From: Terriglobia bacterium
GTDB taxonomy: Bacteria; Acidobacteriota; Terriglobia; Terriglobales; Acidobacteriaceae
Assembly: GCA_963831465.1 (NCBI GenBank)
Contig: CAWHQH010000039.1
Coordinates: 108,892-172,891 of the forward strand
Direction of reading: 5' to 3'
DNA: 64,000 nucleotides
The notes below the pieces were generated by a model, which saw only the letters and a list, made by a program, of their open reading frames with translations, searched no databases and was not told the origin of the DNA. How positions within the stretch are numbered: position 1 is the first letter of the stretch; each line of letters begins with the position of its first letter. Position numbers and translations under genes: made by a program. This document shows positions 1 through 64,000 of the stretch, piece by piece.

Positions 1-368
1 CAGTAATCGTCAAGCGTGCTCTGCGTTTCTTTTGAAAGATGTTTGGTCAATGAATCGTCGCCTGTATAGAGGCCATATTTCTGTATCAGGCCCATCATTT
101 TGGCCTGATCAGCATTCTTGATATTGACCTCCACCGCCAAGACTTTAGCGGCAGCAAAAGCCGATTCCACTTCTTTGGGCAGCGGATACATGCTGCTGTC
201 GCCCACGTGAATGGCGCCTACCAGGTAGACAGTGGTCGTGGGCGAGGTGGCTTTCCACATCGGGAACCGGCGTGGTTTTGGCTGTGCCGGCGCGGCTTGC
301 TGGGCCTGGGCTGCTCCTAAGAAAGTCAACAGCCCAAGCAAAACCGCATGGATATGCCGCTTTAGCAT
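1..368 (-). CDS. TraB/GumN family protein, N-terminal part (gene runs off the window start)
   Basis: Own translation of the minus strand from the ATG at 368-366: MLKRHIHAVLLGLLTFLGAAQA (signal peptide), then ...TVYLVGAIHVGDSSMYPLPKEVESAFAAAKVLAVEVN. This N-terminal pattern is typical of TraB/GumN. It is missing from the ORF track because no stop lies in the window. Confidence 0.6.
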   Translation of the reverse strand, partial: MLKRHIHAVLLGLLTFLGAAQAQQAAPAQPKPRRFPMWKATSPTTTVYLVGAIHVGDSSMYPLPKEVESAFAAAKVLAVEVNIKNADQAKMMGLIQKYGLYTGDDSLTKHLSKETQSTLDDY

Positions 369-517
369 GCAAAAATCTCCTTCGAAAAATGGACCGCTAG
401 TAACTGGTTACAGCAGATTATACCGTTGGATACAGACGCCAGTTTCACTCGGCCGACCTTGTCCTTTGGTAAAAGCCGCTGATAACAATTCCCGGCGATG
501 TCAGTCAGAATAATCAC

Positions 518-709
518 ATGCGGCATCTCTTGCTTCTGTCGATCATCGTTCTTGGCGCTGCTGTTGCGTATCCTCAGATATCCACGGCGGGTACGGTGCA
601 CAGTTCAGTGCCGGTTGCCGCACAACCTTCAAACAGCTACTCTCTCTATCTTCCGTCAGGGTACTCTACGGCGAAGCGCTGGCCACTTCTACTGATATTT
701 TCAATATGA
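518..709 (+). pseudogene. Truncated N-terminal fragment of a secreted esterase / alpha-beta hydrolase-like protein
   Basis: A signal peptide is followed by ...YSLYLPSGYSTAKRWPLLLIF, which resembles the start of PHB-depolymerase/feruloyl-esterase-type hydrolases. The ORF stops after 63 aa and no continuation is visible in any frame. Confidence 0.3.
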
Positions 710-850
710 ATTGCTCCGCTGATCCCGATCACAGCGGGGCGCTGCTAGCCGTTAAAGTGCAACTTTCGCAAATATGCGTGGATATGAATAATGTTGTGGC
801 AGCAACAGAGGGTGTACCATACGAGGTTTTAGCAGAGAGGAACCCACATT

Positions 851-1991
851 ATGAGAATTGCGGTCCCACGGGAGCAGCAGCAGGGTGAAGCCCGGGTGGC
901 GTTGACGCCTGAGTCAGTGAAAAAGCTGGTGGCTGCGGGCGCGGAAGTTGGCATTGAAAACGGCGCGGGCGTTCATGCTGGATTTCCTGACGCGGACTAC
1001 CAGACAGCCGGCGCCAGCCTGATGTCCCGCGCAGACCTGCTGCCGGAGGCTGACATTCTGGCTTGCGTGAACCGGCCTGAGCCCAGCGACTTTACCAAGC
1101 TGAAACAGGGTGCTGTGATTATCGGTTTTCTCAAGCCGCTGGATGAGCCAGCCGCGCTGGAGCCAATCGTCGCACGCAAGCTCACGGCATTTGCCATGGA
1201 GTTGGTTCCGCGCTCCACGCGGGCTCAATCCATGGATGCGCTCTCTTCCATGGCCACCGTTGCGGGCTATAAAGCCGTGCTGATCGCCGCCGCGCGCTTG
1301 CCACGCATGTTTCCCATGTTGATGACGGCCGCCGGCACAGTTCCGCCAGCAAAAGTTCTTGTGCTGGGAGCGGGCGTTGCCGGATTGCAAGCCATTGCCA
1401 CTGCGCGACGCCTTGGCGCTGTGGTGGAAGCCTATGACGTGCGTGCTGCTGCAGGCCAGGACGTTAAATCACTGGGGCGCGAAATTTCTTGAAGTGGATT
1501 TGGGCGGAATTGAAACGCAGGACGCAGGTGGATACGCGAAGGAACTTTCTCCCGAAGCAATGCAGCGTGGCCGCGACATGGTGGCCAAGCATGCCGCCAC
1601 GTCTGATGTGGTGATTACCACAGCGCAGGTGCCTGGACGCAAAGCTCCGCTGATGCTGACTGAAGAAGCCGTCAACAATATGCGTCCTGGAGCGGTGATT
1701 GTTGATCTGGCAGCTTCCACCGGCGGCAACGTGGCTTACACCAAGCCCGGTGAAGACGTGGACCACAATGGCGTAACGATTCTTGGCCCGCTGAATCTGC
1801 CTGCTACGGTTCCGGGACACGCCAGCCAGCTATATTCGCGCAACGTTACAACATTCATCGCGCTCATTAATGACAAAGGCAATTTGAAGATCGATATGAA
1901 TGACGACATCTTGAAAGCCGCCGCCGTCGCATACGAGGGCGGCAGCGTCCATCCCAAAGTGGCCGCGGCATTGGGGCATCCGGTAGCGTAG
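851..1991 (+). pseudogene. pntA: NAD(P) transhydrogenase subunit alpha part 1 (PntAA), interrupted by a 1-nt frameshift
   Basis: ORFs 851..1492 and 1359..1991 together form a full ~380-aa PntAA with an alanine-dehydrogenase-like fold. The frame changes at the GGGG run 1474-1477: ...VKSLG in one frame continues as GAKFLEVDLGG in the next. Confidence 0.85.
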
Positions 1992-2045
1992 TTGCAATAT
2001 TGATCGCAGCCTTAATAAGTGGAACATGAAAACAAGGAGACCTGA

Positions 2046-2450
2046 ATGGAGCACTTATTGTTTCATCCTGTAGGCGTCATCATCGCGCTGGCGATGCTGG
2101 AAGGCACAAAAGAACTGTCTTTTAACCCAGCGGTCCTCATCGCTTCTCTTTATGTTTTTGCTCTGGCTGCATTTCTCGGCTATCAGGTTATCTCCCGCGT
2201 GCCTCCGCTGTTGCACACGCCGCTGATGTCGGCCACTAACGCCATTTCCGGCATCTCGCTGATTGGTTCGCTGGTGATTGCCGGATCGCACTATGACCAG
2301 CACCAGGGACTGGCGGAAATCCTGGGCTGCGCTGCAGTGACCTCTGCCATGATCAACGTGACTGGCGGCTTTCTAATTACTGACCGCATGTTGAAGATGT
2401 TCCGCAAGAAGGAAGCGCCAAAGACCAACAAGCCGGAGGAGAAGAAGTGA
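2046..2450 (+). CDS. pntA: NAD(P) transhydrogenase subunit alpha part 2 (PntAB, membrane)
   Basis: Contains YQVISRVPPLLHTPLMSATNAISGISLIG, the hallmark of the PntA membrane domain. An AAGGAGA Shine-Dalgarno lies 6 nt upstream, and its stop overlaps the pntB GTG start. Confidence 0.85.
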   Translation: MEHLLFHPVGVIIALAMLEGTKELSFNPAVLIASLYVFALAAFLGYQVISRVPPLLHTPLMSATNAISGISLIGSLVIAGSHYDQHQGLAEILGCAAVTSAMINVTGGFLITDRMLKMFRKKEAPKTNKPEEKK

Positions 2451-3820
2451 GCCACGCTCAATATTTTTTGGAAGCCACTTATCTCATTGCCTCCTGCCTC
2501 TTTGTTCTGGGCTTAAAAGGGTTGAGCCATCCTGACACGGCGCGTCGCGGCATGATTATGGCTGCTGCAGGAATGGCCGCCGCTGTGATTGGCACGCTTT
2601 TCCATCCTGACATCCACAACTACATCTACATTGCGATTGGCATGATTGTGGGCTCCGCGATTGGTATTCCCATGGCCATGGTGCCGATGACGGCGATGCC
2701 GCAACGGACCGCGCTTTCACACGCCTTTGGCGCATTGGCGGCAGCCATGGTCGGCATTGCCGAATACGTGATTCATGGCAGCAATCTTGGCCCGGTCAAA
2801 GTCGGCGCTCTGGGTTTGGAAGTGATGCTCGGTTCGCTTACCGTGACTGGTTCGCTCATTGCGGCAGCCAAGCTTCAGGAAGTGATGCGCGGCTCTCCCA
2901 TCATGTTTAAAGGGCAGAAAATTTTCAATCTTGCGCTATTTATCGTGATGGTCGGCTGTTTTATCACGTGGATCGCTGATCCTGCCTCCGCGACATTTTT
3001 TTACGTTATGGTCGGCTGCGCTTTTGTTTTTGGCATCATGCTGGTGATTCCCATCGGCGCTGCCGATATGCCTGTGGTGATGTCGCTGTTGAATTCTTAC
3101 GCTGGACTTTCTTCAGCTGCAACCGGCTTCGTGTTGAGCAATAATGTGCTCATTATTGCCGGAACGCTCGATGGCTTCTCCGGTTTCATCCTTTCTATCT
3201 TGATGTGCCGCGCCATGAATCGTTCGATTACCAATGTGCTGTTTGGCGGCTTTGGCTCTGCAGTGACGGAAGAAACCGCAGTCACTGGATCCATGCGCGA
3301 AGTCGGCCTTGACGACGTTGCGGTCCAGCTTGCTTACGCCAACCAGGTGGTCTTTGTCCCTGGATACGGCATGGCGACAGCACAGGCGCAACACGCCGTC
3401 CGCGAATTGGGCAATCTGCTGGAAGAGCGCGGCATCTCCGTGAAATATGCCATTCATCCCGTAGCAGGCCGCATGCCGGGACACATGAATGTTCTTCTTG
3501 CCGAAGCTAATGTGCCGTATTCTTCACTCTACGAAATGGAGCAGATCAATCCTGAAATGCAGTCCACGGACGTGGCAGTAGTGATCGGCGCAAATGATGT
3601 TGTGAACCCCGACGCGCGCGATAATCCAAAGAGCTTAATCGCTGGAATGCCAATCATTGAAGTCGATAAGGCAAAATCCGTGGTGGTGTTGAAACGCGGC
3701 AAAGGCAAAGGATTTTCCGGCTTGGAAAATCCGCTTTTCTTCAAGCCCGTGACTGGGATGCTCTACGGCGACGCCAAGGCCTCACTGACGAACCTTGTCC
3801 AGGCGGTGCAGAAAGTTTAG
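2447..3820 (+). CDS. pntB: NAD(P) transhydrogenase subunit beta
   Basis: 457 aa with an N-terminal polytopic membrane domain and a C-terminal NADP(H)-binding domain (VPGYGMATAQAQH, HPVAGRMPGHMNVLLAEA). Confidence 0.95.
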   Translation: MSHAQYFLEATYLIASCLFVLGLKGLSHPDTARRGMIMAAAGMAAAVIGTLFHPDIHNYIYIAIGMIVGSAIGIPMAMVPMTAMPQRTALSHAFGALAAAMVGIAEYVIHGSNLGPVKVGALGLEVMLGSLTVTGSLIAAAKLQEVMRGSPIMFKGQKIFNLALFIVMVGCFITWIADPASATFFYVMVGCAFVFGIMLVIPIGAADMPVVMSLLNSYAGLSSAATGFVLSNNVLIIAGTLDGFSGFILSILMCRAMNRSITNVLFGGFGSAVTEETAVTGSMREVGLDDVAVQLAYANQVVFVPGYGMATAQAQHAVRELGNLLEERGISVKYAIHPVAGRMPGHMNVLLAEANVPYSSLYEMEQINPEMQSTDVAVVIGANDVVNPDARDNPKSLIAGMPIIEVDKAKSVVVLKRGKGKGFSGLENPLFFKPVTGMLYGDAKASLTNLVQAVQKV

Positions 3821-3913
3821 CGTCCAGAGCTAAAAAAAATTTTGGGCACAGGGCATTGAGCGTGTGCGGCCGGGCAGCTCAACGATTTAACGCTCCTGAG
3901 TTCCGGGCGAGCC

Positions 3914-5893
3914 TCAATAATTCAGGTTGAAGTTCAGCAGGTTCCAATGATAAGAGAACCACACAAAGCCAAGGCAGGCCAGCAGAAGTAGAAGATTCCA
4001 GATTTTGCCCCAGAACCATGCATGTGGATCTCTCCACGAGCGAAGTGTAGCCAGCAATACAAGAATAGTCCCAAGCGCACCTAGCAACCCTAAAGACTGA
4101 ATGGCATGAAACTTGAGATCAGTTTTGGAACTTAATGCGTTAATTCCTCCGCTCGTAAGCGCCATCAGAAAAATCAGCAGGAATGCTATATCCACGCCGC
4201 ACACCACTCGCACCCACGGATGCAGTTGCAAGTAACTAGGATCAAGGTCAAGTCGCTGGTGGTAGTGCCCTCGAATGATGGCAGCAATCGGCCAGCAAAC
4301 CAGCGTCAATCCCAGAACAACTAGAACTCCTAAAATCAATGATTGGTTGAAATCCGCGCTCTGCGCCAGCGACACGCGTTGATCGGCGGCGGCAGGGAAG
4401 TTTGGCGCCAAAAGTATGTTTCCCTGATAGTCGCGCACGAAAGCAAGCAGGTCTTGGCCATTCACCGATCGGTAAACCAGCGGCGCAATCTCCTGCCACT
4501 TCTTGGTCTGGCCATTGAAGTCCTTGAACGGCTCTACTTTGATGGTCCCACTTTCATCCGGCGTGACGCGGACATCTTCTTCCACCGCCCCAACTTTTAA
4601 AAAATTGCTTTCAGAACGGCGCGTGGTGAGATATCGACCCGCAATGGTCTTCGCATCCGCATCAGCGCTGGCCAGCTTCTCAACTTTCGCTGGAGTGTAA
4701 GGGAAGTATCGATCGAGAAAGTGATACCACAAAGCGCTCCGGGGACTGATGTCACCTTTGCCGGCGCTATTATAAGAAACGAAAAAGCCGATGCCATTTT
4801 CCAGCATCAGGTGCAGGTCGCTGTGGAAGTAAATCGTATCGCCGCCATGGCCGATGATGCGCTTTCCGTTGCGCGTCTCCTCATAGAAGCCCAGGCACAT
4901 ACCGTTGAGCGCCGGGCTGAGCCCGAACTGCCGTGAATGCATCTGGCTTGCTGTCTCCGAACGAAGAATCTTCTTATTTTCAAGCTTGCCATTCTGAAGA
5001 TGCGCGATCATAAACCGCGAAATATCGGCTGCTGTGGCCGCCAAAGCACCAGCCGGAGCTTCCTCAATAATTTCAAACGGCTTCGATTTGCCTGAACCCA
5101 GCCCGTAGCCGTTGGACATCAGCGGCTTCAATTCGGCTGGCAGTGGTTGCGCGAATGTGGAATGTGCCATTCCTAATGGCTTGAAAATATTTTCCGCAAC
5201 ATAGTCATTGAACGGACGGCCGGAAACGCGCTCCACAATGTATCCGGCCAGTGAAGCTCCGTAATTGGAATAAGCAGGCGTGGTACCGGGAGGAAAGATA
5301 CGCTCCGGGATGTGCCTGACCAAATGCTGCTTCAACGTGGCAGATGGAGCGGCATCTTCTGTGATCAGGTCTTTAACTTGTTCTTCAAAGCCCGGTGTGT
5401 GCGTCATGATATTGCGCAGCGTAATCGGCTTGCCGAATTTCGCTGGAATCTTGAAATCCAAATATTCATTGATGCCGCGGTCCAGATCGAGCTTGCCTTG
5501 CTCCACCAGTTGCATAACTGCAGTCCAGGTAAACAGCTTGGAAACTGACCCGGGGCGGAACAACGTCGCGTCTACGGTCACGGGAGTTTTCTTTTCAACA
5601 TCGCTGTAGCCGTAGCCCTTAGCGAACAGGATTGCTCCATCCTTCACCACCAGCACCACTGCGCCGGCAATGTCTTCACGCTCAAGCTGCATGGGGACGA
5701 ATCCGTCAAGGAATGCGTGTACGTCATCCGCAGTTAGCTCATGCGGAGGCTCAGTTACTTTTGATTCACCCGCTGTGGGCGCCTGGGGCGTGGGAGGAAT
5801 GGGCGTCACCTTGGGCTGCTGCGCCATCGCAACGGAAGCAAGCATTGCAAACTGAAGCACAAACGAAATAAGAATGCGTTGTTTCATAAGCAT
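3914..5893 (-). CDS. Beta-lactamase-family serine hydrolase with C-terminal multi-helix membrane domain
   Basis: Carries the SxxK motif (GSVSKLFT) and a YSN motif typical of class C beta-lactamase/esterase proteins. The C-terminus has about 4 hydrophobic helices. The start was moved to MLMKQRIL..., which gives a signal peptide. Confidence 0.85.
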   Translation of the reverse strand: MLMKQRILISFVLQFAMLASVAMAQQPKVTPIPPTPQAPTAGESKVTEPPHELTADDVHAFLDGFVPMQLEREDIAGAVVLVVKDGAILFAKGYGYSDVEKKTPVTVDATLFRPGSVSKLFTWTAVMQLVEQGKLDLDRGINEYLDFKIPAKFGKPITLRNIMTHTPGFEEQVKDLITEDAAPSATLKQHLVRHIPERIFPPGTTPAYSNYGASLAGYIVERVSGRPFNDYVAENIFKPLGMAHSTFAQPLPAELKPLMSNGYGLGSGKSKPFEIIEEAPAGALAATAADISRFMIAHLQNGKLENKKILRSETASQMHSRQFGLSPALNGMCLGFYEETRNGKRIIGHGGDTIYFHSDLHLMLENGIGFFVSYNSAGKGDISPRSALWYHFLDRYFPYTPAKVEKLASADADAKTIAGRYLTTRRSESNFLKVGAVEEDVRVTPDESGTIKVEPFKDFNGQTKKWQEIAPLVYRSVNGQDLLAFVRDYQGNILLAPNFPAAADQRVSLAQSADFNQSLILGVLVVLGLTLVCWPIAAIIRGHYHQRLDLDPSYLQLHPWVRVVCGVDIAFLLIFLMALTSGGINALSSKTDLKFHAIQSLGLLGALGTILVLLATLRSWRDPHAWFWGKIWNLLLLLACLGFVWFSYHWNLLNFNLNY

Positions 5894-6005
5894 GGCAATG
5901 CTCCGTCGGCGGATTGGAGAATGCGAAGAACGGGAAAGAATATCACGCGATCTTGGGGGATCGCGCCGAGCCACTCTTGTAACTGTCGGGTTGCAGCGGA
6001 TGCGC

Positions 6006-6305
6006 TTAATATATGAAGCGATATCTGCTTCTGGCCCGCCGGTCTCTTCTGATGTCTGATCTTAACCGCTTGATTTCCAGTCGATCGCGTTTGACCTGTA
6101 TCTGGTCAAGCCTGATCTGTACACGCGATGCATGGCTGCGTCGATCCAACGCCAAACGGCCGCGGTCCTGATCCAGCTGGAGCTCCTGGCGGCGCAGCAT
6201 CTGCTCGTCCGCGCGCAAATCCGCCATGGATCCGGTCTGCGCAACAGAAAAGGTACTCATGAGAAAAGACAGCGCCAATGACAAAGACAAGTATGTGCGT
6301 GTCAT
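6006..6305 (-). CDS. Small secreted, highly charged (R/D/Q-rich) hypothetical protein
   Basis: A signal peptide (MTRTYLSLSLALSFLMSTFSVAQ) is followed by a charged, coiled-coil-like sequence. I recognise no family. Confidence 0.4.
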   Translation of the reverse strand: MTRTYLSLSLALSFLMSTFSVAQTGSMADLRADEQMLRRQELQLDQDRGRLALDRRSHASRVQIRLDQIQVKRDRLEIKRLRSDIRRDRRARSRYRFIY

Positions 6306-6548
6306 GTGCCAGACTCCGGGCCTTCAGATTTTGCCGGAAGGTGTAAGTTGCTGCCGATTTTAACCCTGGTAGGCAGGAATGTAGCAGGATTTTTTATTTG
6401 GGACGAAAAGGCACAATGTATTTTCGGATTGGTCTGAACAGGTGCGAATCTTATCTGTGTCTGTATCCTTCAGATTCCATTCAAAGCACAGGCAAGAGTG
6501 CCTTTGCCACAGAGTCAAATGGGCTGTTCAAGCCAATAGAACACTGAC

Positions 6549-7772
6549 CTATGCGCTCTTGCGCAGCAGTCCAGTCATGGCCCAGATTCCAAGCAGTGGC
6601 CCCAATGCCATACTGGACAGGGCCCAATTCCATCCATAACGGGCCGCAATGGCTGCCATCAATCGAATGACGAACGCAGTCAGTAGAAATCCCAATGCGA
6701 CTTGGCAGGTTAGCGCCGTGCCGACGTAATTTTTGTCCGATACTTCGCTGATGATGGTGGAGAATTGAGCCGAATCGGCAATGATCGCGATTCCCCATAC
6801 CAGCGAAAGCGGTATGAGAATCATGGGATGGTGCAGCGTTAGCGCAGCCAGCACACAGCACATGGAACTGATGCCCATAGCAATTATCGTTACGCGGGCG
6901 CGCTGCGCCACGCGGACCCTAGACGCTTGGTCCTGCAGCTTATCACTGGCTGCCCCGGCCCATATGCAGCCCACTGCGCCAATAGCGATAGCCAGTGCCG
7001 CCATTGCTTCAAGCATTGAGTGGGACCATGCTGCGGAGACCGAGAAGATCACGGCGATCCATCCCCACATGGAGTAAAGCTCCCACATGTGTCCCAGATA
7101 GCCCAGATTGGCCAGCCGCAGTGATCGGTTGCGGACGATCTCAAGAATTTGCGCAGGGTCAAAGCGTGATTGTGGCATGGCAAATGGTCCTTGCCTCACT
7201 GCTACGGCAACAATCAAAGCTCCAAGCAATGCCTGTGCGCTACCAAGAAGAATTACACCTTGCCACGGCACTCGGCCCACCGCGCTTACCGCGTGAGGCA
7301 ACGCCGATCCTACCGTCAGCGCGCCGATCATGATTCCCAGCGCCAGTCCGCGTCCACGCTGAAACCAACCGGCAATAATTTTCATTCCTACGGGATAAAC
7401 ACCAGCCAGGAAGAAACCTGTTGCGCCGCGCAGCAGGATAGCCGGCAGTGGGTGTGCGGCCAAGAATGCAAATGCGGCGTTGGCAGCCGCTGCCGCTACG
7501 GCAGAGACAACCAGCACCTTAATCGGGCTGAAGACATCGGGAATATTGAAGAGCGCAAACGTGATAGCGCCTACTGAAAATCCAACTTGCACGGCGATAG
7601 TCAGCCATGATCCCAGTGCAAGCCCTGAATGCCAAAGCGTTGTTATCTGCGGAATTACAGCCGTTCCGGTAAACCACAGTGACATTGCCAATAGGATCGA
7701 GACTGAAAGCAAAAAAAGAGCCCGCCGGGATGAAGTTGCCTGGCGGGCTTCTGTCTGGACCGTTACCGTCAT
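6549..7772 (-). CDS. MFS transporter
   Basis: 407 aa with about 12 hydrophobic segments in MFS-like organisation. Its start directly abuts the stop of the upstream peroxiredoxin gene. Confidence 0.85.
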   Translation of the reverse strand: MTVTVQTEARQATSSRRALFLLSVSILLAMSLWFTGTAVIPQITTLWHSGLALGSWLTIAVQVGFSVGAITFALFNIPDVFSPIKVLVVSAVAAAAANAAFAFLAAHPLPAILLRGATGFFLAGVYPVGMKIIAGWFQRGRGLALGIMIGALTVGSALPHAVSAVGRVPWQGVILLGSAQALLGALIVAVAVRQGPFAMPQSRFDPAQILEIVRNRSLRLANLGYLGHMWELYSMWGWIAVIFSVSAAWSHSMLEAMAALAIAIGAVGCIWAGAASDKLQDQASRVRVAQRARVTIIAMGISSMCCVLAALTLHHPMILIPLSLVWGIAIIADSAQFSTIISEVSDKNYVGTALTCQVALGFLLTAFVIRLMAAIAARYGWNWALSSMALGPLLGIWAMTGLLRKSA

Positions 7773-8354
7773 TTAACTCTTAAGCTTCCGGCGTTCACAT
7801 GATTCAACCACTTTGGTGGGATCGATTGCATCGCTGTCGATCTGCATTTCGGCAATCTTTCCTTCTTTATCGATCAGGAAGTTCACGCGGCGGCCAATTT
7901 TGTGCTTCTCGTCATAAAGGCCGTATTTACGCGTAACGTCGCCGCCCCAATCGCTCAGCAGTGGGAAGGTGACATTGATTTTCTCCGCCCATGCGGCATT
8001 ACTGAAGGGGCTGTCCATGCTAACACCCAGCACCTGGGTGTCTGCAGCTTCCAGTTTTTTCAGATTCGCCTGGAAGTTCTGCATCTGCTTGGTTCAACCA
8101 CCGGTGAAGGCAAAGATATAAAACGCCAATGCGACGTTCTTCTTTCCCTTGAAATCATGGAGTGAGACCTTGTTCTTGTAGGTCTGATCGGGCAAAGTAA
8201 AGTCAGGAGCCACATCTCCGACCTTCAATGCAGGCGCCGGGGGCGCTTCTTTTTTTTCTTCTTTCTTATCGCTTTGCGCCAGCAGATTGGTTCCTGCCGC
8301 AGGCCCCAACAACGCCAGCGTTCCCAACATCTGAACAGCGGTTCTTCTACGCAT
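7773..8354 (-). CDS. Secreted AhpC/TSA-family peroxiredoxin with in-frame TGA (putative selenocysteine) at the peroxidatic position
   Basis: Track ORFs 8094..8399 and 7773..8084 are in the same frame and are separated only by TGA at 8094-8096. The read-through sequence is ...[21 protein letters not shown]..., so TGA sits at the C of the universal Prx TxxC motif. The ATG at 8354 has a GGAGGA Shine-Dalgarno and gives [21 protein letters not shown], a signal peptide. Confidence 0.7.
8044..8082 (-). promoter_or_regulatory. SECIS-like hairpin downstream of the in-frame UGA
   Basis: On the minus strand the structure is GCAG-AA-CUUCCAG [15-nt loop GCGAAUCUGAAAAAA] CUGGAAG-CUGC. It pairs 4+7 bp with an AA bulge. 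It starts 11 nt after the UGA, and the loop begins about 24 nt after it. Confidence 0.45.
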
Positions 8355-8492
8355 TAGTTCTTCCTCCGCATGAATGCTGCATGGTAAGCCTAAATTCACA
8401 TACTCAGTACGTCAATAGGCGAATCCTATAGCCGCTGGGGGCCAGCAACTTCAGCCGAAACAGGTGTTAGTATTTTGCTGAGATACATTCCA

Positions 8493-9212
8493 ATGAAAAC
8501 ATTAAGTTTGTCCATTATGCTGGCGCTTGCTTCTATTGCGTCTGCACAGGTTTCTACTACTCCCAGTGCGATCCAGATGAATACCATCTATGCCGGCGCG
8601 GATGGCAAGTTTGAAGCAGCGCCCGACACTGCCGTTATCCGCATGGATATTGCCTCGCAGCAGGATACGTCACGCGCAGCTTATGACCATGCTGCTTTGG
8701 CGGTGGACCATGTGCGCCAGGTTTTGACGAGCAATAACATTGATCTAAAGGCGGCCCAGTTCGGCACTTACCAGATGCAGCCGATGTACGACTGGAAAAA
8801 TCCCAAACACAAAGTGATCGGCTATCGCGTCAGCTCTGACGTCACGCTCAAGCTACGCGACTTCAAAAAGGTCGGCAACATGACAGAGCAATTGGCGGAC
8901 ATTGAAGAGACACAGAACCAGTCAGTGACTTACACGCTGGAAGATATTGAACAGGCAAAAGCCAAAGCGTCAGAAGACGCGTTAAAAAAGGCTCGCAACC
9001 AGGCAGCAGCCGTCGCCACCGCCGGCGGACGCACGCTGGGCGACCTTCTCTATGCTTCAGTGGATGTGAACCAGCAAAACGTTGTTCCGGCTATGTTTGC
9101 GCAAGCCAGATCAGCTGTATCGGCCGCGGCAACGCCTCCGCCCATGGCTGACTTCACGCCGCAAACGGTCACCATCAACGCGCATGTGAACGCCTTGTTT
9201 GCGCTGAAGTAG
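8493..9212 (+). CDS. SIMPL-domain (DUF541) periplasmic protein
   Basis: Signal peptide MKTLSLSIMLALASIASAQ. Overall similarity to the YggE/26-kDa periplasmic immunogenic protein family (…GYRVSSDVTLKLRDFKKVG…). Confidence 0.8.
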   Translation: MKTLSLSIMLALASIASAQVSTTPSAIQMNTIYAGADGKFEAAPDTAVIRMDIASQQDTSRAAYDHAALAVDHVRQVLTSNNIDLKAAQFGTYQMQPMYDWKNPKHKVIGYRVSSDVTLKLRDFKKVGNMTEQLADIEETQNQSVTYTLEDIEQAKAKASEDALKKARNQAAAVATAGGRTLGDLLYASVDVNQQNVVPAMFAQARSAVSAAATPPPMADFTPQTVTINAHVNALFALK

Positions 9213-9780
9213 TCTGCTGCCGTCGCGCGAGCCTTCGCTGTGTGGACTATCCCTGCCCCATGATCAGCGGCAACCCGTTCTTAGGATTGAAATCACATTG
9301 ATCTTGGCATTAGGGCTTTTAGCCAACGTTTCCGTGGCCTCAATGCCTTCACCAGCACACCCACGTTCCCCGGGCGGTACATAGGACCGGAGTGCCGGAA
9401 ATTGCCTTGGGATTTAAGCTGATAATTCTGGGATCGAAATGTGACATTCGGGAAACTCGTTCCTTTTCATGCAGTTAGTGTCGTCCCTGGGCGCAGAACG
9501 CGATTTCCTGCCGGGGGCATCACTTGCAACTTCGTTATCTTTGGCTGGTAATGGTTCTAGAATAAGGGCAGTAAGGGATCGCCGCTAAGTAGCAATTGAA
9601 AAAAACTCCCTGCCCAGCAAGCTTCACAGAGCAATTTTTTCAGGGGCAGGGAATTACTACCTGCTTTCTCATTCGGCAGCTCTGCTAAGTCTTTTCTTTG
9701 CAATATTCGTTGAATGGCACAGGGGATGCAATAACCCATGCCAGACGAAGTGGCGCGCATCGGGGCGCTTTCGAATGGAT

Positions 9781-10140
9781 CTAACGGCCAGAGATCCCTC
9801 GAAAGTGCCTCGTTGCATTTTGAGGCGATTTGGCGGCGTGAGCGACGCAACGCGGAGCGGAGCCGACAGCCGAATCCTGAGCGGTGGCTTTTCGCGAAGG
9901 ATCTCTGCCTTTGAGCGGCACTGCGGGCGTGAGCGACGCGGATGCCGAGGGGGAGTCCGCACGCAAAATCCTGAACACCTGCTTTTGCACGAAAGATCTC
10001 TGCCATTCAACGGTCGTGGGTGTGAGCGAAGCGAAGGGCTGATTGAGCCGATTTAAAGGCGTAAGCAAGCCAACCGGCAATTGTGAGCCGACAGCCAAAT
10101 CCTGAGCGCCGCTTCTTGCGCTGAGGGTCTCTTCTTGACC
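9781..10140. repeat. Degenerate tandem array (3-4 units, period ~91-96 nt) in a non-coding region
   Basis: Three boxes recur. G(C/T)GTGAGCGA(C/A)GC starts at 9836, 9927 and 10020. AATCCTGA starts at 9872, 9967 and 10098. GATCTCTGCC starts at about 9900 and 9995. GAGCCGACAGCC(G/A)AATCCTGAGCG is shared almost identically by units 1 and 3. Confidence 0.5.
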
Positions 10141-10365
10141 GAATCCAGCGGGCCACCGTTCTTCCTGTTTTAAGATAAAGATTCACCCCCATCGCGGATT
10201 GTATTTTCTACAAATTGGCTCGCTCTTTTGACACATGGAGAACAAGTAAATGGTCACTAGGATTTGCGCCATTGCATTGGTGCTCGTGCTGGCTATTGCG
10301 ATTGGAATTCTTCAAGGTAAAGCTCAAGCTAGGAAGTCTCCGGAAACGCAACGACAGACAAGGCA

Positions 10366-10835
10366 ATGTCTGCCTACCTTGGTCTCAGGAACCTGGCTTT
10401 ATCGAGTGCTTCCAGTGAAGAAGCAAAGTCATCCAAGACCGCACCCGATGAACCAATAGCTGTCCTGATGGATGTGGCTCTTTCTCAGCGCACGGCCACC
10501 ATAGCGCTTATGCTGATGGTACAGCGAGCATTTATATAAGCAACGGCGGAGGTTATTTAGGAGGCAGTCAGTCCTATAAATTTATCCGTGATGCCGGACT
10601 GCAGATGATTGCGGCAGGACACAAATTCCGGCCCACGATGCAATTAACAAAAGAATTTCCACTCCCTGTAGCGGGAGAAGTCGTCTTCTACGTGGTGACC
10701 AAGGGTGGAATTTATACAGCCCGTGCGCCACAAACGCAATTGAATCAAAGAACGCATCCGCTCACGGAATTGTATGCGGCAGGGCAACAAATCATTACGC
10801 AGTACAGGCTTATGCCAAAATCCACAAACAAGTGA
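10366..10835 (+). pseudogene. Conserved hypothetical protein, interrupted by a 1-nt frameshift near 10505
   Basis: Frame 1 reads MSAYLGLRNLALSS...PIAVLMDVALSQRTATIA. It continues in frame 0 as YADGTASIYISNGGGYLGGSQSYKFIRDAGLQMIAAGHKF... (track ORF 10605..10835). Restoring one T in GCGCTT^ATG would give ...TATIALYADGTASIY. Confidence 0.4.
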
Positions 10836-10908
10836 TTTGGACAGTGGCACACGGATTCACTGCATGCGTTACAATCGCCCTGATCGGTAATGAACGAGGT
10901 ACCTGAAA

Positions 10909-11634
10909 ATGAGTGCCACCCCAGCTGCTTCCGGCCTTCTTACGATAGTCACATCCGCTCCACCAGCCAGCATCGATGATGTCATCCAAATAATGAAGAA
11001 ACTTGATGCCGCGTTACCAGGAAATGATGGTTTGAAATGGTTCAACCTGCTGTATTTAGAAGTCACCCAACAGGTCCAGCAGAATCCTCCGGTGAGCGGA
11101 TGGAAAGCTCCGATTTGGCTCTCCCGGCTCGATGTGATTTTTGCGACTCTCTATTTCAAGGCCATTGCAAATTCACTTAGTGGAAATCCCATCCCTAGCT
11201 CATGGCAGGCATTGTTTGAAGCAAGACAACGTACCGGAATCGATCGCATACAGTTTGCTCTTGCCGGAATGAACGCGCATATCAATCATGATTTGTCCCT
11301 GGCCCTGCTTGCAATCGACAGCGAGATGCATCAAGGCTTCTCCACCGCTACGCCTGAACACCAGGACTACGAACATGTGAACGATCTTCTACAGGCAGTT
11401 CTGCCCCAGGCTCTCACGCTGCTGGCGAATGGAATTTTAGGACAGATCGCAGAAGATACCGGCAAGATTGGCAAGCTGCTAGCTATATGGAACGTTCGCG
11501 CGGCACGCGATCTTGCCTGGGACTTCGCCGGGCATCTGAAATCAATCCCGCAACCGTTCCAAAGTTTTGCGTTGGCTACCCAGGACCAGCTCACGGGCGC
11601 TTTGGGGAGAAGTTTGCTGGTTCCAATTCAATAA
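10909..11634 (+). CDS. DUF5995-family protein
   Basis: Contains FALAGMNAHINHDLSLAL, a motif I associate with DUF5995. 241 aa with no signal peptide. Confidence 0.65.
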   Translation: MSATPAASGLLTIVTSAPPASIDDVIQIMKKLDAALPGNDGLKWFNLLYLEVTQQVQQNPPVSGWKAPIWLSRLDVIFATLYFKAIANSLSGNPIPSSWQALFEARQRTGIDRIQFALAGMNAHINHDLSLALLAIDSEMHQGFSTATPEHQDYEHVNDLLQAVLPQALTLLANGILGQIAEDTGKIGKLLAIWNVRAARDLAWDFAGHLKSIPQPFQSFALATQDQLTGALGRSLLVPIQ

Positions 11635-11658
11635 TTCCGGATAAGTACGCGCTGCTGG

Positions 11659-11898
11659 CTACACCAGTTGAACCTTTTCCCTTAGATCTATGCCCGCGCG
11701 CCGGAGGATTGCGGCAATCTCGCCATCGTTGAGCCGTGACGCATCATATTCCACCCGGATGGTATACTCTTTTTCGTCCAGCTTGATCTTGCGCACCCCG
11801 TAAACCTCCCAGGCGTTGTTGAGCGCGCCCATTTCTTTCTCGCCGGGCGGCGTTCCATATTTAAAAACTACGTCTAGCAAGGTCATCAATTTCTCCAA
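11659..11898 (-). CDS. Small hypothetical protein (79 aa), divergent from csoR
   Basis: Clean ORF with plausible composition. I recognise no family. Confidence 0.45.
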   Translation of the reverse strand: MEKLMTLLDVVFKYGTPPGEKEMGALNNAWEVYGVRKIKLDEKEYTIRVEYDASRLNDGEIAAILRRAGIDLREKVQLV

Positions 11899-11954
11899 CG
11901 TAATGTTTTTATCGACCCTCCAATATATCTCAAGGCTTTATTGTCCATTGACTG

Positions 11955-11973
11955 TATACCCCTAGGGGGTATA
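11955..11973. promoter_or_regulatory. Putative CsoR operator (GC-core pseudo-palindrome)
   Basis: TATACCCCTAGGGGGTATA lies 24 nt upstream of the csoR start. It has the same architecture as known CsoR operators, with a C-tract and G-tract flanked by TA-rich arms. Confidence 0.6.
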
Positions 11974-11996
11974 TATTGTGACAGGTCAGGTCTAAT

Positions 11997-12317
11997 ATGA
12001 AGAAGCAAAAAACACAAATGGAAACGCATCGCGCCATGCCGCGAGAAACCGAAGAACGCCAGGGTTTGTTGCTGCGCTTGCGACGCGTGGAAGGCCAGGT
12101 TCGCGGCGTACAGAAGATGGTGGAAGAAGACCGCTACTGTCCGGATGTATTGGTGCAGATGTCTGCCATTCATGAATCGCTACGCGCCGTGGAGCGAATC
12201 TTGATGAAAGACCACTTGCAGCACTGCGCGACTGAAGCCTTGCGCTCCGGTGACGACAAACAGGCGCAGCGCACATACAACGAACTGACAGAACTTTTCT
12301 ACCGCCACGCGCGCTGA
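11997..12317 (+). CDS. csoR: CsoR/RcnR-family metal-sensing transcriptional repressor
   Basis: RLRRVEGQVRGVQKMVEEDRYCPDVLVQMSAIHESLRAV...HLQHC shows the C-H-C ligand pattern. The gene sits directly upstream of copA. Confidence 0.9.
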   Translation: MKKQKTQMETHRAMPRETEERQGLLLRLRRVEGQVRGVQKMVEEDRYCPDVLVQMSAIHESLRAVERILMKDHLQHCATEALRSGDDKQAQRTYNELTELFYRHAR

Positions 12318-12329
12318 GGCTCCAGGGAC

Positions 12330-14831
12330 ATGAATCCAGAAACAGCAGATTCAGGAAAAATAGGAAGGACACTCGTTAAAGATCCCGTCTGCAATATGGA
12401 CGTTGATCCCGCCAGGGCCGCCGGATCGTCGGAACATAAAGGTCAAACGTACTATTTTTGCAGTCCAGGTTGCGTGAAGCGCTTTAACGCCGATCCGGAA
12501 AAATATCTAACGCCGAAGCCGCCCGCTGCTCAACTTCCCGAAACCCAGATGGTACAGATCGGCGGTATCGCGCCGCTAAAGCCTGCGGGTCAATCCGCGC
12601 CGCAGCAAGAAACAGGCAAGGGAACCGTCACCTACGTTTGCCCCATGGACCCCGAAGTGCGCGAGAGCAAGCCTGGAGCTTGCCCAAAGTGCGGTATGGC
12701 CCTGGAACCGGAAACTGTGGAATACACCTGCCCCATGCATCCGGAAATAGTGCGCAACGGTCCGGGTAATTGTCCGATCTGCGGCATGGCCCTTGAACCG
12801 CGGGTTGCCGTTGGCATTCACGAAGAAGACGATTCTGAATTGCACAGTATGCAGCGGCGACTGTGGGTTGGCGTCGCGCTTAGCATTCCTTTGCTTGCAA
12901 TTTCTATAGGCGGGATGGCCGCAGGCAGTCCCTTGCATAACCTGCCGGCGGGGTGGATGGAATGGCTGCAACTTTTGCTCGCAACGCCGGTGCTGCTGTG
13001 GGGTGGTTGGCCGTTTTTCCAGCGCGGATGGGCGTCTTTGGTTAATCGCCATCTGAATATGTTCACGTTGATCGCCATGGGAACCGGCACAGACTATTTC
13101 TTCAGCCTCATAGCAACGCTTGCGCCTGGCATTTTTCCTGCATCGTTTCTTGGCCATGGGGGACGGCCAGAAGTTTATTTTGAGTCGGCAGCCATCATCG
13201 TGACGCTGGTGCTGCTGGGCCAGGTACTGGAGTTGCGCGCTCGACGACAGACAAGTTCCGCCATTAAAGCCTTGCTCAACCTCAATCCCAAAACAGCGCG
13301 GCGTTTACGTCCGGACGGCTCAGATGAAGAGATTCCCCTGGATCACATCGAGCGCGGCGACAGCTTGCGCGTGCGCCCGGGTGACCGCGTCCCAGTGGAC
13401 GGCGTTGTGCAAGAAGGTAACAGCGCCGTAGATGAGTCGATGATTACGGGCGAGTCGATGCCGGTGGAAAAATCCGCAGGCATAAAAGTTGTGGGCGGAA
13501 CGGTGAACCAAACCGGTTCGTTCATTATGCGTGCGGAAAAGCTGGGCTCAGAAACGCTGCTGGCACAGATCGTGCGAATGGTCGCTGAAGCGCAGCGCAG
13601 CCGCGCACCAATCCAATCATTAGCCGATAAAGTTTCAGGCTACTTTGTGCCGGCCGTGTTGCTGGTAGCAGTACTTAGCTTCATCGCATGGGCCATCTGG
13701 GGGCCAGAGCCGCGATTTGCATACGCTCTAGTGAATGCCGTTGCAGTACTGATCATCGCCTGCCCTTGCGCGCTGGGACTGGCCACTCCCATGGCCGTAA
13801 TGGTCGGCACAGGACGCGGCGCACACGCGGGCGTACTGGTAAAAGATGCTGAAGCGCTGGAACTCATGGAAAAAGTAGACACGCTCGTCTTGGACAAAAC
13901 CGGCACCCTCACAGAAGGGAAGCCTCGGATGACGTCAATACTGGTTACTGGTAGCGTCTCGGAGGTCGATCTTCTATTACTGGTCGCGGCCGTTGAGAAA
14001 CTAAGCGAGCATCCCGTTGCTGCTGCCATCGTGCGAGAAGCGGAACAACGTAAATTGAAGCTTCCACAGGCTGCCAATTTTCAGTCATTTACCGGGCAGG
14101 GAGTCGCGGGAGAAGTTCTGGGCCGGAAGATTGCCGTAGGAACACCTGACTTCCTCGCAGGTATGGGAGTCGATACAGGCCCCATATCATTACAAGCCGA
14201 GACGCTTAGAAAACAAGGACAAACAGTTGTTCTTGCCGCAGTCGAAGGCAAGGCCGCTGGCCTGATTGCTGTTGCCGATCCGATCAAGCCTTCTGCCCGC
14301 GATGCTGTGACAGCATTAAAGCAAAGCGGCCTGCGACTGGTCATGCTTACGGGTGACAATCGCGCCACGGCCCAAGCCATCGCCAGGGAACTCGGTATTG
14401 CTGAATTTGAAGCTGAAGTGCTGCCGCAACAAAAATTGGCTATCGTGAAAAAACTTCAGGCTGAAGGCCGAATTCTTGCCATGGCAGGTGACGGCGTGAA
14501 TGATGCGCCTGCCCTGGCCCAGGCCGACGTCGGCATTGCTATGGGAACAGGTACGGATGTGGCGATGGAAAGCGGAGACATCACCCTGGTCAAAGGCGAC
14601 CTGAACGCGCTGATGCGCGCGCGAAATCTGAGCCGCGCCACCATGAGTAACATCCGGCAGAACTTGTTCTTTGCCTTTATCTATAACTTGCTTGGCGTGC
14701 CCATCGCCGCAGGGGTGTTGTATCCATTCACCGGATTGCTGCTGCAGCCAGTCTTCGCCGCTGCTGCAATGAGCTTTAGTTCAGTATCCGTTATTGCCAA
14801 TGCTTTGCGGCTGCGACGCGCAAAGCTGTAG
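12330..14831 (+). CDS. copA: Copper-translocating P1B-type ATPase
   Basis: Has the CPC motif ([12 protein letters not shown]), DKTGTLT, and [10 protein letters not shown]. The N-terminus carries a YHS/TRASH-like CxxC...C domain and two Y(V/T)CPM(D/H)PE...CPxCGMALEP heavy-metal-binding motifs. Confidence 0.95.
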
Positions 14832-14835
14832 CCGC

Positions 14836-16257
14836 TCATACCATCTTCAGTTTCCACTTTCCCTTCTTGAAAATGTAAATGCCGATGAGCGAGAGCAGGA
14901 TCTCGGCTACCAGGATCGCGTAATAAGCGCCGTTCGGCCCGACATGGAATTTCATACTCAAGACAAAGGCCAGAGGCAGCTGCACGATCCAATACACAAA
15001 AAAGTTGATCCACGTTGGCGTCCAGGTATCGCCCGCTCCGTTGAAGGCCTGTACAATCACCTCGCCGTAGGCCCACAGCACGTAACAGCAGCTGATGATT
15101 CGCAGACAGCTTGCGCCATAGCGGATTACCTGAGGGTCGGTGCTGAACACCGCGACCAATTGCGGAGCAAAGATGAGGAACCCCAGTGACACTACCGCTA
15201 GGAAAGCAGCGTTAAAGAAACTGGCACGCCAGACTGATTGCTCAGCCCGATCTGGCTGCTTCGCTCCCAGATTCTGCCCGACCAGCGTTGCTGCCGCCGA
15301 CCCAAGTCCCCACGAGGGAAGAGTCGAGAAGATCACAATACGGATGGCCACGGTATAGCCCGCGGTGGCTTGACTGCCAAAAGACTGGACTATGCGCACC
15401 ATGGCCAGCCAACTTGCAGTAGCTATTAAAAGCTGCAAGACGCCGATTCCCGAAACCTCAAAGATGTTCCACATCAGCTTCAGCTGCAGGCGGATGTGCT
15501 TGCGCAGAATATTCAGGTGCGCGCTGCCCTTGCTGAGCATGTAAATCTGAAAAACAATGCCAATGCTTCGTCCGATGCTGGTCGAGACCGCGGCCCCTGT
15601 AACGCCCAGCCTGGGAAATGGTCCAAGGCCCCGGATCAGGCAGGGATCGAGGAACAAATTGATGAAGTTCGCCAGCCAGAGAACACGCATTGCAATGGCT
15701 GCATCTCCGGCACCGCGGAAGACCGCATTGATGAGAAAAAGCAGCAGGATGATGCCGGAACTGCTCAACATAATTCGCGTGTAAAGAGAGCCGACGCGCA
15801 GAATCCCCGGTCCGGCTCCCATCCAGCGGAGCAATCCGGGCGCAAACGGAAAGGCAATGGCAAAGATCAAGACCGCGAACCCGAAACCGATGAGAATCGA
15901 TTGGACAGCGGCCTCAGCAGCGCCAGTCTGATCATGTTCACCCACGCGCCGCGCCACCACAGCAGTGGTCCCCATGCTGAGACCGAAAGCCACGGCCATC
16001 ACAAGTACCAGGAGGCCTTCGGTGATGCCAACGGTCGCAGTTGAGTCGGCTCCCAAATGCGCGACAAAGAAAATATCGACGATGCCGAACAGCGATTCCA
16101 TCGCCATCTCCAGCACCATGGGAACGGCCAGCAGCACGATCGCGCGATCTATTGAGATCGCCGTGAAGTCCTGTTTGGAGCCGAGAATGGCTTCTTTGAT
16201 CAGCGCGAACCATCGAGAAGCCCGTGAAGGAACGGCAGCGGTGACAGGTGTACTCAA
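14836..16257 (-). CDS. MATE-family efflux transporter
   Basis: 473 aa with 12 predicted helices and a typical MATE N-terminus (…AIVLLAVPMVLEMAMESLFGIVDIFFVAHLG…). Confidence 0.9.
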   Translation of the reverse strand: MSTPVTAAVPSRASRWFALIKEAILGSKQDFTAISIDRAIVLLAVPMVLEMAMESLFGIVDIFFVAHLGADSTATVGITEGLLVLVMAVAFGLSMGTTAVVARRVGEHDQTGAAEAAVQSILIGFGFAVLIFAIAFPFAPGLLRWMGAGPGILRVGSLYTRIMLSSSGIILLLFLINAVFRGAGDAAIAMRVLWLANFINLFLDPCLIRGLGPFPRLGVTGAAVSTSIGRSIGIVFQIYMLSKGSAHLNILRKHIRLQLKLMWNIFEVSGIGVLQLLIATASWLAMVRIVQSFGSQATAGYTVAIRIVIFSTLPSWGLGSAAATLVGQNLGAKQPDRAEQSVWRASFFNAAFLAVVSLGFLIFAPQLVAVFSTDPQVIRYGASCLRIISCCYVLWAYGEVIVQAFNGAGDTWTPTWINFFVYWIVQLPLAFVLSMKFHVGPNGAYYAILVAEILLSLIGIYIFKKGKWKLKMV

Positions 16258-16383
16258 AAGAAATCTCCAATAAATCTGCGCAAAGGCGGCAGAAAGGCAA
16301 GTTGCAGGGGATCATCTGCGCGGAGGAACTTCGCGCGAGCAACGGAAGCGATTTAGTAGGAGACTTTCATCGGCGTAGATGAT

Positions 16384-16462
16384 TTTTTACCACAGAACTC
16401 AGGAGGAAATCAAAGAGGATCCATCCTTGTCCTTCAGCCTTCGCGTCCTTTGCGGTAAAATC
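16384..16462. repeat. Palindromic REP/MITE-like intergenic element
   Basis: The left arm is TTTTACCACAGAACTCAGGAGG.... The right arm is the reverse complement of TTTTACCGCAAAGGACGCGAAGG.... The element is centred on GGATCC. Confidence 0.4.
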
Positions 16463-16478
16463 CCGGCGAGGTCCACCG

Positions 16479-17501
16479 ATGAAAACTGTTCTGGCTCTGC
16501 TTTTTGTGTCCGTTACCGCGTTCGCGCAAAGCTCTGAAGAAGGCAAAGTTGTTCGCTATGAGCTGAAACCCAGCGAGCTTAAATACACTTATGCTGCCTC
16601 ATATAGTCCGGTAGCGCATCTCAAGTCCGGCAACATCCTCGAGACGAATACGGTCGACTGCTTTGGCAATGCGATCAAGAAGCCCGGCGATACGCTCAGC
16701 ATGGCCCATGGCGACAATCCCCTGACAGGGCCATTCTTCATAGACGGCGCAGAGCCCGGCGATACTTTGGCAGTCAAGTTTCTGGAAATCAACGTGGATA
16801 GCAATCAGGGCATCGGCGCACTTGCGCCGGGATTCGGCGCGATCAACTCCACAAATTACACTCCCATGCTCAACGCGCCCATTCCGGAGAAAATCTGGTT
16901 TTATCCCATTGACCATGCTACGAATACCGCTACTTTTCAGGCGCTTGATTCGAAATTCACGGTGAAGTTTCCGCTGCATCCATTCTTTGGCTGCATTGGC
17001 GTGGCGCCCGCCGGCGGTGAAGCTCGCACATCGGTGGTTCCGGAAGCGTTCGGTGGCAACATGGATTCACCTGAAGCCAGCGTCGGCAACACGGTTTATT
17101 TTCCGGTGAATGTTCCGGGTGCAATGCTGTTCATGGGTGACGGTCATGCCGCCATGGGCGATGGAGAAATCGCCGGCACAGCGTTAGAAGTTCCACTTCG
17201 CGGACGCGTACAGGTGCACGTGATCAAAGGCCAGAAAATCAGCTGGCCGCGTTTTGAAAATGACGAATACATCATGACCGTAGGCGCATATCGTCCGCTT
17301 GATGACGCTCTGCGCATCGCGTTTACTGAGTTAGTTGGCTGGATCCACAACGACTATGGCCTCTCTGAGATGGATGCGTACGAGCTTCTATCGAAAGTCG
17401 GCGAGATTCACCTGAATGAAATGGTCGATCCAAACTATGTGATCGTCGCCAAAGTGAAAAAAAGCTATTTACCTTCTAAGAAGACTGTGTCAGCTAAATA
17501 G
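16479..17501 (+). CDS. Acetamidase/formamidase-family amidohydrolase (secreted)
   Basis: GPFFIDGAEPGDTLAVKFLEI and GNMDSPE...MGDGHAAMGDGEI are typical of the FmdA/AmdA family. An N-terminal signal peptide is present. Confidence 0.9.
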   Translation: MKTVLALLFVSVTAFAQSSEEGKVVRYELKPSELKYTYAASYSPVAHLKSGNILETNTVDCFGNAIKKPGDTLSMAHGDNPLTGPFFIDGAEPGDTLAVKFLEINVDSNQGIGALAPGFGAINSTNYTPMLNAPIPEKIWFYPIDHATNTATFQALDSKFTVKFPLHPFFGCIGVAPAGGEARTSVVPEAFGGNMDSPEASVGNTVYFPVNVPGAMLFMGDGHAAMGDGEIAGTALEVPLRGRVQVHVIKGQKISWPRFENDEYIMTVGAYRPLDDALRIAFTELVGWIHNDYGLSEMDAYELLSKVGEIHLNEMVDPNYVIVAKVKKSYLPSKKTVSAK

Positions 17502-17577
17502 CTAGCTTCTTGAAGCTGTATTTCTGAAATTTCGAAGCGCCCGCTTCTCCAGAGAAGTGGAAGATCCGAAGCGGCAA

Positions 17578-17609
17578 AAGCCGCGGGTCGCAAGCCCCAC
17601 GGCTTCTTT
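17578..17609 (+). terminator. Rho-independent terminator after the formamidase gene
   Basis: AAGCCGCGGG-UCGCAAGC-CCCACGGCUU forms a 10-bp stem with one mismatch and is followed by CUUUAU. Confidence 0.5.
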
Positions 17610-18430
17610 ATGCAAATATTTTCATGGTGGTTTTCAAAAACTAACAATGGTGCTTTGGGGCCACACGTATCTTTCCATTAGTTCCAGCAGCCATTTCTTG
17701 TCGTGGCTGCCTATGGAACACCTACGGTATGTCGCTGAGGCTGCTCAGTTTCCACACCTCATTGTAAAAAGCCAAGCACGCCGATCCCGGGCCGTGGGCG
17801 TTGCATTCTGAAGGTTTCATGGCCTATCGGACATCGCTTGCTTGTAACTTGAAAAACAACTGCGGTACTCAATTCTGGCCCGTGATCGCTTCTCTTTTAC
17901 TTGGTTTGCATATTGTCCTATTGCAAGTTGTGGCTGGCCTGCTATTGCTTGTTTTTACTTCAACGGGGGTATCCCTTGCAAAGCACTTCTTTGGATGATC
18001 TCCTGAACTGGGGTGGGGCAGGAACATTCGAGCCCGTCAACTCCACTCATGAAGCCAGCGCCAAAGCGTCTGCGCATCTTGCTAAAACACGAAACCAACC
18101 CTTGCCATCCTGCAGGAACCCTGCCTGCGATGAGTAAGTTGAATGACTTGGTTCGGTTGCGGGCGGCAATTATAACAAGCTACATTCCTGGTGCAAGAAA
18201 AGAATTACCATAAAGACTTAAAGCATTAACTTTTTAGGTTCGCCAGTCAGGCTTTGGAAGCCACGTAGTTGTCTTGGATTGTGAACCCAGCCTCGGCCTT
18301 GGACGGAGCAGGACCAAAAATATGGCTGACCGGTTCTCTGCCAAGCTTCGGACCAGTTTTTCACCCATTTGGCCGATGAAAAAGTTCCTTTGCTTGCAAC
18401 TTCTTAGCTGCTTGTGTTACACACAGAAGC

Positions 18431-19201
18431 ATGCGCAACTGGATGCGCGAGCGCATGAAGCGCCGTAAAAAAAAGCCGGAAAATGAGACGGAGGCCACTG
18501 GCAAGGTCGGCCAGCAAAAGCCTTTGGTCGATGAAGCTCATCCTCAACCCTTGATGCCGGCGTATGACGATATAGAGCCAGAGGCCCCGCCCGCGCCCGA
18601 AGTCGCCCAGGAATCTCCTGTGACCAGCGAGCCGCGCATGGAAACTGAAGTACAGCCAGAATCACCCTCCATGCCGCCTCCCGGAGTTCCGGAGCATCGA
18701 CCGGCGCAGCAAGCGGGGAAGGCTTCAGGACGGCCGTCAAAAGGCGTGGTTGTGCTTGCTATCGGCTTGCCAGGATCGGGTAAGACGACCTGGTTCAAGC
18801 GTCGCGGTGTCTCCCCGCTTTCCAGTGACATGCTGCGTTCAATCCTTTTTGACGACATCACCGAGCAGCGCTATCAAGGGCTTGTTTTTTCCACGCTTCG
18901 ATCCTTGCTTCGCGCCCGGCTCATCGCTCGTATGCCATGGAATTATGTTGATGCCAGCAATCTGGCTCCGCATGAGCGCCGCCAATGGATAAAGATGGCC
19001 AAAGGCTTTGGTTATGAAGTACATGCCGTCTTTTTCGATGTCCCACTTGAAGTTTGTCTTGAGCGTAATCGCAAGCGTGAACGCCAGGTGAAAGAAGACG
19101 TAATCCAGCGGATGGCGGCCAAACTGAAGGCCCCGGGCTTTGAAGAAGGCTTCGGAAAAATTACCGTCGTCCGCGTAAAACGCTCAGGCGAGCAGACTTA
19201 G
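18431..19201 (+). CDS. P-loop kinase-like ATP-binding protein (AAA_33/polynucleotide-kinase-like) with ~105-aa disordered N-terminal extension
   Basis: Walker A motif GLPGSGKTT with a zeta/PNK-like downstream pattern. The N-terminus is K/R-, P- and E-rich low-complexity sequence. Confidence 0.7.
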   Translation: MRNWMRERMKRRKKKPENETEATGKVGQQKPLVDEAHPQPLMPAYDDIEPEAPPAPEVAQESPVTSEPRMETEVQPESPSMPPPGVPEHRPAQQAGKASGRPSKGVVVLAIGLPGSGKTTWFKRRGVSPLSSDMLRSILFDDITEQRYQGLVFSTLRSLLRARLIARMPWNYVDASNLAPHERRQWIKMAKGFGYEVHAVFFDVPLEVCLERNRKRERQVKEDVIQRMAAKLKAPGFEEGFGKITVVRVKRSGEQT

Positions 19202-19234
19202 CTGGTGCTATTGGTTCTTGCGCACCCATCTCCG

Positions 19235-19999
19235 TCAGCCTCGCGCAAAATGCACTAACGCAAAGATTCCGAACCAAAGAAATGCCAGATAGTGCCAATA
19301 CCAGCCGGTTACCTCCACCGCGATTCTCTGGGATTCAAATCTGATGGCCAGCAGCCGTCCGGCTACGGCATACATAAGCACCACCAATCCTCCCACCAGG
19401 TGGACAGCATGGGTGCCGGTCAGGATATAAAACAGGGATCGGCTAGGATTAGAAGCCAGAAAGGCTCCCTGCGTTCGAAGGATGTTCCAAACCAGTACTT
19501 GGCCCCCAAGAAAGCAAAAACCCAGAAAAACCGTGATGCCAAGCCACGGCAAATCCCGCCGGAAGCGTGGGGGCACGATGCCCATGGCGGCAAATTCTTC
19601 TTTCTTGGCCATTGAGCGGCGAGCCAGTTCAAGCGTCAAGCTGCTGAACAACAAGACGATGGAATTGATCCATAATTGGAGATAGGGAAGTGTTAGGGGG
19701 ACCCAGTCGCGGACCCAGCGATGCGCGTCTTCATCAAAACGCCCTTTGCCCATGCGGAAAACATAGACCATGGTGAGCAGAACAAAGATTGCTGTAACGG
19801 AAATGATGCAGAGTGTCATGGCGATGCGGTAGCGCCGCATGCGCTGCTCACGGGAATGAAAATCGCCGGAATTGCCATGGTCGCCGTCGTCGCCACCACC
19901 ATAGCCTCGGCGATGCGGAATTTTACCCGGCCCTCCACCGCCTAGCCTGGGCTTGCGTTCGACTTCTACTCGATCGCTAATGATCGGCATAACACTCAA
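19235..19999 (-). CDS. coxC: Cytochrome c oxidase subunit III
   Basis: Polytopic protein with a TGTHAVHLVGG-type motif. It lies directly downstream of coxA. Confidence 0.85.
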   Translation of the reverse strand: MSVMPIISDRVEVERKPRLGGGGPGKIPHRRGYGGGDDGDHGNSGDFHSREQRMRRYRIAMTLCIISVTAIFVLLTMVYVFRMGKGRFDEDAHRWVRDWVPLTLPYLQLWINSIVLLFSSLTLELARRSMAKKEEFAAMGIVPPRFRRDLPWLGITVFLGFCFLGGQVLVWNILRTQGAFLASNPSRSLFYILTGTHAVHLVGGLVVLMYAVAGRLLAIRFESQRIAVEVTGWYWHYLAFLWFGIFALVHFARG

Positions 20000-20025
20000 A
20001 TATTTAGATGGCGTGGCTGCCTGAT

Positions 20026-21747
20026 CTAGCTGGCCGCATCTTGCATCACAAAATCTTTCTTAACTCCTGAAATATTGTACTCATAAGGCCCGTGATTTAC
20101 CTGCGGCCTCCGATCGCCAAATCCTTCTGCGGGCGCGGGAGATTTCAACGTCCACTCCAACGTGCTGCATTCCCAGGGATTGGCTTCTGCCACCGGGCCC
20201 TTGCGCATGCTCCAGAAGAAATTCACCACAAAAATAATTTGCCCTGCCAGCGTTACGATAGCTGCGAGTGTCACGAATTTCTGCAAAGGCGCCATGGCCG
20301 TTACATATTGTACGCCGCTCAATTCCGAGTAGCGGCGCGGATGTCCGGCGATTCCCAGCAAGTGCATTGGCATAAATGTGGCGTAGGCCCCAAGTAGAGT
20401 GATCCAGAAATGCCACTTGCCTAAGGTTTCATTCATCATGCGGCCAAACATCTTGGGAAACCAAAAATATGTAGCGGAAAAAATGGCAAACACCCCCGCC
20501 ATCGCCATGATTAAGTGAAAGTGCGCGACCACAAAATATGTATCGTGCAGATAGGTATCAAGCGCCGGCTGGGCCAAGATTGGACCAGTGAGTCCACCGG
20601 TGATGAAAAGAGATACAAAGCCGACGGAGAATAGCAGCGGCGTCGAGTAACGAATTTTCCCTCCGTAAAGCGTCGCCACCCAATTAAAAGTCTTGATGGC
20701 TGAAGGAACAGCGATCGCGGTGGTAAGGGTGGAGAATGCGAATCCGGCATATGGGTCCATACCGCTGACGAACATGTGGTGTCCCCAGACCATGAAGCCC
20801 AGCGCGCCGATTGCTAGCGTGGCCCCGACCATCGCCTTGTAGCCAAAAACCGGCTTGCGCGCGAAGACCGAGAGCAGATGGGACGTTACGCCCATCGCGG
20901 GGAGGATGGCGATATAAACCTCAGGGTGCCCAAAGAACCAGAAGAGGTGCTGCCACATGAGCGGCGAGCCTCCGGAATGATCGATCAGTTTCCCGCTGAC
21001 CAGCAGACCGCCAGGGATAAAAAAGCTGGTTCCTGCGTGCCGATCAAGCATTAGCAGGACCACGGCGGCCAGCAGGATACCGAAAGCAAGAAGAATGAGA
21101 ATCGCCGTGACGAACCAGCTCCAGCAGGTTAGCGGCATGCGCAGCCATGTCATTCCGGGAGCCCGATATCGAACCGTTGTCACTACAAATCCGACGGAGC
21201 TCATCAGCGAGGACAAGCAAAATAAGCCGATGCTCACCAGCCATAAATCTGTCCCTAAACCCTGCCCTGGCCCCGCCAAGGCGAGAGCGCTTAACGGCGG
21301 GTACTGCGTCCATCCAGCGCCCGATGCGCCGCCCGGAACTACAAAAGAAGCCATCAACACAAAGAATGAAACCAAAGCGGTCCAGAATCCCGCAGCCGTG
21401 AGCCGAGGAAATGCGATCTTCGACGCGCCCAATTGCAGAGGAAGAAAAAAAGTCCCAAACCCGGCTTGCGGAACCGTGGACAGCACAAAGAAAACCATCA
21501 ACGTTCCGTGCATGGTCAGGTAGGCAAGATAATCTTCCGGCTTGATCTCACCCAGGCAGGGAAGCGTTGCCTTGGGCCAAACCAGATGGATGCGCATCAG
21601 CAGGGAAAGCCACGCTCCGACTAGTACCGCAGCCAGTGACAGAAAAAAATATTCGCGACCGATAGCTTTGTGATCGATGGTGAAAATGTGGCTGCGCAGA
21701 AATGATTTGTTGGTTAATTCGACGCTGCGGCCTGGAGGAGTGCTCAT
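20026..21747 (-). CDS. coxA: Cytochrome c oxidase subunit I (heme-copper oxidase, A-type)
   Basis: WFFGHPEVYIAILPAMG, HHMF and VAHFH are the canonical His ligands and the His-Tyr motif. Confidence 0.95.
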   Translation of the reverse strand: MSTPPGRSVELTNKSFLRSHIFTIDHKAIGREYFFLSLAAVLVGAWLSLLMRIHLVWPKATLPCLGEIKPEDYLAYLTMHGTLMVFFVLSTVPQAGFGTFFLPLQLGASKIAFPRLTAAGFWTALVSFFVLMASFVVPGGASGAGWTQYPPLSALALAGPGQGLGTDLWLVSIGLFCLSSLMSSVGFVVTTVRYRAPGMTWLRMPLTCWSWFVTAILILLAFGILLAAVVLLMLDRHAGTSFFIPGGLLVSGKLIDHSGGSPLMWQHLFWFFGHPEVYIAILPAMGVTSHLLSVFARKPVFGYKAMVGATLAIGALGFMVWGHHMFVSGMDPYAGFAFSTLTTAIAVPSAIKTFNWVATLYGGKIRYSTPLLFSVGFVSLFITGGLTGPILAQPALDTYLHDTYFVVAHFHLIMAMAGVFAIFSATYFWFPKMFGRMMNETLGKWHFWITLLGAYATFMPMHLLGIAGHPRRYSELSGVQYVTAMAPLQKFVTLAAIVTLAGQIIFVVNFFWSMRKGPVAEANPWECSTLEWTLKSPAPAEGFGDRRPQVNHGPYEYNISGVKKDFVMQDAAS

Positions 21748-21750
21748 GCT

Positions 21751-22545
21751 TTAGTGGCTGGCAGCCTTCTCCTGAGCCTTGATCCACGTTTGAAATGCTT
21801 CTTCGCTCAGCACCCGCACCACGGCCCGCATGCGATAGTGACCAAGACCACACAATTCAGCGCAGGCAATCTCATAGTTTCCTATTTGAGTGGGAGTGAA
21901 ATGCGAATGGATCTCCATCCCCGGAACAGTGTCCTGCTTAAAGCGCATAGCTGGAATAAAAAGACTGTGGATCACGTCTTGCGCGCGAAGATGCAAGTGC
22001 ACCGAGTGGCCGACTGGCACTATCATAGAGGTGGAGAGAATGTCGTCGTGTCCCGCCGGATCGCCCGGATCGATGCCCAACGGATTTCCCTCATCCGGCT
22101 TGGCAAACTTCTGCGCGTCTGTTCGACCAAATACTCCGTCAGTTCCGGGATAGCGAAAATACCATTGGAACTGCGCTCCAGTTACCTCAACTTCGATCTC
22201 GCCTACCTGCTTTTCTGCTGGCATCATGCGTGACCACAAGCGCTCGCCGGAAATATTGAACCAGAAAAAAATGATTGTGACTGCTAGAGTCCAGGTGACC
22301 TCCAGCTGCCAGCTTCCCTTGGAAACCTTGTCATCTGTGGGCGGCCTTTTTGACAGAACAAGGATGAGAACAAGATGGCCGACAATGAACAGTGTCCCAA
22401 ACACCCAGAACGCGATTTTGAATTGGTGATCGATAGGCGCGGAGCTTGAGGAAACACCAAGAGGGAACCAGTAGGGATGGGAGAAGAAAAGATACGCGCA
22501 GCCAACGATGATCAGTAGCAGCGCGAGCGGAAGCGCTCTAGACAT
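21751..22545 (-). CDS. coxB: Cytochrome c oxidase subunit II (CuA)
   Basis: Has two N-terminal helices and the CuA site H...CAELCGLGHYRM. Confidence 0.9.
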   Translation of the reverse strand: MSRALPLALLLIIVGCAYLFFSHPYWFPLGVSSSSAPIDHQFKIAFWVFGTLFIVGHLVLILVLSKRPPTDDKVSKGSWQLEVTWTLAVTIIFFWFNISGERLWSRMMPAEKQVGEIEVEVTGAQFQWYFRYPGTDGVFGRTDAQKFAKPDEGNPLGIDPGDPAGHDDILSTSMIVPVGHSVHLHLRAQDVIHSLFIPAMRFKQDTVPGMEIHSHFTPTQIGNYEIACAELCGLGHYRMRAVVRVLSEEAFQTWIKAQEKAASH

Positions 22546-23123
22546 TATTTCCGCCGATGGCCATTCTCAACCATCTTGACGAACTCCTGGTGGACGCGTG
22601 TGTCGTCTGACAATTCGGGATGAAAGGTCGCCGCCATTATCTTGCCTTCGCGAACCAGAACCGGATCGCCATTTGCTGTGGCCAAAACCTCAACGCCTTT
22701 TCCTGTGCCAACAATCTTAGGCGCGCGAATGAATACCATCTCCAGCGGTTTTTGGCCTAACTTGGTCTCGGCTTCGCGAATGGAGCTGTCAATCTGTCGG
22801 CCAAAGGCGTTGCGCCGGATTCGTATATCCATGGCTTCCAGCGACTTTTGCGGAGGGTTCTCAACGTGTTTAGCTAGTAGGATAGCGCCGGCGCATGTTC
22901 CAAAAGTTGGTTTGGTAGAAACGAAGTCGCGGAGCTTTTCCAGAAACCCACGCTCTGCCAGAAAGTTCAGAAATGTGCTGGACTCTCCACCCGGAATCAC
23001 GATGCCATCAATGGCATCGAGCTGCTCCGGCTTGCGCACCAGAACCACCTCTGCCCCCAGTTGCTCCAGCCGGGACTTATGCGCTTCGTAGTCGCCTTGG
23101 ATGGCTAAGACGCCAATTTTCAT
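22545..23123 (-). CDS. pdxT: Pyridoxal 5'-phosphate synthase glutaminase subunit
   Basis: MKIGVLAIQGD..., GTCAG (catalytic Cys) and FHPEL. The start was trimmed from the track ORF to the conserved MKIGV. Its stop overlaps the coxB ATG (TAATG). Confidence 0.9.
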   Translation of the reverse strand: MKIGVLAIQGDYEAHKSRLEQLGAEVVLVRKPEQLDAIDGIVIPGGESSTFLNFLAERGFLEKLRDFVSTKPTFGTCAGAILLAKHVENPPQKSLEAMDIRIRRNAFGRQIDSSIREAETKLGQKPLEMVFIRAPKIVGTGKGVEVLATANGDPVLVREGKIMAATFHPELSDDTRVHQEFVKMVENGHRRK

Positions 23124-23142
23124 CGCAAACCTAAAACCTATC

Positions 23143-23282
23143 AGGAGACACGGAGACACGGAGAAAAGCAAGGCAGGAACGACGGCGAATAAACACTAAG
23201 CCCACATTAGATTCGCGTTCCTTCGCGTGATTCGCGGCTAGCTTTTCCGGTTTTCTCAGTGTCTCTGTGCCTCAGTGGTAGG
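23143..23282. repeat. Palindromic REP/MITE-like element between pdxS and pdxT
   Basis: The left arm GGAGACACGGAGACACGGAGAAAAGC pairs imperfectly with the right arm GGTTTTCTCAGTGTCTCTGTGCCTCAGTGG. They are separated by an ~80-nt core. Confidence 0.45.
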
Positions 23283-23286
23283 TGTT

Positions 23287-24300
23287 TCACCAACCTCTTG
23301 TTTGCAGCATGTCTCCCTCAGCCATTGCCGCTACCGCCAATCCCTTCATCGCGCCAACCAGATCCTCACTGACCTCAAGTAAAACTTTAGGATCATCAAA
23401 ATGGGTGCAAGCGCGGACGATGGCTTTCGCGCGCTTCTCAGCTTCTTTCGGCTCGCAAAAGTTGATGCCGTCGGCCATGAAAATTCCTGACCCCACGAAC
23501 ACGGCTTCCGCTCCCAGCTGGCGGACTAATGCGGCGTCGGCTGGCGTAGCAATCCCGCCGGCGGAGAAGTTCGGCACTGGCAGCTTGCCAGTCTTGGCGA
23601 CTAGACGTACCAGCTCAACAGGGGCCTGCAAATCTTTGGCTTGAGCATAAAGTTCTTCTTCAGAAAGGGCCTTCAACGTCTTCATTTCACGCATGATCTG
23701 CCGCATGTGTTTTACGGCATGAACCACGTCGCCCGTTCCGGCTTCGCCTTTGGTGCGAATCATAGCCGCGCCTTCAGCAATGCGCCGCAGGGCTTCACCC
23801 AGATTGCGTGCGCCGCAGACAAATGGAGTCTGGAACGTGTGTTTATCCACGTGATGCGCTTCGTCGGCAGGTGTTAGGACTTCGGATTCGTCAATGTAGT
23901 CGACGCCCAGAGCCTGGAGGATTTGCGCCTCCGCGAAGTGGCCGATACGGCACTTGGCCATCACCGGGATGGAGACCGTCTCCATGATCTCGCGAATCTT
24001 TTTGGGCGAGGCCATACGGGCAACGCCGCCCTGTGCGCGAATCTGCGCCGGGACGCGCTCCAGCGCCATCACCGCTGCAGCGCCGGCCTTTTCAGCGATC
24101 TCCGCCTGGCGAGCGTCGGTTACGTCCATAATCACGCCACCCTTGAGCATCTCCGCCAGACCAGTTTTAAGGCGCAGTCCAGCATTGCCGTTCAGCACGG
24201 TTCCACCGCCGTTGGACGTGACGGTGACGCTGTGACCGTTGGAGGTGGGTTTATGCGCCTTTGCCAGCGAAGCTTCTTTCTTTCCCCGTGATCTAGACAT
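23287..24300 (-). CDS. pdxS: Pyridoxal 5'-phosphate synthase lyase subunit
   Basis: [20 protein letters not shown] and [12 protein letters not shown] are near-invariant PdxS motifs. There is a ~25-aa N-terminal extension. Confidence 0.95.
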
Positions 24301-24392
24301 TGCGAACTCCTGCGCCGTGTCACGCGGTGCGTCACGGCAACTTGTAAGGCTGAAACTCTTATTTTACTCGGTTAAAAGGATTTCTGCTGCAA

Positions 24393-24899
24393 TCAAGCTT
24401 TTGTTTTAGCAGGAGCATTGACGCGCACTGGAACTCCCAGTTGTGCGAACATCTTCTCCGGATCGATGGCAATAAAGGTCCCGGTGCTGCGGGCCAGAAC
24501 ATCGCCCTTGGCATTAATGATTTCGGCCATATTGATGTGGCGACGTCCTTCCACGCTTTGCTCCTGCGCGGTGACGGTAAGCGCCTGTCCCAGCGGAACC
24601 GGCCTGAGATATTTGATTTCCATGGAACTGGTGAGGGCCAGCACGTTGCGGAATTTATTCACTTTGCCCATCGCTTCGTCCAGGATGGTGGCGATAATGC
24701 CGCCATGCGAGTGTCCGGGAGGGCCGGTATATTTGCGCGAGAGCTTGAATTGGCAAATGGCCTGGCGGGATTCTTCGTCAAGCGTGAACTTCAGCCGCAT
24801 GCCGTGGGGATTGTCATGCCCGCAGCCAAAACAATGGTTTTTGCGCGGTTTGGGTTTGCCCTGAACTGCGTGGCCGTGTGAGATTTTCCGTTTTGCCAT
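24393..24899 (-). CDS. PaaI/hotdog-fold thioesterase with N-terminal Cys motif
   Basis: HGGIIATILDEAMG is a hotdog thioesterase signature. CFGCGHDNPHG lies at the N-terminus. Confidence 0.8.
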   Translation of the reverse strand: MAKRKISHGHAVQGKPKPRKNHCFGCGHDNPHGMRLKFTLDEESRQAICQFKLSRKYTGPPGHSHGGIIATILDEAMGKVNKFRNVLALTSSMEIKYLRPVPLGQALTVTAQEQSVEGRRHINMAEIINAKGDVLARSTGTFIAIDPEKMFAQLGVPVRVNAPAKTKA

Positions 24900-25011
24900 T
24901 GGGTGTGAAAAACGATTTTAACATTCGGCGCTGGAGGAATCTGGCAAGCGCATGGACGTTGCGGCTATGAGGCTTTGTCCAGGGCTGAATGCTGACTACT
25001 GACAACCGTGA

Positions 25012-25599
25012 CTATTTCTGCGCCACCAACTCCGCCACGCCTTTCTCTTGCATAGTTTCGTGATAGTGCAAAACGCGCATGGATGAAAATTCACGCAAGA
25101 GCTCATTCGGTTCAAGCAGGAACATGGGATGGCTGGGCCCACCTGCAAAGTTTTTTTGTTCCGTCGTGTAGGTCTTGTAAATTAGAAATCCGCCGGGTTT
25201 GAGGGCCGCGGCAAAAGCAGGGAAGAGTTCGCGCTGGAGAAAGTAGAAGACCAGTACAAGGTCATATTGTTCGCGTCCGAAGTCTTGGATAGAATGCAAA
25301 TCCGCAACTTCGGCCGTGATGAGAAATTCCTTTGCCACCGGGCCCAGTGCGCAAGAGGCGTTCTTCTCCGCCAATCCAATTCCGACATCGGAAATGTCGA
25401 TCAGCCTCGTTCGCCATCCCCGCTGTGCCAGCCAGATCGCATGACGGCCCACTCCTCCCGCGATATCCAGGGCAAGTCCGGGAGTTGTGGCAAAAAGGAA
25501 CTCATCGTGAGCGCTCACGAGAAAAGGATCGGGCTCAAGTGAACTGTGTGACCGCTCACTGTACTTCTTGTCCCACAGGTTTTTCTCGTCAGTGGCCAT
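25012..25599 (-). CDS. Class I SAM-dependent methyltransferase
   Basis: LDIAGGVGRHAIWLAQRGW matches SAM motif I, and the size is about 195 aa. Confidence 0.8.
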   Translation of the reverse strand: MATDEKNLWDKKYSERSHSSLEPDPFLVSAHDEFLFATTPGLALDIAGGVGRHAIWLAQRGWRTRLIDISDVGIGLAEKNASCALGPVAKEFLITAEVADLHSIQDFGREQYDLVLVFYFLQRELFPAFAAALKPGGFLIYKTYTTEQKNFAGGPSHPMFLLEPNELLREFSSMRVLHYHETMQEKGVAELVAQK

Positions 25600-25602
25600 G
25601 TT

Positions 25603-26982
25603 ATGCCACTAAGAATAACCGCAATTGTCGCTATTTTGCTGCGTTATACTGGAGCTGTGAGCCCCGAGAAGGAAAAGACGTTTTACCTGGAGACCTTTGG
25701 TTGCCAGATGAATGTGCATGACTCTGAAAAAGTCATCGGCACGCTGGTTCATCAGGGTTATCGTCAGGTGCAGACCGTAGAAGAAGCGGGACTGGTCCTG
25801 TACAACACCTGCTCCATCCGCGATAAGGCTGAACAAAAGGTCTTTCATCGACTCAACGACTACAAAAAGCTTCAGGCGCAAGGCAAAAAATTTGGCGTGC
25901 TGGGTTGTGTGGCGCAGCAGGAAGGCGAAAAGATTTTTGAGAAGGCGCCTTATGTTTCAATGGTTGCCGGCTCGGCCTCTTACCGCAATCTGCCTGCAAT
26001 GCTGGTACAGATTGAGGCAGGGAACAATCGTGTTACCGGCCTGGACGACCGCCAGACCGACCTGACTTTTGAAACCGACTTTACCGCGCGGACCAATCCG
26101 CATCGCGGCTACATCACCATTATTGAAGGTTGCGACAAGTTCTGCGCTTACTGCGTTGTGCCGTATACCCGCGGCAAAGAACGCAGCCGGACTTCAGATT
26201 CTGTAATGGCTGAAGCACGGCAGATGGCCGATCTGGGTTACACGGATATTCAACTACTCGGCCAAAACGTCAACGCTTATGCCGATCCGCTGGGCAAGAA
26301 GACTTTTGCCGAACTGCTGTATGCCATCGGCGAAATCGCTGGCGTGCGCCGGGTGCGCTTTACCACCTCGCATCCCCGGCACTTCAGCAAGGACATCGTG
26401 GATGCAATTGAAGCCTCGCCGCGCCTGTGCGACCACATTCATCTGCCTGTACAAAGCGGATCGTCTCGTGTGCTGAAGGCAATGAACCGCGAATACACTC
26501 GTGAGATGTATCTGGAAAAGATCTCATGGATGAAAGCCGCCAAACGTCCACTTTCAATCACCACGGACGTCATTGCCGGGTTCCCAAACGAGACGGGAGC
26601 CGAATTTGAGGAAACGGTTACTCTGCTGCATGAGTGCCAGTTTGATGCCGTGTTTACCTTTAAGTACTCGCCTCGTCCCAACACGCCTGCCCTGGGCATG
26701 ATTGACAGCATCAATGATGCGGAGAAGTCCAAGCGCCTGCAAATCCTGCAGGAACGTCAGCGAGAGATCCAAAGGATCAATTATAAGAAGCGAGTAGGGC
26801 AGATATTTGAAGTAATGGCCGAAGGCAGAAACGAAGCGCGCGGACAGATGATTGGGCGCACATCGCAGAATATCACCCTGAATTTTACTGCGCCCCAGGA
26901 AGCCGTGCCGACCGTGGGCAGTTATGTTAACGTGCTGGTTACCAGGAGTTTCCCCAATAGTTTGCTCGGCGAAATGGTGTAA
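25603..26982 (+). CDS. miaB: tRNA-2-methylthio-N6-dimethylallyladenosine synthase
   Basis: Has the UPF0004 domain (TFGCQMNVHDSE), a radical-SAM CDKFCAYCVVP motif and a TRAM C-terminus. The true start may be the GTG near 25657. Confidence 0.9.
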   Translation: MPLRITAIVAILLRYTGAVSPEKEKTFYLETFGCQMNVHDSEKVIGTLVHQGYRQVQTVEEAGLVLYNTCSIRDKAEQKVFHRLNDYKKLQAQGKKFGVLGCVAQQEGEKIFEKAPYVSMVAGSASYRNLPAMLVQIEAGNNRVTGLDDRQTDLTFETDFTARTNPHRGYITIIEGCDKFCAYCVVPYTRGKERSRTSDSVMAEARQMADLGYTDIQLLGQNVNAYADPLGKKTFAELLYAIGEIAGVRRVRFTTSHPRHFSKDIVDAIEASPRLCDHIHLPVQSGSSRVLKAMNREYTREMYLEKISWMKAAKRPLSITTDVIAGFPNETGAEFEETVTLLHECQFDAVFTFKYSPRPNTPALGMIDSINDAEKSKRLQILQERQREIQRINYKKRVGQIFEVMAEGRNEARGQMIGRTSQNITLNFTAPQEAVPTVGSYVNVLVTRSFPNSLLGEMV

Positions 26983-27011
26983 TAAAGCCTGGGGCGGCAG
27001 GAGAAAATGCC

Positions 27012-27497
27012 ATGGAAGTTGAAATGAAAATCCGCGGACTGATGATGGATCCTGTCACCAACATGCCTATCGTCGTCCTGAAAGACGTTGGCAGCGATAC
27101 GGTCCTGCCCATCTGGGTGGGCGTTTATGAAGCAAATGCCATCGCCCTTGAGATTGAAAAAGTAACCACGCCCCGCCCAATGACGCATGACTTGATCAAG
27201 AATCTGCTGATCGGCCTGGATACACACGTTCATAAAATTGTGGTCAATGAACTGCGCGACGACACGTTTTTCGCCGTAATTTGGATGGAACGGGAGGGAA
27301 GAGTTATCAGTATTGATTCCCGCCCCTCAGACGCACTGGCACTTGCTTTGCGCCTGGATTGCCCCATTTACGTTGAGGATGAAGTTTTAAAGACTTCCAA
27401 GGTTGCCAGTACCGCTGCTGACAAAGTCTCTGCTGACGATCTGCGTAAATGGCTGGAGGGGCTGAATGACGAGGATCTGGGCCATTACAAGATGTAG
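27012..27497 (+). CDS. Bifunctional nuclease family protein (DUF151)
   Basis: PIWVGVYEANAIALEIEKVTTPRPMTHDL is typical of DUF151/BFN. Confidence 0.85.
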   Translation: MEVEMKIRGLMMDPVTNMPIVVLKDVGSDTVLPIWVGVYEANAIALEIEKVTTPRPMTHDLIKNLLIGLDTHVHKIVVNELRDDTFFAVIWMEREGRVISIDSRPSDALALALRLDCPIYVEDEVLKTSKVASTAADKVSADDLRKWLEGLNDEDLGHYKM

Positions 27498-27541
27498 CAT
27501 GCAACAGTCACATTCAGCTGACTCTGGATGCTAAGCACTGA

Positions 27542-27865
27542 ATGCTTCCTGAAGAACAACTCCAACGGCTTTATGTCGCCGGCTTTGAGCTGCAAACATT
27601 CGACCGCTTTCCCAAGGCGATTGGTGTCCTTCGGGACAACTGCCTGGCATTTCTTGTGCCCGGTCCCGATGGTCTGCAGATTCTTGGTAACGTCGGCTGG
27701 CGCATGGGTGAAAGTCTGGGTCCGCTGGTGGAGCGCGGAGGCCGTAAGGTTTTCATCCATAAGCAAGAAGTAATCGATGCCACGCCTGAACGGATTGCCA
27801 CGCTGGATCGATTTCGATCAGATTTGAAAGCCATATTGCGGGGCGAAGAGGCAGTTCAACAGTAA
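27542..27865 (+). CDS. Hypothetical protein (107 aa)
   Basis: Clean ORF with balanced composition. I recognise no family. Confidence 0.45.
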   Translation: MLPEEQLQRLYVAGFELQTFDRFPKAIGVLRDNCLAFLVPGPDGLQILGNVGWRMGESLGPLVERGGRKVFIHKQEVIDATPERIATLDRFRSDLKAILRGEEAVQQ

Positions 27866-27882
27866 TCGAGGCCCACCGAGAA

Positions 27883-27967
27883 GCAAGAAAATCGAGCTAT
27901 TTAACTTATTTTACATAATATCTGTTATCAGACGTTGATAATATCGCTAGCTCCTCGATTTTCTTGC
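27883..27967. repeat. Long inverted repeat between convergent genes (possible bidirectional terminator or MITE-like element)
   Basis: GCAAGAAAATCGAG (27883-27896) and CTCGATTTTCTTGC (27954-27967) are perfect 14-nt complements. They enclose an AT-rich spacer that contains TTATCA-GACGT-TGATAA. Confidence 0.5.
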
Positions 27968-27975
27968 CCCAATGG

Positions 27976-28854
27976 CTATCCCTGTAAAACCACTTTTGGT
28001 TGAAACAGAGTGCCCGCCACCCGCCGCGCGATAGCCAGCAGTTCCCTTTGGCCTGCAAACACCCGGACAATGGCCGCCTTGCTGAATTCTGGCAGGTTGA
28101 CCGCGCCGCCATGCCGGATTCTGGCGGCACTTTCAGGTGACGCGACAACTGCGGGAAATTCCGGCAGCACCAGCCGGGGATGGAGAAAAAGATCGTCGAG
28201 CTTATTGTTGGCCCGGGCATGTTCCAATAGCTCCAGGCTTTGAGCTTCATCAATTGTGAATTCACGGACAGCCGTTCTTTTGAGTGCGGCCAGATGGCCG
28301 CCAGGGCCCAATTTTTTTCCGAGATCGTGCGCCAGTGATCGCAGGTATGTTCCTGAGCTGACCCAGGCGCGGAAGCAAACTGTCTGTCCGTCGCAGTCAA
28401 AGAATTCCAGCTCTTTGATTTCGACCTGCTTAGGTTTCAGTTCTACGGGCTGTCCTTTCCGTGCCAGCCGATGCGCGGGAATACCGGCAATTTTTTTTGC
28501 GGAAAAAGGCGGAGGATACTGCGAGATTTCTCCAATAAACTCCGCGGCAGCATCCTGCACCTGCTGCAATGAAAGGTCGGTAGATTGCTCAGGGCCGGTC
28601 GGTTGGCCTTCGGCATCGTAAGTATCGGTTGCCCAGCCAAAGCGAATGGTGCCTTCATACCGCTTGTCCGCTTCGTTATAGAACTGCGCCAGACGGGTGA
28701 AGCGGCCAAGGACCAGCGGCAGGACGCCAGTCGCCATGGGATCGAGCGTGCCAAGATGACCCACGGATTTCTCGCCGACGATGCGGCGCACGCGCGCCAC
28801 CACGTCATGCGAAGTCATTCCAGCCGGCTTGTCCACGATCAATACTGCGTCCAC
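27976..28854 (-). CDS. truB: tRNA pseudouridine(55) synthase
   Basis: GHLGTLDPMATGVLPL is the catalytic Asp motif, and a PUA-like C-terminus is present. Confidence 0.9.
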   Translation of the reverse strand: MDAVLIVDKPAGMTSHDVVARVRRIVGEKSVGHLGTLDPMATGVLPLVLGRFTRLAQFYNEADKRYEGTIRFGWATDTYDAEGQPTGPEQSTDLSLQQVQDAAAEFIGEISQYPPPFSAKKIAGIPAHRLARKGQPVELKPKQVEIKELEFFDCDGQTVCFRAWVSSGTYLRSLAHDLGKKLGPGGHLAALKRTAVREFTIDEAQSLELLEHARANNKLDDLFLHPRLVLPEFPAVVASPESAARIRHGGAVNLPEFSKAAIVRVFAGQRELLAIARRVAGTLFQPKVVLQG

Positions 28855-28903
28855 TTGAGTAACTCCGTTGAATCAAGCATCATACTGAAGAAGTTGCCAC
28901 CGC

Positions 28904-29606
28904 ATGTTCCCTATCCGAGACGACGCTCCCCGATCAACAACACCGTTCATCAATTACTTTCTTATCGTACTGAACATTGGAATATTTTTTTTTGAGTGGT
29001 CTCTGCAGCTCTCTGGAGGGCCGCGCGCCAGAGCTGAATTTGAAATGCAGTTTGCGTTGGTTCCGGAGCACGTGGCAGCATGGATGAAAGGGTACCTGCC
29101 TGCATCGGTCGCATTTGTTCCCTTTCTCAGCTCAATGTTTCTGCACGCTTCGTTGCCTCATGTGCTGCTGAATATGTGGGGGTTGGCGATTTTTGGCGAC
29201 AATGTTGAAGATCGGCTCGGCCATTTCCGATATCTTGCCTTTTATCTTGTGTGCGGCCTGGCTGCCGGCCTTACGCATCTGATTTTCAATTTCAATTCTT
29301 CCGTCCCGACGGTTGGCGCCAGTGGCGCGATTGCCGGCGTTATGGGAGCTTACCTGATCCTTTATCCGCGGGCGCGCGTCTTGACGTGGTGGCTTTTTTT
29401 CGTCTTCTGGCTGCCTGCATGGCTGGTACTGGGTTACTGGATCATCGTGAACCTTTTGAGTGGCGCGGCCTCTGGCGTTGTCGGAGTCCAAAGGGCCTGT
29501 CGGTGGCGTGGCGTTTTGGGCGCATGTCGGCGGATTTGTGGCCGGAGCATTGCTGATCCAGCTTATGCCTACGCGCAAAAACGTGTACGCCTTTGAAGAT
29601 TATTGA
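28904..29606 (+). pseudogene. Rhomboid-family intramembrane serine protease, frameshifted near the C-terminus
   Basis: GASGAIAGVMGAYL holds the catalytic Ser. The conserved GGVAFWAHVGGFVAGALLIQLMPTRKNVYAFEDY*, which carries the catalytic His, is in another frame and ends at 29606. The shift lies between 29460 and 29501. Confidence 0.8.
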
Positions 29607-29630
29607 GTAAGTAAGACCCTCATTCTGCTC

Positions 29631-30353
29631 CTAGAGCACGCCCGCGGCGGGCCCGATGCGAATCTCTTCAATGGCAGTGTTCGCTGGAACTGAAACGGCG
29701 TGCAAGACTGCTTGCGCTACAGTTTCCGCTGAGATCATTTTTTCTTTTGGCGCGTCCGGCCAGAATTGGCGCCAAATATCTGTGTCGGTCGCCCCAGGCA
29801 GCAGAGCCAATACACGGATTCCACGCTTGCGCAAGTCTTCGCGCAACGCGTGAGTGAATCCCAAAGCGCCAAATTTCGAAGCGTTGTAAGCGGACATGCC
29901 AGCAAATGGCTGCAACGCTGCGACGGATAAATTGTTCACTATTGTTCCACCGGTTCGCATCAACGGCAAAGCCGCGCGCGTAACGAGGAACGTCCCAGTG
30001 AGGTTGGTGTCAATGACTTCTTTCCATGTTTCAATTGGCAACTGATCCACGGGTGCAAGTAACTGGGCTACACCGGCATTGTTGATGAGCACGTCGATCC
30101 TGTAGTGATCTTTGCCGATTTCGCGTAAAAGATTCTCCACAGACGCAGGATCCCGGACGTCACAGGCAACACTGGTAATCTCTTTTTTGTCGGCTGAGAT
30201 ATCCGCTGCCGCTTTCTGAAGACGTTTGGCATCACGCCCAGTAATGACGACTGAATAGCCGCTTCCCGCGAAGGTGCGGGCCATCGCCAAACCAATGCCG
30301 CTACCGCCGCCAGTAATGACGGCGACTTTTGGGCCGTCCTTCTTAGACGACAT
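29631..30353 (-). CDS. Classical SDR oxidoreductase (candidate sepiapterin-reductase-like enzyme)
   Basis: TGGGSGIG (TGxxxGxG), NNAG and SAYNASK (YxxxK). Its ATG overlaps the folE stop (TAATG). Confidence 0.85.
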   Translation of the reverse strand: MSSKKDGPKVAVITGGGSGIGLAMARTFAGSGYSVVITGRDAKRLQKAAADISADKKEITSVACDVRDPASVENLLREIGKDHYRIDVLINNAGVAQLLAPVDQLPIETWKEVIDTNLTGTFLVTRAALPLMRTGGTIVNNLSVAALQPFAGMSAYNASKFGALGFTHALREDLRKRGIRVLALLPGATDTDIWRQFWPDAPKEKMISAETVAQAVLHAVSVPANTAIEEIRIGPAAGVL

Positions 30354-30979
30354 TAAAACGAATTTCCGTTTTTACCGTTCCGAATCAGTGAAAGAAACTC
30401 CTCGCGGGTATTCGGCAGCGTGCGGAAGCTGCCCAGCATGTGCGATGTCACGGCCGAAGAATGCTGTTTTTCGACGCCTCGCATCATCACGCACAGATGG
30501 CGCGCTTCAATTACCACGCCAACGCCCTGGGGCTTGATGGCATTCTGAATCGTTTCAGCAATCTGGACGGTCAAACGCTCTTGCACTTGCAGGCGGCGGG
30601 CGAAGATATCCACCAGGCGAGGGATTTTGCTCAGTCCCAGAACCTTACCATTTGGGATATAGGCCACATGCACCTTGCCGAAGAACGGCAACAGATGATG
30701 CTCGCAAAGGCTGAACATCTCAATGTCTTTGACGATAACCATTTCGTCATAAGGCACGTCAAAAAGCGCGCCCTGCAGGACCTTATCAGCGTCCTGCTGG
30801 TGGCCCTTGGTCAGGTATTCCAGGGATTTCTGCATGCGTTCCGGCGTTCGCAGCAGGCCGTCGCGGTTGGGATCCTCGCCCAGGCGCACCAGCAGTTCAC
30901 GCAGTAATTCCTGCGTGCTCACTGCGGATACCGGCGAGACTTCATCAATTTTCTTCACAACAGCTCCTGATTTCACCAA
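30353..30979 (-). CDS. folE: GTP cyclohydrolase I
   Basis: [21 protein letters not shown] and [12 protein letters not shown] are canonical FolE motifs. Confidence 0.95.
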
Positions 30980-30985
30980 AATCTC

Positions 30986-31408
30986 CTAATAGCGAATTTC
31001 CCTGCCCCCGGCATATTCAAAGGAATTGAGCATGGTTTCTTCAATCCGCACCTTGTCCACCTCAGCGTGATGAAAATCTCTTTCCAGAATGTCGAACACT
31101 TCAACGCACAGGTTTTCTGTGGTTGGCACAATTCCTTGAAATTCCGGTAACGTATTGAGGTTCTGGTGGCCAAAACGTTCCAGGATTTTTTCATGGACGA
31201 AGGAATCAAGGTCTACTAGATTGCACACCATGCCTGTCCGGGGATCAACCCGGCCCGCCACCGTGACCTCCACTGAATAATTATGACCGTGACCGTGCGG
31301 ATTGTTGCACTTGCCGTAAACCGCCTGGTTCTCTGCGGCAGACATTTCGTCGCAGTTCAGCCGGTGCGATGCCGAGAAAAGATACCGTCTTGTCAGGTAG
31401 GCCTTCAT
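30986..31408 (-). CDS. 6-pyruvoyl-tetrahydropterin synthase family protein (paralog 1)
   Basis: FSASHRL...YGKCNNPHGHGHNY...TTEN matches the Cys plus His-triad PTPS/QueD signature. The core is nearly identical to the mammalian PTPS core motif. Confidence 0.9.
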   Translation of the reverse strand: MKAYLTRRYLFSASHRLNCDEMSAAENQAVYGKCNNPHGHGHNYSVEVTVAGRVDPRTGMVCNLVDLDSFVHEKILERFGHQNLNTLPEFQGIVPTTENLCVEVFDILERDFHHAEVDKVRIEETMLNSFEYAGGREIRY

Positions 31409-31815
31409 GCTTCTCCGTAAAAATCCACAAATAGATCTGGTGTCTCATACACGCGGACCCTGTGCAATTCCGCCAGGTTGAGCTTGGGTTGAAGACGCCG
31501 CCAGATACTGATGGCAAGATTCTCGGTCGTAGGAATCTGGTCCTTGAAATCCGCAACTTCCTTGTTAAGAAAGCGATGGTCCATTGCCTGAATGACCTCG
31601 CGGTTCATGATCTCTTTTAACTCTTTCAGGTCGACCACGAATCCTGAGCGCTGGTCCACATTTCCCTTCACCGTAACTTCCAGCGTGTAATTGTGCCCGT
31701 GGCCATGCGGATTATTGCACTTGCCAAAGATGCGCTGGTTCTCTTCCGGGGTAAATTCCGGATTGTGGTAATAATGCGACGCGGAAAACTCTGCTTTTCT
31801 TGTCAAATAAACCAT
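31405..31815 (-). CDS. 6-pyruvoyl-tetrahydropterin synthase family protein (paralog 2)
   Basis: FSASHYY...FGKCNNPHGHGHNY...TTENLAISIW...VRVYET has an end-to-end PTPS pattern. It overlaps paralog 1 by 4 nt (ATGA). Confidence 0.9.
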   Translation of the reverse strand: MVYLTRKAEFSASHYYHNPEFTPEENQRIFGKCNNPHGHGHNYTLEVTVKGNVDQRSGFVVDLKELKEIMNREVIQAMDHRFLNKEVADFKDQIPTTENLAISIWRRLQPKLNLAELHRVRVYETPDLFVDFYGEA

Positions 31816-31828
31816 CAGAATCAGATCG

Positions 31829-32896
31829 TTAGCTCAGATCGCCCTTTCGAATAGATGAATCAGCAGCCGCTTCGGGTGCGGATTGTGAGTACGTCCGCCC
31901 CTTCCATGTTAACTCGCCCCGCACATTGGAATGGATGTGGGAGCGGACTAAAAGTGACACAAAGAATGGTAAACCTATGAATGCCATAAGGTTAGCCTTC
32001 CATGGGAAATGCGCCTGCTGAAGGCGGGAAATGAAATTCGCATAAGCCAACGCCCCAAACACCAATGGAATGAATGCGTTGCGGCTATCTCCCAGCGCCA
32101 ATAACATAAGTCCTGCAGCAAGCGCTGTGACGATTGCTAGAAATTCAAATCCGCGTAAGATTGCAAGACGTAGGGGGCTACGAAACAGCAGGGCCAGATT
32201 TTTTGTCCATCCTTCCCACATAGCGCGGAAACTCCGGTACATCCTGGTGCGGACAATTCCCTTGCCGAAGCGAAACCAAATTTTATGATCTGAAGCTTTG
32301 AATATTCTGGCTAACTCTACGTCTTCCAATAGCTTACCTGCAACGGATTGATGGCCACCGAGCGTTTCGTAGACCTCTCGTCGAACGAGGATGTATTGAC
32401 CGTTGGCTGCGGCATTAGGATCAGAAGGGTCATTGATGCGCTCAGGGGGGTATATCCTCACCAGTTCAGCGAAAACCACAGGCATTACGGCCAGCTCCCA
32501 CCAAGTGACAGATTCCTGTTCCGGCGAGTAGGAGAGCAGATCGATATTGCGCTCTTCAGCCTCGCGCACTGATGCTGCCAGCGAACCGGGATAGTGGAAT
32601 GTATCCGCATCGGTGAACAGCAGCCACTTGGAGGTGCTGCCTGCTGCTCCGGTAATCAGGGCGTTACACTTCCCTATCATCCCCGGCTTGAGTTCACCGG
32701 CGCTCAGCACCCGCAGCCGAGGAAACGATTCGGCAATGGCCCGGGTTCGGTCTGCCGATCCATCGTCTACCACTATGATTTGAAACGAGATGCCTTGCTG
32801 AGCCACTAGGGACTGGAGGCATCGGCCAATGCAATCTTCCTCGTTCCGGGCAGGAATGATGACGTCGACCGTCCGTTTTACGCGGTCAGTTTCCAT
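31829..32896 (-). CDS. Family 2 glycosyltransferase with C-terminal membrane helices (CrtQ/HpnI-like architecture)
   Basis: VIIPARNEE, VVDDGSADRT, FTDADT, NGQYILVRREVYETLGGH and LEDVELA are followed by 3-4 hydrophobic helices. Confidence 0.85.
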   Translation of the reverse strand: METDRVKRTVDVIIPARNEEDCIGRCLQSLVAQQGISFQIIVVDDGSADRTRAIAESFPRLRVLSAGELKPGMIGKCNALITGAAGSTSKWLLFTDADTFHYPGSLAASVREAEERNIDLLSYSPEQESVTWWELAVMPVVFAELVRIYPPERINDPSDPNAAANGQYILVRREVYETLGGHQSVAGKLLEDVELARIFKASDHKIWFRFGKGIVRTRMYRSFRAMWEGWTKNLALLFRSPLRLAILRGFEFLAIVTALAAGLMLLALGDSRNAFIPLVFGALAYANFISRLQQAHFPWKANLMAFIGLPFFVSLLVRSHIHSNVRGELTWKGRTYSQSAPEAAADSSIRKGDLS

Positions 32897-32919
32897 CAGA
32901 ATCGGGTTATTATAAGGGG

Positions 32920-33417
32920 GTGAAGCGCTTTCGAATCGTAATTCCGGTTCTTTTGGCGGCAGTCTTGGCGGGCTGCCTGGGCTGCAATGATCAGCCCAAA
33001 TTGCGCTTTATCGGCTCACAGGCCCCGGACTTCACCGTGCAGGATGCCGACCGCAAAGTCTCCCTCCACGACTACCGGGGCAAAATCGTGGTATTGAATT
33101 TCTGGTCAGCGCACTGCGCGCCTTGTATTGCGGAAATGCCTTCCCTGGCGCAATTACAGAAACGCATGGGCGACAAGATCACCGTGGTGGGCGTGGCCGT
33201 AGATACCACGAATGACGAGTACCACGCCTTTCTTCGAAAGCACGGCATCGACTTCCTGACGGTGCTAGACTCAGCCAAAGACAGCTACAACCTGTATGGA
33301 GCCACAGGTTATCCGGAAACGACCATCATCGATCGCAACGGCGTCGTTCGCCGCAAGTTTGTCTTGGCGGTTAACTGGACCAGTCCGGAGATCGTGGACT
33401 ACCTGCAAAAGCTGTAG
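32920..33417 (+). CDS. TlpA-family thiol:disulfide oxidoreductase (lipoprotein-like)
   Basis: Signal/lipobox-like N-terminus (LAGCLGC) and a thioredoxin-fold WSAHCAPC active site. Confidence 0.85.
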   Translation: MKRFRIVIPVLLAAVLAGCLGCNDQPKLRFIGSQAPDFTVQDADRKVSLHDYRGKIVVLNFWSAHCAPCIAEMPSLAQLQKRMGDKITVVGVAVDTTNDEYHAFLRKHGIDFLTVLDSAKDSYNLYGATGYPETTIIDRNGVVRRKFVLAVNWTSPEIVDYLQKL

Positions 33418-33796
33418 TTTCGGAAATTCCGAATCCCGCAGAGCGGGTGAGTAGCCCAGGGATCTGCAGTTTTCCTGCGCGACCAGTGGGATCATTAAGT
33501 CGGCGGAGTTGGGCTGGGTAAGCGCTGCACCTGGAGTTCACTGCCATTTCAGTCGTCGCATTTTTTGCAATTCCTTTTGGCTCAAAGGTCAACATTCTTA
33601 GTGGATGACATTTTTCGCTAACAGTTAAGGGGTCGTTTATCTTGGAGCATTCTCAAGAACGCGCGCCGCATTGCACCTCTTCTACCGTCTCTGCTAACCT
33701 GATTAGTTTCAACTGCGTATCGGAACCCCTCTGGCGCGGTTCTGCATCCAACGGATGCTAGGTCATCAGGTTTTTCTGAAGGAGATTCAAAATTCA

Positions 33797-34804
33797 ATGG
33801 CAATTAAAGTTGGTATTAATGGCTTTGGCCGCATTGGGCGCAATGTGTTGCGCACGGCGCTCGAAGATTCAAATCTGGAATTTGTGGCGGTCAATGACCT
33901 CACCAGCCCGGCAACGCTGGCGCATCTCCTAAAATATGATTCGATTCTCGGCAATCTTAAGCAGGACATCAAAGCTTCGGGAGATTCCATCATTGTTGGC
34001 GGCAAAACGATCAAAGTGTTTTCAGAAAAAGACCCAGCTGCCATCAACTGGGAATCCGTAGGAGCGCAGGTGGTGATTGAGTCCACCGGCAAATTCACCG
34101 ATGCGGAGCAGGCAAAGAAGCATCTGCGTGGGCCGGTGAAAAAAGTGATCATCTCCGCGCCGGCCAAGAATGAGGACATCACCATTGTGCTGGGCGTGAA
34201 TGAAGGGAAATACGACCCGGCCAAGCACAATATTGTGTCGAATGCCTCCTGCACCACGAATTGCCTGGCTCCGGTGGCCAAGGTAGTGCATGACACCTTT
34301 AAGATCCAGAGCGGGACGATGACTACGATCCATTCCTATACCAACGATCAGGTCATTCTCGACTTTCCCCACAAAGACCTGCGTCGCGCCCGCGCTGCTG
34401 CCCTTTCCATGATTCCTACTTCCACCGGGGCCGCAAAGGCGCTCAACCTGGTGATTCCTGACCTCAAAGGCAAGCTGGATGGCTTTGCCATGCGGGTGCC
34501 TACGCCCAATGTCTCCGTGGTGGACCTGGTGGCATTCGTGGAAAAGGCCACGACCGTGGATGAAGTCAACAACGCTCTGAAAGCCGCTGCCGATGGCCCG
34601 ATGAAGGGCATTTTGGGCTATGAAACCGCTGAACTGGTTTCAATCGATTATCGCGGTGACGAGCGCTCTTCTATCGTTGACTCTCCGCTTACCCGTGTGG
34701 TCGCCGGCAATTGCGTGAAGGTGATCGCCTGGTACGACAATGAGTGGGGATACTCCTGCCGCGTTCGCGACTTGATTCACTTCATGGCGAAAAAGGGGCT
34801 GTAA
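33797..34804 (+). CDS. gap: Type I glyceraldehyde-3-phosphate dehydrogenase
   Basis: [15 protein letters not shown] and [12 protein letters not shown]. An AAGGAGA Shine-Dalgarno precedes the ATG at 33797. Confidence 0.95.
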
Positions 34805-36039
34805 TGGCAGTGGCGACGGAAAAGAATATGGCCAAGCTTTCCATCCAGGATCTGAATCTTGATGGCCATCGCGTTTTCATGCGCGTGGACTTCAACGTGC
34901 CTCTCACGGAAGATGGCCGCGTTTCTGACGACACACGGATACGCGAGACGCTGCCAACAATCGAGTACGCGTTACGCAAGGGCGCAAGGTTGATACTCGC
35001 ATCACATTTGGGGCGCCCTAAAGGAAAATTTAACCTCAAGATGAGCTTGAAGCCGGTGGCAGAGCGTTTGCGGATGCTGCTGGACGAGAAGCTGGGTCGG
35101 AGCTGCAATGTGGGTTTTGCTCCGGATTGCATTGGCCTGGCTGCGGAGGAGATGGCCCACAAGCTGGAAAAGGGCCAAACGCTGCTACTGGAAAACCTGC
35201 GCTTTCACGCCGAAGAAGAAGCTAACGATGAAGCGTTCTCGCGCATGCTGGCCGCGCTGGCCGATGTTTATGTGAATGACGCTTTTGGCACTGCCCACCG
35301 CGCACACGCATCGACAGTAGGCATAACAAAATTCCTGGACAAATCCGCAGCCGGTCTGCTGATGCAGAAAGAACTGGAATATCTGGGCAAAGCCACCACG
35401 CATCCGGAAAAGCCTTTTGTGGCCATCATCGGCGGAGCCAAGGTGTCAGACAAGATTGACGTGATCCGCAACCTGCTTACCAAGGTTGACGCTTTGCTGA
35501 TTGGCGGCGCAATGGCCTATACCTTTCTGAAAGCGCAAGGCAAGCAGGTGGGAAAATCTTTGGTTGAAGAAGACAAGCTCGAACTGGCCAAGTCGCTTTT
35601 AGAAGACGCAAAAAGCAAGAATGTCCGACTGCTGCTGCCGCTGGATAACGTGGTGGCTGAAAAAATTGACGCTGCCGCCAAAGCACAAACCCTCAAGACC
35701 GATCAAGGTATTCCGGCAGATCAAATGGGGCTGGATATCGGCCCTGAAACGGTTGCCGCTTTCAGCAAAGAGATTGCCGGCGCCAAGACGGTCGTATGGA
35801 ACGGCCCAATGGGCGTATTTGAAGTTGCTCCGTTTGCCCGAGGCACCATGAAGATTGCTGAAGCGGTTGCCGGAAATCGGACAGCGACCTCCATCGTCGG
35901 CGGCGGAGATTCAGTCGCCGCGGTCCATCAATCCGGTTTGGCGGACAAGATCACGCACATCTCAACCGGCGGTGGAGCTTCACTGGAGTTTCTGGAAGGC
36001 AAAAAACTTCCGGGCGTGGAAGCGCTCACCAACAAATAA
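34804..36039 (+). CDS. pgk: Phosphoglycerate kinase
   Basis: [17 protein letters not shown] and GGGDS motifs. The ATG overlaps the gap stop (TAATG). Confidence 0.95.
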
Positions 36040-36040
36040 A

Positions 36041-36634
36041 ATGGCGCACAGCGTGCGATATCGGATTGGTTCCAAGGCCACTCTTGAATTGGCGATGGGA
36101 GACATCACCGATGAAACCACTGACGCTATCGTGAATGCCGCCAATTCTGGCCTGCTGGGCGGAGGCGGCGTGGACGGCGCAATTCATAATGCTGCCGGGC
36201 CGGCCCTATCGGCAGAATGCAGAAAAATCCGCGAGCAGCGCGGGCCTCTACCCCCGGGACAGGCTGTAACTACCTCCGGCGCAAACCTGACGGCAAAATA
36301 CGTGATCCACACAGTGGGCCCGGTTTGGCAGGGCGGCAAAGTGAACGAGCCACAGATCCTGGAAAGCTGCTACTGCAACTCCATGGAACAGGCCAATTTG
36401 AAGCTGTGCGCCAGCGTGAGCTTCCCTTCCATTTCTACAGGAGCGTTTGGTTATCCTGTGGCGACAGCCGCGCAAATCGCGCTCCGGACGATTGCTGATC
36501 TGCTGCACGAGCCAAGATCAGTGAAGTTGGTCCGCTTTGTGTTGTTTGACGAGCGCACCTATAAAGCCTACGCAGCCGCCGCGGAAGAACTGAGCAGGGA
36601 TTTTCCCCATTACAAGATCAAGGCTGAAGCATGA
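36041..36634 (+). CDS. Macro-domain protein (O-acetyl-ADP-ribose deacetylase / YmdB-like)
   Basis: [34 protein letters not shown] and [12 protein letters not shown]. It starts 2 nt after the pgk stop and overlaps the tpiA start by 4 nt. Confidence 0.9.
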
Positions 36635-37380
36635 GAAAAAAGCTGATCGCAGCGAACTGGAAGATGTACAAGACTCCGGAGCAGGCGCTGGCATTTGTGT
36701 CTGAATTTTTGCCACTTGTGGCGGACCACACTCGGGACGAAATCGTCCTCTCTCCACCTTTCGTACTGATTCCCCAGGTGGGATGGGCGCTGCGCGGCAA
36801 GAACATTGGCATTGGCGGCCAGGACATGTTCTGGGAGAGTGAAGGCGCATACACGGGAGCGGTCTCCGCGCAGATGCTGCATGCTGTGGGCTGCTCGTAT
36901 GTGATTATCGGCCATTCAGAGCGCCGCCAATATTTTGGGGAGACTGATGACACGGTGAACCGCAAACTTCGTGCTGCTTTGGTGGCTGGGTTGAAACCAA
37001 TCGTTTGCGTGGGCGAAGTTTTACAAGAGCGAGAAGCCGGAGTGACCGAGGACATTTTGCGACGGCAGTGCAGTATTGCTTTCCGCGAGATTGCCGGCGG
37101 CGGAGCTCATACGATTGTGGTGGCTTATGAGCCCTGCTGGGCGATTGGCACAGGCAAGACCGCAACGCCGGAGCTGGCGGCGGAAGCGCATCGAGTGATC
37201 CGTGCACAAGCAGCGGAATCGTTGGGCGACGACGTAGCTGCGAAGATGCGTATCTTGTACGGCGGCAGCGTCAAGCCCGAAAACGCAAAGGCACTGATGT
37301 CACAGCCGGAAATCGACGGCGCGCTGGTGGGCGGAGCGAGCCTGGATGCAAAGAGTTTTGCGGCAATTGTGAAGTGGTAA
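36631..37380 (+). CDS. tpiA: Triose-phosphate isomerase
   Basis: ANWKM, IIGHSERR, AYEPCWAIGTG and GGASL motifs. Confidence 0.95.
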   Translation: MRKKLIAANWKMYKTPEQALAFVSEFLPLVADHTRDEIVLSPPFVLIPQVGWALRGKNIGIGGQDMFWESEGAYTGAVSAQMLHAVGCSYVIIGHSERRQYFGETDDTVNRKLRAALVAGLKPIVCVGEVLQEREAGVTEDILRRQCSIAFREIAGGGAHTIVVAYEPCWAIGTGKTATPELAAEAHRVIRAQAAESLGDDVAAKMRILYGGSVKPENAKALMSQPEIDGALVGGASLDAKSFAAIVKW

Positions 37381-37406
37381 AGAAAAACCTAAACGGATTG
37401 CAGCAG

Positions 37407-37503
37407 AAAAACCTTACCGCTGATAAACGCGGATAACGCTGATTTACACGGATCAAAAAGGATTATTTCGAATTTCTGAATCCGTGTTATCTATCCGTGA
37501 GTC
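37407..37503. repeat. REP-like element, copy A (with inverted partner)
   Basis: AAAAACCTTACCGCTGATAAACGCGGATAACGCTGATTTACACGGATCAAAAAGG is followed by the inverted partial copy GAATCCGTGTTATCTATCCGTGAG. Confidence 0.5.
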
Positions 37504-37592
37504 GTTTTCTAGTTTGAAAATGCAGTTTCCTTCTGCCATTGCACGCATCCGGATACAGCTAGATTATATTTAAGGCGGACACTTCAATACTG

Positions 37593-37656
37593 CAATCGTG
37601 AAGTAGTAAAGAAAAACCTTACCACTGATAACACTGATTTACACGGATCAAAAAAA
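37593..37656. repeat. Second copy of the tpiA 3' tail fused to REP-like element copy B
   Basis: CAATCGTGAAGTAGTAAAGAAAAACCTT matches the tpiA end CAATTGTGAAGTGGTAAAGAAAAACCT (37364-37390). It is followed by ACCACTGATAACACTGATTTACACGGATCAAAAAAAG. Confidence 0.55.
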
Positions 37657-37675
37657 GAATCGTTTTGACTTTGTG

Positions 37676-38416
37676 TCATCTGTATTGAGCACTTACGCTC
37701 CCTGCCATCTGTTTCAGTCGATCATTGGCAAAATATTGAGCATGGCCTTCTTCAATGGCTTGCAGAATGATATCCGCGACAAACTCGGGCGTATCGCCGG
37801 AAGCATAGTTTGAAGCGGGACCGCCGCCTGCTGGATTGCCCATCCGGTTTTTACCAAAATTGGTTGCCGTAATGAACGGATAGACTTCACTCACGACAAT
37901 CTTGTCTTTCTCCAGTTCCGCCCGCGCGTTAAGGCTGAAGCCAAGAAGCGCCCGTTTGGAGGCTGAATAGACGCTGTATTGAGGAATGGTCATGAAAGCT
38001 GTTCCGGAGTTGACATTCACAATGCTTCCAGCGCCCTGTGCGCGCATGATGGGAATGACGGCCTGCATCGCCACAATAGGTCCAAGCACGTTGAGATGGA
38101 AGATTTCATCAAATAGCTCGGGGGCAATCTCTTCCACCGCCGCCGCGTAGCTGCGTCCAGCGTTGTTGATGAGGCCATCGATGCGGCCGTAATGCTGGTG
38201 GGCTTTTTGCACGGCTTGCCGCGCCCCTGGAAAGTCGGTCATATCGGCGACTATCGGCAGGCTGCCGGGGAGTCGTGCAGAGAGTTCTTCCAGAGCTTTT
38301 TTGCTGCGGGCCAGCAACGCCACTTTGCCGCCACGCTCCGCAAGCGCGGCTGCCGTTGAAAGTCCGATTCCAGAGGATGCACCAGTTACGAAGAAGACGT
38401 GATCTTTGATCTGCAT
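37676..38416 (-). CDS. Classical SDR oxidoreductase
   Basis: TGASSGIG, NNAG and SVYSASK motifs in 246 aa. Confidence 0.85.
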   Translation of the reverse strand: MQIKDHVFFVTGASSGIGLSTAAALAERGGKVALLARSKKALEELSARLPGSLPIVADMTDFPGARQAVQKAHQHYGRIDGLINNAGRSYAAAVEEIAPELFDEIFHLNVLGPIVAMQAVIPIMRAQGAGSIVNVNSGTAFMTIPQYSVYSASKRALLGFSLNARAELEKDKIVVSEVYPFITATNFGKNRMGNPAGGGPASNYASGDTPEFVADIILQAIEEGHAQYFANDRLKQMAGSVSAQYR

Positions 38417-38514
38417 GAAGCTAAAATCTCCAGAGTGAATGTGGTGGATCAGTCTAATTATCAGGATATCAAGAGAGCAGCTACGTCTCTGCGGTCCGGA
38501 TTTCGGCTGGGGCT

Positions 38515-38596
38515 CATCTCCAGGTGAGATCGACGGCGCGTTAATTGGCGGCGCGAGCTTGGATCGAAGTCGTTAGCGGGGATTGTGAAGTGATAA
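38515..38596 (+). pseudogene. Degenerate remnant of a tpiA 3' end
   Basis: Translates as PGEIDGALIGGASLDRSR* and is followed by GGATTGTGAAGTGATAA. The genuine tpiA tail reads QPEIDGALVGGASLDAKSFAAIVKW* (…CAATTGTGAAGTGGTAA). The two align over about 75 nt. Confidence 0.55.
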
Positions 38597-39493
38597 GTGA
38601 GCGAAATCTTTATCGGCACAGCCGGATTTTCTTATAAGGACTGGGAAGGTATTGTCTATCCTCCCGACCTAAAGAAGCGCAAGGTGCATCCGCTGGAGTA
38701 CCTGGCGCAGTTCATCGATTGCTGCGAAATCAATACCTCATTTTACGGGCATATCCGGCCGAATGTTGGAAAAGATTGGTGCAGGAAGGCATTGGCTGTG
38801 AATCCGAAATTCCAGTTTACGGCCAAGCTTTTTCAGGGCTTCACTCACGTTCCGCGAGGGAGCAAAGCGCAAGTCCCTTTTACTTTGAGCGTAAGCGCCG
38901 ACGAGGAAAAGCTTGCGCGTGAAGGTCTGGATTCAATTGCGCAAGAAGGCAGGCTTGGCGCCGTGCTGGTGCAATTCCCCGTTTCATTCAAGAATGCCGA
39001 CGATACGCGCGATTATCTTTTCAGCCTCATTGAAAAGTTGAAAGCATATCCACTGGTCCTGGAAATCCGGCATGAAAGCTGGAATGATCCCGACATTCTG
39101 GGCAGGCTTGCGGAAGACAGCGTGGGCTTTTGCAATATCGATCAGCCGCGGCTTGGAAAGTCGCTGCGCGGAACAGAGCATGTGACTGCACCCGTGGGAT
39201 ACGTGCGGCTGCACGGGCGAAATTACAAAGAATGGTTTCAGGCCGATAACCGAAACGACCGGTACAACTACCTCTACAAGCCGAAAGAACTTGAGGGCTG
39301 GAAAGATAAAGTGACGAATATCGCCGGGCAGACGCAGAAGACTTTTGTGGTGACCAACAATCACTATAAAGGACAGGCCGCCGTGAACGCACTGGAGTTA
39401 AAAGAAATGCTGGGTGGAAAGAAAGTGAAGGCTCCAAAGACGCTGGTGGACCATTATCCAGAGCAGTTGAAAGATATTGCGACGGCAGTTTAA
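38597..39493 (+). CDS. DUF72-domain protein
   Basis: IGTAGFSYKDWEGIVYP and the overall DUF72 pattern. The start codon is GTG. Confidence 0.9.
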   Translation: MSEIFIGTAGFSYKDWEGIVYPPDLKKRKVHPLEYLAQFIDCCEINTSFYGHIRPNVGKDWCRKALAVNPKFQFTAKLFQGFTHVPRGSKAQVPFTLSVSADEEKLAREGLDSIAQEGRLGAVLVQFPVSFKNADDTRDYLFSLIEKLKAYPLVLEIRHESWNDPDILGRLAEDSVGFCNIDQPRLGKSLRGTEHVTAPVGYVRLHGRNYKEWFQADNRNDRYNYLYKPKELEGWKDKVTNIAGQTQKTFVVTNNHYKGQAAVNALELKEMLGGKKVKAPKTLVDHYPEQLKDIATAV

Positions 39494-39806
39494 CGATCAC
39501 TAGAAAACAAGTTCTTCCAATATTGGTATTGCTAATTGCTCCTAGCATCAGGCGCCTATCCATTCCATTCCTTTCTTCCAGGAGCGAGCAAGCCCCACGT
39601 GCGAATGGCTGTTTGTTTAGATCTGAATTCTTACTTTGCTTCCGTTGAGCAGCAGGAAAGGCATCCGGTACTTCCGCAAATAGCAGTCGAGAGAGACTGT
39701 GGCACTGGTTGCGCGGCGCAGATTTTCAGATGATTTCTTCAAATCCCTTTCAACTTTGGATAGACTCATTCATTCCGAGAATCTGAACAAGGCGGTGGAA
39801 ATCAGC

Positions 39807-42320
39807 ATGACCAGGCCGGCACGTATCTTTATTCGTCTATTACTCCTTGTGGTTGTCCTTCCTTTCTGCTTGGCGGCACATGCTCAGCAAGCAGCCCAGG
39901 AAGAACAGCCAGTACTCCATGGCTATCAGAAAGCTCCTCAGCCAATTCCTGGCATTTTGAATGCCCGCCCAACGCCCCTTGTGCAGGTAAGTCCAGATGG
40001 AAAATGGTTGCTCGCGGCTGATCGCCTGCCTTACCCGCCAATTTCAGATCTGGCGCAACCCATGCTTCGGCTTGCCGGATTGCGTATCAATCCCGCCACG
40101 AATGGCAGGCATCATCCTCCGCGCTTCACCGCGCTGCATCTTTACTCCACTGAGGGCAAAAAGCAGGCAGAGGTTACGGTCCCCCGCAACGCCTATCTGA
40201 GCCCGCCGGAATGGTCGCAGGATAGCCAGCACTTTGCTTTCACCAACACCACAGCCAATGGCATTGAATTATGGATCGGCCAGATTGGAAGCTACGCAGC
40301 GAGCGCTGTTCCTAAAATCAAGCTAAGCGCCGTAATGGGCGAACCGCTGCAGTGGATGCCCGACGGCAAGACGCTTCTGGTTCAAACCGTTCCGGCTACG
40401 CGAGGCAATCCTCCCGCAGCGCCAACTTCGCCCGATGGCCCAATTATTCAGGAGAGTGACGGCAAGCGTGCTCCGGTCCGCACCTATGAAGACCTGTTGC
40501 AGGATTCGCACGATGAAGACCTCTTCGATTACTACGCCACGTCGCAACTGACGCTGGTGAAAAACAATGTAGCAACTCCTATCGGCAAGCCTGGGATCTT
40601 TTCTCGCATAGAACCTTCTCCCGACGGCAAGCATTTACTCGTCGTTCGCATCCAGCATCCATATTCCTACATCATGCCGGAGAGCGATTTCCCGCGTGAA
40701 GTTGAAATCTGGGACCTCACCGGAAAGCTGGAGCACAAAATTGCCAGCCTGCCGCTGGAAGAGCATGTCCCCATTGAAGGCGTGCCGCTTGGTCCGCGCG
40801 ACTACCAATGGGTGCCTTCGCAGCCGGCGACGCTAATCTGGGCGGATGCGCTGGACGGCGGTGATCCTAAAGCCAAAGCTCCTTTCCGTGACAAGCTCAT
40901 GCTGCTGCGTGCGCCGTTTATTGGCCAGCCGCAGGAGCTCGCCAAGCTCGAGCAGCGTTTTGTCCCCGCAGGCGGCGGATTTGGCGGTTTTGGCCGCGGC
41001 TCCGTTATTGAGTGGACTGAAAACGGCCTAGGCCTTGCCAGCGACTACAATCGTGATCGCCGCTGGGTACGTACTTTCCTGATCGATATTGCCAAGCCCG
41101 GTGAACAGCCAAAACTGATAGCAGAACGCTCCATCCGTGATCGCTACCGCGATCCTGGTTCACCGTTGATGCGGACACTGCCAAACGGAAAGCGCGTGAT
41201 GCGTCAATCAGGCAGCGCTATTTTCCTGGCAGGCAACGGCGCTTCACAAAAGGGCGAGTTCCCTTTTCTGGATCGCTTTGACCTCGATACTCTGAAATTT
41301 GAACGTATCTTCCAATGCGGTGACGGACAATATGAGTCCGTGGTAGCGCTTCTCTCCGACGATGGCACCAAGTTCCTGACCCGCCATGAGAGTCCCACAG
41401 AGTCGCCAAATTATTTTGTCCGCACGGCTAACAGCGCGGACAAAAAAGCGATCACTGATTTTCCCGATCCGGCGCCGCAGCTCCACGGCATTACCAAGCA
41501 GCTAGTCACTTATAAACGGGCGGACGGCGTCCAGCTTTCTTTCACGCTCTACCTACCTGCCAACCATAAAGAAGGTGAGCGCCTGCCGACCATCGTGTGG
41601 GCCTATCCGCTGGAGTTCAATGACGCGGATACCGCCGGACAGGTCTCAGGCTCGCCATACCACTTCACCACCATCACCGGCATCTCGCAACTGTTTTTGG
41701 TAACGCAGGGTTACGCCATTCTCGATAACGCCACCATGCCGGTCGTTGGCGATCCTGAAACCATGAACAATACTTACGTGGAGCAGGTGGTCGCCAGCGC
41801 GAAGGCCGCTATAGACAAAGCCGTTGAAATGGGCGTGACCGATCGAGATCGCGTCGGCGTGGGCGGCCACAGCTACGGCGCTTTTATGACCGCCAATCTG
41901 CTGGCCCACTCTGATCTGTTCCGCGCCGGAGTCGCCCGCAGCGGAGCTTATAACCGCACGCTCACGCCATTTGGATTCCAAAGCGAACGGCGCACGATAT
42001 GGGAAGCTCCGGATATGTACATCAAAGTCTCGCCTTTCATGCAGGCAGACAAAATCAAACATCCCATCCTGCTAATCCACGGCATGGCGGACGATAATTC
42101 CGGCACCTTCCCTATCCAAAGCGAGCGCATGTACCAGGCCATCAAAGGCAATGGCGGGATCGTGCGTTACGTTCAGCTTCCATACGAGGCTCACGGCTAC
42201 CTCGCCCGGGAATCCACCGAGCACACGCTGTGGGAAATGGTCACGTGGTTCGATAAATGGGTGAAGAACGCGCCGCCAACCAGCGGCCCGAACAGCACTG
42301 CCAAGACAGGAGGACAGTAG
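39807..42320 (+). CDS. Secreted S9-family serine peptidase (prolyl oligopeptidase/DPP-like, N-terminal beta-propeller)
   Basis: The signal peptide starts at the internal ATG 39807. GGHSYGAFM is the nucleophile elbow. The C-terminus has LLIHGMADDN and YEAHGY. Confidence 0.9.
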   Translation: MTRPARIFIRLLLLVVVLPFCLAAHAQQAAQEEQPVLHGYQKAPQPIPGILNARPTPLVQVSPDGKWLLAADRLPYPPISDLAQPMLRLAGLRINPATNGRHHPPRFTALHLYSTEGKKQAEVTVPRNAYLSPPEWSQDSQHFAFTNTTANGIELWIGQIGSYAASAVPKIKLSAVMGEPLQWMPDGKTLLVQTVPATRGNPPAAPTSPDGPIIQESDGKRAPVRTYEDLLQDSHDEDLFDYYATSQLTLVKNNVATPIGKPGIFSRIEPSPDGKHLLVVRIQHPYSYIMPESDFPREVEIWDLTGKLEHKIASLPLEEHVPIEGVPLGPRDYQWVPSQPATLIWADALDGGDPKAKAPFRDKLMLLRAPFIGQPQELAKLEQRFVPAGGGFGGFGRGSVIEWTENGLGLASDYNRDRRWVRTFLIDIAKPGEQPKLIAERSIRDRYRDPGSPLMRTLPNGKRVMRQSGSAIFLAGNGASQKGEFPFLDRFDLDTLKFERIFQCGDGQYESVVALLSDDGTKFLTRHESPTESPNYFVRTANSADKKAITDFPDPAPQLHGITKQLVTYKRADGVQLSFTLYLPANHKEGERLPTIVWAYPLEFNDADTAGQVSGSPYHFTTITGISQLFLVTQGYAILDNATMPVVGDPETMNNTYVEQVVASAKAAIDKAVEMGVTDRDRVGVGGHSYGAFMTANLLAHSDLFRAGVARSGAYNRTLTPFGFQSERRTIWEAPDMYIKVSPFMQADKIKHPILLIHGMADDNSGTFPIQSERMYQAIKGNGGIVRYVQLPYEAHGYLARESTEHTLWEMVTWFDKWVKNAPPTSGPNSTAKTGGQ

Positions 42321-42825
42321 ATCGGTCCATCTGGCCAGCGGGAGATCGGGCATTGGTCGATTAGGAGCCGCTTGGCTCGGAAACGAGCAGCTAGGAGCTA
42401 CTGGCTAGCAGCTTCTTAATTATCAAAGAACATACTTGCTTTCCGCCTGAGCGGCCTTTCGCTTGTCACTTTTTGGTAATTCTCGGCAACCTTGGCAATC
42501 CAGAAGTTATCTTTTGGTTAACTCCTACCCCCTCCCTGGACATCCCACCTGGTCCCAGTTTGGCGTGGTTTGTCCCAAGTACACGGATGCGCCTAGGGAG
42601 AGCAATCCCCGAACTTTCTCATCCAAGAAATTACAATTTGATTAACAGGAACCATGCGTATGCTAGTCGAATTCATGGCGAAATAAAAGCGGGAATTAGT
42701 ACATTGTGAGGCAAGAAACTGGCCGCGTATTCACCCGGCCTAAAAAAATTCGCATTTTGATGAAACGTTTTCCTCCTAAGACGCACTACTCAACAGGATG
42801 AACGGAAAAAGCACAAACTAGGACT

Positions 42826-42932
42826 GGCGGTGGTTGCCAAGGGGGTGTCACCGCCGAGCCCTGGGATTGTGGCTCCTTATTTGCCTCTTCAGTAACAAAA
42901 GCGTGGCTACCTGGCCGCGCTTTTGTATTCTT
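42826..42932 (+). ncRNA. Candidate small RNA (three consecutive hairpins ending in an intrinsic terminator)
   Basis: Hairpins are GGCGGUG...CACCGCC (42826-42855), GAGCC...GGCUC (42856-42875), and AAAAGCGUGGC-uaccug-GCCGCGCUUUU followed by GUAUUCUU (42897-42932). It lies in a ~780-nt ORF-free region. I recognise no family. Confidence 0.2.
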
Positions 42933-43102
42933 GAGCTTTTAACCAACACTCTTAAGTCGGCCAGCACTTCTTTCCCTACAGGTAACATCAATCTCAGCAG
43001 CAGCTTAGGGGTTTGGGTCATATGGGCTATGGCTTGCAGATCACTTACATTGGCCGGACGTGATAGGCGATTTTCAGCACTGCTGTTAGAAATAGAGGGA
43101 TT

Positions 43103-43540
43103 ATGCGTAAAACAATTGCTTTGTTCATTCTGCTGGTTTTAAGCGTGGCCGCCCTGGCTTGGGGCAGCACTAGCTCTCATGAAAAGACCGCCATTACCGC
43201 AGTCGCCCAGGATTATATGGACGCTTACTACACTGCCGATGCCTCTCGAATGCAGAAAACATTGCATCCAGATTTCCACAAGCGCACCCTGCGGGTCGTG
43301 AATGGCCATACGGAAATCAGCGAAGATACTGTTCAATCGATGGTGGAAGGCGTTCAGATGGGTAGCGGCAAAGAAACCCCCATCGCCGAACGGGTCAAGA
43401 AGATCGAAGTACTCGATGTTTACCGCGATGCCGCCAGCGTTAAGGTTGTGACCGGCCGCTGGGTTGACTACATGCACCTTTCCAAATCGAATGGCGAATG
43501 GCGCGTTCTGGATGTGGTGCTGCAATATACCCGGAAATAG
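43103..43540 (+). CDS. Secreted NTF2-like (putative lumazine-binding-like) protein
   Basis: Signal peptide, then AVAQDYMDAYYTADASRMQKTLHPDFHKR... and GEWRVLDVV, a SnoaL/NTF2-like pattern. Confidence 0.65.
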   Translation: MRKTIALFILLVLSVAALAWGSTSSHEKTAITAVAQDYMDAYYTADASRMQKTLHPDFHKRTLRVVNGHTEISEDTVQSMVEGVQMGSGKETPIAERVKKIEVLDVYRDAASVKVVTGRWVDYMHLSKSNGEWRVLDVVLQYTRK

Positions 43541-43641
43541 TGATTATGCCGGAAGCCTTTTTGCCGCGAAACTGGTTTTGCAAAAGAGCAAAGCTCACAC
43601 CGATGACACGAGTTCGTAAATTCATAGCGGCGCCTGTTTGA

Positions 43642-43687
43642 CTTTTTTGATCCGTGTATATCAGCGTTACTGTGGTGAGGTTTTACC
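43642..43687. repeat. REP-like element, copy C (inverted orientation)
   Basis: The reverse complement is GGTAAAACCTCACCACAGTAACGCTGATATACACGGATCAAAAAAG, which matches copies A and B. Confidence 0.5.
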
Positions 43688-43917
43688 TTCCGATCGGCGC
43701 TCATCCGCGGTAGTTTTTGCTTTTCTGATCGCTCGATCACCAGATCACGCGCGATCACCCGATTTTTTAGACTGTTCGACTTCGCACATTGATTACAAGA
43801 ACGAACACAGTTGAAATCAGTAGTGACGTTTGTCCGGGTTTGGCTGCGCAACACCATGGTCGCCATAGGGGCTCCCTCGCTTCGCTCCGGGACGTTAGAA
43901 ACCGCTACAATTCTTAT

Positions 43918-44511
43918 ATGATCACTGCCCCTATTGGCACCGCTCCATACTCTGAAGTTGCGAGGCGGTTGCTGCGTCCGGAAGACTGCGCGCTCGCCGT
44001 TATTGACATCCAGGAAAAGCTGCTGCCGCCCATCTTTGAAAAAGAACGCCTGGTGCGCAACGCACAACTGCTAGTCCGCCTAGCCGACATTCTGTCTCTG
44101 CCCATAATCGTCAGCACGCAATATGAAAAAGGACTAGGGAAGACAATTTCCGAGATTACTTCTCTTCTTCCTGAAACTCAAACCGTGGACAAGCTGGAGT
44201 TTGGCTGCTTTGGCAATGGTGAATACTGTTCGCAGATCAGGAAGGTGGCGAACCGAACCACACTGCTCCTGTGCGGAATGGAATCGCACATTTGCGTCAT
44301 GCAGACTGCCCTCGGCGCTTTAAACCAGGGGTTGAACGTTCATGTTGCCGCCGATGCCGTAAGCTCACGCACCGAACTCAACTGGAAGCTCGGCCTGGAC
44401 CGCATGCAAGCCTCCGGCGCGGTACTGTCTTCAACGGAGATGATGATCTATGAACTGCTCAGTAAGTCCGGCACTCCCGCATTCAAAGAGATGCTGAAGC
44501 ACTTAAAGTAG
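43918..44511 (+). CDS. Isochorismatase-family hydrolase
   Basis: ALAVIDIQEKLLP and LLLCGMESHICVMQTALGAL (catalytic Cys). The start was trimmed to the ATG at 43918. Confidence 0.85.
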   Translation: MITAPIGTAPYSEVARRLLRPEDCALAVIDIQEKLLPPIFEKERLVRNAQLLVRLADILSLPIIVSTQYEKGLGKTISEITSLLPETQTVDKLEFGCFGNGEYCSQIRKVANRTTLLLCGMESHICVMQTALGALNQGLNVHVAADAVSSRTELNWKLGLDRMQASGAVLSSTEMMIYELLSKSGTPAFKEMLKHLK

Positions 44512-44663
44512 GACTTTCCTGCGCCGAATGGCCCCCTTTATTCGGCTGTTGGCTCGAAAAAACCTCCAAACGTGCCACTTGCTTGATCTCGAACACAAGT
44601 GCCCTCAAACAGCTATAATTTAAGGTTGCGTATCAGCCAGGGATCGACAACAGGATTTTCGAG

Positions 44664-46217
44664 ATGAGGCCTATGAGAGTGCATTTAGTCAATCCGAGCG
44701 ATACCTCGTTCGGAACCGCAGTGATCACCCCGCGCTGGCTCTATGTTCTTGCCGCCGCTACGCCCGCCTCCTTTGGCGACCCGGTTATATGTGACGAAAC
44801 TTTGGAGCACCTGGACCCGCTTAGCATTGATGCTGGCGACGTAGTGGGCATAGGGGTCCACACCGGCAACGCATTGCGCGGCTATGAGCTTGGGCGCATA
44901 GCTCGTGAGCGCGGCGCTACTGTTATCTTCGGGGGCATTCACCCCACGCTTTACTCAGAAGAACCCTTTGAAAGAGGCGGCGCTCACGCGGTGGTAAAAG
45001 GCGATGGGGACCATGCTTGGCCGGCCGCTCTGAGAGACTCCGCCAACGGCACTCTTAAAAGGATTTATGAAGGCGGAAGAGTCGGAGCCGAACAGTTCAA
45101 ATCTGCCCGCTGGGACCTGCTGCCGCCGGAACGTTACATGTGGGCTTCCGTTCAGACCGTCCGCGGCTGCCCCAAGCATTGCTCCTTCTGCTCCGTGTGG
45201 CGCACGGATGGCCAAAAGCCGCGCCAGCGCGCGTCGGACGCGGTGATTCAGGAGATCGTAGACCTACGGCGGTTGGGATATCGCTATATTGCATTGGCCG
45301 ACGATAATTTTTATCCCGTCTCGCTCACGGACATCAGGCTGGCCGAGCGGCAGAACAATCATGTTCGCGTAGCGGAGCTCAAGGCGATCCGCTCTGAGCG
45401 GTTTGAGTTGATGTCGCGCCTGGCGCAGTTGCCCAAAGACATGGTCTTTTTTACTCAAATCACCATGGAAGCCGCCGAAGATCCGCAGTTTCTTGACGCA
45501 ATGCATGCCGCCCACATCAAGGGAGCACTTGTCGGTGTGGAAGCGGTAACGCCGGAGGGGCTCAAGGATGTTTACAAAGATTTTAATTTCTCCGGAGAAG
45601 AGTTGGTCCGGCGGCTGCAAGAGTTCAAGAACCACAACATCCATATTCTCGGCTCGTTTATTTTTGGATTGCCCTCTGACCGGCAGACCACCTTTGAAGC
45701 TACTCTGAATCTGGCGCAACGCGCAGGCGTGACCTTTGCACAGTTTGTTATGCTCACGCCGTTCCCCGGGACAGTCGATTTTGAGAAGTGGGAAAAAGCC
45801 CAGCCTGACAGCGCTCGCGTGAATGATATTCCGCTGAGCCGCTTCTGGCTGATTCCAGCCAGCATCCGGCCAAAAATGTTCATGGAGCATCCTGTAATGA
45901 GCTGCGATGAAATACGCATGCGGACGCAGGGTGTGTGGGACAGGTTCTATAGTTTCAAGTCAATCTGGAAGCGGTCCAACTGCACGCCCAATTTCAAATC
46001 ACGGCTGGCGTTTGTTTTTATTTCCAAACTTTACCGGCAGATGTACGCCGGAACCGGCATCTCCACGGATAGCGCGCGGCGCAACAAGGCTAGCTCCTGG
46101 GCGCGATGGCTGGCTAAACCCTGTCGAAGACTTTTTACCTCAAAGCCGATGCCGGAATTGCAGGTACCACGCACGCCCTCACGCCGTGTAGGCGCTAAGA
46201 TCCCAAGCGAAGCTTAG
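44664..46217 (+). CDS. B12-binding-domain radical SAM protein (DUF4070-like C-terminus)
   Basis: Has an N-terminal cobalamin-binding-like domain and RGCPKHCSFCSVW (CxxxCxxC). Confidence 0.9.
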   Translation: MRPMRVHLVNPSDTSFGTAVITPRWLYVLAAATPASFGDPVICDETLEHLDPLSIDAGDVVGIGVHTGNALRGYELGRIARERGATVIFGGIHPTLYSEEPFERGGAHAVVKGDGDHAWPAALRDSANGTLKRIYEGGRVGAEQFKSARWDLLPPERYMWASVQTVRGCPKHCSFCSVWRTDGQKPRQRASDAVIQEIVDLRRLGYRYIALADDNFYPVSLTDIRLAERQNNHVRVAELKAIRSERFELMSRLAQLPKDMVFFTQITMEAAEDPQFLDAMHAAHIKGALVGVEAVTPEGLKDVYKDFNFSGEELVRRLQEFKNHNIHILGSFIFGLPSDRQTTFEATLNLAQRAGVTFAQFVMLTPFPGTVDFEKWEKAQPDSARVNDIPLSRFWLIPASIRPKMFMEHPVMSCDEIRMRTQGVWDRFYSFKSIWKRSNCTPNFKSRLAFVFISKLYRQMYAGTGISTDSARRNKASSWARWLAKPCRRLFTSKPMPELQVPRTPSRRVGAKIPSEA

Positions 46218-46228
46218 GGAGCGATCGG

Positions 46229-47377
46229 TTATCCTGCTTCCTCTTCGCTCTCATCGAGAGTCCGCTGTCCCATCACGCGCGTTTCTCCGCCTGTAATCTC
46301 CAGACTGATTGGCGCTTCCCCGGAAAACTTTTCCACCAGCTCCGCAAGCCGCTGAGAGTGTGTGACCACCCAGAGCTGCGAATGTCGCCCGGCGTTCACC
46401 AATTGTTTTGCCAACGGCTCCAGCAAATCAGGATGCAAACTCGTCTCCGGTTCATTCAACGCCAACAAGGACGGTGGATGCGGACTTAATAGTGCCGCCA
46501 GCAGACAGAGATAGCGCAGCGTGCCGTCAGAGAGTTCGCGGGCGCGCAAAGGACGCCGCAATCCTGGCATGCGCAATAGCACGGCAAACATTCCATTGTC
46601 TTCATCGTGCTCAATCTCAAGTGACGCGCCTGGAAACGCCTGCCGGATCGCCTCATGCAAATCCTGTGACTGACCGACTTCATTGATGGTCTGGAGCGCC
46701 GCCGCCAGGTCGCGCCCATCATGCGCCAGCACCGGCGTGCGCACGCCCACCTGCGGATGCCGGAGCGGTGATTCGGCGTCCGTGCGGAAGTGATGATAAA
46801 AGCGCCAGCGGCTCATCTCCGTGCGCAGCGACGAAAGCTCAGGATAAAGATGTGGTTCGCGCAACTGCGAAAGCACGGATTCGGTGGGCAGCAGTTCACC
46901 TGAGTAGTCGGAGAGGCGCTCATCGTTATCCAATATCCACGCGCCTTTGGGCGAGCGCTCAAAAAACGTGACTTTTAATCCGTGGGGCGCGTCCATCCAT
47001 ACGCGCTCTTCCTTAACCTCCGGATCGAGCGAAAACGCCGATTTCTCTCCTGAACTTTGCTTGGGCAAGCCGCAAATCAGCTCATAAGAAAAAGTGTCTG
47101 TCTTAATGCCCAGTGACATGCGCACACCTTCCATGCGAATTGTCCCCATGGATCGGCTCTTGCGCGCGCCAGCCCACAAAACCGATGGCATTCCGCCTTC
47201 TTCCGCGATCACCTGGGCAAAGCCTCCCGCGGCCGCCTTGGCCAGCAGGAAAACGGAATTATAAAGGTTGGTCTTGCCAGTAGCGTTGGCGCCGGTGAGC
47301 ACGTTGATCTGGCTCAGGTGCAGCCGCAGACTGCGTACTGAGCGGTATCCAGTTACATGAATTTCACGTATGGCCAC
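46229..47377 (-). CDS. ABC/SMC-like AAA ATPase (AAA_21/COG4637-like), stand-alone
   Basis: Walker A LTGANATGKTN, signature-like LSDGTLRYL and Walker B LLALNEPETSLH. Confidence 0.8.
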   Translation of the reverse strand: MAIREIHVTGYRSVRSLRLHLSQINVLTGANATGKTNLYNSVFLLAKAAAGGFAQVIAEEGGMPSVLWAGARKSRSMGTIRMEGVRMSLGIKTDTFSYELICGLPKQSSGEKSAFSLDPEVKEERVWMDAPHGLKVTFFERSPKGAWILDNDERLSDYSGELLPTESVLSQLREPHLYPELSSLRTEMSRWRFYHHFRTDAESPLRHPQVGVRTPVLAHDGRDLAAALQTINEVGQSQDLHEAIRQAFPGASLEIEHDEDNGMFAVLLRMPGLRRPLRARELSDGTLRYLCLLAALLSPHPPSLLALNEPETSLHPDLLEPLAKQLVNAGRHSQLWVVTHSQRLAELVEKFSGEAPISLEITGGETRVMGQRTLDESEEEAG

Positions 47378-47493
47378 GGATGCATATTAAATGAAAATGC
47401 GGCGCATCGTGGCGAAAGACTGGCGGGAAATCACAAAGTTTTTCGCTTTTTCCTGTTGCTTTCCTGCGCCATCTTCTCAGTACAATACAAACC

Positions 47494-47928
47494 ATGCCGC
47501 AGTGGCATCCATCATCCAGGCTAATCAACGACGAAACATTTCGCCGGCTCTGCCGCGCCCGCGATTTTCTGGCTGCCGGCTACCAATCGCAAATCCTTCT
47601 GGATGCTGCCGCACGCGAAGCCTGCCTCTCGCCCTTTCATTTCCATCGCCTGTTCCATTCCACTTTCGGCGAGACGCCGCATGACTTCCTTACTCGCCGT
47701 CGTATGGACCATGCTCGCCACTGGCTTGCCTCGGGAGAAATGACGGTCACAGCAGTCTGTCTGGAAGTCGGTTATTCCAGCCTGGGATCGTTCAGCTCAA
47801 AATTTCAAAGCACCGTCGGCGTCTCGCCGACACAATATCAGCGCCAGATCAGGCGGATCTTCGCCTATCAGAAGCCCTGGAAGATCATCCTTGTGCCAGC
47901 CTGCTATTTCTCTGCTTACGGCGCATAA
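47494..47928 (+). CDS. AraC-family transcriptional regulator (HTH domain only)
   Basis: LSPFHFHRLFHSTFGETPHDFLTRRRMDHARHWL...VGYSSLGSFSSKFQSTVGVSPTQY matches a duplicated AraC HTH. Confidence 0.8.
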   Translation: MPQWHPSSRLINDETFRRLCRARDFLAAGYQSQILLDAAAREACLSPFHFHRLFHSTFGETPHDFLTRRRMDHARHWLASGEMTVTAVCLEVGYSSLGSFSSKFQSTVGVSPTQYQRQIRRIFAYQKPWKIILVPACYFSAYGA

Positions 47929-48008
47929 ACAGCAAGAATCAAGAAGCCGCACCGCTTCCCCTTTGATTACGATTGTTGAAGCCAGATGTCCAACAACCAG
48001 GAGGAAGC

Positions 48009-48446
48009 ATGATTCAGCGCATGTCGCATTCCGCAATCTTTGTTCTTGATCAGGACGTAGCCAAAGATTTTTATGTGAATAAACTTGGGTTTGAAGTAGG
48101 CATGGACCAATCCATGCCCAACGGCTTCCGCTGGCTCACGGTGAGCCCTAAAGGGCAGCCCGATCTCCAGATCATTCTCATGAAGGTCGCGCCGTCGCCC
48201 TTTGAGGGCTCCAATGTACAAAAAATTCAACCGCAGGATGTAGAGACGATCGGCGGGTTGATGAAGAAGGGCGCGTTCGGCGCAGGAGTGTTCCAAACCG
48301 CTGACTGTAGCAAAACCTACGAAGAAATGAAGGCCAAAGGCGTGGAATTTCTTTCTCCGCCCAAAGATCAATTCTATGGCGTTGAAGCCGTGTTCCGCGA
48401 TCCCTTTGGCAACTGGTTCAGCATGACGCAGCCAAAAAATATGTAA
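48009..48446 (+). CDS. VOC/glyoxalase-family protein
   Basis: SHSAIFVLDQDVAKDFYVNKLGFEV and YGVEAVFRDPFGNWFSM. An AGGAGGA Shine-Dalgarno precedes the ATG at 48009. Confidence 0.85.
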   Translation: MIQRMSHSAIFVLDQDVAKDFYVNKLGFEVGMDQSMPNGFRWLTVSPKGQPDLQIILMKVAPSPFEGSNVQKIQPQDVETIGGLMKKGAFGAGVFQTADCSKTYEEMKAKGVEFLSPPKDQFYGVEAVFRDPFGNWFSMTQPKNM

Positions 48447-48471
48447 TCAGGATGGCTTTTCCCAAAAACTA

Positions 48472-48515
48472 AGTTACCACTGATTTCCACTGATGACACT
48501 GATGACACTGAGTCA
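48472..48515. repeat. REP-like element, diverged copy D
   Basis: TTACCACTGATTTCCACTGATGACACTGATGACACTGAG shares the TTACCACTGAT head and the iterated CACTGAT with copies A and B. Confidence 0.35.
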
Positions 48516-48626
48516 TGATTCCATAGTGGCCCCATTTGACGAGAAAACCAGCCGGAAGTAATCGAGTGAGGCCCCTTGCGGAAAACCAAAGACGCCGGAG
48601 GGGAATCCGGCGTCCTTCGCGAAACT

Positions 48627-49475
48627 TTATATCGACTTCAGCAATTGCAGCCAGCGCTGCCAGCCTTCCGAATAGGCCTTTTTGTTGGCGATAGCCATGT
48701 CCCTGGCCTTCTTCGTCTTTTCATCATCGCCAGTGGCCTTGATGGCCGCATCGGCAGCGGGATCTTCACCGGCGCGCATAAATCCATGGCCTGCGCCAGC
48801 GTAGGTGACTGGTTCATACTTCTTGCCTGCGGCTTTCATGGCTGCCTGCGTGCCAGGGATAGTTGCGCCAATGCGAGCGTCTTCACCGGCATAAAAACCA
48901 TAAACCGGCGCGGTGATGGCGGAGACGTCGGCCGGCCCGGGTCCATAGAACACAAATGCCGCGCTCAGGTCTTTGCGATTGGTAGCGAAACGGAAAGACT
49001 GGCCGCCGCCCCAGCAGAATCCGCTCACGGCAAGCTTGCCATTGCCTGCCGGAATCTTCTTCGCATAATCGGCAGTGGCGTTCAGGTCAGCCGTCACCTG
49101 GTCAGGATTGAGCGCGGATACAGCCTTCACCGCATCCTGCGTGTCCGCAAATTCGCTGGTGCCGCCGCCTTTTGGTCCTATGCCCGAAAGAAGATCGGGA
49201 GCAATGGCAATGTACCCATTGGCCGCAAGCTGGTCAGCCACGCTGCGCGCCCAGTCCGTAAGCCCAAAAATTTCATGGATCACAATCACCACCGGCGCTT
49301 TCGCTTTAGTCTCCGGGTAAACCACAAAGGCTTGCACCGTGCGATTATCGTGCTTGATCTGCACCCATTCCTGATGCCGGGGCGATTTGTCCAATTTCTG
49401 TTTGGCCCAATCCTGGGCAAAGCCCGTGGACAGGCAAAGCAACAACATGACTGAGAAAGCCAGAGTTCGTTTCAT
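48627..49475 (-). CDS. Secreted dienelactone hydrolase-family protein
   Basis: The signal peptide starts at the internal ATG 49475. GFCWGG is the Cys nucleophile elbow, and YAGAGHGF is present. Confidence 0.85.
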   Translation of the reverse strand: MKRTLAFSVMLLLCLSTGFAQDWAKQKLDKSPRHQEWVQIKHDNRTVQAFVVYPETKAKAPVVIVIHEIFGLTDWARSVADQLAANGYIAIAPDLLSGIGPKGGGTSEFADTQDAVKAVSALNPDQVTADLNATADYAKKIPAGNGKLAVSGFCWGGGQSFRFATNRKDLSAAFVFYGPGPADVSAITAPVYGFYAGEDARIGATIPGTQAAMKAAGKKYEPVTYAGAGHGFMRAGEDPAADAAIKATGDDEKTKKARDMAIANKKAYSEGWQRWLQLLKSI

Positions 49476-49527
49476 GCGTAGAAGTTTACTAGGATTAAGA
49501 GGGTCGGACAAATGGAGCGTATGGGTC

Positions 49528-49878
49528 TTAATCCTTGAGCTTTTCCAGCAGCTTATCAGGATTGATGGGCTTGGCCAGCACCTCAAATATATAGCCCTCG
49601 GCACGGGCGTTAGAAAGCAGGTCAACGCTGGCTGCCTGGCCGGAGAAAAGAATGATCCTGCACGTGGGAAGGAATTTCATAATTGCTTTGGCTGTCTCCA
49701 CGCCGTTCATCCCCGGCATGATTACGTCGCTGATTACTGCATCCGGCAGCACCATCTTTGCCCACTTGACTGCTGATTCTCCATGCGACACTGCCAGCGC
49801 ATCATGTCCTTCGCCCGCTAAAATATTGACCAGGGTATCGGCGATAATTGGTTCGTCATCCACCACGATGATCTTCAC
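49528..49878 (-). CDS. Single-domain response regulator (receiver only)
   Basis: KIIVVDDEP...DVIMPGMNG...K is the CheY-like pattern. Its start overlaps the kinase stop. Confidence 0.9.
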   Translation of the reverse strand: MKIIVVDDEPIIADTLVNILAGEGHDALAVSHGESAVKWAKMVLPDAVISDVIMPGMNGVETAKAIMKFLPTCRIILFSGQAASVDLLSNARAEGYIFEVLAKPINPDKLLEKLKD

Positions 49879-51470
49879 TAGGCTGGGCCCTTAACGGAAA
49901 GAATGCTCTTGGAATCGCTTTCCGAGCATTCATGTCGTTTGCCCGCTGTGTACTGCGTCGGCAAAAAAATCGAGAAGGCTGTCCCGTGGCCCTCCTGGCC
50001 GGTTCTGGTTTTCATTCGGATGCTTCCGCGATGCTTCTCAATAATTCCGCGTGTGATCCACAGTCCCAGCCCTGTACCCACGTCTTTCTTCGTAGTGAAA
50101 AATGGCTGAAACAGCTTTTTTCTGTGCTTCTCGTCGATGCCGCTGCCATTGTCCGAAATGGTAATGCGCACCCCGCGAAGGTCGGAGTTGCTCCATTCAT
50201 GCGATTTGGAAACTCTCAGGCTCAGCGTCCCGCCGTGCGGCATGGCATCTAGCGCATTGGTGATCAGGTTTGAGAATGCCTGCCGAATCTCCCCGGCTAA
50301 GGCTGTAATTTCAACGCCTTTTTCAAATTGTCTTACTAGTTTGATGTTTCTCGATTCGAGGCGCTTTTCATAAAGCAACAGGAGGTCCTCAAGCGTCTGT
50401 GTAATGTTTAACCGTATCGGTGAAGAAGTATCGCGATAAAATCCAAGTGTCTGGCGCGTGATGTGGGCCACGCGGTCAAGTTCCCGGCCGGCCAGTTCCA
50501 GGTAACTCGCCACCCTGTCATTATTGCTCAAGTCTCTCTTGGCCAAGTAAACCAGGTTAGTCACTGCCTCTAGCGGGTTATTGATTTCATGGGCAACGGT
50601 CGCGGCCATGCGTCCGGCGGCGGCAAGTTTTTCTGTGGTTCGCAGGGCCCTCTCAATTTTATTGGTGTCCGTAATGTTGCGTACGATCTTGGCCGCGCCA
50701 ATTACCTTGCCATTTTCATCCTTAATCGGTGAGATTGTCAGCGATACTTCAACTTTTTCACCGTTCTTGTGCACGCGAATAGTTTCAAAGTGATCAATCT
50801 TTTCACCCCGCCGGATCTTGCTAAGGATCATATCTTCGTCGTGGTGTAATTCAGGCGGGATAATTAATGTGACTGATTTTCCGATGATTTCGTCAGCCGT
50901 GTAGCCGAACAATTTTTCCGCACTGCGGTTCCAGCTGGTAATGATTCCGTTCAGGTCTTTGCTTGCAATGGCGTCATCTGACGATTCCACGATAGCAGCC
51001 AGGCGGAGCGCGGCTTCCTCAAGTTTTTTTTGCCGTGAGATATCGCGCACAATCTTGGCCGCACCAATAATGTTTCCTTTGCCATCCTTGATAGGCGAAA
51101 CCGTTAGTGAGACATCAATGCGCCGCCCGTTCTTATGGACGCGCACAGTTTGAAAGTGCTCAATCCGCTCGCCGGCCCTGATCTTCGCCAGGATCTTCGG
51201 CTCGTCGTGGTGCAGTTCCTTGGGGATAATCAGGAGCACCGGTTGGCCGACTATTTCTTCTTCAGTCCAGCCAAACAGCCGTTCGGCGCTTTTGTTCCAG
51301 CTGGTAATGATTCCGTTCAGGTCTTTGCTGGCGATAGCATCCTCGGAAGATTCAATGATTGCTGCCAGGCGGCGTTGCGCTTTTTCCGCTTCACTGGCAG
51401 AGGCGGCTGCTGTATCTGGGGCGTTGGAAGGTGGAAAACTCGATATTTTGCCCGACTGTAGTTTCGGCAT
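49878..51470 (-). CDS. Cytoplasmic sensor histidine kinase with two tandem PAS domains
   Basis: Two highly similar PAS units (ASKDLNGIITSWN...HKNG...ISPIKD...GAAKIVR), a HisKA domain (VAHEINNPL) and a HATPase_c domain (DNGSGI, GTGLGL). Confidence 0.9.
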   Translation of the reverse strand: MPKLQSGKISSFPPSNAPDTAAASASEAEKAQRRLAAIIESSEDAIASKDLNGIITSWNKSAERLFGWTEEEIVGQPVLLIIPKELHHDEPKILAKIRAGERIEHFQTVRVHKNGRRIDVSLTVSPIKDGKGNIIGAAKIVRDISRQKKLEEAALRLAAIVESSDDAIASKDLNGIITSWNRSAEKLFGYTADEIIGKSVTLIIPPELHHDEDMILSKIRRGEKIDHFETIRVHKNGEKVEVSLTISPIKDENGKVIGAAKIVRNITDTNKIERALRTTEKLAAAGRMAATVAHEINNPLEAVTNLVYLAKRDLSNNDRVASYLELAGRELDRVAHITRQTLGFYRDTSSPIRLNITQTLEDLLLLYEKRLESRNIKLVRQFEKGVEITALAGEIRQAFSNLITNALDAMPHGGTLSLRVSKSHEWSNSDLRGVRITISDNGSGIDEKHRKKLFQPFFTTKKDVGTGLGLWITRGIIEKHRGSIRMKTRTGQEGHGTAFSIFLPTQYTAGKRHECSESDSKSILSVKGPA

Positions 51471-51585
51471 AAAAAATAACGGACGCTGATCCAGAACAGT
51501 GCTGCCACTTTAGAGCACAGTCCTAAATTAGATGCAAGATGAGGTGATCGGGCTGTTCTGGCGGAAGTTTATGAAGACTATGCCT

Positions 51586-52230
51586 TTACGCCGCCTGCAT
51601 AAGATGGTTCCTGAAAAATTGCGCAACACGACGCATGGCGTCCAGTTGTGCCAGCCCCCTGAACACATGTCCCTGATCAGGGTAAATCTTGATCTGGTAA
51701 GGAACTTTATGCTGTTGCAGGATGTGCTCGAGTTCGTGCGCTCGCTCAATCGGTACGGTTGTGTCCTGCTCGCCATGAAGAATTAACACCGGCGGAAGAT
51801 TCCTGGCGTCTTTGGTGAACTGCTCCGGCAGCCCGCCGAACAGCTCAGCGACCGCGGCAATTCGGGAATCCTGGGTGGCCAAGGCAAGCGAGAGAAATGC
51901 ACCCAGTGAAAAGCCCAGCAGGCCGATTTTATTTGCATCAACACTCGGCTGGCCGGCTACAAAGCTTACGGCATCCTCTAGCGTCTTAAGCCACACAAGA
52001 AAATTTGATTCAATCTGGTTGGGTGCGACCCAGTTGTGGCCGGTGCGTTCAAAATAGTGCAGCACAAAAACGTGTACACCGAACTGTGCGGCCTGGCTGG
52101 CGAAAGGATCCAGGCCGTGAAGCGGGCCTCCTGAGCCATGGATCAGAATCACTGCCGGAGCGCTTCCGGCTCGGTTCGGCGGATAGTGATCCAGTCGGAT
52201 TGGCTTGCCCTCACTACTGAATGTCGCCAT
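51586..52230 (-). CDS. Alpha/beta hydrolase (dienelactone hydrolase/esterase-like)
   Basis: HGSGG, GLLGFSLGAF (GxSxG) and a C-terminal GHVF motif. Confidence 0.8.
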   Translation of the reverse strand: MATFSSEGKPIRLDHYPPNRAGSAPAVILIHGSGGPLHGLDPFASQAAQFGVHVFVLHYFERTGHNWVAPNQIESNFLVWLKTLEDAVSFVAGQPSVDANKIGLLGFSLGAFLSLALATQDSRIAAVAELFGGLPEQFTKDARNLPPVLILHGEQDTTVPIERAHELEHILQQHKVPYQIKIYPDQGHVFRGLAQLDAMRRVAQFFRNHLMQAA

Positions 52231-52385
52231 GGGCAGAGAATCAGATGTCCTTACTTTTTTAGATGCAGATCATTTCGGCATAGCTCCTGAGAACCATGAA
52301 TTGGGAATGGAAACTCCCATGCTCACGACAATTTCCGCTGGTTATGGATGTAGACAATCTACTGCCGTGGGTATAGGCTATCTAC

Positions 52386-52751
52386 ATGCCGAGGAAACAG
52401 CGCTACCAGAATCGCATTGAACTTCTGCAGGGCACGCTGGACATGTTGGTCTTGCAGACATTGCGCTGGGGGCCGCAGCACGGTTACGGCATTAGCCAGG
52501 CCATCCGCAACCAATCCGGCGATGTCTTCCAGGTGGACACTGGCTCACTTTATCCGGCTCTGCACCGGCTGCAAAGGCAGGGATGGATTGACTCTGAGTG
52601 GAAGGTGTCAGAGAACCGGCAGCGCGTAAAAGAGTATCGTTTGACCGCTCAGGGGAAAAAGCAGCTGGCTTCAGAACGCTCGCGCTGGAAGCAGGTGATG
52701 GAAGCAATGGCCGGCATTCTGAATCCGTCAGCAGGTGAGGGCAAGGCATGA
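52386..52751 (+). CDS. PadR-family transcriptional regulator
   Basis: [25 protein letters not shown]...[16 protein letters not shown]. Confidence 0.9.
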
Positions 52752-55461
52752 GTTTCAGTGACAGGCAAAAACGCGAACAGGATCTGGATGAGGAAATCGG
52801 CAGCCATCTTCGCATGGCTGAGAGTGAGCGCATTGAACGCGGCGAAACTCCCGACGAAGCGCACTACGCCACCCGTCGCGAAATGGGAAACGTGACCCTG
52901 ATCAAGGAAGTCACTCACCGCATGTGGGGTACAAACTGGATGCACACCTTATTGCAGGATTTGCGTTATGGCGTCCGCGTGCTGCGGCGCAATCCGGGCT
53001 TTACTTTGATAGCTGTCTTCACGCTGGCGCTGGGTATCAGCGCCACCACCGCGATCTTCAGCGTTGTCTATGGCGTGCTGCTGCGGCCGCTGCCATATGA
53101 TCGACCCGAACAACTGGTCCAGGTTTGGGAGAAAAGCAGCAAAGGCCACGACATGAATCTGGCCGATCTCAACTTTCAGGATTTTCGCCAGCAGAACCAT
53201 TCGTTGCAGGGGCTAGCGGAGTTTCATTCTGGGCTGGAATCAGTCTCCGGAGGTTCGGAACCGAAGCGGCTGATGGTGACAGCGGTGTCCAGCGATTTCT
53301 TTCCGCTGATGCGCATTTCTCCGATTCGTGGACGAGGCTTTGCTCCGGAAGATCAGCGCGTCGGGGCCGCTCCAGTGGTGCTGGTGAGCTACAGCTACTG
53401 GCAACAATACCTGAATTCAGCCACCGATCTTTCCACTCTGAGATTGCGGATTGAGGATCATTCGGCTTCGGTGATTGGCGTGCTGCCTCCGGGCTTCCGT
53501 TTTCCCGAGGATTCCGATATCTGGGTCGCGAAGGAATTTTATCCGCCTCTGCCGTCCCGCACCGCGCATAACTGGGAGGCCATTGCGCGACTGCGCGATG
53601 GCGTTACGCTTGTGCAGGCACGCGACGATCTGTCTGCGATCGGCGCGTCGATCAGGAAGCAGTATGGCAATGACGTTGATCTTGTCGGCGCCTCAGTACT
53701 GCCGCTCCAAGACGCGTTAACCAGCACTGTGCGGCCATCGCTGCTGATTCTGTTGGGAGCAGTGGGCTTTCTCCTGCTTGTGGCGTGCGCCAACGTCATG
53801 AATCTGCTGCTGGCCCAGGCGGCAGCCCGTGAATCTGAACTCGCCATCCGCGCTGCTTTAGGCGCTTCGCGCGGCCGAATGGTCCGCCAGTTTATGGCGG
53901 AAACTCTTTTGCTTTCGCTGGCGGGCGGCACCATCGGAGTATTGGCAGCATTGTGGGGAGTTCACTGGATTCTGAAATTAGCTCCAGCAGAAACACCAGG
54001 CTTGGCTGGCGTCTCCATGAATATTCCGGTCCTCTTTTTTGCCCTTGGGCTCTGCATGGTGGTTGCCGTTGGACTCGGGACATTCACGGCGTGGCGCTCA
54101 GGCTCCGGTGACATTCGTAGCACGCTCGCCGAAGGTGGCAGAGGCAGCGCCGGGAGCTTCAGGACCCAGTTCATCGGACGCGGTATCGTGGTGATGCAGT
54201 TGGCTATTACCATGACGCTGTTGATTGGCGCAGGGCTGCTGGGCAGAAGTTTGATGCGGGTGCTTTCAATAGATCCTGGATTTCGCACCGAGCATGTCGT
54301 AACGATTGATCTTGCGCTCCCATCCGCTTTTTCGCCGGACCAGAAAACTCGGCGCGTCGAGTTTCTGACCGACCTGTTCAACCGTTTGCGCAGCTTGCCC
54401 GGTGTTGAGGATGTTGGTGGCACCAATGCTTTGCCGCTGGCTACTGGAATCTCTTCTTATGGCGGTTTCGCAGTGCTAAATCCGCAACAGCTTTCGCCCA
54501 GGATGCTGGACATAATCAACGATTCTGCGCGGGGGAATGTTTGGGAAAACGGTGCACTGGCAAAAGAGCTGAATCAGTTTTTCACCCAGCTTTTCCGCGA
54601 TCCCAAAAATGGCGGATCTGCCGATTACGCCTCAGTGAGTGAAGGTTACTTTCGCAGCCTGGGAATTCCTCTGTTGAGCGGCCGGCTGTTTGATGACCGC
54701 GATACCATGGATGCTCCCCATGTGGCGCTGATCAGCCAGTCTCTGGCTCGTGAGAAATGGCCCAATGAAAATCCTATTGGGCGCACCATTGAGTTCGGTA
54801 ACATGGACGGCGACTTGCGCCTGCTTACGGTGATTGGTGTCGTGGGCGACGTGCGCGAAGCCAGTCTGGAAAAACCTCCGCGCCCCACCGTTTACGTGAA
54901 CTATCGCCAGCGTCCCCAGGCTACTTACCGCTTTAGCGCGGTGGTGCGAACTGCGGGCGATCCGGCTTCAGTGATTACGTCTGCAAGAAAAATTGTCAAT
55001 GACCTTGATCCGGACATTCCGCCGAGCACCAGTAGCTTCACCACGATCTTTGCTGCCTCAACCAGTGGACGTCGCTTCAACCTTCTGCTGTTCGGAATCT
55101 TTGCGGGTACGGCTTTGCTCCTGGCGATCGCAGGAATTTATGGCGTTCTCGCCTATTCAGTCGCGCGCCGAACCCGTGAGATGGGTGTGCGCATGGCTCT
55201 GGGCGCAACGGGGGGAAACGTGATGCGCCTGATACTTGGCCAGGCGGCGGTGACAACCAGCATCGGCATTTTTCTGGGACTAGTGGGTTCGTTCATCCTG
55301 ATGCGGTTTCTGCAATCCATGCTATTCGAGGTGGGCGCTGCTGACCCGCTTACATTCGCTGCTGTGGCATTGCTGTTGATTGGCGTCGCAATACTGGCGG
55401 CGTATCTGCCCCGCGACGAGCCACAAAAGTCGACCCGATTGTGGCATTGCGTTACGAATAG
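52748..55461 (+). pseudogene. ADOP-type duplicated FtsX/MacB-like permease, frameshifted 17 codons before the stop
   Basis: The N-terminus (…[30 protein letters not shown]) and two FtsX modules are present. After the CCCC run at 55409-55412, the conserved tail [16 protein letters not shown] is in the neighbouring frame and ends at 55461. Confidence 0.85.
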
Positions 55462-55688
55462 ATTGGAGTTCTCGATTACTTATTTTTAAGCTCGGTCATG
55501 CTGCCAGTTACCAAAGGATCGCGGAACACTGCTTCACTCGATGGCGTTGATCTTGGGTAAAGAAAGTAATTCCATGTCTCTGGCCTTCCTTTGTCCGTAT
55601 GTCTTGCGGCAGTCGGCAGATGCTACGTCTCTTATAAAGTAAAAAAGCCGTGCGGTTGACTGCACGGCTTTCCTTACTTGTGGAATTG

Positions 55689-56288
55689 TTAGTACCGGCG
55701 CCAGCCGCCCCCGCTGTTGTAGCCCTGTTGATATCCGTTCTCATACGCCTGGCGGTAGGCTTGTTTGTAGTAATCTCTGTTGCCGTAAGTTGAACTGTAG
55801 CCATGGTCCGCGTGTTTATAGTTGCTGTCCTGCGTCGGACGATTGCTGTGCCCGCTGCGCCGGTCACGCGCGCCATCGTTGATTCCGTCCTGATAGCCGT
55901 ACTGCTGCGCGGCATTCGATCCATACCCGCCGTAGCCTCCGTTGCCACGGCCCACGCCCCAACCACCACGGCCACGATCATCTCCGTCGCGGTCCCGGCC
56001 CCAGCCGCCATTGTTGTAGCCGCTGTTTTGCCGGAAGCCGCGTTCATATCCTGACCGGTATGCCGCGCGATCATCGCGCTCGCGCCAACGGCTATCCTCT
56101 GGATTAAACCTGCGATTGTGCCGCGCGTCATCCTGCCCGCGGCGTAATCCTTCTTGATATGCCTGCCGGTCGTCATTGTCGCGTTGTCCCCATCCCCATT
56201 GCACCGGGACCACGCTTTGTGCCATCGCCAAAGTAGTGGTTCCCGCCATTAACGCTGCGCCCAGCAGCATCGCCTTCATGTGTTTCAT
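55689..56288 (-). CDS. Secreted low-complexity G/R/D/Y-rich protein
   Basis: A signal peptide (MKHMKAMLLGAALMAGTTTLAMAQ) is followed by repeated (A)Y(R/Q)xGYxxG(F/Y) motifs and GGW/GRG tracts. Confidence 0.55.
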   Translation of the reverse strand: MKHMKAMLLGAALMAGTTTLAMAQSVVPVQWGWGQRDNDDRQAYQEGLRRGQDDARHNRRFNPEDSRWRERDDRAAYRSGYERGFRQNSGYNNGGWGRDRDGDDRGRGGWGVGRGNGGYGGYGSNAAQQYGYQDGINDGARDRRSGHSNRPTQDSNYKHADHGYSSTYGNRDYYKQAYRQAYENGYQQGYNSGGGWRRY

Positions 56289-56658
56289 GCACCCTCCCGT
56301 TTAGGCCGTCCTCGAAGAAATTCCGGCATCAACGTTCAAATAAAGTTCTGTTATGGAGTGCAAACACTTGCGGCAATACAATCTCTCTTCAACTGAGTTA
56401 AGTTGTGTTAGCGATGAGTAAGGAATGGTTGGCTATTCCCTTTTTCGCTTTACTGTGTTCGACGACAGGGTGGAGCAGGTCTTTAGACCTGCGGTAAAGC
56501 TAATCAGACTCCCCCGGCTTTAGCCGCTGAGGTACACTGCACGCGGATACACAATAGCCTAAAAAGGTAATAATGCGGCAAAAAAATCACGGCTAGAAGA
56601 ATTACAACAATGTTCTTAATCCAAGGCTGAGCCAGATGATCAATATTGGCGCGAAAAA

Positions 56659-57660
56659 CTATTTCGATTTTGCAAACTCTATTTCGCGCTGCCTCTGCGC
56701 GTAGCCCTCCACATTGTGCGGACGCACCGCCTGAAAATAACTGACCAGCTTCTTCACGTACGTGGTGACCGGCGTGTATCCCATGCCCAGCTCTTTCTTG
56801 CTGCGGATATTCTCCAGAGATGACATCCATTTGCCGCTGAAGGGGGAGCAGTGCGGCAACAATCTTTCGCCATCGAGCTCTTCTCTTGGCACTCGAACGA
56901 TCTTCAGCGGGCAATGCATTGTTTCCGCCAGCAATTCCAGAAATTGAGTCAAAGATAGAGTCTCATCCTGCCCAATGTTATAAGCGCAGCCTTTGCCATT
57001 CTCGTTTTCGGCCAGCCGGCTAATAGCCTGAACAACATCTTCACCATACACATGCCGCACCGGCGCTCCGTCCTCGTCCGGGATCAATATCGGCCCTTCA
57101 TCCTGAATACGCAGAAAATATCCATAGATCCGGTCGTAATGATCGCGTTCGCTGTTCACCATGGGCAGGCGCAGGCTGGTAAAAGGAAATTTATTTTCCG
57201 TCCATGCACGAGCGAACACATTTTCGGCAGCGCGCTTGTCAAAACCATAACGCCAGTTTTCATATTCTGAAACATTCGATTGTGGCGGCTCAGCCATCAC
57301 CGCGCCGGCATAATCATCTTCTTTATATGGCCTTTGAGCGCCCACCCGCACCAGGTAAACCTGTCCTGTACTCAGAAAGACGTATCGCCCAACACGGCCT
57401 TGAAAGATCTCTACCGCAGCCTCGGCTTCTGCCCCTGTGTAGAGCGTGGTGTCGATCACCAAATCGAATTCCCTGCCAGTCAGGACACTTTTCAACTCTT
57501 CTGGCTTAGTGCGATCACCGCGCTGGCGTTCAACTTCTTCCGGCAGGTCGTCTCGCGTCTGGCCGCGATTGAATACTGCAACTTCATACTCGCGCTGCAG
57601 TAGGGCGTGAACGATGGAAGGGCCCAGATTTCGCGTGCCGCCAATGATGAGTGAACGCAT
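56659..57660 (-). CDS. NAD-dependent epimerase/dehydratase-family (extended SDR) protein
   Basis: N-terminal Rossmann motif LIIGGTRNLGP in a protein of 333 aa. Confidence 0.8.
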   Translation of the reverse strand: MRSLIIGGTRNLGPSIVHALLQREYEVAVFNRGQTRDDLPEEVERQRGDRTKPEELKSVLTGREFDLVIDTTLYTGAEAEAAVEIFQGRVGRYVFLSTGQVYLVRVGAQRPYKEDDYAGAVMAEPPQSNVSEYENWRYGFDKRAAENVFARAWTENKFPFTSLRLPMVNSERDHYDRIYGYFLRIQDEGPILIPDEDGAPVRHVYGEDVVQAISRLAENENGKGCAYNIGQDETLSLTQFLELLAETMHCPLKIVRVPREELDGERLLPHCSPFSGKWMSSLENIRSKKELGMGYTPVTTYVKKLVSYFQAVRPHNVEGYAQRQREIEFAKSK

Positions 57661-57685
57661 GTTGAGGTATTGTAACTGGTGCGCT

Positions 57686-59377
57686 TCACCACGTTACGTC
57701 TGTATAAAACTCGTTGTTCCCTGTTCGAAGATCTTTTCCGAAAAGCAGCACCACGCCCACTCCCAGCACATTCAGCTTCGCTTGCGGGCCAGTGTCAAAC
57801 AGCCATTTGTGGGAACCGAGCGTTGTCGATGAATCTAAAATCTTGCCGGTATCTAGAAACGGCCCCAGCTTCACCGTGATAATTCCGGTTGAGTACACAT
57901 GCTTATCGCTTTCCCAGTTGGAAAGAAAATAATCTTTTCCCAGCGGCGCGCTTCCCTTTTCACCGTGGCGCGTGCCACTGTGCGCCCGCAATGGCAAATC
58001 ATTGTCGCGGTCCACCCCAAGCATGAACAGCTCGTCAAAAGGTATTTGTCCAAATGTCTTGCCTGCGTGGACTCGCCATTGCGTCTCATAATCGTCACCC
58101 TGTTCGCGAGGAAACCAGTGCATGGCAATTGTGCCCTGAAGTTTTTCAAACGATTCTTCCGGCCCCGACCACAGCCGTCCCGCGTGGGAAGTGCCACTGC
58201 TGGAAATGGTCAGCCGCTTCTCCGGCGATCGCCACAGCTCGTAAGTGAACTGCGCTTTCTGCTTGATCTGGTAGCCCTTGGCCAGCAGGTCTGGCGTTAG
58301 GGCGACGCCCGGTACCACGTTCCGAAAATCTCGGTGTGAAAGCTCCACGCCGGTTGACCACGACCAGCGCGCGCCGACGAACCGCGTGATCTCAGCGCCC
58401 AGGCTCTCACGGCGAAGGTTCGTCGCGCCCAAAAACGTGCTGGGCCCAGTGAAGGATGTTTGCACCGTCCAGTTCTCATTGCGGAAATCCGTGCCAACGC
58501 GGTAACGCCACTTTGGGCTTCCGCCCAGCGGCCCGTTGATCGTGGCGGCTGCCCGGCGCTTGTCGGTATCGAACCGGAAAAAAGAAGTGATGTTCGTGCC
58601 GGAGCCATGCAGGTTGTAATACTCCGGCGTGATCTCTTCAAAGAGCGCTCCGCTAAAGATGCGGACCAGAGCCTGAAGTTTACTGTTGCCAAAGCCATTC
58701 AATTCCTGCGCGCGAAAAATGGCGTCGAATTTCCCATCGGGCCGCGCCTCCAGATTCAGCTTATATGACGGAAAGATTTCCAGGCCGCGCAGCCGAACGT
58801 TGCTGGCCAGCAACTGATCGAGCGTTAACGTGCTGGCGGGCGCAAAAGCAAATGCATGATCCAGCAGCGCAGGACGCACCTTTAACGCCTGTTCGCTTTT
58901 CACCTCGGCGATCTGTGGTTTGCCAATTCGGTTCCAATACTTGAGCGCCGCTTCCAGATTGCCTTGAAGGAAATAAACCGTCGCCAGAAATTCATTGGCG
59001 TATTCGTCCTTCGCATCGAGCCGCAACGCATGATGAAGGTATCTTTTCGCCTCTCCATACTTCTTCTGCTTAAACGCCACGCCAGCCAGTTCAATGGGAA
59101 ATCGCTTGTCGTTTGGAGCCAGCGTTTGTCCGTCAGTGAGCGCGTTGTGCGCTTCTGCCCAGCGCTCCAGGTGCGCCAGAGCGACGCCATAGTAATAATC
59201 CAGATCGGCAGAGTTGCGCGGCGACTGCTGCAAAAGCTGCGCGAGATCGCTCCATCGTTCCTGCTCAAAAAGTTGTTTAGCCGCAGGTGTAGGATCGGTT
59301 TGCGCCAGCGCCGGCAAACCGCAGGCTGATGCCAGCAAAAACATTAAAACGCGAAAAGTTTTTTTAAAACGTATCAC
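57686..59377 (-). CDS. TPR-repeat protein fused to a predicted outer-membrane beta-barrel
   Basis: A GTG start at 59377 overlaps the upstream stop and gives the signal peptide VIRFKKTFRVLMFLLASACGLPALAQ. The N-terminal ~170 aa are TPR-like. The C-terminal region has alternating beta-strand character and ends ...FYTDVTW, an aromatic terminus typical of OMPs. Confidence 0.65.
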   Translation of the reverse strand: MIRFKKTFRVLMFLLASACGLPALAQTDPTPAAKQLFEQERWSDLAQLLQQSPRNSADLDYYYGVALAHLERWAEAHNALTDGQTLAPNDKRFPIELAGVAFKQKKYGEAKRYLHHALRLDAKDEYANEFLATVYFLQGNLEAALKYWNRIGKPQIAEVKSEQALKVRPALLDHAFAFAPASTLTLDQLLASNVRLRGLEIFPSYKLNLEARPDGKFDAIFRAQELNGFGNSKLQALVRIFSGALFEEITPEYYNLHGSGTNITSFFRFDTDKRRAAATINGPLGGSPKWRYRVGTDFRNENWTVQTSFTGPSTFLGATNLRRESLGAEITRFVGARWSWSTGVELSHRDFRNVVPGVALTPDLLAKGYQIKQKAQFTYELWRSPEKRLTISSSGTSHAGRLWSGPEESFEKLQGTIAMHWFPREQGDDYETQWRVHAGKTFGQIPFDELFMLGVDRDNDLPLRAHSGTRHGEKGSAPLGKDYFLSNWESDKHVYSTGIITVKLGPFLDTGKILDSSTTLGSHKWLFDTGPQAKLNVLGVGVVLLFGKDLRTGNNEFYTDVTW

Positions 59378-59919
59378 TTGGGCAGCGCCAGCAAGGTCCA
59401 ATGGTTCACGGCGCTCCACTGCTTTTCAAAGCTGGTGCGATCCTGTTTCAAAAGCTTGCGCTGCGCGGCATCATTCAGGTAAACCACGCCCTCAGCAGGA
59501 TCAATTCCCACCACCACCACAAAGTGCAACGAGCTTTCCAGAGCAGAAGGTTTCAGCGCGGCGATCAGCGGACGCCCTTTTTCCAGATGTTGCTTCAGGT
59601 CATCCCACTTTCCGGCGAAAGCAAAGGTCCGAAAACCGTTTTGCTGGAAATAATTTTCCAGATCGGAAGCGCGAATGCCATGATCTTTGCGGGAGTAAAG
59701 GGCGCGCTGGATTTCTGGCTCGGCGGCGGCTGCTTCAACCTCTTTGGATTGCTGCTTGCGCCAGTACTGCATCACCATGGCAATGCTGGCTGCGCCGCAG
59801 CCTTCTTTTTCCTGCTTGATAAAAGGCACGTCGAGCCAGACGCCAGGAGTTGCGGCAAAAACAAAACCGCAGAGACACAAGATGCAAATGAGTCTCTGCG
59901 GCATATTTCGTGCCATCAA
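59374..59919 (-). CDS. Secreted C39-like (papain-fold) cysteine peptidase domain protein
   Basis: Signal peptide, then LDVPFIKQEKEGCGAASIAMVMQYW (catalytic Cys context of C39-like peptidases) and a later HFVVVVGID (His). Confidence 0.75.
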   Translation of the reverse strand: MMARNMPQRLICILCLCGFVFAATPGVWLDVPFIKQEKEGCGAASIAMVMQYWRKQQSKEVEAAAAEPEIQRALYSRKDHGIRASDLENYFQQNGFRTFAFAGKWDDLKQHLEKGRPLIAALKPSALESSLHFVVVVGIDPAEGVVYLNDAAQRKLLKQDRTSFEKQWSAVNHWTLLALPK

Positions 59920-59926
59920 AATATTT

Positions 59927-60331
59927 CTAGCGGACAGCCACGATGATCAGTATCAGCACGGCGACGCCCAGAATAATCAGGATCAAATCACGTTGGTCGA
60001 GATTACCTGCGGCAAAATCAGCCTGCGCTTTATCCGCCCGCGCCGCCAGTTGGGCAAGTTCCTGATCGTTAAGAGTTGAGACCGCGGTTTTCACCTGCTG
60101 CGGGTCCATCTTTGCCGACTTCAGGGCTTTTTCAGCCGTCGGCGTTGACAACAGGCGTTGTATGGAATCCATGTTGTGCTGTCTTACCTGCGACGCTGCT
60201 GTTGTTGCTTTTTGCAGGTCCGCGGGGCTTACCACGTGGCTTTGCGCAAGCGCTTCCGTGGGAACAATGAAGAGTGCAACCAATAGGGTAGCAACCGCCA
60301 TACGAAGCGTTTGCCGCAGATCAAATTGCAT
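59927..60331 (-). CDS. PA2779-like small envelope protein (signal peptide + helical region + C-terminal TM anchor)
   Basis: Signal peptide ...VPTEALAQ. The central region is ...MDPQQVKTAVSTLNDQELAQLAARADKAQADFAAG. The C-terminal helix is LILIILGVAVLILIIVAV. A GGAGGAG Shine-Dalgarno lies upstream. The family assignment is from memory of the PA2779/PA2778 gene pair. Confidence 0.55.
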   Translation of the reverse strand: MQFDLRQTLRMAVATLLVALFIVPTEALAQSHVVSPADLQKATTAASQVRQHNMDSIQRLLSTPTAEKALKSAKMDPQQVKTAVSTLNDQELAQLAARADKAQADFAAGNLDQRDLILIILGVAVLILIIVAVR

Positions 60332-60519
60332 AAGTCAAGCTCCTCCGCTAATGTTCCGTCCAGATAGAAAGTATACATGACCTTGCTGCGAGCACTTTGA
60401 CCCGAGTACAAGTGCTCTTGGTCTCGCCGCAGAAAAATTAACGACAATGCGCGTTATTCCTGCTAAACCTCTATATGCCCGGTGAATGATCCAGTCACTA
60501 CGTTGGAACTAGAAAGCAA

Positions 60520-60539
60520 GGGAGCAGTTGCCTGCTCCC
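60520..60539 (-). terminator. Possible terminator downstream of the TetR gene
   Basis: GGGAGCAG-nnnn-CUGCUCCC is a perfect 8-bp stem. On the minus strand it is followed by UUGCUUUCU. Confidence 0.4.
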
Positions 60540-60708
60540 GGTGAATGCAGTATTTGATTTCCAGCTGTTCTCAGTTGGTTGAAGCCGTCTTGCTCTGTGC
60601 TTTGGCCGATTCTGTTCCCAGTTGCAGAGAGACTTTCTTCCCCGCGAATTGCAGCGCCTTCAGTTCGCGCTCGCCTTTGCAGCCAGCAATTGTCGCGGAG
60701 AACTTTCG

Positions 60709-61359
60709 CTATGCCGGCTTTGCTCGGTTTGAGAGATAGTCGGGACTGGCAGCAAACGAATGCAGGACGTGTAGAAATAATTTTCGGATGTCCTCTGCTG
60801 TGTAGGACGACGAATATGGAATTCGTCCGGCAAGCATTCTGTCCCGCAGCAGTCCTTCCAACATTCCGATGAGCGCGGAGCGCATGCCTTCAATATTGAG
60901 ATCGGAGCGAAGCTGCCCGAGATCGCGCATTTCCCTGAGCAACCTGTCCGCCGTATTCACCAGGCCAAGAAAGCCCTTGGTCATTAAAACCATGTGGCCT
61001 TCTTTGCGGATCCTGCGGCCTTCAAGCAAAAATAGTTGTTTGAGCTGTTCGTCTTCTTCCAACTTGGAAAGAATCAATCCCACCAGCGCCTGCAATTTGG
61101 AACTGGGAGCCGGGATGTACTCCAGCGTACCAAAAGTCTGCGCGATATGGTTCCACCCTTCTTCAAATATCGCCTCCAGCAGTCCCTCTTTGCTGCCAAA
61201 GTGCTTGATCAGCTGGGACTCGCTGGTCTGCGCCATGCGTGCGATTGAAATTGTGCTGGTGTTTTCAAAACCGGATCCGGCAAATAGCGCTTTGGCGGCT
61301 TTTAAGATGCGCTCGGCAGCGGTGCCTTTTTGTATCAGCGGGTTAGGAACGGATGCCAT
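60709..61359 (-). CDS. TetR/AcrR-family transcriptional regulator
   Basis: ILKAAKALFAGSGFENTSTISIARMAQTSESQLIKHFGSKEGLL is the HTH region. The start was trimmed to the ATG at 61359. Confidence 0.9.
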   Translation of the reverse strand: MASVPNPLIQKGTAAERILKAAKALFAGSGFENTSTISIARMAQTSESQLIKHFGSKEGLLEAIFEEGWNHIAQTFGTLEYIPAPSSKLQALVGLILSKLEEDEQLKQLFLLEGRRIRKEGHMVLMTKGFLGLVNTADRLLREMRDLGQLRSDLNIEGMRSALIGMLEGLLRDRMLAGRIPYSSSYTAEDIRKLFLHVLHSFAASPDYLSNRAKPA

Positions 61360-61579
61360 AGTCCCTCTTTCGGAATAAGCAGAGTCGCACAACGAAGTAG
61401 TACCACCATCCTGAGGTCAAAACAAGGCGAGATGCTCCTAATTCGCTGAAAACAATAAGAAAATAATTTGGCAACTCGGATCAAGAATATTCCTTCCTAA
61501 GTTCAGCGGTAGTGCTACTACTGCAAGCCACATCTGTTGGTTCGGGCGAGCTCCAGAAAATCAGGCTTCAGGAGAAACC

Positions 61580-63628
61580 ATGTCAACGCTTCCCTCTCCC
61601 TCTGCACCCTCCTTTAAACCAAATAAAGAAGAATTTACGACAAGATCCTCCAGATCAGGAGTTGCTCTGCTTGCCGTTATTTTAGTTTTCGGTCTTACGC
61701 AAATTGCCTCCGCTCAGACCGCCAGTTCCATCAGCAGCACTTCAGGACCTGTCTCTTGGGACTTCGGCCCTGTCGTGGCAGGCACCGTTACCAACGTCGG
61801 CATTCAAGACCAGTGCCCGCCCGGCCTGTGTGACAATCACGATCTCACGATTACGCTTCCCGCGCCCGCTGCCACTTTTTATCAAACCAACACGGTTCAA
61901 GTAACGATCAAATATACGTGGAACAGCACCGCGCCCAGCGATCTGGATATATTCGCCATTAGTCCAAATGCGGCCGACCACGGCCCTGGATCGCCTGATA
62001 CCACCAGCACTGGTCCTGGTGAAGAAGACCTTACGCTCACTGATCCAATCGATGGCCTTTGGCATATCCGTTCCGTGGCAGCGACGGTGCCTCTTCCCGT
62101 CTCTGCGCACGCTGTGGTCAGCATGACCGTTGGGCCGCGTCCCACCACTGCTCCACCTGCTCCGCCTGCTCCCGGTGCGCCCGCTTTCGTCAACTATGCC
62201 GCTCCGGATAACATCCCGCCATCGGTGGGCTCAACTGACGCCAGCCAGCATGCGGCCGGCGAACCTTCCATCGGCGTTGATTGGAATACCGGCAAGACTT
62301 TTATTGGCGCTGGCAACCACACTCTGCGCGTTACTTTCAATGACACGGTAACTCCTGCAACTTCAACCTGGGAAGACAAGCGCTCGCCTTTTGCGCGTGT
62401 CAGCCTTGATCCCATTCTTTTTACTGACGATGGCCGCATGGGCGGAACAAACCGCACGTTCTCTTCGCAGCTCAACGGCGTAACCAGCGAGCTTTCATTT
62501 ACTGACGATGATGGCGACAACTGGCTTCCCACGCAAGGCTCGGGACAGCCTGCTGGCGTCGATCACCAGACCGTTGGCGGAGGCCCATACGCTTCTCCCG
62601 CGCCTGCGGTACACACGTATCCACATGCGATTTATTACTGCTCGCAGGATATTGTCACGGCGTTCTGCTCGCGCAGCGACGATGGCGGTGTCACGTTTGG
62701 CCCTGGCATTCCCATGTACACGTTCACCACCGTCAACGGTGTGGACAAGCCTGTAGCATCTGGAACTTGCGGCGGGCTGCATGGGCACGTTCGCGTTTCA
62801 CCTGACGGCACAGCCTACGTTCCCAATGAGAATTGTCAGGATGCAGCAGGCGTCAGCCGGCCGGGCGTTGCCGTTTCCACTGACAACGGATTGACATGGG
62901 TAGTGCGCACCGTCCCAGATGGCGCCAGCATCAGCCCCGGCAGCGATCCCTCGGTCTCTGCGGGCAAGAACAACACAATTTATTTCGGATATGTAAATTC
63001 AGACGGCCATGCCAAAATCGCGGTTTCGCATGATCGCGGGTTGCACTGGTCGAAATCCCAGGATGCTGGAACTCCTTTCAGCATTCAAAACTCCGAGTTC
63101 GCTGAAGTCGCGGCGGGAGACGATAATCGCGCTGCGTTTGCTTTCCTCGGCACGCCCAGCCTTGGCGACACGCAGTCCGGCGATTTCCTTGGCGTATGGC
63201 ATCTATACGTCGCCTTCACGTACAACGGCGGGATCACCTGGACAACTTCTGACGCCACGCCTTCCGACCCGGTGCAGCGCGGCTGCATCTGGAACGGAGG
63301 CGGCAGCAATCCGTGCCGCAACCTGCTGGACTTTAACGACATCACTGTGGATAAATTCGGGCGTGTGCTCGTTGGCTATGCTGATGGCTGTACCGGAACT
63401 TGCGTAACAGATCCTTCACAAAACGCCACAACCGGACCTGTCACGGCACAGGACGCCCTGGCCACCATCGCTCGCCAGACCGGCGGCCGCGGACTGTTTG
63501 CCGCTTTCGACGGCACGCAGTTCGGCACCCGCAGCGGCGACAATGAAGGCGGCGGAAAGCTCTGCTTTGGCGATCCCGCAAGTGGTGTCCACGGCGGGCC
63601 AGACTGCGACGATAACCGCAGGCATTAA
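61580..63628 (+). CDS. Secreted BNR/Asp-box repeat (sialidase-like beta-propeller) protein
   Basis: Signal/TM at the N-terminus. Asp-box-like motifs are SDDGGVTF, STDNGLTW, SHDRGLHW and TYNGGITW. Confidence 0.8.
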   Translation: MSTLPSPSAPSFKPNKEEFTTRSSRSGVALLAVILVFGLTQIASAQTASSISSTSGPVSWDFGPVVAGTVTNVGIQDQCPPGLCDNHDLTITLPAPAATFYQTNTVQVTIKYTWNSTAPSDLDIFAISPNAADHGPGSPDTTSTGPGEEDLTLTDPIDGLWHIRSVAATVPLPVSAHAVVSMTVGPRPTTAPPAPPAPGAPAFVNYAAPDNIPPSVGSTDASQHAAGEPSIGVDWNTGKTFIGAGNHTLRVTFNDTVTPATSTWEDKRSPFARVSLDPILFTDDGRMGGTNRTFSSQLNGVTSELSFTDDDGDNWLPTQGSGQPAGVDHQTVGGGPYASPAPAVHTYPHAIYYCSQDIVTAFCSRSDDGGVTFGPGIPMYTFTTVNGVDKPVASGTCGGLHGHVRVSPDGTAYVPNENCQDAAGVSRPGVAVSTDNGLTWVVRTVPDGASISPGSDPSVSAGKNNTIYFGYVNSDGHAKIAVSHDRGLHWSKSQDAGTPFSIQNSEFAEVAAGDDNRAAFAFLGTPSLGDTQSGDFLGVWHLYVAFTYNGGITWTTSDATPSDPVQRGCIWNGGGSNPCRNLLDFNDITVDKFGRVLVGYADGCTGTCVTDPSQNATTGPVTAQDALATIARQTGGRGLFAAFDGTQFGTRSGDNEGGGKLCFGDPASGVHGGPDCDDNRRH

Positions 63629-63644
63629 TTGTCGGTAAGCAACC

Positions 63645-63684
63645 AGCCCGCGTGAAGAGATTTTTTGCGCGGGCTTTCTTTTTG
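63645..63684 (+). terminator. Rho-independent terminator
   Basis: AGCCCGCG-15 nt-CGCGGGCU followed by UUCUUUUUG. Confidence 0.6.
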
Positions 63685-63725
63685 CACAGCATTTAAAATC
63701 TTGATTGAATTGGTTCTGGATAAAC

Positions 63726-64000
63726 ATGAAGAATTTATTGCGACTCATGCTGTGCTTCCTCTCATTAGCCGGAGCCATGTCCGGCTCGAAAAAAGCTGTT
63801 GATCATGCAGCCAAACAAACCAAGGCGGCTGATCCCTGCAAACTGCTTACCGGCGCGGATATTCGGGACGTGCAAGGAGATGCTGTGCAGGAAACCAAGC
63901 CAAGCACACAGCCTTCCGGCGGGCTGGTAATGTCGCAATGCCTGTTTCGCACAGCCAATCCCAGCAATTCGGTGAGTCTTTCTATAGCTTCTGCAGGCTC
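63726..64000 (+). CDS. Secreted hypothetical protein, N-terminal part (runs off the window end)
   Basis: The frame from the ATG at 63726 stays open to the window end. It begins MKNLLRLMLCFLSLAGAMSGSKK..., which is a signal peptide. Confidence 0.45.
   Translation, partial: MKNLLRLMLCFLSLAGAMSGSKKAVDHAAKQTKAADPCKLLTGADIRDVQGDAVQETKPSTQPSGGLVMSQCLFRTANPSNSVSLSIASAG

Follow-up and report, generated by a model that had tools for sequence, protein, structure and literature searches.

AhpE of Mycobacterium tuberculosis is a 1-Cys peroxiredoxin that is reduced through mycoredoxin/mycothiol, and PrxU of Eubacterium (Peptoclostridium) acidaminophilum is a cytoplasmic enzyme with a UGA-encoded selenocysteine (Sec) at the peroxidatic position. 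In the bacterial SECIS (bSECIS) model, a stem-loop lies directly 3' of the UGA, with its apical loop about 16-37 nt away and a G in that loop; the apex of the E. coli fdhF element reads CA-GGUC-UG. Sec peroxiredoxins are already a described family, and the idea of such an enzyme is not itself new. The bacterial selenoproteome catalogue of Zhang et al. (2006; PMC1794560) lists Sec-containing peroxiredoxins (T/SxxU) and views the family as the outcome of repeated Cys-to-Sec conversions; it also documents Sec use in Acidobacteria, in Solibacter. A second acidobacterium known to use Sec is Occallatibacter riparius. In this current study, a 64-kb stretch of Terriglobia DNA (hereafter, the window) was analysed, and we conclude, with a probability of roughly 0.9, that the locus described here is one gene, and that its product is an AhpE/BCP-like peroxiredoxin that is exported, probably to the periplasm, and has Sec87 (UGA 8094-8096) as its peroxidatic residue.

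The original prediction had compared this locus with PrxU. The comparison holds insofar as the window protein would use Sec as PrxU does, with a UGA-encoded peroxidatic residue and the same recoding logic, but it does not extend to orthology: the protein scored 80.4 bits against NCBIfam NF040737 (peroxi_PrxU), for which the cut-off is 270 bits, and it appears to belong to an AhpE/BCP-like branch, whereas PrxU is of the AhpC/Prx1-like subfamily and carries the motif DFTFVU. Among solved structures, the nearest (E=1e-25 to 1e-23) were M. tuberculosis AhpE (Rv2238c; PDB 1xvw, 1xxu, 4x0x) and a Sulfolobus tokodaii peroxiredoxin (2ywn, 4g2e). In both, the AFT-x-x-C stretch and the catalytic Arg align with the window protein, but each is a Cys enzyme that lacks a signal peptide; AhpE further differs in possessing the motif proline and in having no counterpart of Cys186. 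An archaeal BCP-like enzyme ranked slightly above AhpE (E~1e-23) among the PDB matches, and the best NCBIfam match was BCP, at a score under the cut-off (93 versus 140).

Gene structure, conservation and active site

The features of the locus are collected in Table 1. Two minus-strand ORFs, 8094..8399 and 7773..8084, lie in the same frame and are separated solely by the TGA at 8094-8096, as had been predicted, and the read-through peptide quoted at that time was exact. The expectation that gene callers would report two fragments was likewise borne out, with two ORFs annotated. When the Pfam search was run with Cys substituted for the TGA, a single PF00578 (AhpC-TSA) match extended across it, from residue 45 to residue 169 (E=4.4e-37; 127.2 bits, gathering score 26; positions 1-123 of the 124 in the profile), which confirmed that a complete AhpC/TSA-type domain spans both halves. 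The true start is most likely ATG 8354, which is preceded by GGAGGA, rather than GTG 8399.

Table 1. Coordinates of features at the peroxiredoxin (Prx) locus, numbered within the window
Feature	Position	Strand	Remarks
Predicted selenoprotein gene, AhpC/TSA-family peroxiredoxin precursor	8354..7773	-	193 codons + stop
Prx start ATG	8354-8352	-	
Prx stop TAA	7775-7773	-	
Shine-Dalgarno-like GGAGGA	8367-8362	-	7 nt 5' of ATG 8354; read from sequence
In-frame TGA, predicted Sec87, peroxidatic position	8094-8096	-	TGA in 58/58 distinct orthologous CDS
Predicted N-terminal signal peptide, ~residues 1-28	8271..8354	-	inferred from sequence
Thr84 codon, T of the T-x-x-U active-site motif	8103..8105	-	61/61 full-length members of the family have T or S
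Arg156 codon, conserved active-site Arg of peroxiredoxins	7887..7889	-	R in 61/61; aligns with NR arginine of AhpE
Cys186 (TGT), candidate resolving Cys	7797..7799	-	protein's only cysteine; in conserved C-terminal AIDPxxxxxC motif
Hairpin 1, SECIS candidate	8044..8082	-	GCAG-AA-CUUCCAG / 15-nt loop / CUGGAAG-CUGC
Hairpin 2	8023..8041	-	ACACCCAG-GUG-CUGGGUGU, 8 bp; specific to the window's subclade
MFS transporter gene	6549..7772	-	Pfam MFS_1, 1.9e-18; directly 3' of Prx
Terminator-like hairpin	7711..7748	-	GCCCGCC-(15 nt)-GGCGGGC then UCUUUUUUU
SIMPL/DUF541 gene, divergently transcribed	8475..9212	+	upstream of Prx

The geometry of the ORFs is by itself not unusual: 46 in-frame TGAs with at least 60 open codons on each side were found in the window, nearly all of them in non-coding frames. 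What is non-random is the AhpC-TSA match that spans this TGA, together with the alignment of the TGA with the peroxidatic Cys. A scan of the window for a second selenoprotein (in-frame TGAs with long open flanks; CxxU/UxxC-type contexts) yielded no convincing case.

That the TGA falls exactly at the peroxidatic Cys, as originally claimed, was checked by alignment with Cys-type homologues and proved correct. The TGA aligned with Cys in protein clusters P0009, P0012, P0021, P0026, P0036, P0096, P0097, and P0120, and with the peroxidatic Cys of PDB 2ywn and M. tuberculosis AhpE; at the DNA level, the corresponding codon was TGC in L060/L061 (P0026) and L062 (P0012). Cys-type homologues thus place their peroxidatic Cys at the same point of the motif, FAFTGG-C/U. 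The Sec87 codon was TGA in all 52 orthologues (63-99% protein identity), each from a different species-level MAG and mostly from Candidatus Angelobacter/Terriglobia hosts, and in 79 of 79 readable loci of a second subclade that is ~50% identical. None of the 58 distinct orthologous CDS had TAA, TAG or a sense codon in place of the TGA. Amino acids were conserved on both sides of the TGA, synonymous change was abundant outside the hairpin region, and the exact C-terminal half was found on at least 21 independently assembled contigs. One locus of the second subclade (L087) carries an additional in-frame TAG.

The active-site motif reads T84-G-G-U87, with C or TGA at position 87 in 61 of 61 full-length family members. 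The canonical motif assumed in the original prediction was present as T-x-x-U, with the TGA at the Cys position, but the proline of PxxxTxxC is missing: position 80 is Ile in the window protein, V, I, L or M in 38/38 Sec forms, and P in 10 of the 23 Cys forms. As judged from these sequences, the departure is common to the whole clade, Cys members included, and since the proline is replaced in all Sec forms, their catalytic geometry may differ from that of textbook peroxiredoxins. A Cys occupies position 186 in 59/61 full-length members of the family (Sec and Cys forms) and in 58/58 orthologues, where both TGC and TGT codons are used. Its invariance suggests a 2-Cys-type mechanism, unlike that of AhpE. 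The predicted signal peptide comprises a basic n-region, a hydrophobic core, and an AQ/GQ-type cleavage region without a lipobox Cys, an architecture kept at the N-termini of all orthologues. The RR of the window protein is not retained in orthologues (RK, K), and export would therefore probably proceed via the Sec translocon rather than Tat.

RNA hairpins 3' of the UGA

The area 8030-8096, where the original prediction had placed a possible SECIS, does contain a conserved hairpin with suppressed synonymous change, and it has no Rfam match: neither a SECIS nor any other family was detected, whether the region was searched at E up to 10 or the whole window at gathering thresholds. Hairpin 1 consists of 11 bp with a 2-nt bulge and begins 12 nt 3' of the UGA; its apical loop starts at +25 and has G at loop positions 1 and 2. 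Its position and loop G agree with the bSECIS model, while covariation is minimal in the window's subclade, and its loop, at 13-15 nt in that subclade, equals or exceeds the largest loops typical of bacterial SECIS elements. Pairing was maintained in 97.7% of cells (48 distinct sequences), compared with 23-45% when partners were shifted. Synonymous sites in the core codons were essentially invariant, and normalised synonymous-codon entropy was 0.41 over the 23 codons after the Sec codon versus 0.76 elsewhere (Mann-Whitney p=4e-5). Because hairpin 1 is nearly invariant in the window's subclade, just one compensatory change was seen, a C-G to U-A double change (L052). For hairpin 2, pair 72-76 was G-C in 34 sequences, A-U in 13, and G-U in 1, these changes being synonymous (CAG/CUG to CAA/UUG); this hairpin may contribute to recoding in an accessory role. 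Two other candidate structures were rejected. A small hairpin with the UGA in its own loop (GGU-UGA-ACC) does not keep its pairing in divergent orthologues, and a proximal pairing of hairpin 1 (CAG with the nearer CUG) involves a Leu position at which 5 codons are freely used; the distal CUG, in contrast, never varies.

In the second subclade, a different hairpin of 9 bp is found, whose GGC/GUC loop lies equally far from the UGA (+24). Two wobble positions in this hairpin form a pair that covaries (A-U 19, G-C 35, C-G 3, G-U 3), and another pair shows a U-A to C-G switch. Two Cys homologues were read at the DNA level; one has neither hairpin, and the other retains an 8-bp remnant of hairpin 1 and no hairpin 2. 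The original prediction had held that Cys-type relatives without the hairpin would speak against Sec, but this reasoning is not valid, as such a pattern is expected for a Sec/Cys family.

Alternative readings of the UGA

We considered whether the UGA might be recoded other than as Sec, either by a near-cognate or suppressor tRNA (Trp, Cys, Arg, Gly) or by code 4/25 reassignment. Among the nearest 120 protein clusters, 52 are fragments beginning 3' of the TGA and 35 have W in its place, some public gene callers having used TGA=W; both of the W proteins that were checked in DNA (2/2) proved to be TGA read with an alternative code. The location of the Sec machinery also leaves room for such a reading. 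Searches of the window and of the fetched Prx loci revealed no selA, selB, selD or tRNA-Sec: tblastn with E. coli SelA/SelB/SelD and two acidobacterial SelA gave no match in either, and ARAGORN detected no tRNA of any kind in the window, nor a tRNA-Sec in 53 of the Prx-bearing loci or in two selA loci. SelA is present in an Acidobacteriia MAG; when Solibacter SelA (2006 supplement) was used as the query, the top matches were only Solibacter-like, and none of the four SelA-bearing contigs that were looked up belonged to an assembly listed for the orthologues. The Sec machinery is supported at the phylum and class levels only, rather than in the host genome. However, TGA terminates 9 of the 36 long ORFs in the window, and therefore the standard code applies; TGA is also the true stop of the orthologue in L066. 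Moreover, the site is Cys in homologues, the signature of a Sec/Cys family, and selection acts in two subclades on a structured element at SECIS distance. By established peroxiredoxin chemistry, Trp or Gly as the peroxidatic residue would abolish catalysis. Recoding to another amino acid is thus very unlikely.

Still less probable is a split gene, in which translation would stop at the UGA and restart at ATG 8084, 9 nt downstream, to give two polypeptides that assemble without the catalytic residue. The ATG three codons past the TGA is invariant, and gene callers do annotate two ORFs, but Met/Leu at this place is a family feature that is also present in Cys homologues and structures (CTKQM, CTKEM, CQGEL), and a good ribosome-binding site at suitable spacing is absent. 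The catalytic residue would be lost while Thr84, Arg156, and Cys186 stay invariant. Furthermore, only the N-terminal piece would carry the signal peptide, so that the two halves would land in different compartments. Finally, a lone in-frame stop that splits a conserved domain looks like a fresh pseudogene, and the extra TAG in L087 could be taken the same way, but the notion of a dead, formerly Cys-type gene with a nonsense mutation or consensus error is effectively refuted by the recurrence of the same TGA across the 52 species-genome orthologues and the independent contigs, by amino-acid conservation of both halves alongside abundant synonymous change outside the hairpin region, and by a codon that is invariably TGA.

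Taken together, these data support the original interpretation of the TGA as a Sec signature: it is conserved in both subclades (52/52 and 79/79), Cys homologues have TGC, a conserved hairpin follows, and TGA is a normal stop elsewhere. For the Sec87 peroxiredoxin, we propose that hairpin 1, possibly helped by hairpin 2, would recruit SelB with Sec-tRNA(Sec), and that the UGA would then be decoded as Sec instead of stop. The signal peptide would take the precursor across the inner membrane, where the Sec87 selenolate, activated by Thr84 and Arg156, would reduce a hydroperoxide and be converted to a selenenic acid. The selenenic acid would most likely be resolved by Cys186 to form a selenenylsulfide, for which a periplasmic thiol reductant is the candidate reductant.

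Neighbouring genes and relation to known systems

The MFS gene lies directly 3' of Prx in 34 of 52 species-genome loci, and the DUF541 gene lies upstream in 33 of 52; each is so placed in 6/6 near-identical metagenome contigs (L001-L006). The nearest NCBIfam model for the DUF541 gene was YggE, 'oxidative stress defense protein', at a score under the cut-off. In all lineages that retain the pair, the MFS start is immediately adjacent to the Prx stop or overlaps it (TAAATG in the window; TAATG, TAGATG, and TGATG in other loci). The terminator-like hairpin, which has a U-run, begins 24 nt past the Prx stop, within the first ~20 codons of the MFS ORF, and was kept in 38-39 loci having the MFS gene, with compensatory changes of G-C to A-U in 5 loci and of C-G to U-A in L032. 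One conceivable but doubtful reading of this junction is a selenium-sensing attenuator, in which Sec decoding in Prx would gate expression of the MFS transporter. When selenium is scarce, ribosomes would stop at UGA-87 and none would arrive at the junction; the hairpin would then form, and either transcription would be terminated or MFS initiation blocked. When Sec is inserted, the ribosome reaching the Prx stop would melt the hairpin and re-initiate on MFS. If such an attenuator exists, the MFS protein would serve the periplasmic selenoenzyme, for example by reductant export or selenium-compound transport.

Candidatus Angelobacter and related Terriglobia rank among the most abundant bacteria in soil. 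If they export a conserved selenoperoxiredoxin, selenium availability could influence their periplasmic peroxide defence, and the Sec trait would be routinely used in this lineage. The Acidobacteriota Sec peroxiredoxins form a large group, found in common soil bacteria, whose members are routinely mis-annotated: databases hold them as truncated fragments or with a false active-site Trp (87 of the nearest 120 clusters), and no NCBIfam selenoprotein model covers this peroxiredoxin group, so that selenoproteome surveys and annotation pipelines miss the family. In addition, two subclades with different hairpins at equal distance from the UGA offer a clean data set for SelB recognition in Acidobacteriota.

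Like the SECIS of E. coli fdhF, hairpin 1 is a stem-loop within the coding sequence directly 3' of the UGA with a G in its apical loop, and the apex of the second-subclade hairpin, CA-GGC/GUC-UG, resembles that of fdhF. Unlike the fdhF element, the hairpin of the window's subclade has a much larger loop (13-15 nt) and is followed by a second conserved hairpin; it is a candidate SelB target only. Among published Sec forms, the closest are Prx 2 and Prx 3 of Anaeromyxobacter dehalogenans (PMC1794560), which share the fold and have U at the same aligned position (37% identity over 147 residues and 45% over 110, respectively); Prx 2 also shares the C-terminal AIDPxxxxxC motif, including the counterpart of Cys186. 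The string FTGGU is absent from the 2006 selenoprotein sequence set (PMC1794560): the Anaeromyxobacter motifs are AFTPGU and AFTPVU, whereas that of the window protein is FAFTGGU, and the position of the motif proline is Ile here but Thr in Prx 2 and Pro in Prx 3. Anaeromyxobacter belongs to the Myxococcota, in contrast to the Acidobacteriota/Terriglobia origin of this locus, and the coupled conserved MFS gene is a feature of the Acidobacteriota clade. So is the predicted signal peptide, for which comparison is impossible because the published Anaeromyxobacter N-termini are incomplete. What is new here, relative to the described Sec peroxiredoxins, is the Acidobacteriota clade, with its predicted signal peptide, a motif that has lost its proline, and a conserved MFS gene coupled to Prx.

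A peroxiredoxin gene probably read across an in-frame TGA

As originally predicted, a single TGA (8094-8096) on the minus strand of the window parts two ORFs (8094..8399 and 7773..8084) that lie in a common frame, and translation across this codon matched the predicted read-through peptide. Because 46 TGA-joined ORF pairs with 60 or more open codons on either side were found in the window (six frames), ORF geometry by itself means little. The telling point is the domain structure: one Pfam AhpC-TSA domain (residues 45-169, E=4.4e-37) is continuous across the TGA. The likely start of the peroxiredoxin gene (Prx) is ATG 8354, with GGAGGA upstream.

Coordinates of the Prx gene, its downstream RNA hairpins and the adjoining transporter gene
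Feature	Position	Strand	Details
Prx gene	8354..7773	minus	193 codons; TGA = codon 87, if start is ATG 8354
Hairpin 1	8082-8044	minus	GCAG-AA-CUUCCAG, 15-nt loop, CUGGAAG-CUGC; begins 12 nt past UGA
Hairpin 2	8041-8023	minus	ACACCCAG-GUG-CUGGGUGU; 53-71 nt past UGA
MFS transporter gene	6549..7772	minus	start abuts/overlaps Prx stop
Terminator-like hairpin	7748-7711	minus	GCCCGCC-15 nt-GGCGGGC, then U-run; within first ~20 MFS codons

The TGA had also been placed at the peroxidatic cysteine, and the alignments agreed. Full-length homologues with an ordinary codon (protein clusters P0009, P0026, P0096, P0097, and P0120) carry Cys in FAF(T/S)GG-C at this position, and both Cys homologues read at the DNA level had TGC at the aligned codon. 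The TGA codon likewise aligns with the peroxidatic Cys of the nearest proteins of solved structure, S. tokodaii peroxiredoxin 2ywn and M. tuberculosis AhpE (E=1e-25 to 1e-23). Among 61 full-length family members, Thr/Ser84 and Arg156 were invariant, and Cys186, the only cysteine, located within a C-terminal AIDPxxxxxC motif, was kept in 59. The proline of the PxxxTxxC motif was missing, with Ile in the window protein and Val/Ile/Leu/Met in 38/38 Sec forms.

TGA conservation, the Cys alignment, downstream RNA constraint, and the domain across the TGA support the original prediction of a selenocysteine peroxiredoxin, and we put the probability that the UGA encodes Sec at about 0.9. Beyond the gene structure and RNA constraint observed in this analysis, we infer that SelB would insert Sec87 at the UGA, guided by hairpin 1, and that Prx would then be exported; the Sec87 selenolate would reduce peroxide, aided by Thr84 and Arg156, the selenenic acid would probably be resolved by Cys186, and a periplasmic reductant would close the catalytic cycle.

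Conservation of the TGA and public gene calls

At least 21 independently assembled contigs contain the exact C-terminal half, and in the six that were read at the DNA level the gene is split likewise. A search covering a single genome for each species gave 52 close orthologues (63-99% identity), hosted mostly by Candidatus Angelobacter and otherwise by other Terriglobia/Acidobacteriota MAGs; TGA was present at the Sec codon in all 52. One of these, L007, was 99% identical to the window. In a second subclade of Sec peroxiredoxins (~50% identical; FYVLAFTGG-U-TKELQAYQAD), TGA was found in 79/79 readable metagenome loci. TGA terminates 9 of the 36 long ORFs of the window, so the genetic code is standard; the true stop of the gene at locus L066 is also TGA. 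This conservation, together with the standard code, excludes for practical purposes a pseudogene (same TGA in orthologues, contigs, and the second subclade), a sequencing error, including the consensus error that the original prediction had allowed for (same TGA in the 52 species genomes, the independent contigs, and the 79 loci), and a reassigned code (TGA is a normal stop in the window and in L066).

Mis-annotation of the split gene by gene callers was likewise predicted and found: among the nearest 120 protein clusters, 52 were fragments starting just past the TGA and 35 had 'W' at the site. In two 'W' proteins checked at the DNA level, TGA had been translated under an alternative code. Such TGA=Trp translations (P0001, P0004, P0005, P0008, P0010, and others; loci L065 and L066) stem from gene calls in public databases, chiefly those by JGI on short contigs, and yield full-length 'peroxiredoxins' whose active-site W is false; the public call for L066 runs past the real TGA stop, giving a 220-aa product. 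Locus L087, of the second subclade, had an additional in-frame TAG (CAG to TAG) at codon 8 past the TGA, inside the hairpin region; the cause is true pseudogenization or an error of assembly. Four genome contigs (L035, L041, L045, and L052) carried TGA-bearing orthologues (68-71% identity) under the MAG labels Candidatus Udaeobacter, Limnocylindria/Limnocylindrales, and Patescibacteria, unlikely hosts of an acidobacterial gene; these labels probably reflect bin contamination, or else horizontal transfer.

RNA element 3′ of the UGA

The 90-nt stretch including both hairpins had a predicted fold of -32.5 kcal/mol. In 48 distinct orthologous sequences, the two helices had 97.6% of their cells paired, compared with 23-45% with shifted partners. 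Hairpin 1 was nearly invariant even at wobble positions (UUC, CUG, and ACC each 58/58; CAG and GAA 57/58), whereas codons outside the hairpin region used 2-6 synonyms freely. Over the 23 codons past the Sec codon, normalised synonymous entropy was 0.41, against 0.76 outside this stretch (Mann-Whitney p=4e-5), with a trough from just 5′ of the UGA to ~30 codons 3′. Compensatory evidence within the window subclade is thin, comprising a single C-G to U-A double change in hairpin 1 and, in hairpin 2, the synonymous replacement of G-C by A-U in 13 sequences, probably a single evolutionary event. Such evidence is supplied by the second subclade, which has a distinct hairpin of 9 bp whose GGC/GUC loop lies equally far from the UGA (+24). 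There, among 68 sequences, one pair of two third-codon positions was A-U in 19, G-C in 35, C-G in 3, and G-U in 3; another pair changed from U-A to C-G in 5 sequences, and pairing was 79-100% per pair versus 11-32% overall with shifted partners.

The distance and apical-loop G of hairpin 1 are consistent with the bacterial SECIS model; its large loop and the additional hairpin 2 are atypical. Hairpin 2 was absent from the second subclade and, at its distance from the UGA, is beyond the reach of a standard bacterial SECIS. No Rfam model matched the element, which is unsurprising because bacterial SECIS elements differ in sequence. Both hairpins were lost in Cys homologue P0026. In Cys homologue P0012 (L062), hairpin 2 was lost and hairpin 1 survived past the TGC as an 8-bp remnant (ACUUUCAG...CUGGAAGU), suggesting a fairly recent Sec-to-Cys change.

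Selenocysteine machinery, gene neighborhood, and known peroxiredoxins

No tRNA gene, selA, selB, or selD was found in the window, nor selA, selB, or selD in the fetched Prx loci, and a tRNA scan of 53 of these loci gave no tRNA-Sec. With Solibacter SelA from the supplement of Zhang et al. 2006 (PMC1794560) as query, SelA turned up on numerous contigs of Acidobacteria, among them one from an NCBI 'Acidobacteriia bacterium' MAG; none of the four such contigs looked up belongs to an assembly on the list of Prx orthologues. Reported Sec users among Acidobacteria include Solibacter, with 3 selenoprotein families (Zhang et al. 2006, PMC1794560), and in the literature the Terriglobia isolate Occallatibacter riparius has 3 known selenoproteins. 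Support from the Sec machinery for the Prx host is thus at class level only. The acidobacterial selA loci L067-L070 showed conserved synteny with efp, a GFO/IDH/MocA oxidoreductase gene, and an E1 dehydrogenase gene, and in some of them integrase and AbiE (mobile-element/defence) genes adjoin selA. The tRNA scan covered two of these loci, L067 and L068, and placed a tRNA-Pro(CGG) gene immediately upstream of selA on the opposite strand; the extra N-terminal part that the 2006 supplement gives for Solibacter SelA appears to be translated through this tRNA gene.

All orthologues had a putative N-terminal signal peptide, with conserved twin arginine and lipobox both absent, and Prx is therefore probably exported to the periplasm via the Sec translocon. 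An MFS gene lay directly behind Prx in 34/52 species-genome loci, some of them with Prx orthologues of only 66-75% identity, and the six near-identical metagenome contigs (L001-L006) share this arrangement. The stop/start junction (7770-7775) was TAAATG, TAATG, TAGATG, or TGATG among loci. The terminator-like hairpin, missed by the terminator scan because its loop exceeds 8 nt, was kept with compensatory changes in 38-39 MFS-retaining loci; junction and hairpin may reflect attenuation or translational coupling. Upstream of Prx, a SIMPL/DUF541 gene (distantly YggE-like) is divergently transcribed. Farther neighbors (a CsoR-type repressor and copper ATPase, a MatE transporter, formamidase-family and beta-lactamase-family genes, and PntB) had no evident functional tie to Prx. 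At 11997-14831 (plus strand), the copper P-type ATPase gene, with YHS and HMBD domains, comes straight after the metal-sensing CsoR-type repressor gene and in the same frame; the two form an ordinary copper-resistance pair ~4 kb from Prx.

Full-text literature searches found no paper describing Sec-type peroxiredoxins from Acidobacteriota or Angelobacter, the string FTGGU had 0 occurrences in the 2006 sequence set, and no NCBIfam model reached its cut-off for the window protein. PrxU, cited as an example in the original prediction, serves as an analogy; the protein is not PrxU itself, scoring 80 bits against a 270-bit cut-off. Two Sec peroxiredoxins of Anaeromyxobacter dehalogenans (37% and 45% identity) have U at the same aligned position, and one shares the C-terminal Cys motif. 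T/SxxU selenocysteine peroxiredoxins are an established bacterial selenoprotein family, with 12 members and 5 Cys-to-Sec conversions counted (Zhang et al. 2006, PMC1794560), and the list of known families in a 2025 predictor has a Prx (COG1225/Bcp) entry. The selenoprotein kind is thus already known; the clade is new, large, and mis-annotated, and is set apart by predicted export, the absence of the motif proline, a two-hairpin element past the UGA, and the coupled MFS gene with its internal terminator-like hairpin.

Follow-up and report, generated by a model that had tools for sequence, protein, structure and literature searches.

Behind the in-frame UGA of a Terriglobia peroxiredoxin gene we found two adjoining RNA hairpins, HP1 and HP2, which probably act together as a composite SECIS element, with HP1 as a putative spacer that bridges the gap to the distal, putatively SelB-binding HP2. 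Both hairpins exist, are under selection at the RNA level, covary and are specific to the Sec forms of the gene. Among selenoproteins the Sec-peroxiredoxins are an established family, of which this UGA is an ordinary case; what stands out is the signal. The window is the whole stretch of 64,000 nucleotides that was analysed, and all coordinates refer to it. The features of the gene are:

7773..8354, minus strand, peroxiredoxin gene with one in-frame TGA; 193 codons, counted from the ATG at 8354, translated with TGA read as U.
8094..8096, minus strand, UGA, almost certainly a Sec codon (U87), at the position of the peroxidatic Cys in the motif FAFTGG-U-TKQ.
8043..8083, minus strand, HP1, a hairpin of 12 bp (5+7, AA bulge) with a variable loop of 15 nt; from MFE, pairing and synonymous constraint.
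8023..8041, minus strand, HP2, a second hairpin, ACACCCAG-GUG-CUGGGUGU; from MFE, covariation and loop motif.

When the single TGA at 8096..8094 was translated through, the reading frame gave a protein of 193 residues with an AhpC/TSA domain at residues 45-169 (Pfam AhpC-TSA PF00578, E 4.4e-37). The UGA occupied the peroxidatic Cys position of a T-x-x-U motif, and in the Cys homologues TGC or TGT was aligned to it. A gene caller that uses TGA as a stop breaks the gene into two. Because database gene calls truncate at TGA, homologues were searched for in six frames of whole genomes, and additional peroxiredoxin orthologues were taken from public contigs. Of 36 genomes sampled from the same genus, 35 had a homologue with exactly one TGA, as did many other Terriglobia. 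In well over 100 genomes the catalytic Cys codon is a lone TGA flanked on both sides by an intact frame, and this TGA was retained at the U87 position in all fetched orthologues from the window's own clade (type B, several genera of family f1). The genome, a 5.2-Mb MAG, contained selA, selB (340 bits, above the cut-off), selD and a tRNA-Sec with the anticodon UCA (73.9 bits); its selD has a TGA of its own. The gene accordingly presents what the bacterial SECIS (bSECIS) model starts from, an in-frame UGA in a selenoprotein gene of a Sec-decoding organism. We concluded that the UGA at 8096..8094 is almost certainly a Sec codon.

A sequence-only reading of the window had described a stem-loop 3' of the UGA, of 4+7 bp with an AA bulge, its stem starting about 11 nt and its loop about 24 nt past the UGA. 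The hairpin is as it was described. On the mRNA strand the sequence runs UGA (8096..8094), ACCAAGCAGA, U-GCAG-AA-CUUCCAG-[GCGAAUCUGAAAAAA]-CUGGAAG-CUGC-A, and HP1 was returned by RNAfold as the MFE fold, with 5+7 bp, a 2-nt AA bulge and a 15-nt loop; an extra U-A pair brings the stem to 12 bp. The stem begins 10-11 nt past the UGA and the loop 24 nt past it, within the 16-37 nt expected of a bacterial SECIS element. Folded alone (8043-8083), HP1 had a dG of -14.9 kcal/mol (z = -3.81) and 0 of 200 shuffles were as stable, although in a looser context of 71 nt the z-score was only -1.52. HP1 exceeds chance folding.

Constraint on the nucleotide sequence was followed as synonymous diversity, the share of same-amino-acid sequence pairs with different codons, calculated per codon in an ungapped alignment of 72 distinct orthologues. 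Codons -15..-3 and +34..+104 served as background, with a diversity of 0.49; pairing counts rest on 71 distinct rows. In the HP1 stem 96% of the cells were paired and the synonymous diversity of the stem codons was 0.10 against the background of 0.49 (Mann-Whitney p = 6e-6), with 0.04 in the codons of the 5' strand and 0.16 in those of the 3' strand. The codons of the 15-nt loop were at background level (approx. 0.44-0.49), and the loop occurred in 52 different sequences among the 71. Substitutions in the stem kept the helix. Where columns 49-50 were GC, the opposite strand carried GCC in 14 of 15 sequences, and where they were AA it carried GCU or ACU in 55 of 56, a register shift that displaces the bulge and preserves the 12 bp. 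The pair at columns 51-79 was C-G elsewhere and U-A in one orthologue (L138), and one genus (g14) used another solution for the helix, CUC..GAG plus a lower stem of CGCA/UGCG. Because different nucleotide solutions maintain the HP1 helix, conservation at the amino-acid level only was ruled out, and the covariation in orthologues that the sequence-only reading had proposed as a check was borne out. We concluded that HP1 is a conserved RNA structure at the place where a bacterial SECIS element normally starts.

The bSECIS consensus (Zhang and Gladyshev 2005, as summarised in PMC13188914) has an upper stem of 4-16 bp that carries an apical loop of 3-9 nt, a G in the first two loop positions in the pattern N1-G-[G/U]-N-N2 (PMC13188914, Fig. 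2A), a distance of 16-37 nt from the UGA to the apical loop and an MFE of -7.5 kcal/mol or lower. HP1 is stable enough (-14.9 kcal/mol) and lies at the right distance (24 nt), but it departs from the model in loop size (15 nt) and in the G rule. A loop starting with G had been part of the earlier description, and in the window the loop does begin with GC; a G at position one or two was present in only 34 of 71 orthologues, and we therefore regard it as not conserved. What held of the SECIS-like call was the conserved RNA at the SECIS position, whereas HP1 as the element bound by SelB found no support in its free 15-nt loop. A smaller SECIS of canonical type inside this loop, CAG[GCGAAU]CUG or UUC[CAGGC]GAA, was considered and rejected: there is free variation in columns 64-66, which hold its 3' partner, it is in competition with CCAG/CUGG pairs that are invariant, and the 12 type-B sequences had no conserved model-compliant hairpin at 16-37 nt.

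HP2 follows directly 3' of HP1, with a gap of 0-1 nt, at 8041..8023, and was absent from the earlier description. It can be drawn with 8 bp and a triloop or with 7 bp and the loop GGUGC, and its loop begins 59-60 nt past the UGA. The MFE of HP2 was -11.4 kcal/mol (z -2.58), and HP1 and HP2 jointly reached -27.5 kcal/mol (z -4.72). In HP2 97.9% of the cells were paired (71 distinct rows), a conservation that is in part at the protein level, since HP2 overlies the conserved peptide TQVLG. The pair at columns 93-97 was G-C in 55 sequences, A-U in 14 and G-U in 2, and the A-U form turns CAG..CUG into CAA..UUG by two synonymous changes. At columns 87-103 the pair was C-G in 47 sequences, U-G in 12 and U-A in 4. 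In the loop, G94 and U95 were invariant in 71 of 71 sequences, N1 and N2 covaried as G-C or A-U, and the third loop base was free, with a synonymous diversity of 0.75. Taken together, the stem codons of HP1 and HP2 had a synonymous diversity of 0.13 compared to the background of 0.49 (p = 2e-7), and their loops one of 0.49. As type-A genes (Sec-peroxiredoxins of other Terriglobia families) with the same TQVLG peptide vary their codons there and have no conserved hairpin at that place, HP2 does not simply follow from the peptide. The amino acids encoded in the stems had freely varying codons elsewhere in the peroxiredoxin gene.

Compared with the bSECIS model, HP2 fits in loop size (3 or 5 nt), stem length (7-8 bp), loop G (G94 and U95) and energy, and fails on distance alone, lying at 59-60 nt in linear sequence. 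The window gene shares with the bSECIS prototype, E. coli fdhF, a position in the coding region 3' of an in-frame UGA in an organism with selA/selB/selC/selD, and its first structure starts approx. 11 nt past the UGA, as in bSECIS elements. It differs from them in that no single hairpin satisfies all constraints; two helices seem to be required, and they may form part of a three-way junction of approx. 91 nt. Some predicted bacterial SECIS elements are known that do not fit the model (2026 review, PMC13188914). A cmscan of 7600-8600 against Rfam release 15, with E up to 10, gave four chance-level matches and no SECIS family.

The same genome contains elements of the canonical kind. In fdhA the UGA is followed after 12 nt by GUGCCC[GGUCU]GGGCAC, and in a second molybdopterin enzyme gene after 11 nt by CGUCGCC[GGUCU]GGCGGCG; in both the loop starts 18 nt past the UGA. 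In selD the UGA is followed after 13 nt by GUCCGGC[GGC]GCUGGAC. The HP2 loop motif, G/A-GUN-C/U, fits the GGUCU of fdhA and the second molybdoenzyme gene, and in nine type-B orthologues the HP2 loop reads A-GUC-U, the same pentamer as in some type-A SECIS loops. The genome was also scanned for stems of at least 6 bp with a loop starting with GGU, located in an open frame 14-94 nt past an in-frame TGA. The scan gave 33 matches, only four of them protein-like: fdhA and the second molybdoenzyme gene (d=18) and two peroxiredoxins (d=59).

To compare the Sec forms among themselves and with the Cys forms, fetched homologues of all three groups were examined under the bSECIS criteria for hairpins at 16-37 nt and at 50-65 nt. 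In type A all 17 genes had a hairpin of model geometry at 16-37 nt. Fifteen of these lay at d=23, with the loop A-GGC-U or A-GUC-U and often a bulged U, two of the fifteen being slightly weaker than -7.5 kcal/mol; the other two genes had theirs at d=28 in the best-scoring fold. None of the 17 had a conserved hairpin at 50-65 nt. All 12 type-B genes carried HP2 at 59-60 nt, and at 16-37 nt 8 of 12 had no hairpin, the remaining 4 having differing, non-conserved matches. Type A and type B are homologous genes with the UGA at the same position and the same apical motif (A-GGC-U or A-GUC-U in type A, G-GUN-C or A-GUC-U in HP2). They differ in that type A has a single canonical hairpin, while type B lacks a conserved model-compliant hairpin at 16-37 nt and carries the motif 36-37 nt further downstream. 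Among the 12 Cys homologues one (L176) had a hairpin of canonical type at d=23, apparently a relic, and three more had unrelated stems at d=33-37; no hairpin of HP2 type was found in the 12, only a few weak or differently placed stems at 50-65 nt. Most Cys homologues lacked HP1 and HP2, and the test that the sequence-only reading had set against a SECIS, equally stable hairpins in Cys orthologues, was withstood.

A second Sec-peroxiredoxin paralogue (AFYPLDWSPT-U-TNEMSAY, 38-43% identical) was found in 15 sampled genomes of the genus and in the window's genome (C32). Its first helix, (G)UCGGCG...CGCCGA(C), starts 11-12 nt past the UGA and has a variable apex, with 16 variants in 16 sequences. 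A second hairpin, (G)AUGCCCA[GGUCG]UGGGCAU(C), follows 3-4 nt after the first helix, and its loop lies at d=59. Compensatory double changes were observed in 4 of 15 pairs against 0.8 in shuffles (0/500), and the kinship of the sequences makes such shuffle statistics overstate significance. In two Cys (TGC) relatives of the paralogue neither helix was found. In a maximum-likelihood tree the type-B genes grouped together as a clade (100/100), which lay in a polytomy made up of type-A and Cys forms, and the paralogue was placed across a long branch from type B, beside Cys relatives that lack the hairpins. As the paralogue groups with Cys relatives and far from type B, the design of a distal hairpin plus a bridge seemingly arose twice. 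The tree is unrooted, and from these sequences it suggests two origins of the bridged distal hairpin; gene conversion between the peroxiredoxin paralogues would be the alternative to two independent origins.

From these data we infer SelB binding to HP2 and a spacer role for HP1. HP2 (8041..8023) would be the SelB-binding core, with its G+C-rich stem of 7-8 bp and its small N1-G-U-N-N2 loop. HP1 would loop out the 41 intervening nt, from 10 nt past the UGA up to a point 0-1 nt short of HP2. Folding of HP1 would shorten the way between the UGA and the HP2 loop to 10+1+8, i.e. approx. 19 nt, a value that comes from skipping HP1 and is geometric intuition rather than a model; it would be close to the 18 nt of fdhA and the second molybdoenzyme gene. 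The equivalent path in the paralogue is 22-24 nt, compared to 18-19 nt here. When a UGA is in the A site, approx. 10 nt of the downstream mRNA are inside the ribosome. HP1 would then stand at the mRNA entrance and present HP2 at the place normally taken by the SECIS stem-loop, from where SelB-GTP-Sec-tRNA(Sec) on HP2 could reach the A site. Both helices would sit at the entrance, perhaps stacked coaxially, as the 91-nt fold leaves no unpaired base between them.

HP1 alone could also be the SECIS, with SelB reading the large loop at the canonical distance and HP2 being accessory or unrelated. Its stem at 10-11 nt and its loop at 24 nt are both at canonical positions, the stem is strongly conserved at synonymous sites, and because HP1 lies where the SECIS of the related type-A genes lies (24 vs 23 nt), it could be a degenerate or non-canonical SelB site. 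However, the model allows loops of 3-9 nt and that of HP1 has 15 nt, the apex of the corresponding paralogue helix is variable and wholly unlike that of HP1, and one and the same SelB has to recognise GGUCU, a small loop, in fdhA and in the second molybdoenzyme gene. It would also leave a covarying HP2 with a loop of SECIS type unexplained, and we consider SelB recognition of HP1 alone unlikely.

We hold it to be equally improbable that HP2 is a SECIS which works at approx. 60 nt without being bridged, HP1 having a separate function such as ribosome pausing or hindrance of RF2. The SelB-type loop of HP2 agrees with this, and so does the base of HP1 approx. 10 nt past the UGA, which with the UGA in the A site corresponds to the mRNA entrance. 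HP1 would on that account be comparable to structures that stimulate read-through or frameshifting, a role compatible with that of a spacer in the composite element. Against an unbridged HP2 stand the consensus of 16-37 nt and the E. coli SECIS, which is required approx. 11 nt from the UGA (PMC11431864). That HP1 and HP2 are joined by 0-1 nt, and their counterparts in the paralogue by 3-4 nt, suits a spacer better than an independent element.

We return to the composite element, in which HP1 would bring HP2 close to the ribosome. In E. coli, Su, Li and Gladyshev reportedly obtained Sec insertion in 2005 from a SECIS in the 3'-UTR that base pairing had carried close to the UGA. The SECIS is normally located at the mRNA entrance, next to h16 of the 16S rRNA, and a SECIS fused to 16S h16 works (PMC10945757). 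The SECIS-rRNA fusion and the 3'-UTR construct (Su, Li and Gladyshev 2005) suggest that a SECIS close in space need not be close in sequence. The engineered distant SECIS elements and the SECIS-16S rRNA fusions (PMC10945757) have in common with the window gene the principle that a SelB-binding hairpin distant in sequence, or outside the mRNA altogether, can direct Sec insertion once RNA structure or tethering brings it, or here would bring it, near the decoding ribosome. Those constructs are artificial, whereas the arrangement in the window is natural, lies wholly within the coding region and is conserved across a family-level clade and in two paralogues. The evidence tips slightly towards a naturally occurring bacterial SECIS that depends on tertiary proximity, with the SelB hairpin approx. 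60 nt away, a spacer hairpin and a three-way junction of approx. 91 nt; it would have at least two origins, one in each of two peroxiredoxin paralogues within a single acidobacterial lineage. The two origins could be understood if the TQV(L/V)G codons were the only place where the coding sequence left room for a SelB-type loop. In the literature we came across no natural bacterial SECIS whose SelB-type hairpin follows a spacer helix at approx. 60 nt from the UGA.

A basal helix, P1, that contains the UGA possibly closes the composite of HP1 and HP2. Its strands are:

8087..8099, minus strand, tentative 5' strand of P1 (GGUUGAACCAAGC), which includes the UGA; from RNAalifold and MFE.
8009..8020, minus strand, tentative 3' strand of P1 (GCAUGGACAGCC); from RNAalifold and MFE.

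The three-way junction closed by P1 was obtained both from RNAalifold with 72 sequences and from the single-sequence MFE of 8009-8099, and the 91-nt fold (8099..8009) had -38.1 kcal/mol with a z-score of -4.40. The P1 pairs 29-32/114-117 were 100% paired with wobble changes only, and the P1 codons had a synonymous diversity of 0.19 against 0.49 (p = 1e-4). No double compensatory change was detected in the P1 core pairs in the orthologue alignment. A P1 equivalent in the paralogue (UUGAACC with GGAUUCAA) was rejected: it is good in most sequences, yet its 3' strand is not conserved, and it was also absent from the RNAalifold prediction. P1 was kept as tentative because its core changes only by wobble and it has no counterpart in the paralogue.

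That the hairpins are unrelated to Sec (mRNA stability, regulation, an artefact of codon usage), or that the TGA is a true stop in a split or dead gene, would agree with the missing SECIS match in Rfam but is very improbable, given a TGA kept at the catalytic Cys codon of an intact frame in more than 100 genomes, hairpins in the Sec forms of two paralogous families that are missing from most Cys forms, an HP2 loop that matches the canonical SECIS loops of the genome and varied codons for the same amino acids elsewhere in the gene.

Both the prediction of bacterial selenoproteins and the design of recombinant ones assume a single SECIS hairpin with its stem at approx. 11 nt and its loop at 16-37 nt. 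If the composite element is real, SelB would need a spatial and not a linear distance, and search models built on one hairpin at 16-37 nt would miss a class of SECIS elements. The composite would also account for the failure of some predicted selenoprotein genes to fit the model (PMC13188914). The placement of a SECIS within a sequence that the protein tolerates is the main obstacle to the production of selenoproteins in bacteria, and the composite would provide a design rule for placing it where the protein sequence permits.

The window protein shares the AhpC/TSA fold and the T-x-x-U motif with other Sec-peroxiredoxins, among them PrxU of Eubacterium acidaminophilum (Sohling et al. 2001, as listed in PMC13188914), but the Pro of their PxxxTxxU motif is replaced by Ile (IFAFTGGU). 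As it scored 80.4 bits with the NCBIfam PrxU model (NF040737), for which the cut-off is 270, it is no orthologue of PrxU. Its top NCBIfam match was the model of a Bcp-type thiol peroxidase, with 93 bits against a cut-off of 140. The protein has a signal-like N-terminal sequence, and Sec-peroxiredoxins are very common in soil Acidobacteria.

Besides the peroxiredoxin of the window, the genome to which it belongs (G000) contained a distant Sec-peroxiredoxin paralogue, other selenoprotein genes and a match to selA:

G000:C32, minus strand, TGA beginning at base 83017 in forward numbering: Sec-peroxiredoxin paralogue, outside the window
G000:C24:171846-174848, plus strand: formate dehydrogenase alpha; one in-frame TGA; canonical SECIS hairpin, loop GGUCU
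G000:C33:10919-11821, plus strand: second molybdopterin oxidoreductase; one in-frame TGA; canonical SECIS hairpin, loop GGUCU
G000:C19:99268-100197, minus strand: selD; one in-frame TGA; canonical SECIS hairpin, loop GGC
G000:C20:68616-69985, plus strand: selA match broken into two adjoining parts, 68616-69134 and 69137-69985, that differ in reading frame

The paralogue, with the peptide …AFYPLDWSPT-U-TNEMSAYGTYLPKFAEHDAQVVGISPDSIY… around Sec, had a bridging helix of its own, as well as a 9-bp hairpin (loop GGUCG) 59 nt downstream of the UGA. In the formate dehydrogenase alpha, molybdopterin oxidoreductase and selD genes the SECIS loop started 19-21 nt past the UGA. The split of selA is either a frameshift in the assembly of this MAG or a genuine disruption, and is relevant to the ability of G000 to make Sec-tRNA. 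In the protein of the window, Ile (YIFAFTGGU; window 8094-8120, minus strand) took the place of the Pro that is conserved in the PxxxTxxU motif of peroxiredoxins; in the paralogue the motif reads PLDWSPTU, with Ser replacing Thr.

Across the class Terriglobia, Sec forms of the peroxiredoxin were far commoner than Cys forms, and tandem pairs of Sec-peroxiredoxin genes with one TGA per gene were found in many genomes, for example:

G334:C2:655846-656910
G164:C296:16509-17610
G274:C99:10343-11393
G232:C19:338191-339371

The Cys (TGT) homologue L176 (G191:C1:115042-115697) carried a canonical-looking hairpin, UGGCAUACCA[GGC]UGGUAUCGCUA, 23 nt past the Cys codon, a possible remnant of an ancestral Sec form. 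The type A locus L160 (G109:C1:1496746-1497476) combined a canonical hairpin at 23 nt with a 5-bp hairpin, CCCAG[GUG]CUGGG, at 60 nt, and is a possible transitional form between the designs with one and with two hairpins.

Downstream of the peroxiredoxin gene of the window, 25-60 nt past its stop, we observed one further element:

Window 7712-7750, minus strand: G+C-rich hairpin resembling a terminator (GCCCGCC...GGCGGGC), with seven consecutive U after it

This hairpin falls within the first codons of a predicted 407-aa transporter ORF (6549..7772). The true transporter start may therefore lie further downstream than predicted and, contrary to what the abutting ORFs suggest, the peroxiredoxin and the transporter may not be co-translated.
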